A stretch of DNA of 64,000 nucleotides from Pristiophorus japonicus (lineage: Eukaryota), in NCBI RefSeq assembly GCF_044704955.1, contig NC_091997.1, positions 28,272,001-28,336,000 of the forward strand. The letters run 5' to 3'. A program made the position numbers and the translations under genes. Of the stretch, positions 1 through 64,000 are shown in pieces. Numbering within the stretch: position 1 is the first letter of the stretch; each line of letters begins with the position of its first letter. Under the pieces are notes generated by a model. The model saw only the letters and a list, made by a program, of their open reading frames with translations, searched no databases and had not been told where the DNA came from.

Positions 1-574
1 TAACCATGTTTCCCAAACTAAGGAACTTTTCACATGATGTATCTTTGTTCTATAACACAGAAAATCTTAAAAATACACAATTAAAACAGCAGCAGATATC
101 TCCAATTGCATTTCTAAAGTAACTGAAGTGACATTTGCTTGGTAGAACAATTGCATAGGTTGAGCACACAGATGGATCTTGTTAGTGAGAACTTATCAGG
201 TCCATTCCAAACTCTTAACATTTCTTATCATCTTGACTGGCCATAGTGTAAGCTAACACTTTTAGAAACCTGTTAGCATGAAATGATAAGTTACCATAAA
301 TGTATCTTAATTTAACCAAAAAGATGTTAACAGATTAAACCTTTAGTATAGCAGTTTTCTGTGACCTATTTAGCTATCGGAAAAAGTATGTGACTTTTGG
401 ATCTTTTCCACACCACTGATCCTTTGGTGAAGCTAATCATGAAAACAGTTACTGATATGTCTAAAAACCCAGATGTAGACATACTTTCAAGTTCCGTTTT
501 TTTGCAAATCTGTTTTTTAAAATTTTTCCATTATATAATTGCACAATTAAATTAATGGTCAAAATACTAAAATC

Positions 575-680
575 AGAAACAACAGCAGAGAATGATGGAA
601 ACATACAGCAGGCCAGGCAGCATCTGTGGAGAGAAGAGGCGAGTTAACGTTTGGAGTATCGCCCCCTTCATCAGAATGGA
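575..680 (-). mobile_element. Penelope-like element terminal repeat remnant with degenerate hammerhead-like core
   Basis: Minus strand reads CTGATGA-agggggcgatactc-CAAACGTTAACT...ctccacagatgctgcctggcctgctg. The same terminal motif family recurs at 19093-19127 and 27971-28020. The GAAA core is mutated to CAAA. Confidence 0.55.
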
Positions 681-830
681 TTGTGATAGTTGCAAACTGT
701 TGGCGCATTTCCCATGCTTGTGACAACAGTTCTCAAATATCAAAGGGCTAATGTGAAAATATTTCTATATTGTCTGGCAATTGCTCCTATAATGCCCCAG
801 TCACCTAGAACAGCAAGGGCTCTTCCATTC

Positions 831-1955
831 CATCATCATCATCATAGGCAGTCCCTCGGAGTTGAAGATGACTTGCTTCCACTCTAAAAGTGAGTTCTCA
901 GGTGACTGAGGAGTCCAATGCGGGAATTACAGTCTCTGTCACAGGTGGGGCATACAGTGGTTGAAGGAAAGGGTGGTCGGGGAGCCTGGGTTGATGCACG
1001 CTCCTTCTGCAGTCTACGCTTGGTTTCTGCATGCTCTTGGCGACGAGACTCGAGGTGCTCAGCGCCCTCTCGGATGCTCTTCCTCCACTTTGGGTGGTCA
1101 TGGGCCGGGGATTCCCAGGAGTCAGTGGGGATGTTACACTTTGTCAAGGAGGCTTTGAGGGTGTCCTTGAAGCGTTTTCTCTGCCCACCTGGGGCTCGCT
1201 TGGCGTGTAGAAGCTCCACGGAGAGTGCTTGCTTAAGGAGCCTTGTATCGGGCATGTGGACGATGTGGCCTGCCCAGCGAAGCTGATGAGCGTGGTCAAT
1301 GCTTCGATGCTGGGGATGTTGGCCTGAGCGAGAATACTGACGTTCGTGCGTCTGTCCTGCCAATGGATTTGCAGGATCTTGCGGAAGCAGAGCTGGTAAC
1401 ACTTCTCCAGCGTTTTGAGGTGTCTGCTGTATATAATCCACATCTCTGAGCCATATTGGAGGGCGGGTATCACTACTGCCCTGTAGACCATGAGCTTGGT
1501 GCCGGATTTGAGGTCCTAGTTCTCAAACACTCTCTTCCTCAGGTGACCGAAGGCCGCGCTGGCACACTGAAGGCCTCGTCGTCAATGTCTGCTCTTGCTG
1601 AGAGTAGGCTCCTGAGGTATGGAAAATGGTCCACGTTGTCCAATGCCTCATTGTGGATTTTCATAGTCGGGGGGCAGTGGTGTGTGGCGGGATCAGGTTG
1701 GTAGAGGACCTTTGACTTGCGGATGTTTAGCATAAGGCCCCTGCTCTCGTATGCCTCGGTGAAGGTGTTGACGATGGCTTGGAGTTCGGCTTCCGAGTGC
1801 ACGCAGATGCAAACATCATCTGCGTACTGTAGTTCAATGACAGAGGATGGGACAACTTTGGATCTAGCCTGGAGGCGGCTGAGGTTGAACAGATTCTCAA
1901 CTGTTTTATAATTTAGCTCCACTCTGGCGGGAGCTTGCTAAGGGTGAGATGCTTG
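831..1955 (-). mobile_element. RTE-clade LINE, 5'-truncated (RT C-terminus, C2H2-like tail, (ATG)n 3' repeat)
   Basis: ORF fragments ELQYADD, LRWAGHIVHMPDTRL, CPTCDRDCNSRIGLLSHLRTH; catcatcat tail at 831-845; frameshifts. Confidence 0.9.
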
Positions 1956-2016
1956 CTTTTGACTGCTTAATCTCTTCCCAGGTGATTGCAGCTTCTAGTG
2001 CTTTTCTAAGCTATTG

Positions 2017-2220
2017 AGAACATAAGAACGTAAGAAATAGGAGCAGGAGTAGGCCATTTCTGCCCCTCGAGCCTGCTCCGCCATTCAATAAGATCATGGC
2101 TGATGTGATCTTGGCCTCAACTCCACTTCCCTGTCTGCTCCCCATAACCCTTGAATCTCTTATCATTCAAAAATCTGTCTAACTCCACCTTAAATATATT
2201 CAATGACCCAGCCTCCACTG
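2017..2220 (-). mobile_element. CR1 LINE 3' UTR fragment
   Basis: agaacataagaa tail; matches the 3' ends of RT-coding CR1 copies in this window, e.g. 13700-13873. Confidence 0.8.
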
Positions 2221-2389
2221 AGACAAGAAATTGGGAGTCCATGGTTCTTTTTTCCATTTCTATGTTTGGTGTGGTATTCTCAAGTCTTGCAGGATGAGCA
2301 CATGACCTAGCCCACTGAAATACTTGTGCTTTGTAAGTTGGCCTACTGGCAGCTGCTTTGATCCTTCTATGACTATTGTTCATATAGCG

Positions 2390-2845
2390 ACGCCATCCAG
2401 AACAAAGCAGCCTGCTTGATCGGCACCCCATCCACCACCTTAAACATTCACTCCCTCCACCACCAGTGCACCGTGGCTGCAGTGTGCACCATCTACAAGA
2501 TGCACTGCAGCAATTCGCCAAGGCTTCTTCGACAGCACCTCCCAAACCCGCGACCTCTACCATCTCGAAGGACAAGGGCAGCAAGCGCATGGGAACAGCA
2601 CTACCTCCAAGTTCCCCTCCAATTCACACACCATCCTGACTTGGAAATATATCGGCCGTTCCTTCATTATCGCTGGGTCAAAAATCCTAGAACTCCCTCC
2701 CTAATAGCACTGTGGGAGCACCTTCACCACACGGACTGCAGTGGTTCAAGAAGTTGGCTCACCATCAGCTTCTCAAGAGCAATTAGGGATGGGCAATAAA
2801 TGCTAGCCTTGCCAGCGATGCCCACATCCCAGGAACGAATAATAA
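2390..2845 (+). mobile_element. Non-LTR retrotransposon 3' end (family unassigned; other copies about 9310-9630 on - and 28150-28332 on +)
   Basis: Encodes a LINE ORF2-like C-terminus (DAIQNKAACLIG...SLHHQCTVAAVCTIYKMH); recurs three times; A-rich end. Confidence 0.7.
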
Positions 2846-2999
2846 AATGCAGATTTCTTTGGTGTCTTTTCCTCCTTCTGAAGGCAGGGATGCTGCTATA
2901 TTTATATTTGCTATTTGCTACTGGCTTCCCTTGGATAATTGGAAGCAAGCAGTTAATCGAAGATGAGATGGGGCCAGTAATGTAGAAAAATCACTACCT

Positions 3000-3690
3000 G
3001 TCAGTCTGGCTTGGCGGTAGCACTCTTGCCTCTGACACAGAAGTTTGTGGGTTCAAGCCCTATTCCCAGGATTGACCACATAAATCTGGCCTGACACTTC
3101 AGTGCAATACTGTAGGAGGTGCTGACTTTCTAAAGAGGTGTTAAACTGAGGTCCTGCCCTGCTTATTTAAGTGAACATAAAAGATCCCATGGCACTGTTT
3201 GAAGAGCAGGGGTGTCGTGCTGGCCAGTATTAATTCCTCAGTCAGCGACACCACCACCAAAACAGATTAACTGGTCATTTGCTGTTTGTAGGACCTTGCT
3301 ATGCAATATTTGGCCGCTCCATTTGCCCACAAAACAATAAATTGTCTGTAAAGTGCTTTGGGATGGTCTGAACACATGGGTAATGAATGTACCCGCGATC
3401 ATGCTCACAGGCTTGTGGAGCTGTTACACTGTGAGTGGCTTAGCCAGTCACGTGATCTTCACAAGACTCAATAAAACCCCAGTTAATTACATCCAGGGTC
3501 TCCACGATGAGGTATGCAGTTGTGAGCCTGGTGAATGAACTGGAAGGATTCAGTTTGATTGTTAAACCTTTGCTAATAAACACAGCTAGTTCTTTACAGC
3601 AAATGTGTAACTGTGAATTCTTAAGCAAACAGCCCATGAAGCAAATACACTACAACATGAAAGGTGCTACGTAAATACAAGTTTTTTCTT
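3000..3690 (+). mobile_element. DeuSINE/SacSINE1-like tRNA-derived SINE, interrupted by a solo LTR
   Basis: tRNA-like head with B box (gggttcaagccc), Deu-domain-like aaaagatcccatggcact, L2-like tail resuming after 3654. Confidence 0.75.
3379..3654 (+). mobile_element. Solo LTR (276 bp)
   Basis: Flanked by 5-bp TSD ACATG (3374-3378 and 3655-3659); ends ...TACA; contains AATAAA; homologous to 5805-6079. Confidence 0.8.
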
Positions 3691-4329
3691 TCTTTAAAAG
3701 CAAAAAATAAACATCAGCAAGAGTAGAATGTAATCCAATATTCCAAGTGCAATTTACCAGCAGCCTTACTACCCATCCCATAATACAATGCGCAGTATAC
3801 TTGACATTGTCTAGAAGGAAATACACTTAAAAGGGTTGAGGTCAAATAGACAAATCTTGGTGCGAACAAAACCAAAAGTTCTTTCTCCTTGTTGAGGGTT
3901 TCATTGTATTAACAAGGTTTGATCTCTATTGCCTTGTATAGGAAATAGTTCGGGACCATCTGATGAAGCCCTTAATATCAGGTAGTTCTCATTGCTAAAG
4001 TTTTCACTAGCAAGGCTCATCTGTGTTTTGCAATATTTAATGTTGTATTTTAACATCAAGGAATATTACAAAATTAATTGTATGCAAGACAATAATTTAC
4101 ATTTAGAGTTTCCTTTGAATGTGTTTAATGCTCCACAATTGTTTGCTGTTGCTATGCAGCTTTATCTGAATTATTCTGTTTGCTTTCATGTCATTTGTAA
4201 ATCTTGCTGTGTAATTGGGGTGTTTTTTTCCAAATTCATATGCAATGGTCAGAATTGCGATGAAAATAGTCATGAGTGCTGTTTTTCAATTTTGTTTGGG
4301 ATTAAATGAGAAATTCTTACAAATAAAAA

Positions 4330-4755
4330 GAAAAAGAAAGTTTTGCATTTATATATCACCTTTCACAAGCACCGGACATCTCAAAATGCTTTACAGCCAA
4401 ATGTGTAAGCACTGTTGTAATGTGGGAAACGTGGCAGCCAATTTGCACACAGCAAGCTCCCACAAACAGCAATGTGATAATGACCAGATAATCTGCTTTT
4501 GTTATGTTGATTGAGAGATAAATATTGACCAGGACATCGGGGATAACTTCCCAGCTCTTCTTCGAAATAGTGCCACGGGATCTTTTACATCGACCTGAGA
4601 GAGCAGAAGTCTCATCCAACAATGCAGCACTCCTTCAGCACTGCACTGGGAGTGTCAGCTTAGATTTATGTGCTCAAGTCCCTGGAGTGGGACTTGAACC
4701 CACAACCTTCTGACTCAGAGATGAGTTTGCTGACCACTGAGCCACAACTGACACC
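4330..4755 (-). mobile_element. DeuSINE/SacSINE1-like SINE
   Basis: Reverse complement of the SINE seen full length at 22755-23220. Confidence 0.85.
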
Positions 4756-5710
4756 TGAAAGCAAAATTAATTTGAGTTTATGAGCTGTAAATTGCAAAAC
4801 CAATCTCCAACGGTGGTGTGATATGTAACAACAACCACTATACTTCAGTATAATTCATTGAGTATGAAATACTCTGAATGATGTTTGAGAGATGTGATTT
4901 GAGCACTTTATACATTTATTTTCTTGCTCTTTAAAACATATGGGCAGAAATGCATCCTTTTGATATTTTAGGGAACAAACATACAGTTCTATTTACTGAA
5001 GCTTATATATGATCCAATGCAAACAAAAATTAAATGTATTAAAATAATGTGTGCATAATACTATATAATGCATATTGCCCATCTATCCTGCAACTCCATC
5101 AATAAATATCTCTAATCACATTTCCACACTGAAACGGCCCTAACAAAAGTCACATTCTCTGTGACTGTGACCATGTGCATGATTTCTCCTCATCCTCCTC
5201 AACTTCTCTGCAGACTTTGAGATGGCTGGTCCATCGCCTATCCTCTGTTGGACTGTTCTTGCTTGGTTTCATTCTTACTCATCCGATTGTAGACAGGCCA
5301 TTTCCAGAGTGGCTTTTCTTGTCATCCCCCACTGTTACCTCCAGAGTTCCCAAGCGACCTGTTCTTGGCCTCCTCCTCTTCCTCATCTACATGCTGCCTC
5401 TTGGTGACATCATCTGCGGGCATGGAATCAGCTGCCACTGATAACAACCAGCTCTATCTCTCTACCACTTCCCTCAACCAGTCCACTGCATCTGTGTTGT
5501 CAGAGTGTCATCTGATGTGTAGTCTTGGATGGGCTGAAATTTCCTCCAATTAAACATTGGAAGGGCTGGAGGCACCGCCTTCAGCCCCAGCCACAAACTC
5601 CGTACCCTCACCACTGATTCCAGCACACCACCCGCCACCCATAAATTATCTCAGGCTGAACTGGATAGCTTGTAATCTCAGCATCCTTAACACAAAGTTA
5701 AGCTTCTGAC

Positions 5711-5768
5711 CGCTGTTCCCACTTACCTTTTTTTGGGTGCGCAGCCCTGCACATTATAGGGAACGTTG
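5711..5768. mobile_element. 58-bp hAT-type MITE
   Basis: 8-bp TSD CTTCTGAC (5703-5710 and 5769-5776); imperfect TIRs cgctgttccc / gggaacgttg. Confidence 0.7.
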
Positions 5769-5804
5769 CTTCTGACCCTAAATCCCCTCCATCATAAAGA
5801 CCGC

Positions 5805-6079
5805 TGTAATGTATCTGCTTCATGGGTTCTTTGCTTAAGAATTCATAGCAACACATTGCTATTAAGAACTAGTTGATTTATTAGCAAAGGTTCAACAATC
5901 ACACTACACATTACCAGTTCACCCACCAGGCTCACAACCACCTGCCTCATCATGGACACCCTGAACCCCAACTGGCTGGGGTTTTATTGAGTCTTGTGAA
6001 CATCACGTGACTGGCTAAGCCACTCCCAACTCAACAGCTCTGCCAGCCTGTGAGCAAACTCACAGGTGCGTACATTACA
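5805..6079 (-). mobile_element. Solo LTR (275 bp), same family as 3379-3654
   Basis: TGTAATGTA...TACATTACA termini; flanks ACCGC/ACTAC read as a decayed 5-bp TSD; inserted in L2. Confidence 0.8.
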
Positions 6080-7429
6080 ACTACCTACTTCCACCTCTTG
6101 TCACATCACTCGCCACCGCCTCAGTTCATCTGCCATTGCAACCTTCATTCATGCCTTAGTCACTTCCAGACTCAACTGTTCCAATGATTTCTTGGCTGGC
6201 CTCCCATTATTCACCTGTCGTTAAACTTCAGCTTGTTCAAAACTCTATGGTTCGTATCCTATCCCGCACCAACTCTCACTCTGCCATCTTGCTGATGTAC
6301 ATTGGCTCCTGGTCTCCTAAAACCCTACATATGACCCCACATCCACTGGTTCTCCCTTGTCCATTCTACTAGTTACATCCTCAAAAAATTCTAGAAGATT
6401 TGTCAAGCCTGATTTCCCTTTCATAAATCCATGCTGACTTGGACCGATCCTGTCACTGCTTTCCAAATGCGCTACTATTACATCTTTAATAATTGATCTA
6501 CTACTGCTCCTATTTTCTATGTTGTAAACTCATACTGAAAAGGTAAATGGAATTGGCTGAATAAGTGTGAGAGAGTAATTTCCACAATCACTTCTTAACT
6601 GATTTCAGTAGATTTCAGTCTGTCATTTTAGCAGCAGAATGTAGTCCATTTAGAAAAAAATTCTCATGTGTGTGATGCAATGAAAATGAACAGCCATATT
6701 CCAGCTATAATTGATAACGGAATGACTTTAGCCAACCAACCGGAAGTTACCGGAAGCTGCGCAGAAGCATTCTGTCAGGTCCCAAATTTTAAAAATAACA
6801 TTCACAACAGACGGTTTGGGTGAATGCCAACTCTAGCGGGTTTTTTCCCTTGCTGGAAATAATTTTATTATAAAGAAACGTAAATAAAATTAAAAACACG
6901 CAGGCCCGACAGCAAGCGGCGGGGCAGTTAATTAAGGCTGTTAACCGGTAGTTGAATGCTACTTAAGAGGATTAAAAGCAGGCACTTACAATTTTACTAA
7001 CCTTTTGACGGGCTTGCCATGCCTCAGAGAACACGCCAGGCAAGTGGAGTCGGGTTTTCAATGACTCTTCATCACTTTGGCTAGTTGTCAGCTGCAGAAG
7101 TGGTAAAAAAGCTACCATTTCACAGTTGTTCACTTTCCAATATCAGAAGCTCAAGCCTTCAGGATTTGGAAGAAACTTTTGAGCTGTATGAAGTTTGGAA
7201 GTGTTTGCAGTGAACTCTCTATTCGCTGTGATCTCCTTGGAGCAACCTCTCTCACCATTGATAAACCTGTTCTGTCATCTCAACCTCACCTGCCATCTAT
7301 TCCAGCAGCACGGTGCCCTTGAAAAAATCTCACCTTGCTCCACAGAATCCCACCCCGATCAGCCCCAACACCGACATCACCAGGCACACCAGCAACACCA
7401 ATTGGAGTCGAGGATGACTTAAAAGTACT

Positions 7430-7760
7430 TAGAGAATCATAGAACAGTACAGCACAGAAGGAGGCCATTCGGCCCATCGAGTCTGCACTGTATCTTTCGA
7501 ACAGCAATCCAGTCAGTCCCTCCCCGGCTCTTTCCCCATATCCCTATATTCTTTTCTCCTTCAAGTATTTACCCAATTCCTTTTTGAAGACTACTATTGA
7601 ATCTGTATCCACCGCCCTATCAGGCAATTGTGTTTAAAGGTTTTTGTTCATGTCATTTGCTCTTGTTCATTTGTCAATCACCATAGATCTGTACTCTCTC
7701 ATTATCTTTATTTACTCTAAATCCTTCATGATTTTAAACACCTCTATCAAATCTCCTCTA
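7430..7760 (-). mobile_element. CR1 LINE 3' fragment
   Basis: agaatcatagaa tail and sequence matching the reverse complement of CR1 ends at 18000-18345 and 46000-46387. Confidence 0.7.
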
Positions 7761-7809
7761 AACGCCGCCTTTTTCGTGCCTAAAAAAAGCATATAAAACA
7801 GGAACTAAC

Positions 7810-8080
7810 AAAAGAAAGATTTGCATTTATTTAGCGCCTTTCACTAGGGTAGCACTCTAGCTTCTGAGTCAGAAAGTTGGGTCCACCTGAGAGAGCAGAG
7901 ACGGGGCCTCAGTTTAACATCTCATCCGAAAGATGGCACCTCCAACAGTGCAGCACTCCCTCAGTATTGTCCTGGAGTGTCAGCCTAGACTTCTGTGCTC
8001 AAGTCTCTGGAACGGGACTTGAACCCACAATGTTCTGACTCTGAGGCGAGAGTGCTACCCACTGCGCCATGTCTGACACC
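7810..8080 (-). mobile_element. DeuSINE/SacSINE1-like SINE, internally rearranged
   Basis: Minus-strand head at 7890-8080 and tail at 7810-7845, with a short + strand head fragment between. Confidence 0.75.
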
Positions 8081-8206
8081 AACATAGTTGGAGCAACTGA
8101 TCCCCCAGCGTTTAATATTTGGAGCGTCTTGTCAGTTTATTGATATAACATGCTGGCTGCCAGCCTGCTTGTCCTTTGCAGTCAATTCAACTTGTTAATG
8201 TTCAAG

Positions 8207-8452
8207 GCATCATCATCATCATCATAGGTGGTCCCTCGTATCGAGGATGACTTACTTCCACGCCAAAAAGGGATGAGTTCACAGGTGTTTCAATGAAGGA
8301 CCTAATATTCCAGGTCCCAAACTACATGTTGAAGGGTGGAAGATGCCCGTGCATGGATTTTTTTAACATGTGGTGGCCGTTGCACACCAGCCACCATAGA
8401 GGCTTGTCAGAGCTAGGTCTTGGTCCAGTGGCAAGGATTAACCAAGATGACT
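8207..8452 (-). mobile_element. RTE-related 3' end or RTE-dependent short element
   Basis: (CAT)n tail and RTE-like terminal motif; homologous to the + strand copy at 62540-62798. Confidence 0.65.
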
Positions 8453-9809
8453 CATCAGCCACAACAGCATGGCAACTTTGAATCAGCTGATTTCACTGGC
8501 TGCACAGGACAGTTGGGCTGTTGATTGGCAAGTCACAGCAATGAGTCGGTCCAGACTAAGTCAAAAGCAATTCATAAAATCATCGAATAATACAGCACGG
8601 AAAGAGCTCATTCGGCCCATCGTGCCTGTGTACTGGCTCTTTGAAAGAACTATCCTATTAGTCCAACTCACCTGCCTTTTCTCCATAGCCCTGCAGATTG
8701 GTGCAGGATTGTTGTCACTATCAGGAATCAGGCAGACAAGTAGAGAAAAGCAGACAGAATATCAGGAATTAGGCAGGCAAAAGGGGCTAGCAAAGCAGTG
8801 GGAATCGGGTAGATGGGCAGCAAGCAGAGGCAAATACTCTGAGCTGCAGTTTTGTTTTGCCCAAGTCTGCAGCTGTCACAACTTAATTTGCTTTTATCTC
8901 TTTTACTCTTTTCAATCTTGCTGATATTCTTCACTATGGGCCTTGACTGTTCACAATAGAGTCATTATCACATTGCTGTTTGTAGAAGCTTACTTGTGCG
9001 CAAATTGGCTGCCGTGTTTCCTACATTATAACAGTGACTACACTCCCAAAATACTCCATTGGCTGTAAAGCACTTTGAGAGGTGCTATATTAATGCAAGT
9101 CTTTCTTTCTTTATAATAAGGCCTCAAGGATAGGTCCATCTTCATCTCTTTATCTCTGCAGTTTACTATTGTTTTTCTCTCCTTCCTTATTTGTTCATCT
9201 GTCCTACCTTACCTTCATCAATCCTGTCCCATCATTTCCTCTGCCTCATTCTGGCTTCCAATGTTGATCTTTGCCTTTCTCATCAGCTGTTTATGGGACC
9301 TTGCTGTATTATTTTCTTTATTTGTTCATGGGATGTGGGCATCGCTGGCAAGGCCAGCATTTATTGCCCCTCCCTAATTGTCCTTGAAAAGGTGATGGTG
9401 AGCCGCCTTCTTAAACCGCTGCAGTCCGAGTGGTGAAGGTGCTTCCACAGTGCTGTTAGGGAGGAAGTGCCAGGATTTTGACCCAGCGTCAATGAAGGAA
9501 CAGCCAATATATTTCCAAGTCAGGATGGTGTGTGACTTGAAAGGGAACTTGGAGGTGATGGTGTTCCCATGCGCCTGCTGCCCTTGTCCTTCTAGGTGGT
9601 AGAGGTTGTGGGTTTGGGAGGTGTGCTATGGGACAGGACGTCATGTGACACCACATAAATGGAAGCGTATTTCTTCTTCCTTCATTCCTTCCCTGAATCA
9701 ATTCATCTTTTTGTCTATTTGCACGCTCACCACCCTCCCATGTTTAAATCTCCCTGTGGATCAATTCCAGTGTCTGCTCTTTCTATTTCTCTGTACTCCT
9801 TCACATTTT

Positions 9810-10443
9810 GGGCTGGATTTTAGGCTTTTCTATTTTCGGGGGGAAACGGAGGCGGGGCGGGAAAGTTAGCGGCCGGGAATAGTTTGCGCCTCAGTAAGTA
9901 AGTTTAGGTATCTGGGCCCTGCGTCAGGGGGCGCAGCACTAAGGCAGGTGTTGTACACCTCTCATGGCGCGAGGATGGGAAACTCCCGAGCTAAAGAGCC
10001 GGGCCGGGAGTGCTCCGAGAGACGCTTGGGGGGGGGGGGGGGGAACGGAAAAAGCCCCCAGAAAACCCCCACAAAAACATTCCCAAAACATTGCCCACGC
10101 CACCACAACACAAATCTCTGAATAAATGAAAAGACAAAACAAATCACACTTACCTTAGGAGTCCACTACCGACCTCTTTGCCGATGGGATGGTTGGACCT
10201 GATTTCGCAGGCGGTCATTGCGAGGCACGCTTCCGGATGGACGGGTCGGGCAGGAGCGCAAACCCGCACCGGTGTTGCAACCAGGGACATTGCATGCCGG
10301 GCACTGCTCTTCTGGGCGGTGCTGCTCCGCGCCACCGCAAAACTGGGCCGGAGGATCGCAGCGGGGTGCTGAAGCCCACACTGTCGCCATTGCCACCGCT
10401 CCGGGCCGAAACCCAGAGCGCAGAAGACCGGAAAATCCAGCCC
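9810..10443. mobile_element. GC-rich MITE, probably PIF/Harbinger-type
   Basis: Perfect 12-bp TIR GGGCTGGATTTT / AAAATCCAGCCC; colinear homolog at 20738-21365; TSD not clear. Confidence 0.75.
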
Positions 10444-10539
10444 TAATTATTTATTTAATTACTTTTCTTGCTTGCGCTCTCTCTCTCTCTCGTTCTCTCC
10501 CCCCTCTTTCTTTCACATTCTGCTAGTCAAGTGCTCAAC

Positions 10540-10990
10540 TTTCAAGCACATCTGTCATTCTCCTGAACTAATGAATTAATCGGTGACAATATTACTCACC
10601 GTCAATCCGTGCGTTACATCTGCACAATTTACAGGTCATGTTCATCTTTGACATTTAAACTACTAATTGTAATGCAGCCAGAAACATGGCTTTATTGGGC
10701 AATGATTGGTTTAATCTCCCTCTACATCGCACCTCCTGGATAATGTGGCAAAGCAGTCACTTTTTACATTTTATTAAAAAATTGTCATTTTTCTTTTACT
10801 CGCTAGTAACATCTGTTTCCAATTGCACAGGAAAAGATGAATAGATAGTTATGCCGGATTAAAAGTAACAAATAATAAAAAATACATCAGTGCGATATTT
10901 TTAATCAGAGAAGTTCTCCCTCCTACATATAATTGTTCACTTAAATAACTAGTCAGACTTTGATTTACTAACTGACTGAAAGTGTTTTTT
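10540..10990. promoter_or_regulatory. Candidate distal pituitary enhancer of GH
   Basis: Repeat-free block with TAATGAATTAAT (10569-10580), AGGTCA (10633), TAATCT (10712), ATGAATA = Pit-1 core TATTCAT on - (10837-10843), GGATTA (10856). Motif evidence only. Confidence 0.3.
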
Positions 10991-11129
10991 TTAAAGCTAT
11001 TTAACTTAAAATAAGATGCAATAAAAACCTATGCTGGTGTGAACCTTTTAAAGAGATCTGTCCAATTGTAGGTTAAAGATGCATTTACACTCCAATCTCC
11101 GTTTGGGCACTGACCCCAAATGTATCCAA

Positions 11130-11512
11130 TTTTAGTGTTGGTTTTAACATTCTCATCCTTTTTCAATCCCTCCTTGGCCTCGGCCATCCCTATCTCTGTA
11201 ATCTCCTCCAGCCCCACAACCCTCCGAGATATCTGCTCTCCTCCAATTCTGGCCTGGAGAATCCCTGATTTAATCGCTCAACCATTGGTGGGCTGCCAAG
11301 GCTCCCTCCTTAAATCTCTCCGCCTCTGTGCCTCTCTTTCCTCCTTTAAGATGCTCCTTAAAACCTACCCCTTTGAGCAAGCTTTTGGTCATCTGCCGGA
11401 ATTTCTTCTTATGTGGCTCGGTGTCAAATTTTGTTTTATAACGCTCCTGTGAAGCATCTTGGAATGTTTTACTGCATTAAAGGCACTATATAAATACAAG
11501 TTGTTGTTGTTG
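11130..11512 (+). mobile_element. L2 LINE 3' end
   Basis: Ends ...ggcactatataaatacaagttgttgttgtt; homologs on - at 23600-24010 and 24190-24535. Confidence 0.75.
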
Positions 11513-12049
11513 GTTCAAAGCAGAGACCATTTTGCACACACGCTAAGGTTGTGTAACTACAGCCTAAATATTAGCTGTAGCTGGGCTTGCTGACTAGAGT
11601 CCATTCATTAAACTACGTTAAAACTATAGCTATCTATGTGAGACCAGGATCTGCTCGCTGTGATTTGCAGTCAGGAGACGCTTGCTATATGTTACTGACC
11701 TGCGTGGAGGTGCAGTACCAACAGAACCCTGTGCTTGCAAACTTTGATGATAAATACACAGATCCCATTCTTTCCACTACTAATATATTTTAGGAGAGTG
11801 ATTGGAAGCATCTATTTTGTCTTAACATTAAAAAGATTTCATATGAAGTTTTAAAAATCCCAGAGTTGTCACAAAATAGGTACTTTTAAAATGCAGTTTG
11901 TACTAGGTGATAGTTATAAAGAAACTCAGAGCAGTTTGTGAAAACCTTTTTGTTTGTAGTGCTCTTATGGGTCAGATTGGAATCCAACACTCAGTTGTAT
12001 CGTTACTTCTGGTGGTGACATAAGTGCCAGTACAAATACACCTTGAGAA

Positions 12050-12600
12050 TTCTTGTGTCCTGGGCCAATATTTATCCCTCAATCAACATCACAAAAACAG
12101 ATTAATTTGGTCACTATCACATTCTAGGAGCTTATGTCCTCTCCCAGACCGTGCTATATACCATGATTTGATCCCAGTGGCTCAGCGGGTAGCACTCTTG
12201 CCTCTGAGTCAGAAGGGGTAGGTTCAAATCCCACTCCAGATAGCCAAGCACAAAAATCTAGGTTGACACTCCAGTGCAGTACTGAGGGAGTGCTGCACTG
12301 TCAGAGGTGCTGTCTTTCAGGTGGACATAAATGATACCATGGCACTATTTCGAAGAAGAGCAGAGGAGTTATCCCCAGTGTCCTAGCAAATATTTATCCC
12401 TCAATCAACATCACAAAATCAGATTATCTGGTCATTGTATCACTACTGTTTGTGGAAGCTTGCTGTGCGCAAATTGGCTGCCGCGTTTCCTATATTACAA
12501 TTGTGATTACACTAAAAAAAGTACTTCATTGACTGTAAAGTGCTTTGTGGGGACATCCAGTGATCATGAAAGGAACAATATAAATGCAAGTTTTTCATTC
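12050..12600 (+). mobile_element. DeuSINE/SacSINE1-like SINE plus an upstream fragment
   Basis: Head gtggctcagcgggtagcactc, B box ggttcaaatccc, Deu-like domain, L2-like tail. Confidence 0.85.
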
Positions 12601-12799
12601 TGACATGGTTTCAGGAACTACATAGTAAATTTCAGAACTACACAGTAAAACTATTTTAACGACAAATGTGCATTTTTCAATACCTTTCCATACCCAAATA
12701 TTGTATTTACCTCATTTCAAAACCCTGGAGGGGAAATCACCTCTGAGTCCAAAGTGTAATATAATCCCGAATGTGTTAGTGAAGAACACTTAATGTAGA

Positions 12800-13873
12800 G
12801 AGGAAATCTCGGGATAAATGGGTCATTTTCCGGTTGGCAAATGGTAATTAGTGGGGTGCCATAGAGATCGGTGCTAGGGCCTCAACAATTTACAATCTAT
12901 ACTAATGACTTGAATGAAGGGATCGAGTGTAATGTAGCCAAGTTTGCTGATGATACAAAGATGGGTGGGAAAGCAAGTTGTGAGGAGGACACAAAGAATC
13001 TGCAAAGGGATATAGACAGACTAAGTGAGTGGGCAAACATTTGGCAGATGGAGTATAATGTGGGAAAATGTGAGGTTACCACTTTGGCAGAAAAAATAAA
13101 AAAGCAAATTATTAGTTATATGGAGAGAAATTACAAAATGCTGCAGTAGAGAAGGACCTGGGGGTCTTTGTGCATGAAACACAAAAAGTTAGTATGCAGG
13201 TACAGCAAGTAATCAGGAAGGCAAATGGAATGTTGGCTTTTATTGCAAGGGGGATGGAGTATAAAAGCAGAGAAGTCTTGCTACAACTGTACAGGGTTGG
13301 TGAGACCACCCCTAGAGTACTGCGTACAGTTTTGGTCTCCTTATTTAAGGAGGGATATACTTGCATTGGAGGTAGTTCAGAGAAGATTCACTAGGTTGAT
13401 TCTTGAGATAAAGGGGTTGACTTATGAAGAAAGGTTGAGTAGGTTGGGCCTATACTCACTGGAGTTTAGAAGAATGAGAGGTGATCTTATTGAAATATAT
13501 AAGATAATGAGGGGGCTCGACAAGGTGGATGCAGAGAGGATGTTTCCACTTGTGGGAGAATTTAGAACTAGGGGCCATAGTTTCAGAATAAGGGGTCGCC
13601 ATTTAGAACTAAGATGAAGAGAATTTTTTTCCCTTAGAGGGTCGTAAATCTTTGGAATTTTCTGCCCCAGAGAGCTGTGGAGGCTGGGTGTTTAATATAT
13701 TTAAGGTGGAGAAAGACAGATTTTTGAACAATAGGGAGTGAAGGGTTATGGGGAGCGGGCAGGGAAGTGGAGCTGAGCCCAAGATCAGATCAGCCATGAT
13801 CTTAATAAATGGCGGAGCAGGCTCGAGGAGCCAACTGGCCTACTCCTGCTCCTATTTCTTATGTTCTTATGTT
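12800..13873 (+). mobile_element. CR1 LINE, 5'-truncated
   Basis: KFADDTK, RPPLEYCVQFWSP, LGLYSLEFRRMRGDLIE; tail ttcttatgttcttatgtt. Confidence 0.92.
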
Positions 13874-14217
13874 AACTCATTCCCCATTGTTGAATATCTG
13901 CCTTCCTATACTTTGTACAGTAGGTGAAATGCTGCAGTTTCATTGCTTTGAGAGATAACTGAAGAATTACAGTGGGTGGGTGTTCTCATACATGGAAAGT
14001 TAAGGTGTTCAATATAGAAATGCAAATGTTATTGGAGTATTATTGTTCCTATATCTATTCTGTTTCACCTCAAGTCCAACAATCAATTATCTTCCATTTT
14101 TCCAGCTGTTATGTTATGGCTAATTGAATAAACTCTGTCTCGTTCTTACCATTGTGGAATTATCATTTTCTCAATCCCTGGATCATCTTCACCTAAATTA
14201 TGGCTATATTGCATGAT

Positions 14218-14995
14218 GCCAAGCACATCTATACCTGTTTGAATCATGGAATTAAAGGCATTTACTGCACAGAAGGAGGCCATTCAACCCATTGTGTATG
14301 TGCCGGCCGAAAGAGAGCTACCCAGCCTAATCCCACTTTCCAGCTCTCGGTCCGTAGCCCTGTAAGTTACGGCACTTCAAGTGCAGAGCCAAGTACTTTT
14401 TAAATGTGATGAGGGTTTCTGCCTCTACCACCCTTTCAGGCAGTGATTCCAGACCCTTGCCACCCTCTGGGTGAAGAAAGTTCTCCTCAACTTCTCTCTA
14501 ATCCTTCTACCAACTACTTTAAAGCTATGACCCCTGGTTACTGATCTCTCTGCTAAGGGAAATACGTATAAGATTCTGACGGGACTGGACAGGTTAGATG
14601 CGGGAAGAATGTTCCCGATGTTGGGGAAGTCCAGAACCAGGGGACATAGTCTTAGGATAAGGGGTAGGCCATTTAGGACTGAGATGAGGAGAAACTTCTT
14701 CACTCAGAGAGTTGTTAACCTATGGAATTCCCTGCTGCAGAGAGTTGTTGATGCCGGTTCATTGGATATATTCAAGAGGGGGGTTAGATATGGCCCTTAC
14801 AGCTAAGGGGATCAAGGGGTATGGAGAGAAAGCAGGAAAGGGGTACTGATGGAATGATCAGCCATGATCTTATTGAATGGCGGTGCAGGCTCGAAGAGCC
14901 GAATGGCCTACTCCTGCACCTATTTTCTATGTTTCTATGTTTCTAAGTCCTTCCTATCCACTCTATAGCCCCCTCATAATTTTATACACCTCAGC
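14218..14995. mobile_element. Minus-strand CR1 3' end interrupted by a plus-strand CR1 3' fragment (14563-14944)
   Basis: Outer sequence resumes after the ttctatgtttctatgtttct tail; the inner copy matches 32730-33096. Confidence 0.8.
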
Positions 14996-15489
14996 ATGAA
15001 GGTGCAAAAGCCCTGACTGATAAAAGCACACCATAATGACTGAAATGTAATATTTCTAAATGTAAAATAAATGCTGGAGATGCACAACAGATCTGGAAGC
15101 AACACATACTTTGGAATGTGATGTGGGGTCCCTCTTTAGAACTTCAGTTCCACCCTAAATGTTAACCTGTCTTTTATCTTTTCAAATTCATACAAGCCAG
15201 CTTTCATTTCCGGCAGTTCCTGTTTTTGTTTCTGATCTCAAACATTGTTTTATCATTTCCAAATGCAATACAAAAAATTGAACTTTAAAACCTGTTTTGT
15301 GGCTGATATACAGGAGCAAGACAACATCTTGTGAGTGGAAGTTAGATGTGTTAGATTAGTCCTACAATGCTAACGCGTTTTATTAAACTCCTTTCAATCC
15401 TATTGCAATGCTGGTTCATGCCTGGGCTGAAAGAGGACAGAGAGGAATTTGGTACCAGAAGCTGACTTTCTCTTACAGGAGCTGGTGGA

Positions 15490-15808
15490 GACACAGCTTT
15501 CAGAGAGACATTAAATCGAGGTCCCATATGCTCTCTCAGGTGGACGTAAAACATCCCATGACACTATTTCGAAGCAGAGCAGGGGAGTTATCCCAGGTGT
15601 CCTGGGGCCAATATTTATCCCTCAGTCAAAAAAACAGATTATCTGGCCATTATCACATTGCTGATTGTGGGAGCTTGCTGTGCGCAAATTGTCTGCTGCA
15701 TTTCCTACATTACACCAGTGGCTGTACTTCAAATGTACTTCACTGGCGGTAAAGCACTTTGGGACGTCGGGTGGTCGTGAAAGGCGCTATATCAATGCAA
15801 GACTTTTT
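15490..15808 (+). mobile_element. DeuSINE/SacSINE1-like SINE, 5'-truncated
   Basis: Deu-like domain and tail as in the other copies. Confidence 0.8.
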
Positions 15809-16469
15809 CCAGAGTTAAAGAAAGACAAGTTAATGGATTTGACACAGAGCATGTGTCAACCATGGCTGTCAGAGCTAGAGGAATATTACTTGCCCAAAAG
15901 TCCCACTAAATGTTTGCACTTTAAAATCTTTATGGGGGGAGAAGCGTGCGGAGTTGGTAAAGGGCAGCTCTTGTACACTGATTTCTGACCGTTAAGTATA
16001 TGTGGCGACGATTATAAATGTCAAGGTCGCAATATGTTGCTGAAACTACATAAACACATGTCCAGCTTAGCTCAGTGGCGACACCTCTGAGTTATTCATT
16101 GTTCACCCTGTGAAATGTATACCACCAACATGTTTACCGATCTGTGTGTGAGGATTTCCCCCCTCCCCCCCCCCCCCCAGGTCAAGATGAAACACAGTTG
16201 AAACACTGGTCATACAGTTTGTCAAAACACTTAATAAAAATATGCCATTTGGTGCTTTGTTTTTTTCCTCTCGCTGGTTCAGGTTACGAGAACTGAAGCG
16301 CTTGTTTACTGGGTGGGAGAGGACACTGTCCTGAATGAACACACAAACAAATTAAGGGTCGCGTTTCTATGAATGTGTTTGGGAGGCGAATAACCCCGTT
16401 CTCCATAATAATTTAAAAAAAACACAGCGTGCACTAAATTCAAGACATTTTGTTTTCTGCCTTTTAAAT

Positions 16470-16545
16470 GTCATTAATATTACACCATTAGCAAGCAGGC
16501 TTACATTTATGCATGGGTTTCTAACGGATATATATATAATCGTGG
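16470..16545 (+). promoter_or_regulatory. GH proximal promoter: Pit-1 (POU1F1) site and TATA box
   Basis: TTTATGCAT (16506-16514) fits the Pit-1 consensus WWTATNCAT; TATATATATAA at about 16529-16539, roughly 95 bp before the ATG; a further TTATTCAT at 16092-16099. Confidence 0.7.
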
Positions 16546-16631
16546 AGTTGAAGTCAATGTTAGAAACCTGTGAACTATTTGCCTTTCCTATAGTTTGGGG
16601 CACCTTGAGCATTAGTTACAGTGATAACAGG

Positions 16632-16641
16632 ATGGCTTCAG
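16632..16641 (+). CDS. GH: GH coding exon 1 (MAS + G)
   Basis: ATGGCTTCAG|gtaata; the 10-nt phase-1 first exon typical of GH genes; phase matches exon 2. Confidence 0.9.
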
Positions 16642-19600
16642 GTAATATCTCCTGATTTGTGGTTTGTTGGGATGCCTGCTTGACTGGTAGTTAAACCTTT
16701 TTATATGGAATTTTCTGTTGAATTTCGCTAATCTATCACTTGTTTCTTTTTCATTGACCTTGACAAGCTCCACTTGTGTGTGTGTGTGTGTTGTGTATCA
16801 TGTTCCCACTCCAGGTTCTCCTGTTTAGTTCTCCAATGATTCTGCCTTCAATTTCTTATCTTCATTCGAACAGGGATCAAGGCCTTCTGCGGTAGATGTG
16901 CGGACTCCTTAATCTAGAAAGTTGCTGGAAATGCTTTCCCAACTTGTCCATTCTAGGTTTACAGGACTGGGGTTGTAGTTTGTTCGCTAACTCACTTTGT
17001 GCCAAACAACTGGACAACCCTAACCCCTTCTGACATTGGCAGTGAATTGCAATCGTTCTCTCTCGCCCCCGAGAACCAGAGTCTAAACTCTCCCTCTTTG
17101 AGTTAAGCTAGCCGGGGCGATTATTTCACGGTGTAACGTGTTACTTGCCTTGCCTCTTCCCATTTGTTTTTTGGACTTTGTCTAACTGTTTTGTCCTCCT
17201 TCCCCAAGGTTATTTTTTTTTAATAGAGCTGTGTTTTTTTTCCCCCCGCTAGGTCTGTCACTGTGTTCCATTGTCCTGGCCCTGGTCTTGGTTTCCACGC
17301 AGTGCCCCAGGGATCTGGAAGCATTCCCTTTGCTGCCTCTGTCTGAACTTTTCGCCAAGGCCGTGCACCGCGCACAGCACCTACACCTGGTTGCAGCAGA
17401 AACCTGCAAGGATTTCGTACGTAGCCAAGCCTGTGGAACGCAAGTTATTAGGAAACAAAATTAAGCTTTGAGCACTTGATTTGTGATAGAACCCAGCAAT
17501 GACATGCGTCTAATGTTTGTGTATCTCTGTGTGTGTGTGTTCTTTTTTTTAAAAAAAACTCCAACAGGAACGAAAATATGTCCCCGAAGAGCAGCGCCAT
17601 TCCCACAAGAGTTCACCTTCTGCTTTCTGCCAGTCTGAAACCATCCCAGCACCGACTGGCAAGGAGGATGCCCAGCAACGATCGGTAATTACAATAAAAA
17701 CACACAACAATTTTTTTCCAAGCCTAAATTCAGTTTTACTTTTAACACTACACATTGGTTTCTTTCCTCGTGGCTTCTGTCACGAATACACAGATCTTAG
17801 GAAGGATTTGAAGGCCTTCGAGAGGGTGCATAAAAGATTTGCAATAATGATTCCAGGGATGAGGGACTTCAGTTACACAGATAAACTGGAGAAGCAGGGG
17901 TTGTTGTCCTTAGGGGACAGTCAGTTACACAGAGAGACTGGAGAAGCTAGGGCTATTCTCCTTAGAGCAGAGAGGAGATTTGATAGAGGTATTCAAAATC
18001 ATGAGGGGTCTGGCCAGAGTAGATAAGCGAGAAACTGTTCCCATTGGCGGAAGGGTCGAAAACCAGAGGACACAGATTTAAGGTGATTGGCAGAACCATA
18101 GACCACACGAGGATAAACTTTTGAGTGGTTAGGATCTGGAATGTACTGCCTGAGAGGATGGTGGAGGCAGACTCAATCACTGCTTTCAAAAGGGAATTGG
18201 GTAAGTACCTGAAGGAAAAACAATTGCCGGGCTACGGGGATGGGACGTGGGAGTGGGACACGCTGAAGTGCTCTTGCAGAGAGCCTGCACGGGCTCGACG
18301 GGCCGAATTGCCTCCTTGTGCTGTAACCGTTCTGTGATTCTATGACCGATTGTAAATGTTCCCGATATAAAACATGTCACCTAACTAAAATATCTCTGAC
18401 CAAAGCGGTGTCCCTTCTGGCTAGATTAGCTTTGTTAGGATCTTGCTTTGTCTCACATTAACTCCTGGCCCAGTAACAAAAGTTAGTAAGTCTGACCTCA
18501 GCTATAGTTATGACTCAGCAGAAACAGGGGACTGAGTCCACTGAAACCCACAAATTGTGACTCCATAAATGCTCACAGTTAAAGCCATTATTTAACCACA
18601 CACACACAGCCAAAGATCCAGGTGATTATAGCGTAGTCAGGAATGAATATTTGCAGAATGCCTTCGTTCAGTCCGTAAGCGTGACCTCAAGCTTCCAGTC
18701 GCCTTTAATTCTCCGCTCCACTCCCACTCTGCCCTCTCTCAGTCCTCGCCTCTTACACTGTCCCAATGAAGCTCGAGGAACAGCACCTCATCTTTTGTTT
18801 AGGCACTTTACAGCCTTCTGGACTCAACATCGAGTTCCACAATTTCAGACCGTAACCCCTGCCCCTATTTTCTCAGATGGCTGCTGTTGATGATTCTGCC
18901 ATCTCCATTTACACCCTATCTAGACTTACCTATTGTTTCTTTACTTGTCCCATTACCATCTCCTTTTGCCTTGCACCATCATCCCTTTTGTCTTTCAATC
19001 TCTCCCGGCTTCGCCCGATCCCTTTGTTCTTTCCTCGGCCCTCCCCCTGCCCCAGCACTCGCTTAGAATCTGTTACATCTCTTAACTTTTTCCAGTTCTG
19101 ACGAAAGGTCATGGACCTGAAACGCTGCATGTTCAAATTACATTTCAAAAGTGAAAACAGACACCCGCATTGTAAGTCATGAGAACAAGTGATATTCCTG
19201 TCGTTCTCTCCTGTCACAGGATAAGGAGCTGCTCCTATACTCGCTGCTTCTCATTCAGTCCTGGCTCAATCCCATTCAGAACAGTAGGGCTTTCAGGACC
19301 TCGGACAGAGTCTATGACAAACTGCGGGACCTGGAAGAAGGCATCTATGCTCTGATGAAGGTAGGCGCGCACAATACAAGTAGCTCCACTGTGGTGATAC
19401 CGTGCGTTAAAATTTTTGCAAAACTTTGCAATGTTATTGCGAAATGTAGACGCGTGTTGTACAGACCTTGTTAAAAGCGTTCAGTTTTCTTCTGTTCGTT
19501 TGATGCAATTTTGACAGTAACAGTTTTAGAACTTCGAAAGGGCACAATTTTTGCGTGTAATTCATTTGGTGAAAGAGACATTTTATATCGATAGTGGGGG

Positions 19601-22200
19601 GAATGCTCTAGAGATTTACGGGATGATTCCATATGAATTTAGAAGCAACATGCAGTACTTCACGACTGGGATGCGTTTTTCAGGATGCAACTACATTAGT
19701 TGAACGGGGTAATCCGACGTCTATAATCGATGTAGATTTTAAGAGGTTATTTGATGGAGTTGTACATGTGACGCCCATGGCATTATTCAAAAACAGCTCA
19801 CTGGACTAAACACTGGTCCGACAACAGGCGATAGTTTGACTGGGTCAGTGATGAGTGGCGTTCTGAAACATTCTCTTCAGTCCCCTGCTCTTCACACTAA
19901 ATAACTGATATGGAGGAGGTCACTTTACTAATATAAACGTTGATCTTGACTCTAAACTATATCTACATGACAACAGTGACTGCACTCCAGAGATAATTCG
20001 ATGTAGGTGACATGTCCTAAAAATGTTATAAGCTATTCTATACATAGAAATTGTTACTTTCTTTGGCCAGATGATGAATGCACAAAAGATTAATAACATT
20101 CAAAGGGTTCTAGATAAATTACTTGGATGGGATAAGGAATGGCAAATATTATCAATAAGAATGCTTGCTTCATCAGGGCCACCAACAAGACGATTAAGTG
20201 GTCGGAGCGTTCAGTATTGTGTCAGGAAAACGCTCATATGTTTGCTGAATTGCTTTAACGAAGTAATGTTCAACGAGTCTCAGTGGCTGGCAAACCAGCC
20301 TTTAGATTCATTTTGCAAACAGTGACCAAAATTTGTCCATGTGAGTCACGAGGGTGTGGAACAAAGATAAGTACAACGTTTAAACATAAAAAGTAAGAAC
20401 TAATGTACCAAAAAATTTAGAATCTTGGTTCAAAATAACGTAACTTAAAGTTGAAATAGAGCGAGACTGAAAATAAATCAAACCAGACAGTAGATGATAT
20501 TTTGAAGAATCTTGTGCCAGGAGAGTAAATGGGATGGACAGAATCTACAATCAAAACTGTGCAAGTAATGAACTTAGTGAACTGGAACAATTCCCCCTCC
20601 CCTTTCTATGATTTTGTACGCTGTTATTTAAACATGGGTTGGGTCTAGTGCTAGTTTCCAAGGATAACCAAGCTCAAATACAAATATGTGAATTTATCTG
20701 CTCCATCGAGCCATTTTCTTATTGATTAACACAGCAGGGGCTGGATTTTAGGCTTTTCCGTTTTCGGGGCGAAAACTGAGGTGGGGTGGGAAAGTTACCC
20801 GCTGGGAATAGTTTGCGCCTCAGCAGGTAAGTTTGGGCATCTGGGCCCTGCGTCAGGGGGCACAGCGCTAAGGGAGGCATTGTACAGCTCTCGTGGTGCA
20901 AGGATGGGAAACTCCCGAGCTAAAGAACCGGGCCAGGAGCGCTCCAAGAGAGGCCTGGTGGGGGGAGGGGGAGGGGGAAACTTAAAACAAAACACAAAAA
21001 CATTCCCAAAACATTGCCCACATCACCACAACACAAATCACTAAAAGAATTAAAAGAACAAACACTTGCACTTACTTTTGTAATACTTTACCTTCCTCAC
21101 CACCGCCGGCTATGTTGGACAGCTCTGATTTCCCAGGCGGTCATTGTGGGCGCACTTCCGGGCGGACAGGTCAGGCAAGAGTCAAAACTTCTGCCGGTGT
21201 CGCAACCAGGGCCATTGCACACCCGGCGCAGCTCTTCCCGGCGGTGCTGCTCAGCGTCGCCGCAAAACCCGACCAGAGGATCGCGACAAGGCACCGGAGA
21301 CTTCGCCGCTGTTCACGCTGCTCTGGGGCGAAACCCAGAGCACAAAGGACCGGAAGATCCAGCTCCAAGTTCTTTGCATGTAGATCTTAACAGATAGGCT
21401 AGAAGGTATTACATGTCAAAAAGTTCAGGTAATGTCATCAACCATAATGGCAAAACTTAAGCTTTCATCTGAACCTTCAGGGTCCATAATATTTTTGACC
21501 AATACTCCATGTGTGATTGTCATAATATATACAAGTGGAGTTCAGCTGATGGTTTTGGTCTATTTTTAGGATTATTTCCCAGAAATGGGTAGCATGGTGG
21601 AAAAAATGGAAGTTTCCATGAATGAATCCTATGATTTGATTTGAATGCTACGGCATAATATGAATTGAAGTAATATTGTACCTTGTGATGTAAACAGCAA
21701 GCTTTTGTTGTACTGTACTACATGTTAAAACAGCACAGTCAAAACATAGCTACAAAGAGTCTATTATATATGTGCAATGAGGCTCTGACAAATGCTCCCA
21801 GTGAACTGCTATTCAAACTCCTTAAAACCTACCTCTTTAACCAAGCTTTTGGTTATCTGCCTTAATTTCTTCTTTTGTGGCCCAGTGTCAAATTTATCTG
21901 ATTTGTCTTGTGACACTGGGATATTTTACTATGTTAAAGGTGCTATATCAATAAAAGTTATTATTAATAATAAACTTTAATTGTTCTATCACTTCCCAGG
22001 CTCTGGAAGATGGGGGTTCTTCGCAAGGTTTTGCCTGGCTGAGATTTTCCTATGACAGGTTTGATGGAAACTTAAGTGAGGAAGCTTTGATGAAAAACTA
22101 TGGTCTCCTGGCTTGTTTTAAGAAGGATATGCACAAAGTTGAAACCTACCTGAAAGTTATGAATTGCAAACGTTTTGCAGAGAGTAACTGTACTGTGTAG
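16632..22200 (+). CDS. GH: Growth hormone (somatotropin) precursor, 5 coding exons, 633 nt, 210 aa
   Basis: join(16632-16641,17253-17416,17568-17684,19220-19360,22000-22200), all introns GT-AG and in frame. 27-aa signal peptide, then [27 protein letters not shown]...[31 protein letters not shown] with the family signature [13 protein letters not shown]. Confidence 0.98.
17253..17416 (+). CDS. GH: GH exon 2 (signal peptide and helix 1)
   Basis: ccgctag|GTCTG...GATTTC|gtacg; [54 protein letters not shown]. Confidence 0.96.
17568..17684 (+). CDS. GH: GH exon 3
   Basis: caacag|GAA...TCG|gtaatt; 117 nt; [39 protein letters not shown]. Confidence 0.96.
17795..18345 (+). mobile_element. CR1 LINE 3' part in GH intron 3
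   Basis: LERVHKRF-like and VVRIWNVLP motifs; tail ttctgtgattctatga. Confidence 0.85.
18649..19127 (+). mobile_element. Penelope-like element 3' remnant (GIY-YIG endonuclease C-terminus and terminal repeat) in GH intron 3
   Basis: With frameshifts translates to [27 protein letters not shown]...[25 protein letters not shown], followed by a CTGACGA...GAAAC core. Confidence 0.8.
19220..19360 (+). CDS. GH: GH exon 4
   Basis: tcacag|GAT...AAG|gtaggc; 141 nt; [47 protein letters not shown]. Confidence 0.97.
20738..21365. mobile_element. GC-rich MITE (same family as 9810-10443) in GH intron 4
   Basis: Left TIR GGGCTGGATTTT, right AAGATCCAGCTC; colinear internal homology. Confidence 0.75.
22000..22200 (+). 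CDS. GH: GH exon 5 (coding part)
   Basis: tcccag|GCT...GTGTAG; [66 protein letters not shown]. Confidence 0.98.
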
Positions 22201-22487
22201 TGTAAGGTTATAGACAAAAGGAGTGAGGAAAACTCGATAAAGACACTCAAAATGTTACACAGAATCTGTCTTAAAATTGATTATTTTCAATAAGAAATTC
22301 TATATGCCTATATAGTTATATAAGTGAGAACACTGTTAGATCTCTGAACTTTAATGGTGCTTAGTTGTAGAAGTACAAGAATTGTGGAAAATATTTTTCT
22401 GTAGAGCGTATATTTGTCTGCAATTGTGATTGATATCAGAAACTCATCAGTAAATCATAGCAGAATATTTATTATCTTGCATTTTTC

Positions 22488-22493
22488 ATTAAA
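22488..22493 (+). terminator. Candidate GH polyadenylation signal ATTAAA (alternative AATAAA at 22653-22658)
   Basis: Hexamer about 290 nt after the stop, followed by T/GT-rich sequence. Confidence 0.5.
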
Positions 22494-22754
22494 GTATTTT
22501 ATTGCATTGCCAACAAGCTTTTTGTTTTAAACTTTGTTGAGAATTTTCCTTTCATAGATGTGATCATGCTCAGGAGTGGAACATTTACCATTCTGGGCAC
22601 TCAGTATCAGCCTCAAGCACTTGCAGGTCAGTTATAGCATGGCTAGATGCAAAATAAAGCTCCTCTACATTGTATAAACAAATTTCTCTGACCATTAACC
22701 TGAGAACAGCATCACATCAAAGTGTGACTTTAAAAAATAATTACTCCTTCCACT

Positions 22755-23220
22755 GTGTCGGCCATGACTCAGTGGGTAGCACTCTTGCCTCTGAGTTAGA
22801 AGGTTGTGGGCTCAAGTCCCACTGCAGAGACTTGTGCACAAAAATCTAGGCTGACACTCCAGTGCAGTGCTGAGGGAGTGCTGCACTGTGAGAGGGCTGC
22901 TCTTCAGATCAGACGTTAAACTGAGGCCCATCTACACTGCCAGGTGGATATAAAAGGTCCTAAGGCACTATTTCGAAGAAGAGCAGGGGCGTTATCCCCA
23001 GTGTTCTGGCCAATATTTACCTCTGAATCAACATCATTAAAAAAGAGATTATCTGGTCATTATCACATTGCTGTTTGTGGGAGCTTGCTGTGCGCAAATT
23101 GGCTACTGCGTTTCCTACATTACAACAGTGACTACACTCCAAAAAGTACTTCATTGGCTGTAAAGCGCTTTGGGATGTCCGCTGGTCATGAAAGGCACTA
23201 TATAAATGCAAGTCTTCCCT
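22755..23220 (+). mobile_element. Full-length DeuSINE/SacSINE1-like SINE
   Basis: tRNA-like A/B box head, central Deu-like domain, L2-like tail aaaggcactatataaatgcaagtc. Confidence 0.88.
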
Positions 23221-23599
23221 ATTTTTTCAGTCAGTGTACTGAATGCATCGGGTATTTTATGACTCTGTGATAGCAAACTTATTGTTCACACAGCAGGGTG
23301 ACTTCCAGTTTGTCATACGTCTTTCCTGTAATGTCACACTGCAGTTATCACATCTTCACATCACACTTTGCTCATTGTCTCAACATAAAGCATCTGTAAA
23401 TCAGAACTGAAGAGGAGAAACCACACAAATCAGACAGCGAAGAAAGCGGCAATGAGAAAGTACTGAGGATTTATGAAACCGACCAAACTACTAAAAGAAA
23501 GTAGATAGTGAACCAAAGGAATCACTTAAATTGCTTTTTGAAAAGATTTTCAACTGCAATTTATTTTCAATAATTGAAATTCCCATGTTCAAAATAATA

Positions 23600-24010
23600 A
23601 CCATAACTTGTATTTATATAGCGCCTTTAATGTACTGAAACGTACCAAGGTGCTTCACAGGAGTATTATGAGACAAAAACATTTTTGACACCAAGCCACA
23701 TAAGGAGAAATTAGGGCAGGTGAAGTGGTCAAAGAGGTACGTTTTAAGGAGCGTCTTGAAGGAGGAAAGAGATGTAGAGAGGCGGAGAGGTTTAGGTAGG
23801 GAGTTCCAGAGCTTGGGGCCCAGGCAGCTGAAGGCACGGCCACCAATGGTTGAGCGATTATAATCTGGGATGCTCAAGAGGGCAGAATTAGAGGAGCGCA
23901 GACATTTCGGGGGTGGGGGAGGAGGGGGGGGTCATGGGGCTGGAGGAGATTACAGAGATAGGGGCAAGGCTGTGGAGGGATTTGAAAACAAGGATGAGAA
24001 TTTGGAAATA
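23600..24010 (-). mobile_element. L2 LINE 3' end
   Basis: GGRAFSCLGPKLWNSLP...SSFKTLLKTYLF. Confidence 0.85.
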
Positions 24011-24119
24011 AAGTTTTAAACGTGAAATAACACTTATATCATTGTAGTGACATTACATTTAACCCCTGAATTGTCTTTTGTATTATTTAATGTCTTCAAT
24101 ACTTCAAGGCCTGTGAGCA

Positions 24120-24985
24120 GTTGTGGGCACCACACCTTAGGAAGGAAATATTGTCCTTGGAGGAGTGCAGCGTAGGTTTACCAGAATGATACAACAACAA
24201 CAACTTGTATTTGTATAGCGCCTTTAATGTAGTAAAACATCCCAAGGCGCTTCACAGAAGTGTTATAAGACAAAACAAATAAATTTGACACTGAGCCACA
24301 TAAGAAGAAATTACAGCAGATGACTAAAAGAGGTAGGTTTTAAGGAGCATCTTAAAGAAGGAAAGAGAGGTAGAGAGGTGGTGAGGTTTAGGCGGGGAGT
24401 TCCAGAGTTAGGACCCAGGCAGCTGAAGGTACAGCCACCAATAGTTCAGCAGTTATAATCAGGGATGCACAAGAGGACAGAATTTGAGGAGTGCAGACAT
24501 CTCAGGGGGTTATGAGGCTGAAGGAGATTACAGATACCCAGACTCCAAGGGTTAAATTATGTGGCGAGATAACATAAATTAGGGTTGTATTCATTAGAAT
24601 TTAGAAGGTTAAGGAGTGATTTGATCGAAGTTTTCAAGATATTAAGGGGAACAGATAGGGTAGACAGAGAGAAAATATTTCCGCTGGTTGGGGATTCTAG
24701 GACTAGGGGTATTAGTCTAAAAATGAGAGCCAGACTCTTAAGGAGTGAAATTCTACACACAAAGGGTGACAGAAGTTTTGAGCTCTCTTCTGCAAATGGC
24801 AATTGATGCTGGATCAATTGTTAATTTTAAATTGGAGCAAGACAGATTTTTGTTAACCAAAGGTATTAAGGAATGTGGGTCAAAGACGGGTATATGAAGT
24901 TAGGTTGCAGATCAGCCATGATCTCATTCAATGGCGGAACAGGCTCGAGAGGCGAAATGGCCTCCTCCCGTTTCTATATTCCTAT
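24120..24985 (+). mobile_element. CR1 3' part with a nested minus-strand L2 3' end (about 24193-24537)
   Basis: CR1 motif YSLEFRRLRSDLIEVFK; the L2 insert is bounded by duplicated GATAC. Confidence 0.8.
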
Positions 24986-25039
24986 GCCTCAGCCTGTCAC
25001 AAAAACCTCGGCTTTGACTGTAAATTTGTGTTGACGGTT

Positions 25040-25465
25040 AGAAAGAAAGACTTGCATTTCTAGAGCACCTTGCATAACCTCACAACATCCCAAAGGGCTT
25101 AACAGTCAATGAAGTACTTTTGAAGTGTAGCCACTGCTGTAATGTAAGGAAATGCCACAGCCAATGTGCACTCAGCAAGCTGTCACAAACGGCATTGGTA
25201 TAAATGATCAGATAATCTGTCTTAATGATGTTGGTTGAGGGATAAATATTGACAGGACAACCCCCTTACTCTTCAAATAGTGCCATGAGGTCCTTTCATC
25301 CATCTGAGAGGGAATCATTTTCACACATCATCTGAAAAATGACACTTACAACAATGCAGCATTCCCTCAGTACTGGACTGCTGTCAGTGTAGATTATGTG
25401 CTTAAATCTCTGAAGTGGGGATTGAATCCAAAATCTCTGATTAAGAGGCAACAATGCTACCGCTG
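25040..25465 (-). mobile_element. DeuSINE/SacSINE1-like SINE (diverged)
   Basis: Reverse complement of the SINE family. Confidence 0.75.
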
Positions 25466-25541
25466 AGATTTTGATTTTAAAACAATAATTATTTAGCACA
25501 AATTAATTTTGTTTTCCCAGTGGAACTGTTGACTAATATTA

Positions 25542-27847
25542 GGCTTGGAAATTCAGGTTATTTGCGCCTCCCATTAGGATCCCCCGGGGGCGCTAATGGG
25601 GTGCAAACAACTTTTCACCCAGGCTCGGTGCCTCTAACGACTCCCGCTAAATTCCACAGGGGATGATGACGTCATCACCGTGCGCAGTGCTCCGTTTTCG
25701 TCCCGGAACAAAAATTGAGAAGCGCCCCCTGATGCTGAGCCGGCCAATGTCCCTGACAGCTTCAGGGGACGTGAACTCGACTGCCGGCCACTCGTGGGGC
25801 ACTGCTTAAAGGGGAGGTGGCAGCCATGTTAAACAAAAATGTGGCATTTTTCAACGCACCCCATTGATGCTGTGATTGCAGGGTCCGTGCCGTGATCGTT
25901 CATAGAAACATAGAAACATAGAAAATAGGTGCAGGAGTAGGCCATTCGGTCCTTTGAGCCTGCACCACCATTCAATAAGATCATGGCTGATCATTCACCT
26001 CAGTACCCATTTCCTGCTTTCTCTCCATACCCCTTGATCCCTTTAGCCGTAAGGGTCATATCTAACTCCCTCTTGAATATATAAGAACATAAGAATTAGG
26101 AACAGGAGTAGGCCATCTAGCCCCTCGAGCCTGCTCCGCCATTCAACAAGATCATGGCTGATCTGGCCGTGGACTCAGCTCCACTTACCCGCCCGCTCCC
26201 CGTAACCCTTAATTCCCTTATTGGTTAAAAATCTATCTATCTGTGACTTGAATACACTCAATGAGCTAGCCTCAACTGCTTCCTTGGGCAGAGAATTCCA
26301 CAGATTCACAACCCTCTGGGAGAAGAAATTCCTTCTCAACTCGGTTTTAAATTGGCTCCCCGTATTTTGAGGCTGTGCCCCCGAGTTCTAGTCTCCCCGA
26401 CCAGTGGAAATAACCTCTCTGCCTCTATCTTGTCTATCCCTTTCATGATTTTAAATGTTTCTATAAGATCACCCCTCATCCTTCTGAACTCCAAGGAGTA
26501 AAGACCCAGTCTGCTCAATCTATCATCATAACGTAACCCCCTCATCTCCGGAATCAGCCTAGTGAATCGTCTCTGTACCCCCTCCAAAGCTAGTATATCC
26601 TTCCTTAAGTAAGGTGACCAAAACTGCACGCAGTACTCCAGGTGCGGCCTCATCAATACCCTATACAGTTGTAGAAGGACTTCCCTTCTTTTGTACTCCA
26701 TCCCTCTCGCAATGAAGGCCAACATTCCATTCACCTTCCTGATTACCTGCTGCACCTGCAAACTAACTTTTTGGGATTCATGCACAAGGACCCCCAGGTC
26801 CCTCTGCACCACAGCATGTTGTAATTTCTCCCCATTCAAATAATATTCCCTTTTACTGTTTTTTTTCCCCAAGGTGGATGATCTCACACTTTCCGACATT
26901 GTATTCCATCTGCAACCTTAGCCCATTCGCTTAACCTAAATAAATCTCTTTGCAGCCTTTCTGTGTCCTCTACACAACCCGCTTTCCCACTAATCTTTGT
27001 GTCATCTGCAAATTTTGTTACACTACACTCTGTCCCCTCTTCCAGGTCATCTATGTATATTGTACACAGTTGTGGTCCTAGCACCGATCCCTGTGGCACA
27101 CCACTAACCACCGATTTCTAACCCGAAAAGGACCCATTTATTCCGACTCTCTGCTTTCTGTTAGCCAGCCAATTCTCTATCCATGCTAATACATTTCCTC
27201 TGACTCCACGTACCTTTATCTTCTGCCAATGAACTGGCATCAACATACTCTCTGTGGCAGGGAATTCCACAGGTTACAACTCTATGAGTGAAGAAGTTTC
27301 TCCTCAGCTAAGTCATAAATGGCCTACCCCTTATCCTTAGACTGTGTCCCCTGGTTCTGGACTTCCCCAACATCGGGAACATTCTTCCCGCATCCAACCT
27401 GTCCAGTCCCATCAAAATCTTATATGTTTCTATGAGATCCCCTGTCATCCTTCTAAACTCCAGTGTATAAAGGCCCAGTCGATCCAATCTCTCCTCTGCT
27501 TGAGTCTGCTTGAGTCCAGGCTGTTGGCATGGCAACCCGCGCTCCCCAGTGGTCCATGGGGGCTCGTATCGTACCTGTAGAGTTCGCAGCTTGGGCCTTT
27601 CTATTTAATAAAAGGAAGAGCCCTTCCTATGCGGCAGCGCTATGCAGCCCAGTGCCAACCGCTGCATCCTGCTCCTGACCCGTCCGCTGCACTACCATCC
27701 CAGAAAGGAGTGCAGCGCGTTATTTTGCACTCTACTTTCTTTTCGGGATGGTAACCCAAATATGTTGAGTGGGGCAAGAATTTTGCGCTTGCCGCAGAAT
27801 GTCCCGCCTCCCAGAGGTTACCGCCTCCAAACGGTATTTCCCCCCCT
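25542..27847. mobile_element. GC-rich MITE-like element split by two nested minus-strand CR1 insertions (25901-27497, inner 26082-27225)
   Basis: GC-rich arms at 25542-25900 and 27498-27847 with weak terminal similarity; outer CR1 resumes at 27226; inner CR1 encodes KFADDTK and RPHLEYCVQFWSP. Confidence 0.7.
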
Positions 27848-27939
27848 TTAAGTCTATTTTGCCAATCTAGCTAGAAGACTAATTTGAGTTATTGGGCCTC
27901 TTGATTGGTTGATGTCGATGTCAATCACAACAATCTTTG

Positions 27940-28075
27940 AAACAAAACTGCAAATGCTGGAAATGCTGAGCAGGTCAGGCAGCATCTTATCTGCTTTCTT
28001 CACAGATGCTGCCTGACCTGTTGTGTGTTTTCAGGATTTACTGTTGTTGTTTCAGATTTCCAGTATCCACTGTAT
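27940..28075. repeat. Inverted repeat built from Penelope-like terminal sequence
   Basis: Perfect 17-bp arms caggtcaggcagcatct (27971-27987) and agatgctgcctgacctg (28004-28020), 16-nt loop. Confidence 0.75.
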
Positions 28076-28414
28076 TTAGCCATTTATATTGAGGTTAAGG
28101 GGAGATTTAGTACAGGTGTTCAAAACCATGAAATGTTCTGATAGAGTAAAGTTCACCCCCAAGTTACACACCATCCTGACTTGGAAGTATATTGCCGTAC
28201 CTTCATTGTCGCTGGGTCAACATCCTGGAATTCCCTCCGTAATATCACTGTGGGAGCACCTTCACCACAAGGACTGCAGTGGTTCAAGAGGGTGGCTCAT
28301 CGCCACCTTCTCAAGGGCAGTTAGAGATGGGCTATACACAGAAAAGGGATCAGAAAATTGATGCGTTGGTCACCCTATGATATTTTCAAACACTGATCTT
28401 CAATTCCACAGCAA

Positions 28415-28767
28415 AGTCAGCTCAGTGACAGTGGGTAGCATCCTTGCCTCTGAGTCAGAAGGTTGTGGGTTCAAGTCCCATTCAAGGAATTTGAGCAGTA
28501 AATCTAGGCTGACACTCCAGTGCAGTGCTGAGGGAGTGCCGCATTGTCGGAGGTGTCATCTTTTGGATGAGATGTAAAGTCGAGGCCCCGTCTGCCCTCT
28601 CAGGTGGACGTAAAAGATCCCATGGCACTATTTTGAAGAAGGGCAGCAGAGTTATCCCTGGTGCCCTGGGCCAATCTGGTCATTATCACATTGCTGTGTG
28701 TGCGAGCTTGCTGTGTGCAAATTGGCTGCCGCGTTTCCCACCTTATAACAATGACTAGGCTTCAAAA
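28415..28767 (+). mobile_element. DeuSINE/SacSINE1-like SINE, 5' part (3' part at 33097-33163), split by CR1
   Basis: Breaks at cttcaaaa and resumes at agtacttcattggctgtaaag. Confidence 0.85.
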
Positions 28768-28905
28768 AGCGAGAGTGGGACCTGAGTAGCGGGGATAAAA
28801 GGAGTGGGGACCCGAGGCCTGAGATCACAGCGAGAGTGGGACCTGAGCAGCGGGGATAAAAGAAGCGGGGATCTGAGGCCTGAGATCACAGCGAGAGTGG
28901 GAGAT
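28768..28905 (+). repeat. 61-bp tandem monomers at the CR1 5' end
   Basis: Units start at 28768, 28829 and 28890 (agcgagagtggga...). Confidence 0.85.
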
Positions 28906-29085
28906 CGAGGCCGAAGGTAAAACAAAGAAGTAAAAAGAAATTGAAGTGTGATGTCACAGCCAAGCAGGTAAGTGATTGGCTGGTGGATTGATGAGTATTT
29001 AATCTTTTTTTTCTTGTTTTTATTTCCTTATCAGTAGGTAACCTTTGACATTGTTGCTAAATTAAGTTAATCTAAGGGTTAAGTC

Positions 29086-30032
29086 ATGGCAGGAGAGCTC
29101 GGACACATGTCATGCACCTCCTATGCTATGTGGGAACTCACGGACGCTTCCAGTGTCCCTGACAATTACATGTGCAGGAAGTGTATCCAGCTGCAGCTCC
29201 TGACAGACCACATTGCGGCACTGGAGCTGCGCATGGATCCACTCTGGAGCATCCGTGATGCTGAGGATGTCGTGAATAGCACATTTAGTGAGTTGGTCAC
29301 ACCGCAGGTAAAGGTTACTCAGGCTGATAGGGACTGGGTGACCATCAGACAGAGCAAAGGAAGGAAGGTAGTGCAGGGGTCCCCTGCGGTCATACCCCTC
29401 CAAAACAGATACACCACCTTGGGTGCTGTTGGGGGGGATGACTCATCAGGGGAGGGCAGCAACAGCCAGGTTCATGGCAGCCTGGGTGGCTCTGCTGCAC
29501 AGGAGGCAGGAAAAAAAGTGGGAGAGCTATAGTGGTAGGGGATTCTATTGTAAGGGGAATAGATAGGCATTTCTGCGGCCACAATCGAGACTCCAGGATG
29601 GTATGTTGCCTCCCTGGTGCAAGGGTCAAGGATGTCTCAGAGCGGCTGCAGGACATTTTGAAGGGGGAGGGTGAACAGCCAGTTGTCGTGGTGCATATAG
29701 GTACCAACAATATAGGTAAAAAACGGGATGTGATTCTACAAGCTGAATTTAGGGAAATAGGCATTAAATTAAAAAGCAGGACTTCAAAGGTAGTAATCTC
29801 AGGATTGCTAGCAGTGCCATTTGCTAGTCAGAGTAGAAATAGCAGGATAGCTAAGATGAATATGTGGCTTGAGTTGTGGTGCAGGAGGGAGGGATTCAAA
29901 TTCCTGGGACATTGGAACCGGTTCTGGGGGAAGTGGGACCAGTACAAACCAGACGGTCTGCACCTGGGCAGAACCGGAACCAATGTTCTCGGGGGAGTGT
30001 TTGCTAGTGCTGTTGGGGAGGGGTTAAACTAA
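29086..30032 (+). pseudogene. CR1 ORF1 (zinc finger-like plus SGNH esterase), one frameshift near 29510
   Basis: ORF track 29086-29532 and 29532-30032. Confidence 0.85.
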
Positions 30033-33012
30033 TATGGCAGAGGAATGGGAACCTATGCAGGGAGACTGAGGGAAGTAAAATAGAGGCAGAAGCAAAAGAC
30101 AGAAGGATGAAAAGTAAAAGTGGAGGGCAGAGAAACCCAAGGCAAAAATCAAAAAGGGCTAAATTACAGCAAAATTCTAAAGGGACGAAGTGTGTTAAAA
30201 AGACAAGCCTGAAGGCCCTGTGCCTCAATGCGAGGAATATTCGTAATAAGGTGGACGAATTAACTGTGCAGGCAGCAATTAATGAATATGATATAATTGG
30301 CATCATGGAGACATGGCTCCAGGGTGACCAAGGCTGGGAACTCAACATCCAGGGGTATTCAACATTCAGGAAGGATAGACAGAAAGGAAAAGGAGGTGGG
30401 GTAGCGTTGCTGGTTAAAGAGGAAATTAACGCAAGAGTAAGGAAGGATATTAGCTTGGCTGATGTGGAATCTGTATGGGTAGAGCTGCGGAATACCAAAG
30501 GGCAGAAAATGCTAGTGGGAGTTGTGTACAGACCACCAAACAGTAGTAGTGAGGTTGGGGACAGCATCAAACAAGAAATTAGGGATGCGTGCAATAAAAG
30601 TACAGCAATTATCATGGGCGACTTTAATCTACATATAGATTGGGCTAACCAAACTTGTAGCAATACGATGGAGGAGGATTTCCTGGAGTGTATTTGGGAC
30701 GGTTTTCTGGACCAATATGTCGAGGAACCAACTAGAGGGCTGGCCATCCTAGACTGGGTGATGTGTAATGAGAAAGGACTAATTAGCAATCTTGTTGTGC
30801 GAGTCCCATTGGGGAAGAGTGACCATAATATGGTAGAATTCCTTATTAAGATGGAGAGTGACACAGTTAATTCAGAGACTAGGGTCCTGAAATTAAGGAA
30901 CGGTAACTTCGATGGTCTGAGACGTGAATTGGCTAGAATACACTGGCGAGTGAAACTTAAAGGGTTGACAGTGGATAGGCAATGGCAGACATTTAAAGAT
31001 CACATGGATGAACTTTAACAATTGTACATCCCTGTCTGCAGTGAAAATTAAACGGGAAGATGGTTCAACCGTGGCTAACAAGGGAAATTAGGGATCATGT
31101 TAAATCCAAGGAAGAGGCATATAAATTGGCCAGAAAAAGCAGCAAATCTGAGGACTGGGAGAAATTTTGAATTCAGCAGAGGAGGACAAAGGGTTTAATT
31201 AGGAGGGGGAAAATAGAGTATCAGAGGAAGCTTGCTGGAAACAAAAAAACTGACCGCAAAATCTTCTATAGATATGTAAAGAGAAAAAGATTAGTCAAGA
31301 CAGACATAGATCCCTTGCAGTCAGAATCAGGTGAATTTATAATGGGTAACAAAGAAATGGCAGAGCAATTGAACAAATACTTTGGTTCTGTCTTCATGAA
31401 GGAAGACACAAATAAACTTCCGGAAATACTAGGGGACCGAGGGTCTAGCAAGAAGGAGGAACTGAAGGAAATCCTTATTAGCCAGGAAATTGTATTCAGG
31501 AAATTGATGGGATTGAAGGCCGATAAATCCCCAGGGCCTGATAGTCTGCATCCCAGAGTACTTAAGGAAGTGGCCCTAGAAATAGTGGATGCATTGGTGG
31601 TCATTTTACAACAGTCTATCAACTATGGATCAGTTCCTATGGACTGGAGGGTAGCTAATGTAACACCACTTTTAAAAAAAGGAGGGAGAGAGAAAACGGG
31701 GAATTATAGACCGGTTAGCCTGACATCAGTAGTGGGGAAAATGTTGGAATCAATTATTAAAGATGAAATAGCAGCGCATTTGGAAAGCAGTGACAGGATC
31801 GGTACAAGTCAGCATAGATTTATGAAAGGGAAATCATGTTTGATAAATGTTCTAGAATTTTTTAAGGATGTAACTAGTAGAGTGGACAAGGGAGAACCAG
31901 TGGATGTGGTGTACTTGGACTTTTAAAAGGCTTTTGACAAGGTCCCACACAAGAGATTGTTGTGCAAAATTAAAGCACATGTTATTGGGGGTAATGTATT
32001 GACGTGAATAGAGAACTGGTTGGCAGACAGGAAGCAGAGAGTCGGGATAAACAGGTCCTTTTCAGAATGGCAGGCAGTGACTAGTGGGGTGCCACAGGGC
32101 TCAGTGCTGGGACCCCAGCTATTTACAATATACATCAATGATTTAGATGAAGGAACTGAGTGTAATATCTCCAAGTTTGCAGATGACACTAAGCAGAGTG
32201 GCGGTGTGAGCTGTGAGGAGGATGCTAAGAGGCTGCAGGGTGACTTGGACAGTTAGGTGAGTGGGCAAATGCATGGCAAATGCAGTTTAATGTGGATAAA
32301 TGTGAGGTTATCCACTTTGGTGGCAAAAACAGGAAGACAGAATATTATCTGAATGGCCAGATTAGGAAAAGGGGAGGTACAATAAGACCTGGGTGTCATG
32401 GTACATCAGTCATTGAAAGTTGGCATGCAGGTACAGCAGGCGGTGAAGAAGGCAAATGACATGTTGGCCTTCATAGCTAGGGGATTTGAGTATAGGAGCA
32501 GGGAGGTCTTACTGCAGTTGTACAGGGTTTTGGTGAGGCCTCACCTGGAACATTGTGTTCAGTTTTGGTCTCCTAACCTGAGGGAGGACGTTCTTGCTAT
32601 TGAGCGAGTGCAGCAAAGGTTCACCAGACTGATTCCCGGGATGGCAGGACTGACATATGAGGAGAGACTGGATTGACTGGGCCTTTATACATTGGAGTTT
32701 AGAAGAATGAGAGGGGATCTCATAGAAACATATAAAATTCTGACGGGACGGGACAGGTTAGATGCAGGTAGAATGTTCCAGATGTTGGGGAAGTCCAGAA
32801 CCAGGGGTCACAGTGTAAGGATAAGGGGTAAGCCATTTAGGACTGAGATGAGGAGAAACTTCTTAACTCAGAGAGTTGTTAACCTGTGGAATTCTCTACT
32901 GCAGAGAGTTGTTGATGCCAGTTTATTGGATATATTCAAGAGGGAGTTAGATATGGCCCTTACAGCTAAAGGGATCAAGGGGTATGGAGAGAAAGCAGGA
33001 AAGGGGTACTGA
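30033..33012 (+). pseudogene. CR1 ORF2 (endonuclease plus reverse transcriptase), disrupted
   Basis: ORF fragments 30107-31018, 31315-31926, 32020-32256, 32398-32676, 32692-33012. Confidence 0.9.
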
Positions 33013-33214
33013 GGTGAATTATCAGCCATGATCTTATTGAATGGTGGTGCAGGCTCGAAGAGCCGAATGGCCTACCACTGCACCTATTTTCTATGTTAGT
33101 ACTTCATTGGCTGTAAAGCACTTTGGGACGTGAAAGGCGCTATATAGATGCAAGTCTTTTTTTACGCTCGCAGCCCAAAGAATGAATGAAATTTCATTGC
33201 TGCCACTGCAGTGT

Positions 33215-33330
33215 GATCAGCCAATCAGGAGGTTGAGCCAGCAGAGGGCGGGGCTAAGCCCCTGTCCAATCCCGGAGAAGCGTTCACCATGGAAACCGGC
33301 GTGACTGGCAGGCGGCCTGGATTGGCGCTT
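33215..33330 (+). promoter_or_regulatory. RDM1 TATA-less promoter
   Basis: CCAAT at 33221 and 33266, ATTGG at 33321, GC box GGGCGGGG at 33246-33253, X-box-like ttcaccatggaaac at 33283-33296. Confidence 0.6.
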
Positions 33331-33377
33331 GAGGCGGTCGAGCAGCAGATCTGGTAGTGTAGGCCTGGGATAGATTC

Positions 33378-33500
33378 ATGGCTCTCAGTGTCCTGAGTCC
33401 GTTTCAGGCAGAAGTTGTGGATTTTAAATTCCCCATCGGGAATAACAAAACCCTGTTTGTCTGTAATATTCTCCCCAGAGAATCCGAGGCAGCAATTTAT
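33378..33500 (+). CDS. RDM1: RDM1 exon 1
   Basis: MALSVLSPFQAEVVDFKFPIGNNKTLFVCNILPRESEAAIY|gtgagt. Confidence 0.8.
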
Positions 33501-36500
33501 GTGAGTCCCGGGGAGAGGAAAAGAGAAGGAATTGGGGAGGGAACAAGTGGGGAGGGGGAGAGAGAGAGAGAGAACAGGCACTGTTGGAGGGAGGGAGTGA
33601 GAGAGAACGGACACTGCTGGAGGGGGGAGAGAGAGAGAAACCATTGCTGGGGTGGAAGATTGAGGGAGGGAACAGACGCTGCTGGGGGAGAGAGAGAGAG
33701 AGAGAGAGAACAGGCACTGTTAGAGAGAGAGAGAGAGAAACCATTGCTGGGGTGGAGGATTGAGGGAGGGAACAGACGCTGCTGGAGGGGGTGGTGGGGT
33801 GAAGGGATTGGAGAGTGAACAGGCACTGATTGGGGGGTGGGGAGGAGGAGAGAGGGAGAATTGTCCCTGAATTACCAATGTTCTTTTCTGTGTCCATAGG
33901 ACTGCATTTTCAAAGTATTTTCTGAATTTGGACTCCTTTACTTTGTGCGGCTGTGCAGGAATGCTGCCGTCGCCGAACCAGGTTATTACGCCGTTGTCAA
34001 ATTCTATTCAGCGGTGGATGCTAGCAGCGCCCTGAATGGTACAAATAAGCAGTGTTTGTTTCAAGAGGTTCCTTTGAAGGTGAGCATAAATTGAAAATTA
34101 CCTGGATTTTATAGGAATCAAATCCTCGTTCACTTTGAGTACCACAGGTCTCATTCAACAGGGTTTCCATTGTCCATATCCTCCAGAATAAAGCATTGTT
34201 CCAATAGTGTTTTGTGACTCCTACAGACTTCCATTAAGCCCGATTCCCTTACTTTGTAGCCTTTATTTCACTTAGTTTTTTCCTTTTTTAGTTTAATACC
34301 GTTCTGCATTATCTACTTGCAACCCAGTTTTCAATGGCAAGTCTGAAATGCACCTGGAAAAAGAAAAAAGGAAAAACCTGCACTTGTATAGTGCCTTTCA
34401 CGACCACTGGATGTCCCAAATGCTTTGCAGTCAATGAAATACTTTTGAAGTGTATATTGACCAGATAATCTGTTTTACTGATGTTGGTTGAGAGATAAAT
34501 ATTGGCCAGGACACCAGGGATAACTCCTTGTTCCTTTTCGAAATAGTGCCATGAGATCTTTTACGTCCACCTTAGAGAGCAGAGGGGGGCCTCGATTTAA
34601 TGTCTCATCCGAAAGACAGCATCTCAGACAGTGCAGCACTCCCTCAGCACTGCACTGGAGTGTCAGCCTAGATGTTTGTGCTCAAGTGTCTGGAGTGGGA
34701 CTTGAACCTACAACCTTCTGACTCAGAGGCAAGTGTGCTACCCACTGAGCCACAGCTGACATGAATTAAAGCAAGACATTTTCCTCAATTCATATCAAAT
34801 CTCAGGACCATAAATACATGGCAATTCAATCGTGCAGTAATGTGTGTAATCAATTGTAAAATTCCAGTTTGTCCTGAATGTTTTTACTAGTTTTATTATT
34901 TCTGTGGAATCAAATCTATTGGTCCAGAATTTGCGGTGGGTAATGACAGCAACCTGTCAGCATGTGCGCCATCATTACCCCTCTGAATCTGACCGTAACT
35001 TCAGGATTTAGTGCGTGTGCAGCTAAATGGGGAAATCCTGGCGTTGTCAGTTATTCCCTTACAGCTGGCAGTCAGTGGAACTGACACAAACTTGAGCTTT
35101 TCCTCGCTAATATCGCCGGTAAATACCGCATTAAATGTTGTCTCGTTGGAATAGGTGTAACTGGGGCACTGGAGAGGGTACAGAGGAGATTTAATAGGAT
35201 GTTGCCTGGACTGGATAATTTTAGCTATGAGGAAAATTGGATAGGCTGGGATTGTTTTCTTTGGAACAGAGGAGAGGCTCAGGGGAGATTTAATTGAGAT
35301 GTATAAATTGAGGGGCCTAGATAGAGTGGATAGGAAGGACCTATTTCCCTTAGCAGAGAAATCAATACCAGGGGGTATAGATTTAAAGTAATTGGTAGGA
35401 GATTTAGAGGGGATTTGAGAAGAATTTTTTTCACCGAGGGTGGTGGGGGTCTGGAACTCGGGTTGAAAGGGTAGTAGAGGCAGAAACCCTCATAACATTT
35501 AAAAAGTACTTGGATGTGCACTTGAAGTGTTGTAACCTCCATGGCTACAGACAAAGAGCTGGAAAGTGGGATTGGGCTGGATAACACTTTGTCGGCCGGC
35601 ATGGACACGACAGGCCGAATCGACTCCTTCTGTGCTATAAATTTCTATGATTCTATGAACAGCTTATTAACTGCTAAACAACCATTCTGGCCCTGAAAAA
35701 CTAATTTTATATTTGTGGAATGTCAAACTTCTCTGATTTAAAAAAAAAAAACCTTTTTGTTAAAGTTTGTTCATGATATTTCAGCTTCCACCTTGTCCCC
35801 ATGTGTATGTCCCAATCTTTATTTCGAACTGAAACATTTTTTTTAAACTGCAGATAATCCATGCTTTTATTTTCTGGTTTGCTTGCTTGAGAATTCTTCA
35901 ATGTGATTGCTTAGATAGCTTGATGACATCACTGCTGTTCTACGCTAGGAATCCCCTATTGACAGCGCTACAGTCAATTTCACGTCGAGGAAGCTTAGGG
36001 TTTCGCCATAGAAATTGCGAGATCTCTGTAGGCAGCTTTGTTCAAGATCAGTGGCGATCGCCGTCATTTCACCGCTGACCACAAATTATGGGCCAGTGTG
36101 TTGCAGTGCTGCACACTCTGACTAACTAGCGGTTAATGGAATCATCATCTTAGGCAGTCCCTCGGAATCGAGGAAGACTTGCTTCCACTCTTAAAATGAA
36201 TCCTTAGGTGGCTGAACAGTCCAATATGAGAATCACAGTCCCTGTCACAGGTGGGACAGATAGTCGTTGAGGGAAGGAGTGGGTGGGACAGGTTTGCTGT
36301 ACACTCTTTCCGCTGCCTGCACTTGATTTCTGCATGCTCTCGGCGATGAGACTCGAGGTGCTCAGCGCCCTTCCGGATGCACTTCCTCCACTTGGGGCCG
36401 TCTTTGGCCAGGGACTCCCAGGTGTCAGTGGGGAAGTTGCACTTTTTCAGGGAGGCTTTGAGGGTGTCCCTGTAACGTTTCCTCTGCCCGCCTTTGACTC

Positions 36501-39500
36501 GTTTGCCATGAAGGAGTTCCGAGTAGAGCGTTTGCTTTGGGAGTCTCGTGTCTGGCATGCGAACGATGTGGTTTGCCCAGCGGAGCTGATCAAATGTGGT
36601 CAGTGTTTCAATGCTGGGGATGTTGGCCTGGTCGAGGACGCTAATGTTGGTGCGTCTGTCCTCCCAGGGAATAAATGGAATACAGGAACAGGAGTAGGCC
36701 ATTCAGCCCCTCGAACCTGTTCCGCCATTCAGTTAGATCATAGCTGATCTGTACTTCAAGTTTATTACCTGTCTTTGCTCCAATATCCCTCAATAACCTT
36801 AACCTTAAAATCTAGTTCATTTTTGAAATTTTCAATTGATCCAGCCTTAATAATTTTTTTTCATTTACACTAACCTTTGGGAAGGAGATCTTTCTGACAT
36901 CGCCCTTGAACGGCCTAACTCTGATTTTAAGGTTATGGCCCCTTGTTCTGGGCTCTCCCACCAGAGGAAATAGTTTCTCTCTCTATACCCTGTCAGCTCC
37001 ATTAGATTACTTCTTAATTTTGTATTCCCTTAAGTATAGAAGCCTAGTCCAATTAATCTATCATAATGTAACCTTTTTAGCTACGGTATCATTCTGCTGA
37101 ATTTACTCTGCACTGCACCAAGGCTAATATATCGTTCCTGATGTTCATTGCTCAGAACTGAATGCAGTTACTCCAGATGGGGTCCAGCTTTTTACAACTG
37201 TAGCATAATTTCTGCTCCTTTTATATTCCACCCCTCTTGAGATGGGGGCCAAAATTCTATTCCCCTTTTAAATGTTTTTGTACGTATCCAATAGCTTTGT
37301 GATTTATGTGATCGTGTCAGCTGTGGCTCAGTTGGTCGCACACTCGCCTCTTGAGTCGGAAGGTTGTGGGTTCAGGTCCTACTCCAGGGACTTGAGCACA
37401 AAAAAAATCTAGGCTGACATCTCCAGTGCAGTGCTGAGGGAGCGCTGCACTGTCGGAGGTGCTGCCTTTCGGACGAGATGTTAAACTGAGGCCCCATCTA
37501 CTCTCTCGGGTGGACGTAAAAGATCCCATGGCGCTATTTCGAAGAGGGAGTTATTCCCAGTGTCCCGGCCAATATTCATCCCTCAATCAACATAACAAAG
37601 AAACAGTTTATCAGGTCATTATCACATTGCTGTTTGTGGGAGTTTGCCGTGTGCAAATTGGCTGTTGCATTTCCCACATTACAACAGTGACTGCACTTCA
37701 AAAAGTACTTCATTGGCTGTAAAGCGCTTTGAGACGTCCGGTGGTCGTGAAAGGCGCTATATAAATGCATGTCTTTTTTTATGTTCATGGAGCCCTAAAG
37801 CTCTCTGTTCCTCCTTAGTTCCTACTTATCATTTTAAAAACCTTTTGCACAAATCTGTCAACTTTTTCCATTATAACTTCCAACGTGAACATTAATTACC
37901 CCACCCCCTTCCTCCAATAGAGGTACTGCAGTACCACCTGTGACAGGAGGGTGTTGTTATGGGGTGAACATTTACATGGTTATTTGGACGTATGAATTTA
38001 AATAATGGAAATATAAAGATAAAGATAGGATGTGTGACTTTAAAGTTGAGACGTAATTGCATTTCACACCCTGGTCCAATTATTCGCCTTCCACTTAAAG
38101 GACTACATGTGGTCTTGATTCCCTAAGTGCAATGCCACGGGTGATTAACTAATGTCTTGTGTATAGCAAGCACTTCCTGTACACATTACTCTTACTTCCT
38201 GTGTCATGATTTTTTAGCAACACTTTATACGTGAACATTTATTGGTAAAACCTGATGTCAACATTTTGTTGTCATGCTTCCATTAATAGCTGTCCTTATA
38301 GGCATACAGACATGGTGCTTTTCTGCCTACCCATCCATGTTTCCCATCTCCTCTACTTCTGGAACACTGATTATAAGTATATTCTGAAGCACCACACTCT
38401 TGGCTCGATCGTCTGGAGCAACTTTAGATGGCTGTACTTTTCCCGGCCAGAATTCCCTGGTCAATCTCGCCTGGAGACCACACTGCTGTATGTGACTGGG
38501 ATTGATTTTATGCACAACATTTGTATGTGACTATCCTCCACTCACTGCATTTTACTGGAGAAATCATGCAGGAGAAGTTGCTGCAGTTTCAGTCCAAAGT
38601 TCTCTGCCGCAGACCCTTTTTAAATACAGGTTGAACCTCTCTGGTTCGGCACCCTCGGGACCTGACCGGTGCCGAAACAGAGAATTTTCCGAACCACGGG
38701 AGGTCAGTGCTGGTAATCGCTGAGGGAGGGAGGAGAGGCGGGGCATGTTGGTGATTGGTCATTTCTCAGGTCTGACGCCCCTTTACTGTGCCATCAAGTT
38801 CCACAATGAGGAAGCAGAGAGAGATGCTGAGCGTTACGGGAGCGCTTACCAGTGAGCTCCAAGCCCAGGCCCAGGAAAGTGGCTGTTCCACCACCGATGC
38901 CGAACCACACATGTTTCTGGATCAGAGAGTCCCGGACCAGAGAGGTTCAACCTGTACACTCTGCAATAGACTGTTTGCTGAGTAGATAGGCATTGTTTGC
39001 TGAAAGTCCAGACCCGCCCCACCTCCAACCCATTGGCTGACACAATGTGTCAATAGACACTCCGACCTTAGACCCTGTTTTCCCTTCTAAATCCCCTGGC
39101 CCGCTTTAGGCACCGTTCTTGCTACAATAACATTTTGTTACTTCTAGAATTTCTTAGCCAAATGTTATGCTACTTAGCAAATTATTTACGTACTTGTAAA
39201 GATGATTTGTAATTTACAGTGTGTTTAATTCTTGTACAGGTTCAAATGTGCACAAAGCAGCGGTCTATGAAAGTATTCCATGAGCACCAACTTTCTCTAA
39301 GCAGCATCAAATGCCAGGAATTGGCGAATTACTACCTTGGTTTCAGCGGATGGTCCAGTCGCATAATTGCAGTAAGAAAAAAATAAGAATTCTGAACAAT
39401 GCCACATAACACGTCAGATTGCATTTAGAACAATTCATAACTCCGTATGTATTTAGAAAAAAATGCACTACATTTCTTTGCACACTGCGGAATTCCAACC

Positions 39501-42500
39501 AAGTGGGAAAAGTTCAGTCTGTTAGATGAGTTAGTAAGTGGCTAGCTGGGATAGAATATAAGTATATTGAAACTAACTAGGCAGTCCATTTTTGATATGT
39601 TATATGGTAAACTTCTACTGCAATACTTTACAAATCACATTGTTCCCCATGGCACCTTGCCCTCCTCACCTCCCTCCATTCATCACATCAATTACTGTCC
39701 ACACACCCCATTGATTGTCACACATGGTCTTGCGATCTTTGAGCAGAAGTCTCTGATCACTTCCTAATCTCTCCATCTCCCTACTACCTTATCCTCCTGC
39801 ATGTTTCAAATCCTTGCACTTTCATCTTGCACCTGGAAAAAAAAAAAGCTACCTTTTGATTTCCTTGCATGTCAACTTCATCCGTCCCTGGCCCACTACT
39901 TGGGATGACATTGACACCTTTTGCTGATTTTCATAACTGCCTCACCTCCTGTTTGATGCCCATGTCCTCCCTACCCAATCCTGGACAGTCTCCCATACCC
40001 ATTGCTTCTCCTTGTAAAAGTAATCTCCCTGATCTCGAATCCGAATGCCGAGTGAGATCGAGCATACCTGGTGAATATTCCAACTACAATTTATGCTCGA
40101 CTGTCCCCTCCTTTCCATGTTCAAGTCCTCTTACAATGTAAAGTCATCCTGGGGAACGAACCAACTTTAAATTTCTCTCTTCCACAATAAACTGTCTCCT
40201 TGGGTAATCTGTCACATAGCATCCGCCATCTAGACAACTCTGAAGAGCACCTTTATGTCCAGAGTTGGGGGCATTTGCTTGGTTGCCTGTTCCGCATCAT
40301 CCTTCCAGCCGCTCCCATCTCCCTCTCTGCTCTCCTCTACCCTTCTTCCCAACTATCACCCCATCTACAACTTCCTTTCTAAAGTCCTGGAATGCACTGT
40401 TGTTTCCAATTGCACTTCTATTATTCAACGCCCTCCAATCAGGCTTCCATCCTACCCAGCGCAGCAATTCCGTGCTGATTGAAGTCACCATGGCATCCAG
40501 TTTGACTGGTTGTGGCTTACTTTCTTTTTATCCTCCAATAACTCTCCACTGTACTTGATAGTACTAACCACACTTTTTTTTCAAAATTCTCCTCCACATT
40601 CCATTCCGTGGCAATGAGGTGGAAGGAGATTACAGAGATAGGGAGGGGCAAGGCCATGAAGGGATTTGTAAAGAAGAATGAGAATTTTGAAATTGAGGCG
40701 TTGCTTAACTGGGAGCCAATGTAGGCCAGCGAGCATAGGGTGATGGGTGAGCAGGACTTGGTGCGAGTTAAGACACAGGCAGCCAAGTTTTGGATCAGCT
40801 CTAGTTTACGTAAGTAGAATGTGGGAGGCCAGCCAGGAGTGAGTTGGAGTAGTCCAGTCTAGAGGTAACAAAGACATGGATGAGGGTTTCAGCAGCAGAA
40901 GAGCTGAGGCAGGGGTGGAGGCAGGCAATGTTAGAGGTGGAAAAAGGCAGTTTTAGTTATGTCACAGATATGTGGCTGGAAACTCATTTTGGGGTCAAAT
41001 ATGACGCCTAGGTTGCGAACAATCTGGTTTAGCCTCTGATAGATGCTCGGGAGAGGGATGGAGTCGGTGGTTAGGGAACGCGGTTTGTGGCGGGGACCAA
41101 AGACAATGGCTTCGGTCTTCCCAATATTTAATTGGAGAAAATTTCTGCTCATCCAGTACTGGATGTCGGACAAGCAGTCTGACAATTTAGAGACCCTGGA
41201 GGGGTCGAGAGAAGTGGTGGTGAGGTAGAGCTGGGTGTCATCAGCGTACATATGGAAACGGACTCCGTGTTTTTGGATGATATCATTAAGGGGCAGCATG
41301 TAGATGAGAAATAGGAGGAGGCCAAGGATAGATCCTTGGGGGACACTAGAGGCAACAATGCGGGAGTGGGAAGAGAGGTCACTGCAGGAGATTTTCTGGC
41401 TACGATTAGATAGATAATAGAACCAAGCGAGTGCAGTCCCACCCAGCTGGACGATGGTGGAGAGATGGATGGAGTGGTCAACTGTGTTAAAGGCTGAAGG
41501 CAGGTCCAGGAGGACGAGGAGGAGTAGTTTACCTTTGTCACAGTCACAAAGGATGTCATTTGTGTCTGATGAGAGCTGTCCCGGTACTGTGGCAGGGGCG
41601 AAAATCAAATTGAAGGGATTTAAACTTTGAATTCAGGGAAAAATGGTCACGGATTTGGGAGGCGACAACACACACAAGAACTTTGGACAGGAAAGGGAGG
41701 TTAGAGATGGGGCGGTAGCTAGCAAGCAGAGTGGGATCAAGGGTTGTTTTTTTGGGTAGGTGGGTGATGACCACAGACTTGAAGGAGAGGGGAACATTAC
41801 CTGAGGAGAGAGAACTGTTAACAATGTCGGCTAACATGGGAGCCAAAAAAGGAAGTTGGCTGGCCAGCAGTTTAGTGGGAATAGAATTTCAATTTGACAG
41901 AACCAAAGGCGACATGAGGAAAAGCTTTTTTATGTAGCGAGTGGTTAGGATCTGGAATGCATTGCTTGAATGGGTGATGGAGGCAGACTCAATTAAGTCT
42001 TTCAAAAGGGGGAATTGGATAAGTACTTGAAGGAAAAAAAATTGCTACGGTGAAAGGGCGAGGCAGTGGGACTAGTTGAAGTGCTTTTGCAGAGAGCTGG
42101 CTCGGGCTCGACGGGTCGTACGGCCTCCTTCCGTGCTGTCAGCATTCTATGATTCAGTGATCACTCCTGCTTCCATTCTTTCCCATTGCATCATTGACAT
42201 TACATTGCCTGGATTGGCATTTCCTGTCGTGATGGTATGGTCACCTGTGATGTGCCACAGGAGCTCTGTCTTGGTGGTCCCTCTGCTTCATTGTTTACAT
42301 GCTACCTTTTGCTCACATTCAGAAGAATGAGGTCCGTTTCCACATGTTGACAGCATTCAATTCTACACCAAATTTCCTCCAGTGGACCCCATGGCTGTTC
42401 CAACAGAGTTCATCTGCCTCGTCAGCAGTAAGATCTGAATGATTTGTCGTTTCCTCCGGTTTAAAATTGGAAAAGACCAGAGCCATCCTTTTCAGCTGCA

Positions 42501-45500
42501 ACGACCACCTACACTCACCAGTTACTACCTCTGGTTCAGCCCAGAGGTACGGAACCTTTGCATAGTGCTCATCCCTCAGCTCCGTTTCTCTGCTACCCCT
42601 CCCCCTTTACAATCAGTCACTGGGATTACTTTCTTTCATGTTTGGAATGTCTGTTTCTGCTCCTGAAAACCGTTATCTCCTCAAGGCTAGATTTCTCTTG
42701 CTGTTCTTCCTGTCTCCATTCTCAATAAACTACAAGCCATCCAGAATGCTGTAGCTTATGTCCTCACCCGGACCCGGACTGTGCTGTATAGCATTATCCG
42801 ATCCTTGCTCGACTCCACTGGCTCTCTGTGACCCACAGCATCAACTTCAAGATCTCAACCTCACTTTAAATCTCCCCGAGGTCTTGCCCCTCCCTATTTT
42901 CACAATCTCCTCCAACCATTATTCCATGTGTTCGTTCTGCTCCTCCGACACCAGGTTATTGCCCTACTCCCTCCACCATCGTCAGCTACTCCTTCGGTCA
43001 CTATGCCTTACCATCTGGAATTTCCTCCTTTGGTGTATTTGCTTTTCTACTGCTCTCCCCGCCGCGCCCCCCCCCCTGCCTTAAACCTCTTAAAGACCCT
43101 CTTCCACCCTGCCCCAACACCCCTCACTTTCTCCTGCTCAGTACCAAATCATTATTCATTAGCGTAAAATACTTGAACAGTTCTCTTATATGTGAGGTGC
43201 TTTTCACAAATGTAAGCTGTCATCTTGCAGTACCTTAGTTTGCTTATAATGTAGCTACTATTCGCATGAATGGTAACCTGTCACTAGATTAGACAGAAAC
43301 TGTGCGCATCAGCTGATGTCGCCGAATGAGGAACTACTTGTACAGCTGCAATCAGTTGAAGTAAACAAGGTCCGAATTAAGGATTTTGAGTAAGAGATAG
43401 AAAAAGGGGCTTTCACCCTTGCATCCCTCATGAGAGCAATCAGCAGCTATTTTTCCTCAACCACCAGCGTAACATGAAGTACAAAAGTTGCAACATAAGA
43501 ATTAGGAGCGGGAATAGGCCATTCGGCCCCTCGAGCCTGCTCCACCATTCAATGAGATCATGGCTGATCATCTATCTCAACTCCACTTGCCTGCACTATT
43601 CCCATATCCCTTGATTCCCTTAATATCTCTCTGTCTTGAATATACTCAAAGACTGAGCCTCCACAGCCCTCTGGGTTAGAGAATGCCAAAGATTCACCAC
43701 CCTCTGAGTGAAGAAGTTTCTCCTCATCTCAGTCCTAAATGGTCGACCCCTTATTCTGAGACTGTGACCCCTGGTTCTAGACTCCCCAGCCAGAGGAAAC
43801 ATCATCTCCGCATCTACCTTGTCAAGCCCTGTAAGAATTTTGTATGTTTCAATGAGATCACCTCTCATTCTTCTAAACTCTAGAGAATATAGGCCGAGTC
43901 TCAATCTCTCCTCATAGGACAATCCCTCCCATCCCAGAAATCAGTCTGGTGAACCTTTGTTGCACTCCCTTTATGGCAAGTATATCTGTCCTTCCTTGGG
44001 TAAGGAGATCAAAACTGTACACAATACTCCAGGTGTGATCTCATCAAGGCCCTATATAATTGCAGTAAGACGTCTTTACTCTTATACTCAAATCCTCTTG
44101 TAATAAAGGACAACATTCCATTTGCATCGATGAAACATCGATGGAAGAAAATGGTCCCAGTTAGTGCCTTCGGGAAAGGCTTTTCAAAATGTTTTTTTAA
44201 TTATTTTTTTTTTTAAAGAGTAAAAATGCTGTAAATAGCATTATAGTAAAAACCCATTATAGTTTTGATATGGAGATTGCTCAAACTGTCCCAAAATGTG
44301 TACAGCATGTGCTTTCACTCCATGTTTGAGGAATACAAGGTAAGCATCTGGTGCTGTATTTATTTATAAAAGTTATCGCGCACCAATTCCTGTCTAAATT
44401 GTTGTATGTGCTGAGGGACATGTTTGTGTTCTAGTTTTCAATTCACTGTCTTCATTCACTGTTTTTAATATACAGCTCCAGAATATTTTTGATTCAGATG
44501 GATGTGAAGAAAATCCACGGGAAATGATTCAGCCAGAGAAAAAGAACATAAAATACCTTTGCATTATGGAAGTTAAATTCATAAATTGCGGCATGTGTAG
44601 CAGAGGTATTGGGGTTTCTGAGGAATTTGACCAAGATGCAACAGGTAAGAAGTAAACTGGAGCTTTGAATGAGAAATATTTGTTATCTTGTTCCTTATAA
44701 TCCTCTAAATGCTTCAGATTAATTGCTTTTAATGTAGGCAAATGCTGCAGCCAAGATATTACAAACTGCAATTAATCTGTTTTTTGATGGTGTTGGTTGA
44801 GGGAGGAATATTGGTCAGTACAGCAAGAGAACTTCCTGCTCCATCAACAACTTCAGCAATGCAGCACTGCCTCAGTGCCCTACAGGAGTGTCTGCCTTAA
44901 ATTCAGACTCCGGACTAAAGTCTGAACTCGTAATATCCTGACTTGGAGCCAAGAATATAAGGAATAGGAGCTGGAGTAGGCCATACTGCCCGTCGAGCCT
45001 GCTCCGCCATTCAATAAGATCATGGCAGCTCCACTTTCCTGCTCGATCTCCATATTTCTTGATTCCCGGAGACTCCAAAAATTGATCGCTCTCAGCCTTA
45101 AATATACTCAGCGACTCCGGATCCACAGCCCTCTGGGGCAGAGAATTCCACAGATTCACAAGTGAAGAAATTCCTCCTCATTTCAGTTTTAAATGGCAGA
45201 CCCCTTATCCTGAGATGATGCCCCATAGTTCGAGACTCTCCAGCCAGGGGAAATCGGCTTGCCAGCAAAGTTGAAGCCCATGGAATAAAAGGGACAGTGG
45301 CAGCATGGATACGAAGTTGGCCAAGTGACAGGAAACAGATCGTTGTGACCGGTTGTTTTTCGGGCTGGAGGAAGGTTTACTGAGGTGTTCCCCATGGGTA
45401 CTAGGACCACTGCTTTTCTTGATGTATATTAATGACTTGGGTGTACAGGGTAGAATTTCAAAATTTGCAGATGACACAAAACTTAGAAGTATAGTGAACG

Positions 45501-48500
45501 GTGAGGAGGAGAGGGATAGACTTTAAGAGGACATAGACAGGCTGGTGGAATGGGTGGGCACGTGGCAGATGAAATTTAACGCAGGAAAATGTGAAGTGAT
45601 ACATTTTAGTCGGAAGAACGAGTTGAGGCAATATAAACTAAAAGATACAATTCTAAAGGGGGAGCATGAACAGAGAGACCTGGGGATATATGGGCACAAA
45701 TCGCTGAAGGTGGCAGGGCAGGTTGAGAAAGCGGTTAAAAAAGCTTACGGGATCCTGGGTTTCATAAATGGAGGCACAGAGTACAAAAACAAGGAAGTTA
45801 TGATGAACCTTTATAGAACACTGGTTCGGCCTCAACTGGAGTATTGTGTCCAATTCTGGGCACCGCACTTTAGGAAGGATGTGAAGGCCCGAGAGAGGGT
45901 GCAGAAAAGATTTACGAGAATGGTTCCAGGGATGAGAGTCTTCAGTTACGTGAATAGACTGGAGAAACTGGGGTTGTTCTCCGTGGAGCAGAGAAGGTTG
46001 AGAGGAGATTTGATCAAGGTATTCAAAATCATGAGGGATCTGGACAGAGTAGATAGAGAGAAACTGTTCCTATTGGTGGAAGGGTCGAGAACCAGAAGAC
46101 ACGGATTTAAGGCGATCGGCAAAAGAACCAAAGGTGACACGAGGGAAAACATTTTTAGGCAGCGAGTGGTTAGGATCTGGAATGCGCTGCCTGAAAGGGT
46201 GGTGGAGGCAGACTTAATCTTATCTTTCAAAAGGGAGATGGATAAGTACCTGAAGGGAAAAAATTTGCGGGGCTACGGGGAAAGGGTGGAGGAGTGGGAC
46301 TGGCTGAGGTGCTCTTGCAGAGAGCCGGCACGGGCTCGATGGGCCGAGTGGCCTCCTTCTGTGCTGTAACCGTTCTATGATTCTATGAAACAACCTCTCA
46401 GCATCTACCCTGTCCATCCCCCTCAGAATCTTACGTTTCAATGAGGTCACCTCTCCTTCTAAACTTGAGAGAGTATAGGCCCAGTCTACTGAATCTCTCC
46501 TCATAGGACAACTATAGGAAATGAGTGCTACTAACCGAGGCAAATTGGCACCTCCATTGATACAATTGATATTCAGAAAAACACAAACATTGTTTGCAAC
46601 TTGTCATTGAATACAAATCCTTTATATAACACTTGGGCACTTAATGTAACTATTATAGGGCCCAATTTTGGCCATGACTTGCTTCAATTTTTTTGGAGTA
46701 AGTTGGCTTTCCTGGCGTAAGTTTAAAAAAAACGCCATTTTCCCCAATAAATTTGCTCCAGAGTAACTCAATTAGGTACGATTTTTTTTAGTTGAGTTTT
46801 TTTTTCAAAAAGGGGGCGTTCCCAGCCATTTATGTCACTTTGGCCAGATAAAACTTGCTCCAAATCGACTTAGGTCAGCGTATGTGGCCAGCTCTGAAAA
46901 ACATTGCGGGCAGTTAAGAATTCGGCGCAGGTTAGTACATTTAAAGCAGCATAGTCCCGAGCTGCACACCATTTATTCTGATCTATCTTTCTTGGGTCCA
47001 AGGTGGATAATCTCAGCCCGGGGAAACAACCTTTCAACATCTATTAAATCAACTTAGCTTATAGTTTATTAACTCATTACTTGATCTATTTTAAGTTATA
47101 GGTAGATTATATGAAATATTTAAATATGTAACATGAACCACTACAAGTATTGAAGCCAAAAACAGAACTTCCTTCCCCTCTCTGCACCGAATTCCCACTT
47201 GCCACATTCCCAACTTTTGCACTCCGTTTCTGACAACTCTGAGCGACCCTGAATAAATACTGCAGAATATTCCCCATTCACCAGGCGAACATCGGGTGTC
47301 CCTTCGGCCAGGGATAGGGGCTGCGAGCATCGGGTTCTGCTCACAGCCTGCAGGACATGCTGGGAGGGCGAGGAGCATGCGCACAGACTGCACTGCGCAA
47401 GTGGACAGCTACCGGCAGTGTTTTCTGCGCTGGGCTGTTGCTCCGCCCCCCCACTGTACTATGTTCGGCCCATTCAGGGTAAGTGCGCCGAAAAAAGGGG
47501 TTGGAGAAAATTGGGCCCATAGTATGTAAATAAAGTATATAACCAATATGGACTCCATTTGATACCAGAAAATGTAGCAACACAGTGGTCAGCCAGTATC
47601 TGCTGAGAGAACAGACAAGTTAAATGTTTTAGACATAGTCATTCGCAAATGAACAAAAAAAACTAGAAAGGAACAAGCATTTTAATAGAATCAGAACAAA
47701 TGGGAGGGGAAAAAAAACAGAAAAGTATCTGGAATGACCTGTCATCTGTTTAAAGGAAAAACAGGAGAGTGTTGGATGGCTGAGATATTTACATCGGCCA
47801 ATCGAAAGAGGCGTTAAAGAAATCAGAGAAACAAAGAGTATTCCAATTCTGGGCACCATGCAATAGGAAGGCTGCGAAGGCCTTGGCCAGATCGCAGAGG
47901 AGATTTACTAATATGGTACCAGAGATGAGGAACTTCAATAGACTGGAGAAGCTGGCATTGTTCTGTTTGGAGCAGATGGGGAGATTTAATAAATGTGTTC
48001 CAAATTATGAAGGGTTTTGATAGCGCAGATGGGGAGAAACTGTTTCCACTGGTAGGAGTGTTGATAACCAGAGGATGCAGATTTAGATAATTGGCAAAGG
48101 AGCTAAAGGGGAAGAGGAGGAAAAATAATTTTATGCAGCAAGTTATTGTGATCTAGAATGCACTTCCTGAAAAGATGGTGGTAGCAGATTCAACAGTAAC
48201 TTTCAAGAAGGAACTGGATATATACAGGTTGATCCTCCCTTATCCAGAACTCCCTTATCCGGAACCACCCCTCGTCCAGATCCATTCCCGGCCACCGGAT
48301 GGCGCATGCGCAGAACTCCGATATGAACAAATTGAAGTCCTTCCTCGCTGCCGACCCCCGCAATCGCTGTCCTGACCCCGCGATCTCCCCCCCCCCCCCC
48401 CCCCCAATGATCTCTCTGCCGCATTCCCAGCCCCAAGCCAGCCTGCCTCGATATCCCCTTGCTCAGTACCTGTACCATCCAATTTAATGTGACCACCCCT

Positions 48501-51217
48501 TGTCCAGAAAAATCCATATCCAGAGCAGGCCAAGTCTCAATGGTTCTGGATAAGGGAGGTTCAACCTGCACGTGAAAAGGAAAAATTTGCAGAGCTATGG
48601 GGAAAGAGCAGGGCAGTGGGTCTAATTGGATAGCTCTTTCCAGAGCAGTTATAGACATGATGGGCCGAATGGCCTCCAGCACCATGCTTGGAGTGTTACA
48701 ATTAGCCTTGGTGCTCCCAGGTTTTTGGGGAGACGGTGGAGTGGGAGGGTGATGATATCAAAAGGGTTGTAGTCCTGACCATTAGATAGTGGTGCCGTTT
48801 TTCGGATGAGGCTATCGCCGGAGGCTCCACCTGTCTATTCTATTGGGTGTAAAAGATCGCATAGTACTATTTGAAGAGTGGAGTTCTTCCTCAGCTGACA
48901 CCATGTAAACCAATTTTAAAAAGTTACTTGATTCATTTGATGTCTGAGATTTCACTGTATGCAAATAGTTGCTGTTTTCCTCAATAAGTGACTACACTTC
49001 AAAAGTAATTAATCAGCTGTGAAATGCTCTGAGAATTCTTGAGGATATGAAAGGTGTTATTTAAATGCAAATTCTTCTTTCGAATGTGTCTGCAGCAAAA
49101 TATTACTCTTGACTGTTCGGTTGATCAGAAGTATTTTATCAATGAAAATAACGTATTCTGTTGTAGATCCACTGAATTTTGTCTTGAAACTCAGAAGGGC
49201 TCAAAAGGCTGCAACACAGAACGCATTATCGGATGCATTCCAGAAAATCCTCCTTGTTGTCCTGGGTAAAGTTGTAATTTGCACATTTTTAGCTTTTTGG
49301 AAGTAGCCCAAATATAGAACAGATTTGATTCAAAATGTCAAGGTGGCCGACAGATTGGGTCCCCTCGGAACAGGAGAAATGTTGAATGGTGAAAATTCGA
49401 GCAACTCTGCGGAAAGGATGACTATGAAACAGCTATTCTCTAAGGGCAAAAGTCGGACATAGCTGCTCGAGCAGCTTTCGATAAATTATCAGCATTAGTC
49501 CTGAATAAGTGACTTGAAAAATAATTAATTGGCTGTGAAACGCTCTTAAAGCATTTGGATGGATATCCGGTCACTGGGTGCATTTTGAGTGCAGAAATGT
49601 AACCCTACGGCTTTTTATTCCCCACCCCCACCGGCTCTTTTTCTCCACCTGACCCTTTGTTGGAGTCCTTAAAATAGTGATGGATTACTTGATCTAGATA
49701 GGTGGAGGACTAGGGCATATCCAGTACAAGTTATGAAAGCATGGTGTTACATTAGATACTAGGAAGTACTTTTTGCAGTGTGTCTTCAATCTCTCGTAAG
49801 TCACCACCATGTGTGGTTAGTGCAGATTCGATGCAAGCATTTAAAAGGGAGATAGAAAAATTCCTATAAGTGGAAAGCATCTCGAGCTATTTGAAGGTTT
49901 GTGGGAATTTGGGGGCTAATATCAGTTACCGTGGTCTCCTAGAGCAAGGTTAGTTGCCTTTGGGGGTTGGAGAGAAATTTCCTATAGCTTCTTTTTCCTA
50001 AATTGTGTCAGCTATGGCTCCGTGGGTAGCACTCTCACCTCTGAGTCAGAAGGTTGTGGGTTCAAGTCCCACTCCAGGGACTTGAACACTAAAATCTAAG
50101 CTGACCCTACAGTGCAATACTGGGGCAGTGCTGCATTGTCTGAGGTGCTGTCTTGCAGATGAGACATTAAACCAAGACCGTGTCTGCTCTCTCAGGTAAA
50201 AGATCCCATAGCACTATTTCGGAGAGAAGGGCAGTTCTCCCAACATTTATCCACATCACTTAAAAACAGATTATCTGGTCATTATCACATTGTTGTTTGT
50301 GGGAGCTTGCTGTGCGCAATTGGCTGCTGCATTTCCTACATTACAACAGTGACTACACTCCAAAAGTACTTCATTGGTAGTAAAGCACTTTGGGACGTCC
50401 TGAGGTCATTCATGAAAGGGGCTAAATAAATGCATGTCTTTCTTTAAATTGGCTTGAGTTTTTTTCCTTTTTGCCACTTGTAAGAGATTGCATGATTTTG
50501 GTGGGGAGGAATGGGGGTGAAAGTGCAACCTTCACACACCCTGTCTGTATGGGATAGGCTTGATGGACTAGCTGGTCTTTACCTGGCCTTTATTTGCTTG
50601 CATTCATCTTGGAAAGTTTTTGCTCTTTATATATCCATATCAGACATGCTGCTTTTTATTGACAATTTAAAAGTTCTATGAATCCTATGTTTGAGATGCT
50701 GTTATTTTTTCTGCAGCTGTAGGGGTGAGGACTGATTTCCCCCCCCCCCCCCCCCCCCCCCCGCCTCCATCTCTGTTTCTTGTAGGGAATGGGAAGGTGT
50801 CTGTGCAATGGAGCTTGGAACAGGATGAAACTGATTGTTTCACAGAGGAGGAACTTCAAACACAACTGCAGGTACAATCACTGGGATCAATATGGGGAAC
50901 ACCTCTATGGGAATTCAAAATGTGTATAGTGTAATAAAGTATCTCTCTGTCATATGATGCAAAGTCACTTTTGCTTTATGATTATTGAGTCTGTACTCAT
51001 GCTCTGGTAGAACCATTACAATTCAATTCCTGTGTGTAATTTTCTCTCTTTACATCTGATTCTTGTGCTTAGCAGTAACCTTGGATAAAACTATTTTGGA
51101 TTTGTTTTTCTTCAGGTAAATGACATTTCATGGAGTCAGTTTGAACATGAGGGGCAGGAAGAAATTCTGTCTGATCTCAGTTTAAATACAGAGACTATAG
51201 AAGGAATTGAAACATGA
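33378..51217 (+). CDS. RDM1: RAD52 motif-containing protein 1 (RRM plus RAD52-like motif), 7 coding exons, 891 nt, 296 aa
   Basis: join(33378-33500,33900-34079,39240-39371,44476-44644,49167-49265,50786-50871,51116-51217), GT-AG, phases consistent. Motifs KTLFV, FSEFGLLY, NAAVAEPGYYAVVKFYS, KCQELANYYLGF, ALSDAFQKILLVVL match RDM1 as recalled. Start codon less certain. Confidence 0.93.
33510..33860 (+). repeat. GA/G-rich compound tandem repeat filling RDM1 intron 1
   Basis: (GA)n runs and a recurring unit ccattgctggggtgga(a/g)gattgagggagggaacagacgctgctgg at 33641 and 33741. Confidence 0.85.
33900..34079 (+). CDS. RDM1: RDM1 exon 2 (RRM)
   Basis: ccatag|GAC...AAG|gtgagc; DCIFKVFSEFGLLYFVRLCRNAAVAEPGYYAVVKFYSAVDASSALNGTNKQCLFQEVPLK. 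Confidence 0.93.
34375..34760 (-). mobile_element. DeuSINE/SacSINE1-like SINE
   Basis: Reverse complement of the SINE family with an internal deletion. Confidence 0.85.
34921..36094. mobile_element. TIR element (Harbinger-type MITE) containing a CR1 3' fragment (35165-35658, +)
   Basis: Ends ggtccagaatttgcgg and ccacaaattatgggcc are imperfect inverted repeats (13 of 16). Confidence 0.6.
36141..36670 (-). mobile_element. RTE LINE 3' end
   Basis: QLRWANHIVRMPDTRLPKQ...CPTCDRDCDSHIGLFSHLRIH; homolog of 831-1955. Confidence 0.9.
36675..37300 (-). mobile_element. Degenerate CR1 3' part
   Basis: ggaacaggagtaggccattcagcccctcga tail region and CR1-like downstream sequence. Confidence 0.65.
37315..37780 (+). 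mobile_element. Full-length DeuSINE/SacSINE1-like SINE
   Basis: Complete head, Deu-like domain and tail. Confidence 0.88.
38627..38954. mobile_element. Tc1-mariner/pogo (Tigger-like) MITE
   Basis: TA|caggttgaacctctctggttcgg ... ccggaccagagaggttcaacctg|TA; 22 of 23 TIR match; TA TSD. Confidence 0.85.
39240..39371 (+). CDS. RDM1: RDM1 exon 3 (RAD52-like motif)
   Basis: gtacag|GTT...GCA|gtaaga; VQMCTKQRSMKVFHEHQLSLSSIKCQELANYYLGFSGWSSRIIA. Confidence 0.93.
40610..41885 (-). mobile_element. L2 LINE RT region
   Basis: SYRPISNLPFLSKVL, VPQGSILG, FHMYADDTQLY, LQLNIGKTE. Confidence 0.9.
43493..44126 (-). mobile_element. CR1 3' part
   Basis: LGLYSLEFRRMRGDLIETYK; aacataagaa tail. Confidence 0.88.
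44476..44644 (+). CDS. RDM1: RDM1 exon 4
   Basis: atacag|CTC...ACAG|gtaaga; LQNIFDSDGCEENPREMIQPEKKNIKYLCIMEVKFINCGMCSRGIGVSEEFDQDAT. Confidence 0.88.
44953..46510. mobile_element. Minus-strand CR1 3' end split by a plus-strand CR1 (about 45257-46387)
   Basis: Outer breaks at ccagccaggggaaa and resumes at aacaacctctcagc; inner carries the 274-aa ORF 45545-46369. Confidence 0.85.
46658..47518. mobile_element. PIF/Harbinger-type non-autonomous element
   Basis: Perfect 12-bp TIR GGGCCCAATTTT / AAAATTGGGCCC with 3-bp TSD ATA on both sides. Confidence 0.75.
47840..48680 (+). mobile_element. CR1 3' part with a nested pogo-type MITE (48225-48568)
   Basis: MITE termini ta|caggttgatcctcccttatccaga and tctggataagggaggttcaacctg|ca; CR1 continues on both sides. 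Confidence 0.8.
49167..49265 (+). CDS. RDM1: RDM1 exon 5
   Basis: ttgtag|AT...CTGG|gtaaag; DPLNFVLKLRRAQKAATQNALSDAFQKILLVVL. Confidence 0.93.
50005..50445 (+). mobile_element. DeuSINE/SacSINE1-like SINE
   Basis: Head, Deu-like domain and tail present. Confidence 0.85.
50786..50871 (+). CDS. RDM1: RDM1 exon 6
   Basis: ttgtag|GG...CAG|gtacaa; GNGKVSVQWSLEQDETDCFTEEELQTQLQ. Confidence 0.9.
51116..51217 (+). CDS. RDM1: RDM1 exon 7 (coding part)
   Basis: cttcag|GTA...TGA; VNDISWSQFEHEGQEEILSDLSLNTETIEGIET*. Confidence 0.88.
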   Translation, partial: VNDISWSQFEHEGQEEILSDLSLNTETIEGIET

Positions 51218-51427
51218 AGAAACAAAATGCTCCATGTACTCCTGAGAGAAGGTGTGAATTCTCGTGACATTCTGGAATCAATGTCGTGTTAACTTTGATG
51301 TGTAAATAGAAAGTGATCTAAAATAGAAAATTGCTTTTGAAAAATTGGAACTTGATTTTCTTTTTGATCTGGCAACTTACCTTTTGGAATTGTTGTACTG
51401 ATACATTCATTCTACAAAGAATACAGC

Positions 51428-51553
51428 AATAAATGGATGTAGAGTTACTGGAATATGCTTGTGGTTTTAAAGGCTTTTGCCATAGCAATGTGTTTGCAAG
51501 TGGTGATTGTGTATAGATGCCATTTTTTTAATCTCTGGAGAATTATAAATAAA
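51428..51553 (+). terminator. Candidate RDM1 polyadenylation signals
   Basis: AATAAA at 51428-51433 and 51548-51553. Confidence 0.5.
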
Positions 51554-53208
51554 ATTTACTGTGGTGTTACAGAAACATTAAAGAACTTCTAACAGCAGCA
51601 AGTATCTGCTCTGCTGGAACTCTTAGACTTTCCTGATGACCCGTTTCGTAGCTCTGAAACAGAGTTTTTAGAGCAACCTGTTATAGGAAATTAGCTTGTG
51701 AAATTCCTGGAAGGTAACTGTCATCAACTTTACAAACAATTTTATGATTAAACTGATTCAAGTTTATTGTTCTACATGGTGTTTACAGTAACCAGGCAGT
51801 GGAACTTCCATTTCCAGTGTGGTACTTTTATATTAAAAAAAACAAAAAGGCATCAAACCTTTTGAATTAACATTGTTCTGAATTTTTTTATAGCTGTCAG
51901 TCATCCAAGCCCAAGTAAACAATTTGTTAACATCTTTAGATAGTCTCACTTAAATTATATTCTGTGTTCTATTTACAATTCATTAACTACTCACTCATGT
52001 TTGCTATGTTCATACCAAGCATCCCAAAACCAAGAAAAATTAAGACTCCAAAATACTGAGTGGACTCTATGTAGATGTTATTCAAAAGCATTAAAGCTTC
52101 AGTTGCAGACTTTATTCTGCACAGGATTGGTTAGTGCCTTGATATTTAAGCAATGCGTCTAAATTATTATTTCTGATTTAATGTTCTTGTTGCCACAAAA
52201 TATGTCTGGGTTATAATTCTAGGAATCCTGGCTAAAAATGGCCATTTACAAACTGCTGGATTTCATTTTGGAGGGACGTCACTCCTTTACAAAACATTTC
52301 TATCTGTACATGATAAATTAAAGCATAGTGCTATTAACCTGTGCATTCTTGGTTCTTGACAAACTATAGCCTGCTAAATGTTAAGACTGATATAAAGTGT
52401 AAATATCTAATAATGTAGGGAACTTCCAACACTACTGAATTAGGTGTGTTTATTTTCTTTATTGCTTTTACACAAACTTATAATTTAAAGTGGCTAATAA
52501 TAGGTAATTATTGGGATACATCTGAACAGTCAAAATAAGTTACGCAATCACAAATTATCTATAGAGTCACATTTGGAAATTGTGCAGTTTTTGGTATTAT
52601 ACCTTCAATAAGATATCGTATTTGAAAGAGTGCAAAGAGTCATAAGGGTGATTCTGGGATCTTGGATTTTGAGTTGTGAAAGGAGAGTTACTTAACTTGG
52701 ATGAGAAGTGAACCAAAATCATGTAGATTCAAGAAGGTTATTTAATTTGGACTGTAAATGTACAATAAAACCTCAATCAAGACTTGGTCCTAGAAATTCG
52801 GCCGCACAGCACCCACTTTTCAGGCGCTAAATGGCCTAAGGTGCAAATATGACAGGCAAGATACGCAGGCGATATTTAAAGGGATCATGCAGTACTTGCA
52901 GGTTCATTGCTGGTTTTTCATTTCGGGCTGCTGGTAACATCTGGGTTTTTTTGCTGTGCTTTATTACTGTGGAAACTTTATTTTGTCTGCTGAGAAGATT
53001 TTTGCAGCTGTACGGTCGTTGGCTGCAGTCTGGCAGGGATTCCTTCGTGGCTAGAGGACACTGGAGAGCAGGAGCAGCTGCCAGTAGAGAGGAGGTTGTT
53101 ACTGTACTTGGCTTCATCAAGGAAGCTGCCACTGAGCTATATCATCTGTTGCAGCCGTAAACTAGGGTATGGACATCACTGCCTGTGGCTGTCAAGGTTA
53201 CTGTCGCC

Positions 53209-53373
53209 CAATATTCCCCCCGATTTTTTTGTTTGGGTGCAGGGCCCCTTTAACGGGATGCGCGGCCCATTCACAATTTTGCGCATGCCCACAATCTCTC
53301 ATAGCAATGCCTGGAAGTGGTTGCGCGTGACCTCCACGTAGCTGCGTGTCTGTGCAACTTAGCGGGAATGTTG
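53209..53373. mobile_element. 165-bp hAT-type MITE inside the transposase
   Basis: TIR caatattccc / gggaatgttg; 8-bp TSD CTGTCGCC / CTGTCACC. Confidence 0.8.
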
Positions 53374-53653
53374 CTGTCACCTTTAACTTTGATGCCACTG
53401 GTTCTTTCCAGGCTGCAGCAGGTGACACTAGCGACATATTCTCGTTCGTAGTACACTGATCTATCGGGGAGGTCACTGAGGCTCTACGGGGGCAAGGAAC
53501 ACCGACATCCTCTCTATGGACAGAGTGAAGTAGTATGAGAGCACTCTGGTTTTGCCCGCATGCTTCCCCAGAGCCCACAACAGTATAGATTGCAAACACA
53601 TGACCTTGCATGCCGCCTATCGCCAACCTACCATCTTTGTCAATTGTCAGGAA

Positions 53654-54032
53654 ACTCTTTGAGTCTACCTGCAAAAACAAAAAACATTAAACCGTGCCAC
53701 CCAACCTGGGTGACACACCAGACATTTACAAGGCCCTTTTTTTTTTCCCCCTTTTTTTTTTTTAGTTTTTTTTTGTGTTTTTCTTTTTTTGGTTTTTTTT
53801 TTGGGGCACTAAAATCACAATTTTTCCCCAGTGCCCCCTATAAAAGGGAAGGGGGACACTAAAAGCACCGGCAATTAAAACAAATTAAACTTTAAAACGT
53901 AAAATCAAATTAAAATTTGGTTGCCGGGCGTGATGATGCACTCCAGTCCCTCCGGTGCCCACCTCTCGCGGAAGGCCACGAGCGTACCGGTGGACACCGC
54001 GTGCTCCATCTCCAAGGATACCCTGGACCGGA
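53654..54032 (-). mobile_element. Tx1/L1-clade LINE 3' end inside the transposase
   Basis: Perfect 14-bp TSD TCAATTGTCAGGAA (53640-53653 and 54033-54046); minus strand encodes RSRVSLEMEHAVSTGTLVAFRERWAPEGLECIITPGNQILI*, which resembles Tx1-type ORF2 C-termini. Confidence 0.75.
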
Positions 54033-54589
54033 TCAATTGTCAGGAATTCCACTCCCTCAACATACAGCTGATTTTTGACCACAGGCAGCGTGTCATGCAG
54101 GTATGTGCCCGCTAACTTGGCAGTATTCATGACTCTTGAATCCTGTGCAAATCCTCTGTGCTGTCTTAATTAACCAGGCTGGCTATGGGACAACAAGGGC
54201 TATTCCCTCCAGACATTGCTCATGACTTCTGTTGAAGCCTCGCAGAGCTGCATAGCAAGTCTACAACACGAGCCATGCTGTCACAACAAACATCAACGAG
54301 CAAGCAATTGGCATGCTCAAGCAATGCTTCTGCTGCCTGGTGCATCTTCTGGAAGGCTGGCCTACTCTTCCTCCAGTGACACTGGGGCTTCCACAGTGAA
54401 AGAGAGGGATACGGAGAGGAAAGGGAGCATAGAGAAATGGGGGATGAGTGGGGTGAGTTAATCAGAAGGACCAAGGTGGATCAGATATTTTAAAAAACCC
54501 TGCACAACATCCCCAGTGTTCCTAATTGCCACAACCTTGACTCTGCCCTGGAGTACGATGGCCAACACGTTTTCTTTGAGGGGGTGAAA

Positions 54590-55147
54590 GGACGTGATAG
54601 CGGGCTTGCTCTCTTGAGGTGTGTGTGACATTGTCCTGCAAAAAAGAGTGCGTTAGAGTCTTATAAGGTGTTTAGAGAATGTGCCTGTTATGGTGGAATA
54701 CCTGGTAGTCAATGTGAGTTGTCGGTAAATGAGGATTATAATAGTGGTAAGTGTGAGGAGTAAGAGATTTATTGAAGTGTGGTGCAATAATTGAATGAGA
54801 ATGAAGGGAAACGAAGGTGAGTCTTATGATTAATGTAAGTGGTGGAGGTGTGAGCAGAGTTAGAGAACAGTATTCTTACCTTGACTAGTATAGTAAGGTC
54901 ATTGAACTTCTTCCAGCATTGCAGCCATTTCCTGGGTGTTAGGCTCCTGGCATTTACTTTCTCTGTGACATCTTCCCATTGCCAGCGTAGTTGCTGACTG
55001 GAGGGCTTTCTTCTTGCTGGGGGTGGGGGAAGTATGTTTCTCCTGATGGGGTGGGGGAAGTATGTTTCTCCTGATCACCGCCTGTACCAGGGCCTCCAAG
55101 GCAGTATTCGAGAACCTTGGTGCTCTCTTGACGCATGTTTCAGCCAT
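54590..55147 (-). pseudogene. Harbinger Myb/SANT-like DNA-binding protein, two exons, frameshifted
   Basis: MAETCVKRAPRFSNTALEALVQAVIRR...WEDVTEKVNARSLTPRKWLQCWKKFNDL; GT-AG intron 54879-54636 on -; 28-bp tandem duplication near 55020-55075. Confidence 0.8.
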
Positions 55148-55935
55148 ATCTGAGATAATGAACATCTGCTTCGGAAGGAACTTGATGGTTTTAAGGATAG
55201 GGACAAGTAGAGAAATAATTGCATGTTATTTAAGACAATTTGTATCCCTCAATCAACATAACAAAAAAACAGATTATCTAGTCATTATCACATTGCTGTT
55301 TGTGGGAGCTTGCTTGTGTGCAAATTGGCTGCCACGTTGACTACACTCCAAGTACTTAATTGGCTGTAAAGTGCTTTGAGGCGACCAGTGGTCGTGAAAG
55401 GCGCTATATAAATCCAACACTTTCTATGATTTTTGAGCTGTTGGGTTGTGAAAATATCCTGCCACGAAAGGAAATTGAACTTCAATGTATAAGAAATCAA
55501 CACACAATATGGAAAAGAACACTGGTTAAATAAATTTCCCAAATAGTGGAATTTGCTGATAAATTAAGGGGATCGCTATACAGTATATTATACATTTTTA
55601 AAATGTTGTTAGCCATGTTGTGAATCACTCTTATGGACTAAAATCTATCAAACCTCCATGTACGATAAAATGTTCCCTCCATATACCTACAGTTTATATA
55701 TTTGTCTGAATTTCCAACATCGGGGTGGCTTGCGGCTCTCCAGTCATCTGTTTGAAAAGATAGGCATGCATAAGCTGTTCGACGACGAGCACTTGAGTGA
55801 TAGGTTTGGTATCTCTTCAGAGAGGGTTGCATGGGTTGGTATCTCTTGCTGCATGGATGTGAAGGACACACAGAAGAACCTGTCAAAGCTATTAGTATGA
55901 GTTGAGGATGGGGAGCAAGGTGATCATCCCCCATC

Positions 55936-56190
55936 CATCATCATAGGCAGTCCCTCAAAATCGAGGACGACTTGTTCCCACTCTAAAAGTGAGTTCTCAA
56001 GTGACTATACAGTTCAATACCGGAATTACAGTCTCTGTCACAGCTAGGACAGGCAGTCGTTGAAGGAAAGGGTGGGTGGGGAGCCTAGTTTGCCGCATGG
56101 TCCTTCCGTTGCCTACGCTTGTTTTCTGCGTGCTCTCGCCGACGAGACTCGAGGTGCTCAGCGCCCTCCCCAGATGCTCTTCCTCCAGTT
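55936..56190 (-). mobile_element. RTE LINE 3' end
   Basis: catcatcataggcagtccctc tail; homolog of 831-1100. Confidence 0.88.
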
Positions 56191-56316
56191 AGGATGTGAA
56201 GGGCACATGATGCTCTTCCACCATTTAGAATGTGAAGGACACTAGATGCTCTTCCTCCACTTAAGATGTGAAGGAGCCAGGATGCTCTTCCTCCACTTAG
56301 GATGTGAAGGACACAT
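56173..56316. repeat. 36-bp tandem repeat x4 at the RTE 5' junction
   Basis: Units at 56173, 56209, 56245 and 56281: gatgctcttcctccactt + aggatgtgaaggacacat. Confidence 0.9.
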
Positions 56317-56524
56317 CACTTAGGACACACAGAAGAACCTACCAAACCTATTAGTATAGGGAAGCTTCCCCCCTGTCCCCATGAGTTGAGGATGGAGAGC
56401 AAGGTGGTCATGCCCTCCCAACCACCCACCCACACACACAATCCCTCGTGCTCTGCCTGGGCCAGTGCCATGGAGAAAGAAAGAGAGAGATTGTATGCTC
56501 CTTGGGTTTTTCTTTGGTGACCTC

Positions 56525-56660
56525 TTCGGCCAGCGCGCGTGGGCGCGGCGCACGTGTGCAGGGGCCGGCGACGTCACACAATGGGAAGGAACGCGCTGCC
56601 TTGGCAACCAATGGACCGGGCAGCAACCACTCGGGCCAGCGCCTGACAGCGGCTTGGGGA
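56525..56660 (+). promoter_or_regulatory. CpG-rich promoter of the LRRC37-like gene
   Basis: E-box CACGTG (56551), CRE-like CGACGTCA (56569), RFX X-box GCTGCCTTGGCAAC (56595-56608), CCAAT (56608), high CpG density. Confidence 0.65.
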
Positions 56661-57166
56661 AGGGAAACATGGCATCAATGGTATCGACGGGGCCAGCGGC
56701 CTTGAGATCCTCCTGCCCGGCCTCGGCGTGAGCGACCAACACGGGTGTCGAGCAGGGACCCCGAGCATCCCAGACACGGACGGGGGAAGGCCTGGGCTCG
56801 CTCACCGAGACTCAGGCCCTACGGCCTCCTAGGCTTCGAGGCCTCCCTCTTGTGGCCCTGCAGCTTTGCATCCCCCTCATTTTTTGGGGGGGCCCCCCCA
56901 AACTTTCGAGCCTCAGTCAACAGGGTGGCCTTTGGCTGGAGATAGAGGAACCAGCACCAGCAGAGGAACCACCACCAGCAGCAGGCCTCTTGAGATTTAA
57001 GGGATTTATTCACTGGGCGACAGACCCAGCAGGTTATTTTTTTGAGATCAGATTCCTGTTTGTTCAGTTCTTCCTTCTACATTCTGGACATCAGATCTCT
57101 GGGCATCGGGCACCGAGCGGCCCACTAGCCCAGGCGTGGGGTTCAGCGATTTAGCGTGTAAAAATA

Positions 57167-57399
57167 ATGGCAATAGCCCATGTTGTGGTGGCACTGCTGC
57201 TTTTTGGGCATTTTTATGTTGGTCAAATGCAGAGCATCCCCACCACCGCCACCACAATGAACAAAGAATCTCAAAATGCCTCCTGCCCCATTTTGTGCAC
57301 GTGTACCTCTTGGTTGCTATCCTGCATCGGGGCTGGGAAATGGCATCAGCTGGATAATGTGCCATTCATCAGAGGGTCGTCGTACATATTCAACACTCT
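57167..57399 (+). CDS. LRRC37: First coding exon of a leucine-rich-repeat protein, LRRC37-like (signal peptide plus LRR N-terminal cap); gene continues beyond this exon
   Basis: MAIAHVVVALLLFGHFYVGQMQS signal peptide; CPILCTCTSWLLSCIGAGKWHQLDNVPFIRGSSYIFNTL cap; strong phase-2 donor ACTCT|gtaagt. Resembles the recalled human LRRC37A segment [40 protein letters not shown]. Confidence 0.65.
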
Positions 57400-58114
57400 G
57401 TAAGTATCAGAACAAGAGAACAGTATGCAGTGACAGACTTCATGAGAATTATTGTTTGCGCAATTGGTGTGTCCTAGGAATGAGTATTTCTTGGATTTCA
57501 AAAAGCTGCCTGTTAATTTAGTGGCAATAGGCAGCTGATCACGAATCTGAGCTAAAAACAAAACTGGTTTGACCACCAAAGCAAAATTTGTTAATGGCCT
57601 AGATCTAAATGAAAGTACAGAAACAAATGCTGGCACGGGCTCGATGGGCCAAATGGCCGACTTCCATGCTGTAACCATTCTATGATTCTATGAATTGCCA
57701 TTGGAAAAATTGCTGTATTGTGGTCAAAATGATGGGGTTCAAAACTCAAATCTAACAGTAGTATGACTTGCAGCTGGCTGCTTGATGAGGTGCCTCACAA
57801 CACTGAAATATCACACTTAAGGCTAAGTTTCAGCATGCCAATTAGTTTGGAAAAAATTATTTGAGCTAAAGAAAAAAAAAAATGGTGGCTTGAAAGGAAC
57901 CTCTGCACATTTATCCTCCCACCTCAAATCATTGTTTCTATCCTTTTTGCTCACAATAATAACATGAGAATATGACATTTGGCTCATCCAGCCACACTCT
58001 CCTATCACAGTATCTTGAGTTTTTGCCTTTAATACCCTACCCAGAAGTCCATTCCAATCATTGATCACTCTTTATATGAGCAGTACCTGACATCAGTCCT
58101 AGGCTTCCAACAGG

Positions 58115-58705
58115 TTCAGCTGTGACTCAGTAGCAGCACTCTAGCCTCAAAGTCAGATGAATGTGGGTTAAAGTCCCACTCCGTGACTTAAGCACATAAT
58201 CTAGGCTGACACTTCAATGCAGTACTGAAGGAGTGTGGCACTGTCGGAGGTGCCATCTTTCAGATGTGACATTAAACTGAGGCCCTGTCTTCTCAGGTGG
58301 ACATAAAAGATCCCATTGCACTATTTCGAAGAAAAGCAGGGGAGTACTGAGTGCAGTTCTGAGGGACTGCTGCGCTGTTGGAGGTGCCGCCTTTCAGATG
58401 AGACATTAAACTTAGGCCCGTTCTACTCTCTTTGGTGAATGCAGAAGGTCTAATAGAACTATTTGAAGAAGAGCAGCAGAGTTCTCCAGGTGTCTTGGCC
58501 AATATTTGTCCCTCAACCAACATCACTAAACCAGATGATTTTGTAATTTATCTTATTGCTGTTTGTGAGACTTTGCTGAGTGCAAATTGGCTGCCACGTT
58601 TTCCTACCTTATAACCGTGACTATACTTCAGAAATATTTAATTGGCAGTAAAGCGCTTTAGGATTCTTGAGTTTGTGAAAGGTGCTAGATATATGCAAAT
58701 TCCTC
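58115..58705 (+). mobile_element. DeuSINE/SacSINE1-like SINE with internal duplication (dimer-like)
   Basis: Segment gcag..ctgagggag...ttaaactgaggccc occurs twice (about 58220 and 58352). Confidence 0.8.
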
Positions 58706-58849
58706 TCCTACATAATTTGTTTCTTTTACTCATTTTACATTGTATTATTTTATTAATACATTTAGGTTTTTTTTAGTCTACACTTACTATCTCTCGATGT
58801 ATATGTACTGTACATGATTAGTAGCATGCCCTCAACTGAGATTTTCTTG

Positions 58850-59340
58850 AGTACTGCCCCTAGTTGCTTTGTTTAAGCTCTTTCCTAATTCCTTGAAGTT
58901 GGCCTTTTTAAAGTTGTGCACAAGAGCATTGGTTTGCATATTGATTTATCCCTGATCAATGCAAATACAAGTCCTTTCCTTTGATCATGTCAAATTTAAT
59001 CATGTTATGATTGCTATTATCTAGGGATGCTACGACTTCAGTTTCTAAATATGCATTTTGTCGTTGGCAATTAAATGTAAGTTAGTTCTCATGACATCCC
59101 TAATGCATTGTGTCAAAAAGCAGTGATGAATTACATTAATGAACTCTGATTTAAGCCTGCTCGGGCATTCTTGGTTAATATTAGGTGGGTTGGAGTTTTT
59201 TATTAGTAAGAACTTTCTGTTTGCAAATACTTCCTTTATTTCTTCATGCCGTCATGTCATGTTTTAATTTTGAACTGATGGTCTACAGCAAACCCATAGA
59301 GTTGATTTGTTCCCTTCACATGATTTTCAACTGGTTAATT
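58850..59340 (-). mobile_element. Old CR1-like endonuclease-region remnant
   Basis: Minus strand reads ASLDNSNHNMIKFD, resembling the CR1 PLGKSDHNMVEF motif seen at about 30810. Confidence 0.5.
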
Positions 59341-59349
59341 TGAACTTTT

Positions 59350-59608
59350 CCATTTAAAACAGAAATGAGGAGGAATTTCTTCTCTGAGGGTCGTGATACT
59401 TTGGAATTCTCTACTCCAAACAGCTGTGGAGGCTGGGTCATTGAATATATTTAAGGTGGAGATTGACTGATTTTTCAGAGATGAGGGAGTCAAGGGATAC
59501 GAGGGAGAGGGCAGGGAAGTGGAGTTGAGCCCAAGATCAGATCAGCCATGATCTTATTGAATGGCAGAGCAGGCTCGAGGGGCCTATTTCCTATTTCTTA
59601 TGTTCTTA
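59350..59608 (+). mobile_element. CR1 3' end
   Basis: Matches 13600-13873; tail ttcttatgttctta. Confidence 0.85.
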
Positions 59609-60145
59609 CACTTACAGACCCACAATAAATTTACCACAAATCCTCTCAAAATATCAATGTAAAATAAATTTACCCACCTCCAGAGCCGACACTTTCGGGG
59701 CCCGCCGATCCATCAGCACCTGAACTCAAATATAATTTAAAAACATTTCTGTTGATTTATACATTATTTAGATGGATTTTCCCCCCTAAATTAGCTCTCT
59801 GTAAAAGGAAGGGATTTGTTGATCGTCCTGGTCCCACCAAGTAATCAGTTCAAAAACATCTTGCGGTCAGACGTAGAGATAAAAAAAATCTGACTGGCCA
59901 CCCAAATGACTTTTCAATCCTGCATTTTGCACCTCTGTCCTCCCAGTGGGTGATGAAGATGCACCCACACTGGTGTGGATATTTACAGGAATATTCAAAT
60001 CCAGTGACACCAGGCTAACCTGAATACTCCAGCAGTGTCAGGAGCAGAGGTCAGTGGTGTAGTGAGATTCTCATTCTACAGTATTTAATGTTTGATTAAT
60101 GACTGACAGTCGTTCTAGCCAGTCGGCACACACACATACTGAAAA

Positions 60146-60229
60146 CACTTGACCTCCCCTTATCTGGAAATATCCCTCATTCGGAACAGGCCAGGTCCTG
60201 AGGGTTCTGGATAAGGAAGCTTCAACCTG
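60146..60229. mobile_element. Short pogo-type MITE derivative
   Basis: Degenerate versions of the TIRs at 48225-48568. Confidence 0.6.
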
Positions 60230-61269
60230 TACTTAAAAAAACAACTACTTTTCAAGTAAAATAAACTTTTCACTGCATTTTTCCGAAACCCTTGTCATGT
60301 TTGGTTAGAGAAACAGCATTATCCATTTTAACTTAATCACAAATCATTGTTTGGCGTCTTAGACAGCCGAATGTTTGTCTTGGGCTAAAAGGTCATGGAC
60401 TTGAAACTTGATGGGATTCACCCAGTCTTTCCTCCTACTGAGAGATAAAAGTAGTATTGTATCTTAGTAAGTGGGGAGAACGCATGGTATTTGTATTCAG
60501 ATAACCTTGGCTGTTTAAAAGTGGGGATTAGCACTGTAGCCAATTTGTGTCTAATGAATGCCGTGTTATGAGGGTTATGCTTTTTTGTTTTTCTCTCATA
60601 TATGTATATATACACAACAACTACACTTCAATTTAAAAAAAAACAGTTAGCAATAGCAACACAACATCAGCCCATTCGGTAGCCTCGAGGGAGAGAGAAA
60701 TAGCAAAAAGATAGGCATATCAATATAACTAAAAACAGGTTGGCTCGATTCCATGTCAAATAAGGAAGGTCCAAAATGTATTTGATGTAAACAGATCTTA
60801 AAGGTTTGCGCACATCATGAACTTTCAAAATAACTTTTAGGTCATTTTTGTCTTCCCCTTTTAAAGATTCCTTGTGCCACTTACTAATCCTCTCGCTAGA
60901 AGCAAAAAAATACAGTTCATTAGAGACCTTCTTGCTTTTCTCCCTTGTCAATTTTTAAATTACTGTATTTCAATTACTCCTTTCTTCAAATGCTCCACAA
61001 AAAGCAGGATTTCCCAGCCAGAGGAAGGGGCACATTACTTGTTACTAGGGCCGGACCGCTGGCAGTCTGGACCAATGTCTAGAAGATTTGTAAAAGCACT
61101 ATGATAGTCTAAACAAATGATTTTCTCTTCCCACACCATGAAGATATTTTTAATGAGCATAATTGTGATTGTTCAAGTGTCATTTTTGAAATGTCACAAA
61201 ATTCTGAAGTTTCATTGATTGCAAATCTCCATATTGGTGAATTTCTATGTTGAGGATTTTGTTAGCGTC

Positions 61270-61640
61270 TAAAAAGAACTTGCAGTAATGTAGCACCTTT
61301 CACGATGTCCCAAAACACTTTACAGCTAATGAAGTACTATTTTTGAAGTGTGGTCACAGTTGTAATGTAGCAGTCAATTTGCACACAGACAGCAGTGTGA
61401 TAATGATCTGTTTTTAATGATGTTGGATGAGGAGTAAATATTGGGCAGGTCACTGGGGAGAACTTACCCTGCTCTTCTTGAAAACAGCATCATGGGATCT
61501 TTTATGTCCCACTGAGAAGGCCCCTCCAACAGGGCAGCACTCCCTCAGTACTGGGCTGGAGTAGCAGCCTGGATTATGTGTGCAAGTCTCTGGAGTGGGT
61601 TTTGAACTGGCAAACCTTCTGACACTGAGTCACAGCTGGC
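61270..61640 (-). mobile_element. DeuSINE/SacSINE1-like SINE (diverged)
   Basis: Reverse complement of the SINE family. Confidence 0.75.
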
Positions 61641-61959
61641 ATCTATCTACAAGGTTGTTTGTAAAGTTTGTGCCTACCTTCACACCAGTTAACTGTTTCC
61701 CTGATGGATGCTGCAATCAGTTACTTGTACAAAATAAATTGCTTTATAATGAGCTCTGTACATTAGGAACATCGGACATTTTAGAAAAAACAAAAGTCTA
61801 CTTGGTCTAACAAGGATTTTTTTTGGTTGATCTCAATCCCACCTTCCTGCATTCTCACCATATCATTCAATCCCATTATATTCCAGAAACATATTTATGC
61901 AACTTGACACTGTGGCAACTTATTTCATATATCTAATATATGTTGTATGGAATAGTTGT

Positions 61960-63283
61960 GTCTGAATTGCCTCTTAGGAGACAGAGAGTAGGGATAATGG
62001 GTATGCACTCAAATTGGCAGGATGTAACTAGTGGTGTACCCCAGGGATCGGTACAAATTTTCACTATATTTATAAATGACTTTGATGAAGGAATAGAGAG
62101 CCGTATCTCCAAGTTTGCTGACGACACTAAGTTAGGGCCACAGTAAGTTGTGTAGATGGGAACAGAAAGTTGCAAAGGGACATGGATAGATTAAGTGAGT
62201 GGGCAAAACTGTACCTGATGGAGTTCAATGTGGGATAGTGTGAGGTCTTCCACTTTAGACATAAGAAAGATAGATCAGAGTATTTTCAAAATGGTGAGAA
62301 GCTAGGTGCTGTGGATGAGCAGAGATATTTAGGGGTTCATGTACAGAAATCACTAAAAGCTAGTGGACAGATACAAAAATAATTAAAAAGGCTAATGGAA
62401 TGTTGGCCTTTATCTTAAGAGGACTGGAATACAAAGGGGCGAAAGCTATGTTACAGTTGTGCAGAGCTCTGGTTAGATCCCACCTGGAGCACTGCATTCA
62501 GTTCTGGGTACCGCACCCCAGGAAGGATATAGTGACCTTCATCCTCCGTGCAGCAGAGCAGGTCTCCAGTCGTCTTGGTTAGCCTTTGCCACTGGATAAA
62601 GGCCGAGCTCTGTCAAGCCCGTGTAGTGGCTGGTGTGCAACGGTCACCACATGTTAAAAAAATTCACTCACAGGCATCTTCCACCCCCTCAATTGAAGTT
62701 CAGGACTGGAACATCGAGTCCTTCGTCGAAACACTTGTGAACTCATGGAAGCAAGCCATCCTCGTTCGAGGGACCGCCTATGATTGATTGATTGATTGAG
62801 TGACCTTGGAGGGGATGCAGCACAGATTCACCAGAATGATAAAAAGGTTAAATTATGAGGACAGGTTTCATAGATTAGGCTTGCATTGCTTTGAATATAG
62901 AATATTAAGGGATGATTTAATTGACGTGTTTAAGATTATCAAATGATTTGATAGGGTAGATAGAAACTATTTCTTTTGGTGGGACAGTCCAGATCAAGAG
63001 GGCATAACCTTAAAATTAGCTAGGACATTCAGGGGCAATGTCAAAAAGCATTTTTTCCACATAAAGGGTAGTGGAAATCTGGAACTATCTTCCCCCAAAA
63101 AGCTGTTGAGGCTAGCTCAATTAATAATTTTAAACCTGAGATTGATAGATTATTGCTAGCCAAGGGTATTAAGGGATATGGAGCCAAGGTAGGTAAATGG
63201 AGCTAGGATACAGATCAGGCATGAACTCGTTGAATGCCAGAACAGGCTCGAGGGGCTGAATGGCCTCCTGTTCCTATGTTCTT
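61960..63283 (+). mobile_element. CR1 3' part with a nested RTE-related short element (62540-62798)
   Basis: VTSGVPQGS and KFADDTK motifs; insert flanked by 9-bp TSD AGTGACCTT with a (GATT)n tail. Confidence 0.85.
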
Positions 63284-63334
63284 GCCACTGAGCCAATTGT
63301 CCATTCAACACTTTCCTGTATCATCATTTAGAAA

Positions 63335-64000
63335 GGCACGGATTAATCAAGGACAGTCTGCACGGATTTATTAAGTGAAGGTCGTGCCTGACTAACTTGA
63401 TTGAATTTTTTGAGGAGGTAACAAGGAGGGTTGATAGCGCATTTGATATAATCTATATGGATTTTAACAAGGCTGTTCTCAGGTTCCATATGGCAGACTG
63501 ATCAGAAAAGCCCATGGGATCCAAACGAAAGTGGCATGTTGGATCCAAATTTGGCTCATTGGCAGGAAGCAAATATAAAGGTCAACAGGTGTTTTAGTGG
63601 CTGGAAGGCTGTTTCCAGTGAGGTTCTGCAGGGTTCAGTACTCGGTCCCTTGTTTTTTGTGGTATGTATCAATGATTTAGACTTCAATGCAGGGGGCATG
63701 ATTAAGAAGTTTGCAGATGATACAAAAATTGGCCATGTGGTTGATAGTGAGGAAGAAAGCTGTAGACCTCAGAAAGATATCAATGGACTGGTCTGGTGGG
63801 CAGAAAAGTGACAAATGGAATTCAATCCATGAAGTGTGAGGTAATGCATTTGGGGAGGGCTAACAAGACAAGGGAATATGCAATAAATGTTAGGATACTG
63901 AGAAGTGTAGAGGAACAAAGGGATGTTGGAGTGCAAGTCCACAGATCCCTGAAGGTAGTAGGACGGGTAGATAAGATGGTTAAGAAGACATATGAGATAC
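63335..64000 (+). mobile_element. CR1 RT region running off the window end
   Basis: SCLTNLIEFFEEV, QGSVLGPL, KFADDTK. Confidence 0.88.

Follow-up and report, generated by a model that had tools for sequence, protein, structure and literature searches.

We found that the 64,000-nt window analysed here (contig NC_091997.1 of the shark Pristiophorus japonicus, positions 28,272,001 to 28,336,000) carries the first coding exon of an LRRC37 ortholog, an identity of the gene that we regard as virtually certain. Taken as a whole, the data are probably best explained by a single, intact LRRC37 gene that encodes a membrane scaffold of the sperm acrosome and whose short N-terminal head would be the ancestral one. 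The features around the exon are as follows, in window coordinates.

56401..56800, strand not given: CpG-rich stretch (GC 0.61-0.67, CpG observed/expected ~0.75), likely the promoter region
56684..57166, + strand: 5′ leader of at least 483 nt, sharing an exon with the ATG (transcript contig from one public run and ATG scan)
57167..57399, + strand: LRRC37 coding exon 1, encoding the signal peptide, a short linker and the LRR N-terminal cap (aa 1-77 plus 2 nt), identical to aa 1-78 of the database protein
57400..57405, + strand: phase-2 splice donor GTAAGT of intron 1 (8,327 nt)
57406..64000, + strand: the part of intron 1 that lies in the window, repeat-rich

The 77-codon frame begins with the ATG at 57167-57169 (A at -3, G at +4), and the exon, 233 nt in length, ends in phase 2 at 57399. 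The signal peptide (hydrophobic stretch at aa 3-17), the cysteine cap that starts at Cys40 (CPxxCxC...LSC...LxxVP...IFNTL) and the donor are present at 57167-57405 as described in the initial annotation, which had been made from the letters of the window. Despite the absence of a Pfam family match for exon 1 alone, the frame is, judged by sequence comparison, not a chance one, since it is 100% identical to the N-terminus of the P. japonicus UniRef protein 'LRRC37A-like' and 62-90% identical to eight further records, of which seven are from named sharks or rays and one is unnamed (the relatives include skates, catsharks and an electric ray). It has a single match in the genome.

We then examined whether exon 1 is transcribed. 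Exon 1 occurs in five public runs, none recorded as RNA. In one run, a 2,485-nt contig matches window positions 56684-57399 with 0 differences and departs from the genome exactly at the donor, in agreement with the splice donor described in the initial annotation. Exons 7, 8 and 9 follow in this contig, joined at GT-AG boundaries, and exons 2-6, judged by total length and not aligned directly, would account for the stretch from exon 1 to exon 7, whose 369 nt are exactly their combined length. This single spliced run was judged to be RNA-derived from its GT-AG joints alone, its library kind and tissue not being on record. Contigs from three runs of another organism run past the donor into the intron, as expected of genomic DNA. 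Since the spliced contig extends from 56684, a search for an upstream ATG in the 483-nt leader gave none and an in-frame stop lies at 57152, upstream of the exon-1 ATG, the short LRRC37 N-terminus is real and the observed transcript has no missing upstream coding exon.

When the protein was mapped onto the window plus the 200 kb that follow, 14 coding exons emerged, spread across 100 kb, and those after exon 1 are placed as follows.

Contig 28,337,727-28,429,296, beyond the window: exons 2-14, of 72, 72, 72, 81, 72, 75, 116, 1688, 105, 74, 61, 158 and 28 nt

All 13 introns are GT-AG and the first seven are in phase 2, and the spliced coding sequence of 2,907 nt translates into exactly the 968-aa database protein (isoform X1). 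The LRRC37AB_C domain (PF14914) scores 96.3 bits in this protein against a curated cut-off of 27; its genome matches are two, both inside this gene, and LRRC37 is single-copy in this shark. The parts that had been predicted to lie downstream (72-nt phase-2 LRR exons, LRRC37AB_C and a TM helix) were all found beyond the window. The label of a compact gene does not fit 14 exons over 100 kb, which are short only at the N-terminus, nor does that of a minimal ectodomain fit a 968-aa protein (947 aa in human LRRC37B) with ~810 aa outside the membrane, a stalk of 433 aa included.

An AlphaFold model (76-row alignment, mean pLDDT 54, pTM 0.48), in which the LRR region is confidently modelled (pLDDT about 90-98), shows an LRR solenoid with seven repeat strands, a helical cysteine-rich cap, a disordered stalk, a three-helix domain and a TM helix, and the protein is predicted to be a type I membrane protein. 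The linker of about 16 residues described in the initial annotation fits if the signal peptide is cleaved after Ser23, a site estimated from hydropathy (peaks at aa 1-19 and 843-861) and from the N-terminal helix 2-21 of the model. In the predicted anatomy, the signal peptide would be followed by an LRR horseshoe at aa 40-265, in which the cap leads into six repeats, each encoded by a separate phase-2 exon, with a last repeat and the helical cysteine-rich cap closing it; then would come the disordered stalk (433 aa, with RVKR at 439-442 as a furin-type site), a domain of three helices and two cysteines at about 695-760, a single TM helix at about 840-865 and a tail of 103 aa in which the motif PLW-x-x-D-x-Y-x-P-L ... 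SS-acidic is conserved. Compared to the gene of a skate or catshark, the window gene is 92-93% identical in the LRR core, 95-100% in the helical domain, TM and tail motif, and 55-59% in the stalk. The tail motif, of ~40 aa (aa 915-955 of the 968-aa protein, P0011; exon 13, contig 28,426,038-28,426,195), is kept from sharks to mammals and is covered by none of the Pfam matches on the 968-aa protein. Among records with a tail match, PLW is present in 75/77, D-x-Y-x-P-hydrophobic in 60/77 and SS-acidic in 63/77, counts that lean high because the rows include isoforms and were chosen by a profile built on the motif. Of six other elasmobranch records, five have RVKR at the corresponding position, and the bat checked alongside lacks it; a furin motif occurs in 29 of 55 long-stalk homologs, which are not independent of one another, against 10.7 by shuffle, and it is patchy in amniotes, with none in the sampled records of platypus, opossum and sauropsids. 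A Foldseek search with the model gave generic LRR ectodomain folds only, among them the neuronal LRR receptors NgR, AMIGO1 and LINGO1, and the atlas structure rows all fell below TM 0.5. Atlas feature matches to equatorin/Afaf (0.77-0.79) were below the bar and were not used.

Exon 9 contains an exitron, an internal 333-nt GT-AG intron (contig 28,375,233-28,375,565) that takes out the whole three-helix domain, the helical half of LRRC37AB_C. In the spliced run, the skipped joint, whose shorter side has 28 letters, was covered at a depth of 74.8 and the retained form at 99.9. Isoform pairs of two skates, two catsharks and a sevengill shark differ by the same 111-aa deletion, with identical ends, and isoforms of a stingray and a caecilian drop the same domain with different ends. 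Other database isoforms omit exon 3, or exons 2 and 3, so that the number of LRRs changes in frame, as in human splice variants.

We next looked at family membership. A profile search of 1.84 billion representatives gave 1,228 matches at E 1e-30, and 20 LRRC37 proteins were named among the best 150. In an IQ-TREE of the LRR core, with 23 LRRC37 rows and six outgroup rows (long branches, without SLITRK and LRRC70), LRRC37 lies on one side of a 99/97 branch; the shark protein groups with LRRC37 there, and not with another LRR family, the outcome against which the initial annotation had set its reading. The tree follows species order, from elasmobranchs through coelacanth, amphibians, sauropsids, platypus and marsupials to placentals, with several inner forks moderately supported. 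Scores of the shark core are 124-182 bits with named sarcopterygian LRRC37, whereas the other LRR proteins compared reach no more than 82 bits. Pfam found no second LRR block, TIR or 7-TM in the 968-aa protein (the marks of SLITRK, LRRTM, TLR and LGR, along with far higher repeat numbers), and the model has one short LRR block. No ray-finned or jawless fish was present among 86 LRRC37-like tree rows, drawn from the best 150 of the 1,228 matches at E 1e-30. Two word-based homolog searches were filled by insect and other multi-LRR proteins, with few tetrapods, and the alignment search missed its own amphibian and coelacanth members and is thus uninformative on range.

The gene is closest in plan to the human LRRC37A type (LRRC37A, A2 and A3; ancestral locus LRRC37A4P) and to mouse Lrrc37a, which like the shark gene have 14 exons, with LRR exons 2-8, a large exon 9 and a TM exon 10. 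Exon 9 is unsplit in the shark (1,688 nt; 1,532 bp in the human A type), the LRR exons of the A type are likewise alternatively skipped, and its neighbours are RDM1, PLEKHM1 and a gene of the ARHGAP27 type. Unlike the shark gene, with 233 coding nt in exon 1, human LRRC37A has an exon 1 of 2,612 bp, and the type is amplified in primates whereas the shark has a single copy; the 333-nt exitron in exon 9 is the shark's. The sequence comparison to the A type used mouse lemur, jaguar, bats and others, and not the human protein. Human LRRC37B shares with the shark protein the LRR core, the helical C-terminal domain, the TM and a similar length, whereas its exon 9 is split into 141 + 293 bp, its terminal exons are different and nothing in the shark protein corresponds to its SCN1B-binding LB segment. 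Records from coelacanth (XP_064421732.1), caecilian (XP_033774743.1), tailed frog (XP_075441304.1), axolotl (XP_069490158.1) and platypus (XP_028930523.1) resemble the shark in having the cap within about 10-45 aa of the signal peptide, a long stalk, the helical domain, the TM and the tail motif; they differ from it in the LRR core (35-41% identical) and in stalks that do not align. In summary, the LRRC37AB_C domain, the exon plan and the tree agree with the LRRC37 orthology that had been proposed from exon 1.

By analogy with the mouse and sturgeon data, we consider an acrosomal scaffold role of the shark protein fairly likely. According to a preprint (bioRxiv 10.64898/2026.09.11.751093), mouse LRRC37A is acrosomal and binds ATP1A1 and ATP1A4, its knockout is infertile with swollen acrosomes, and LRRC37A is found at the sperm head in mouse and human. 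The available accounts of its localisation in the mouse disagree, placing it in the outer acrosomal region or in the inner membrane-theca complex. Expression is testis-only in mouse and testis-dominant in macaque, and in HeLa cells the human protein LRRC37A undergoes cleavage and release. The sperm of sturgeon carry an acrosome, and the sturgeon semen proteome has proteins named LRRC37A-like (PMC11291920, whose supplement gives names and not sequences). LRRC37 would likely position other membrane proteins in the sperm acrosome, with the LRR head binding partners on the luminal or outer side and the tail sorting the protein from the Golgi to the acrosome. A YxxPhi motif with an acidic cluster, as in the tail, is generally read as a sorting signal. 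A furin-type cleavage may shed the head, and the exitron would switch the helical domain on or off. The partners in the shark may differ from those in tetrapods, because the LRR cores of shark and tetrapods are only 34-41% identical. The named amphibian and lobe-finned matches, including the tailed frog Ascaphus truei, are presumably all from internal fertilisers, a pattern that fits the framing of the preprint, whereas the sturgeon proteome entry does not.

This true LRRC37 ortholog could instead have a mainly non-sperm role in sharks, as a cell-surface LRR receptor or adhesion protein, which we consider rather unlikely. Human LRRC37B is described as neuronal, with an LRR region that binds FGF13A, and the fold of the shark protein resembles NgR, AMIGO1 and LINGO1. 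The elasmobranch conservation is very high, which is unusual for a sperm protein, and the tissue of the spliced run is not on record. However, the fold matches are generic for LRR proteins, and the SCN1B-binding LB segment (LRRC37B aa 133-186) belongs to the long N-terminal part, which is missing from the shark protein. The testis expression in mouse and macaque, the sperm-head localisation in mouse and human and the sturgeon semen proteome also speak against a mainly non-sperm role, and for the acrosomal one.

To place the short head in the family, we compared the position at which the cap starts. Among 15 non-therian records, it begins at aa 23-63 in 14, which come from sharks, rays, the coelacanth, a caecilian, the tailed frog, two salamanders, geckos, a bustard and the platypus, and at aa 106 in the remaining one, a gecko model, compared to aa 185-5113 in 47 of 52 therian-clade records, a count that omits records whose best profile match lacked the cap and in which most therian rows are unnamed and placed by the tree. 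The other five therian-clade records look 5′-partial, beginning without a visible signal peptide. In a tortoise, the cap is at aa 31. The head is long in wombat (cap at aa 481) and opossum (521) and short in platypus (28), for which two other models have different starts and are without the cap. The therian-type exon-1 repeats (PF15779) gave no match in the 968-aa shark protein, which has its cap at Cys40 and no long low-complexity region. Thus, the initial annotation was right that the shark lacks the large N-terminal region, and calling that region mammalian does not hold overall, as the platypus lacks it too. The short head would be the general non-therian state and not a shark-specific one, with long heads confined to marsupials and placentals among the records sampled, and a long repetitive exon 1 is the mark of a derived subgroup, not of the LRRC37 family. 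Since wombat and opossum have the long head and platypus the short one (the latter in one RefSeq model), the long head was likely inserted in the therian ancestor: the short N-terminus would be ancestral, and the Pro/Thr/Ser/Glu/Gln-rich repeat region was likely inserted between the signal and the cap.

The reverse history, in which the long form is ancestral and the short N-terminus reflects a secondary non-therian loss or an artefact of missed upstream exons, appears highly improbable. It could draw on the fact that most non-therian records are automatic gene models, in which long repetitive exons are easily missed, and on the other starts of some elasmobranch models. However, these other starts are RDM1 exons in another frame, and for this shark the spliced contig, with its first ATG after the 483-nt leader and its in-frame stop, largely refutes a missed exon. 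Moreover, many separate losses would be needed, because the signal and the cap adjoin in sharks, rays, coelacanth, four amphibians, geckos, tortoise, bustard and platypus.

We also examined the neighbourhood of the gene, of which the following parts lie in the window.

17553..19360, + strand: growth hormone gene, two exons seen, upstream of RDM1 (frame at 17553 against human growth hormone, E 2.4e-5)
33900-34079, about 39297-39377, 44476-44643, about 49167-49265 and 50786-50872, + strand: exons of RDM1, the upstream neighbour

RDM1 is single-copy and lies directly upstream of LRRC37 on the same strand; it was identified by RRM_1 and by DSRM_RDM1, which passed the cut-off in two exons and fell short of it in one more, while the last exon was placed solely from its position and frame. 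A bamboo-shark LRRC37 model has an N-terminus that matches RDM1 3′ exons (49233-49265 and 50786-50872) in another frame and is joined to LRRC37 exon 2, and a stingray model has, by alignment, an RDM1-exon N-terminus too; such RDM1-to-LRRC37 read-through models, which skip exon 1, are either real or mis-annotated. We take 19220-19360, which has no Pfam match, to be a growth hormone exon by its likeness. Upstream of the growth hormone gene, an Ig-domain exon and a TM-like exon are presumably CD79B, going by gene order; the Ig exon had no CD79B match in the PDB. At about 198,500-202,500 in window-extended coordinates, and at one further site, there are open frames that resemble an LTR retrotransposon (gag/pol-like), and many LINE fragments occur throughout the region.

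Of 32 type I interferon matches, one lies 32 kb past the LRRC37 stop and the other 31 at 41.7-42.4 Mb of the same contig, where several copies (41.72-42.39 Mb) are near-identical in appearance and evenly spaced. PLEKHM1 follows the interferon cluster (113 bits, against 37 for PLEKHM2) together with an ARHGAP12/15-type RhoGAP, which would be ARHGAP27, 14 Mb from LRRC37 on the same contig, and WNT3 is at 45.6 Mb. The human order is ARHGAP27, PLEKHM1, LRRC37A4P, RDM1P1 according to PMC10045734, LRRC37A4 is described as the ancestral mammalian locus, and the dog region likewise joins RDM1, ARHGAP27 and LRRC37 according to PMC4053742. This suggests that an old block RDM1-LRRC37-interferons-PLEKHM1-ARHGAP27 may have been split here, by 13 Mb and within the interferon cluster, through rearrangement or misassembly. 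That the gene belongs to some other LRR family (SLITRK, LRRC70, TLR, LRRTM or LGR) and owes its name to a best-hit artefact, for which one could invoke exon 1 having no Pfam match alone and multi-repeat LRR proteins beating bat LRRC37 in summed phmmer scores, is refuted by the family-specific C-terminal domain, the exon plan, the tree, the tail motif and the synteny, while sequence matches to solved structures reach at most 98 bits and are generic as well as weak, and we give it practically no credence.

The gene is already annotated publicly as LRRC37A-like by automatic annotation. The origin of the family at least in the jawed-vertebrate ancestor, claimed in the initial annotation and borne out by the species order of the LRR-core tree, is right but not new, because the 2026 preprint (bioRxiv 10.64898/2026.09.11.751093) already lists LRRC37A in cartilaginous fishes. 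The passages searched in PMC3530683, PMC3371713 and PMC10754148 treat mammals only, and none of six synteny terms occurs in the shark interferon paper PMC6640115. In the literature searched, we found no functional study of a shark LRRC37 protein and nothing relevant for LRRC37 with Xenopus, zebrafish, testis, interferon or synteny; nor did we find the short-head ancestry, the therian dating, the synteny block, the exitron or the tail motif there (a search of text passages and some supplements, in which the results for shark and for monotremes or marsupials were crowded by unrelated papers).

A wider reading, to which we give slightly less than an even chance, would join these strands: the ancestral LRRC37 would have been a short-headed acrosomal scaffold whose gene lay in a block GH-RDM1-LRRC37-type I interferon cluster-PLEKHM1-ARHGAP27, and the core-duplicon source locus at human 17q21.31 would be what remains of that block; therians would have added the giant exon-1 repeats, later the base of human-specific functions; elasmobranchs would toggle the helical domain by the 333-nt exitron; and the family would track the acrosome (present in sturgeon, which fertilise externally, with loss predicted in teleosts) and not internal fertilisation, as the preprint frames it.

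For a family with ties to both male fertility and human neuron evolution, the shark gene provides an outgroup. It separates the old parts shared from shark to mammal, namely the LRR head, the helical domain, the TM and the tail motif, which are about 450 million years old, from the probable therian add-on, the long exon 1, which is the site of the SCN1B-binding segment of LRRC37B. The shark form would thus lend itself as a minimal construct to rescue the mouse knockout, with the tail motif as a target for mutation.
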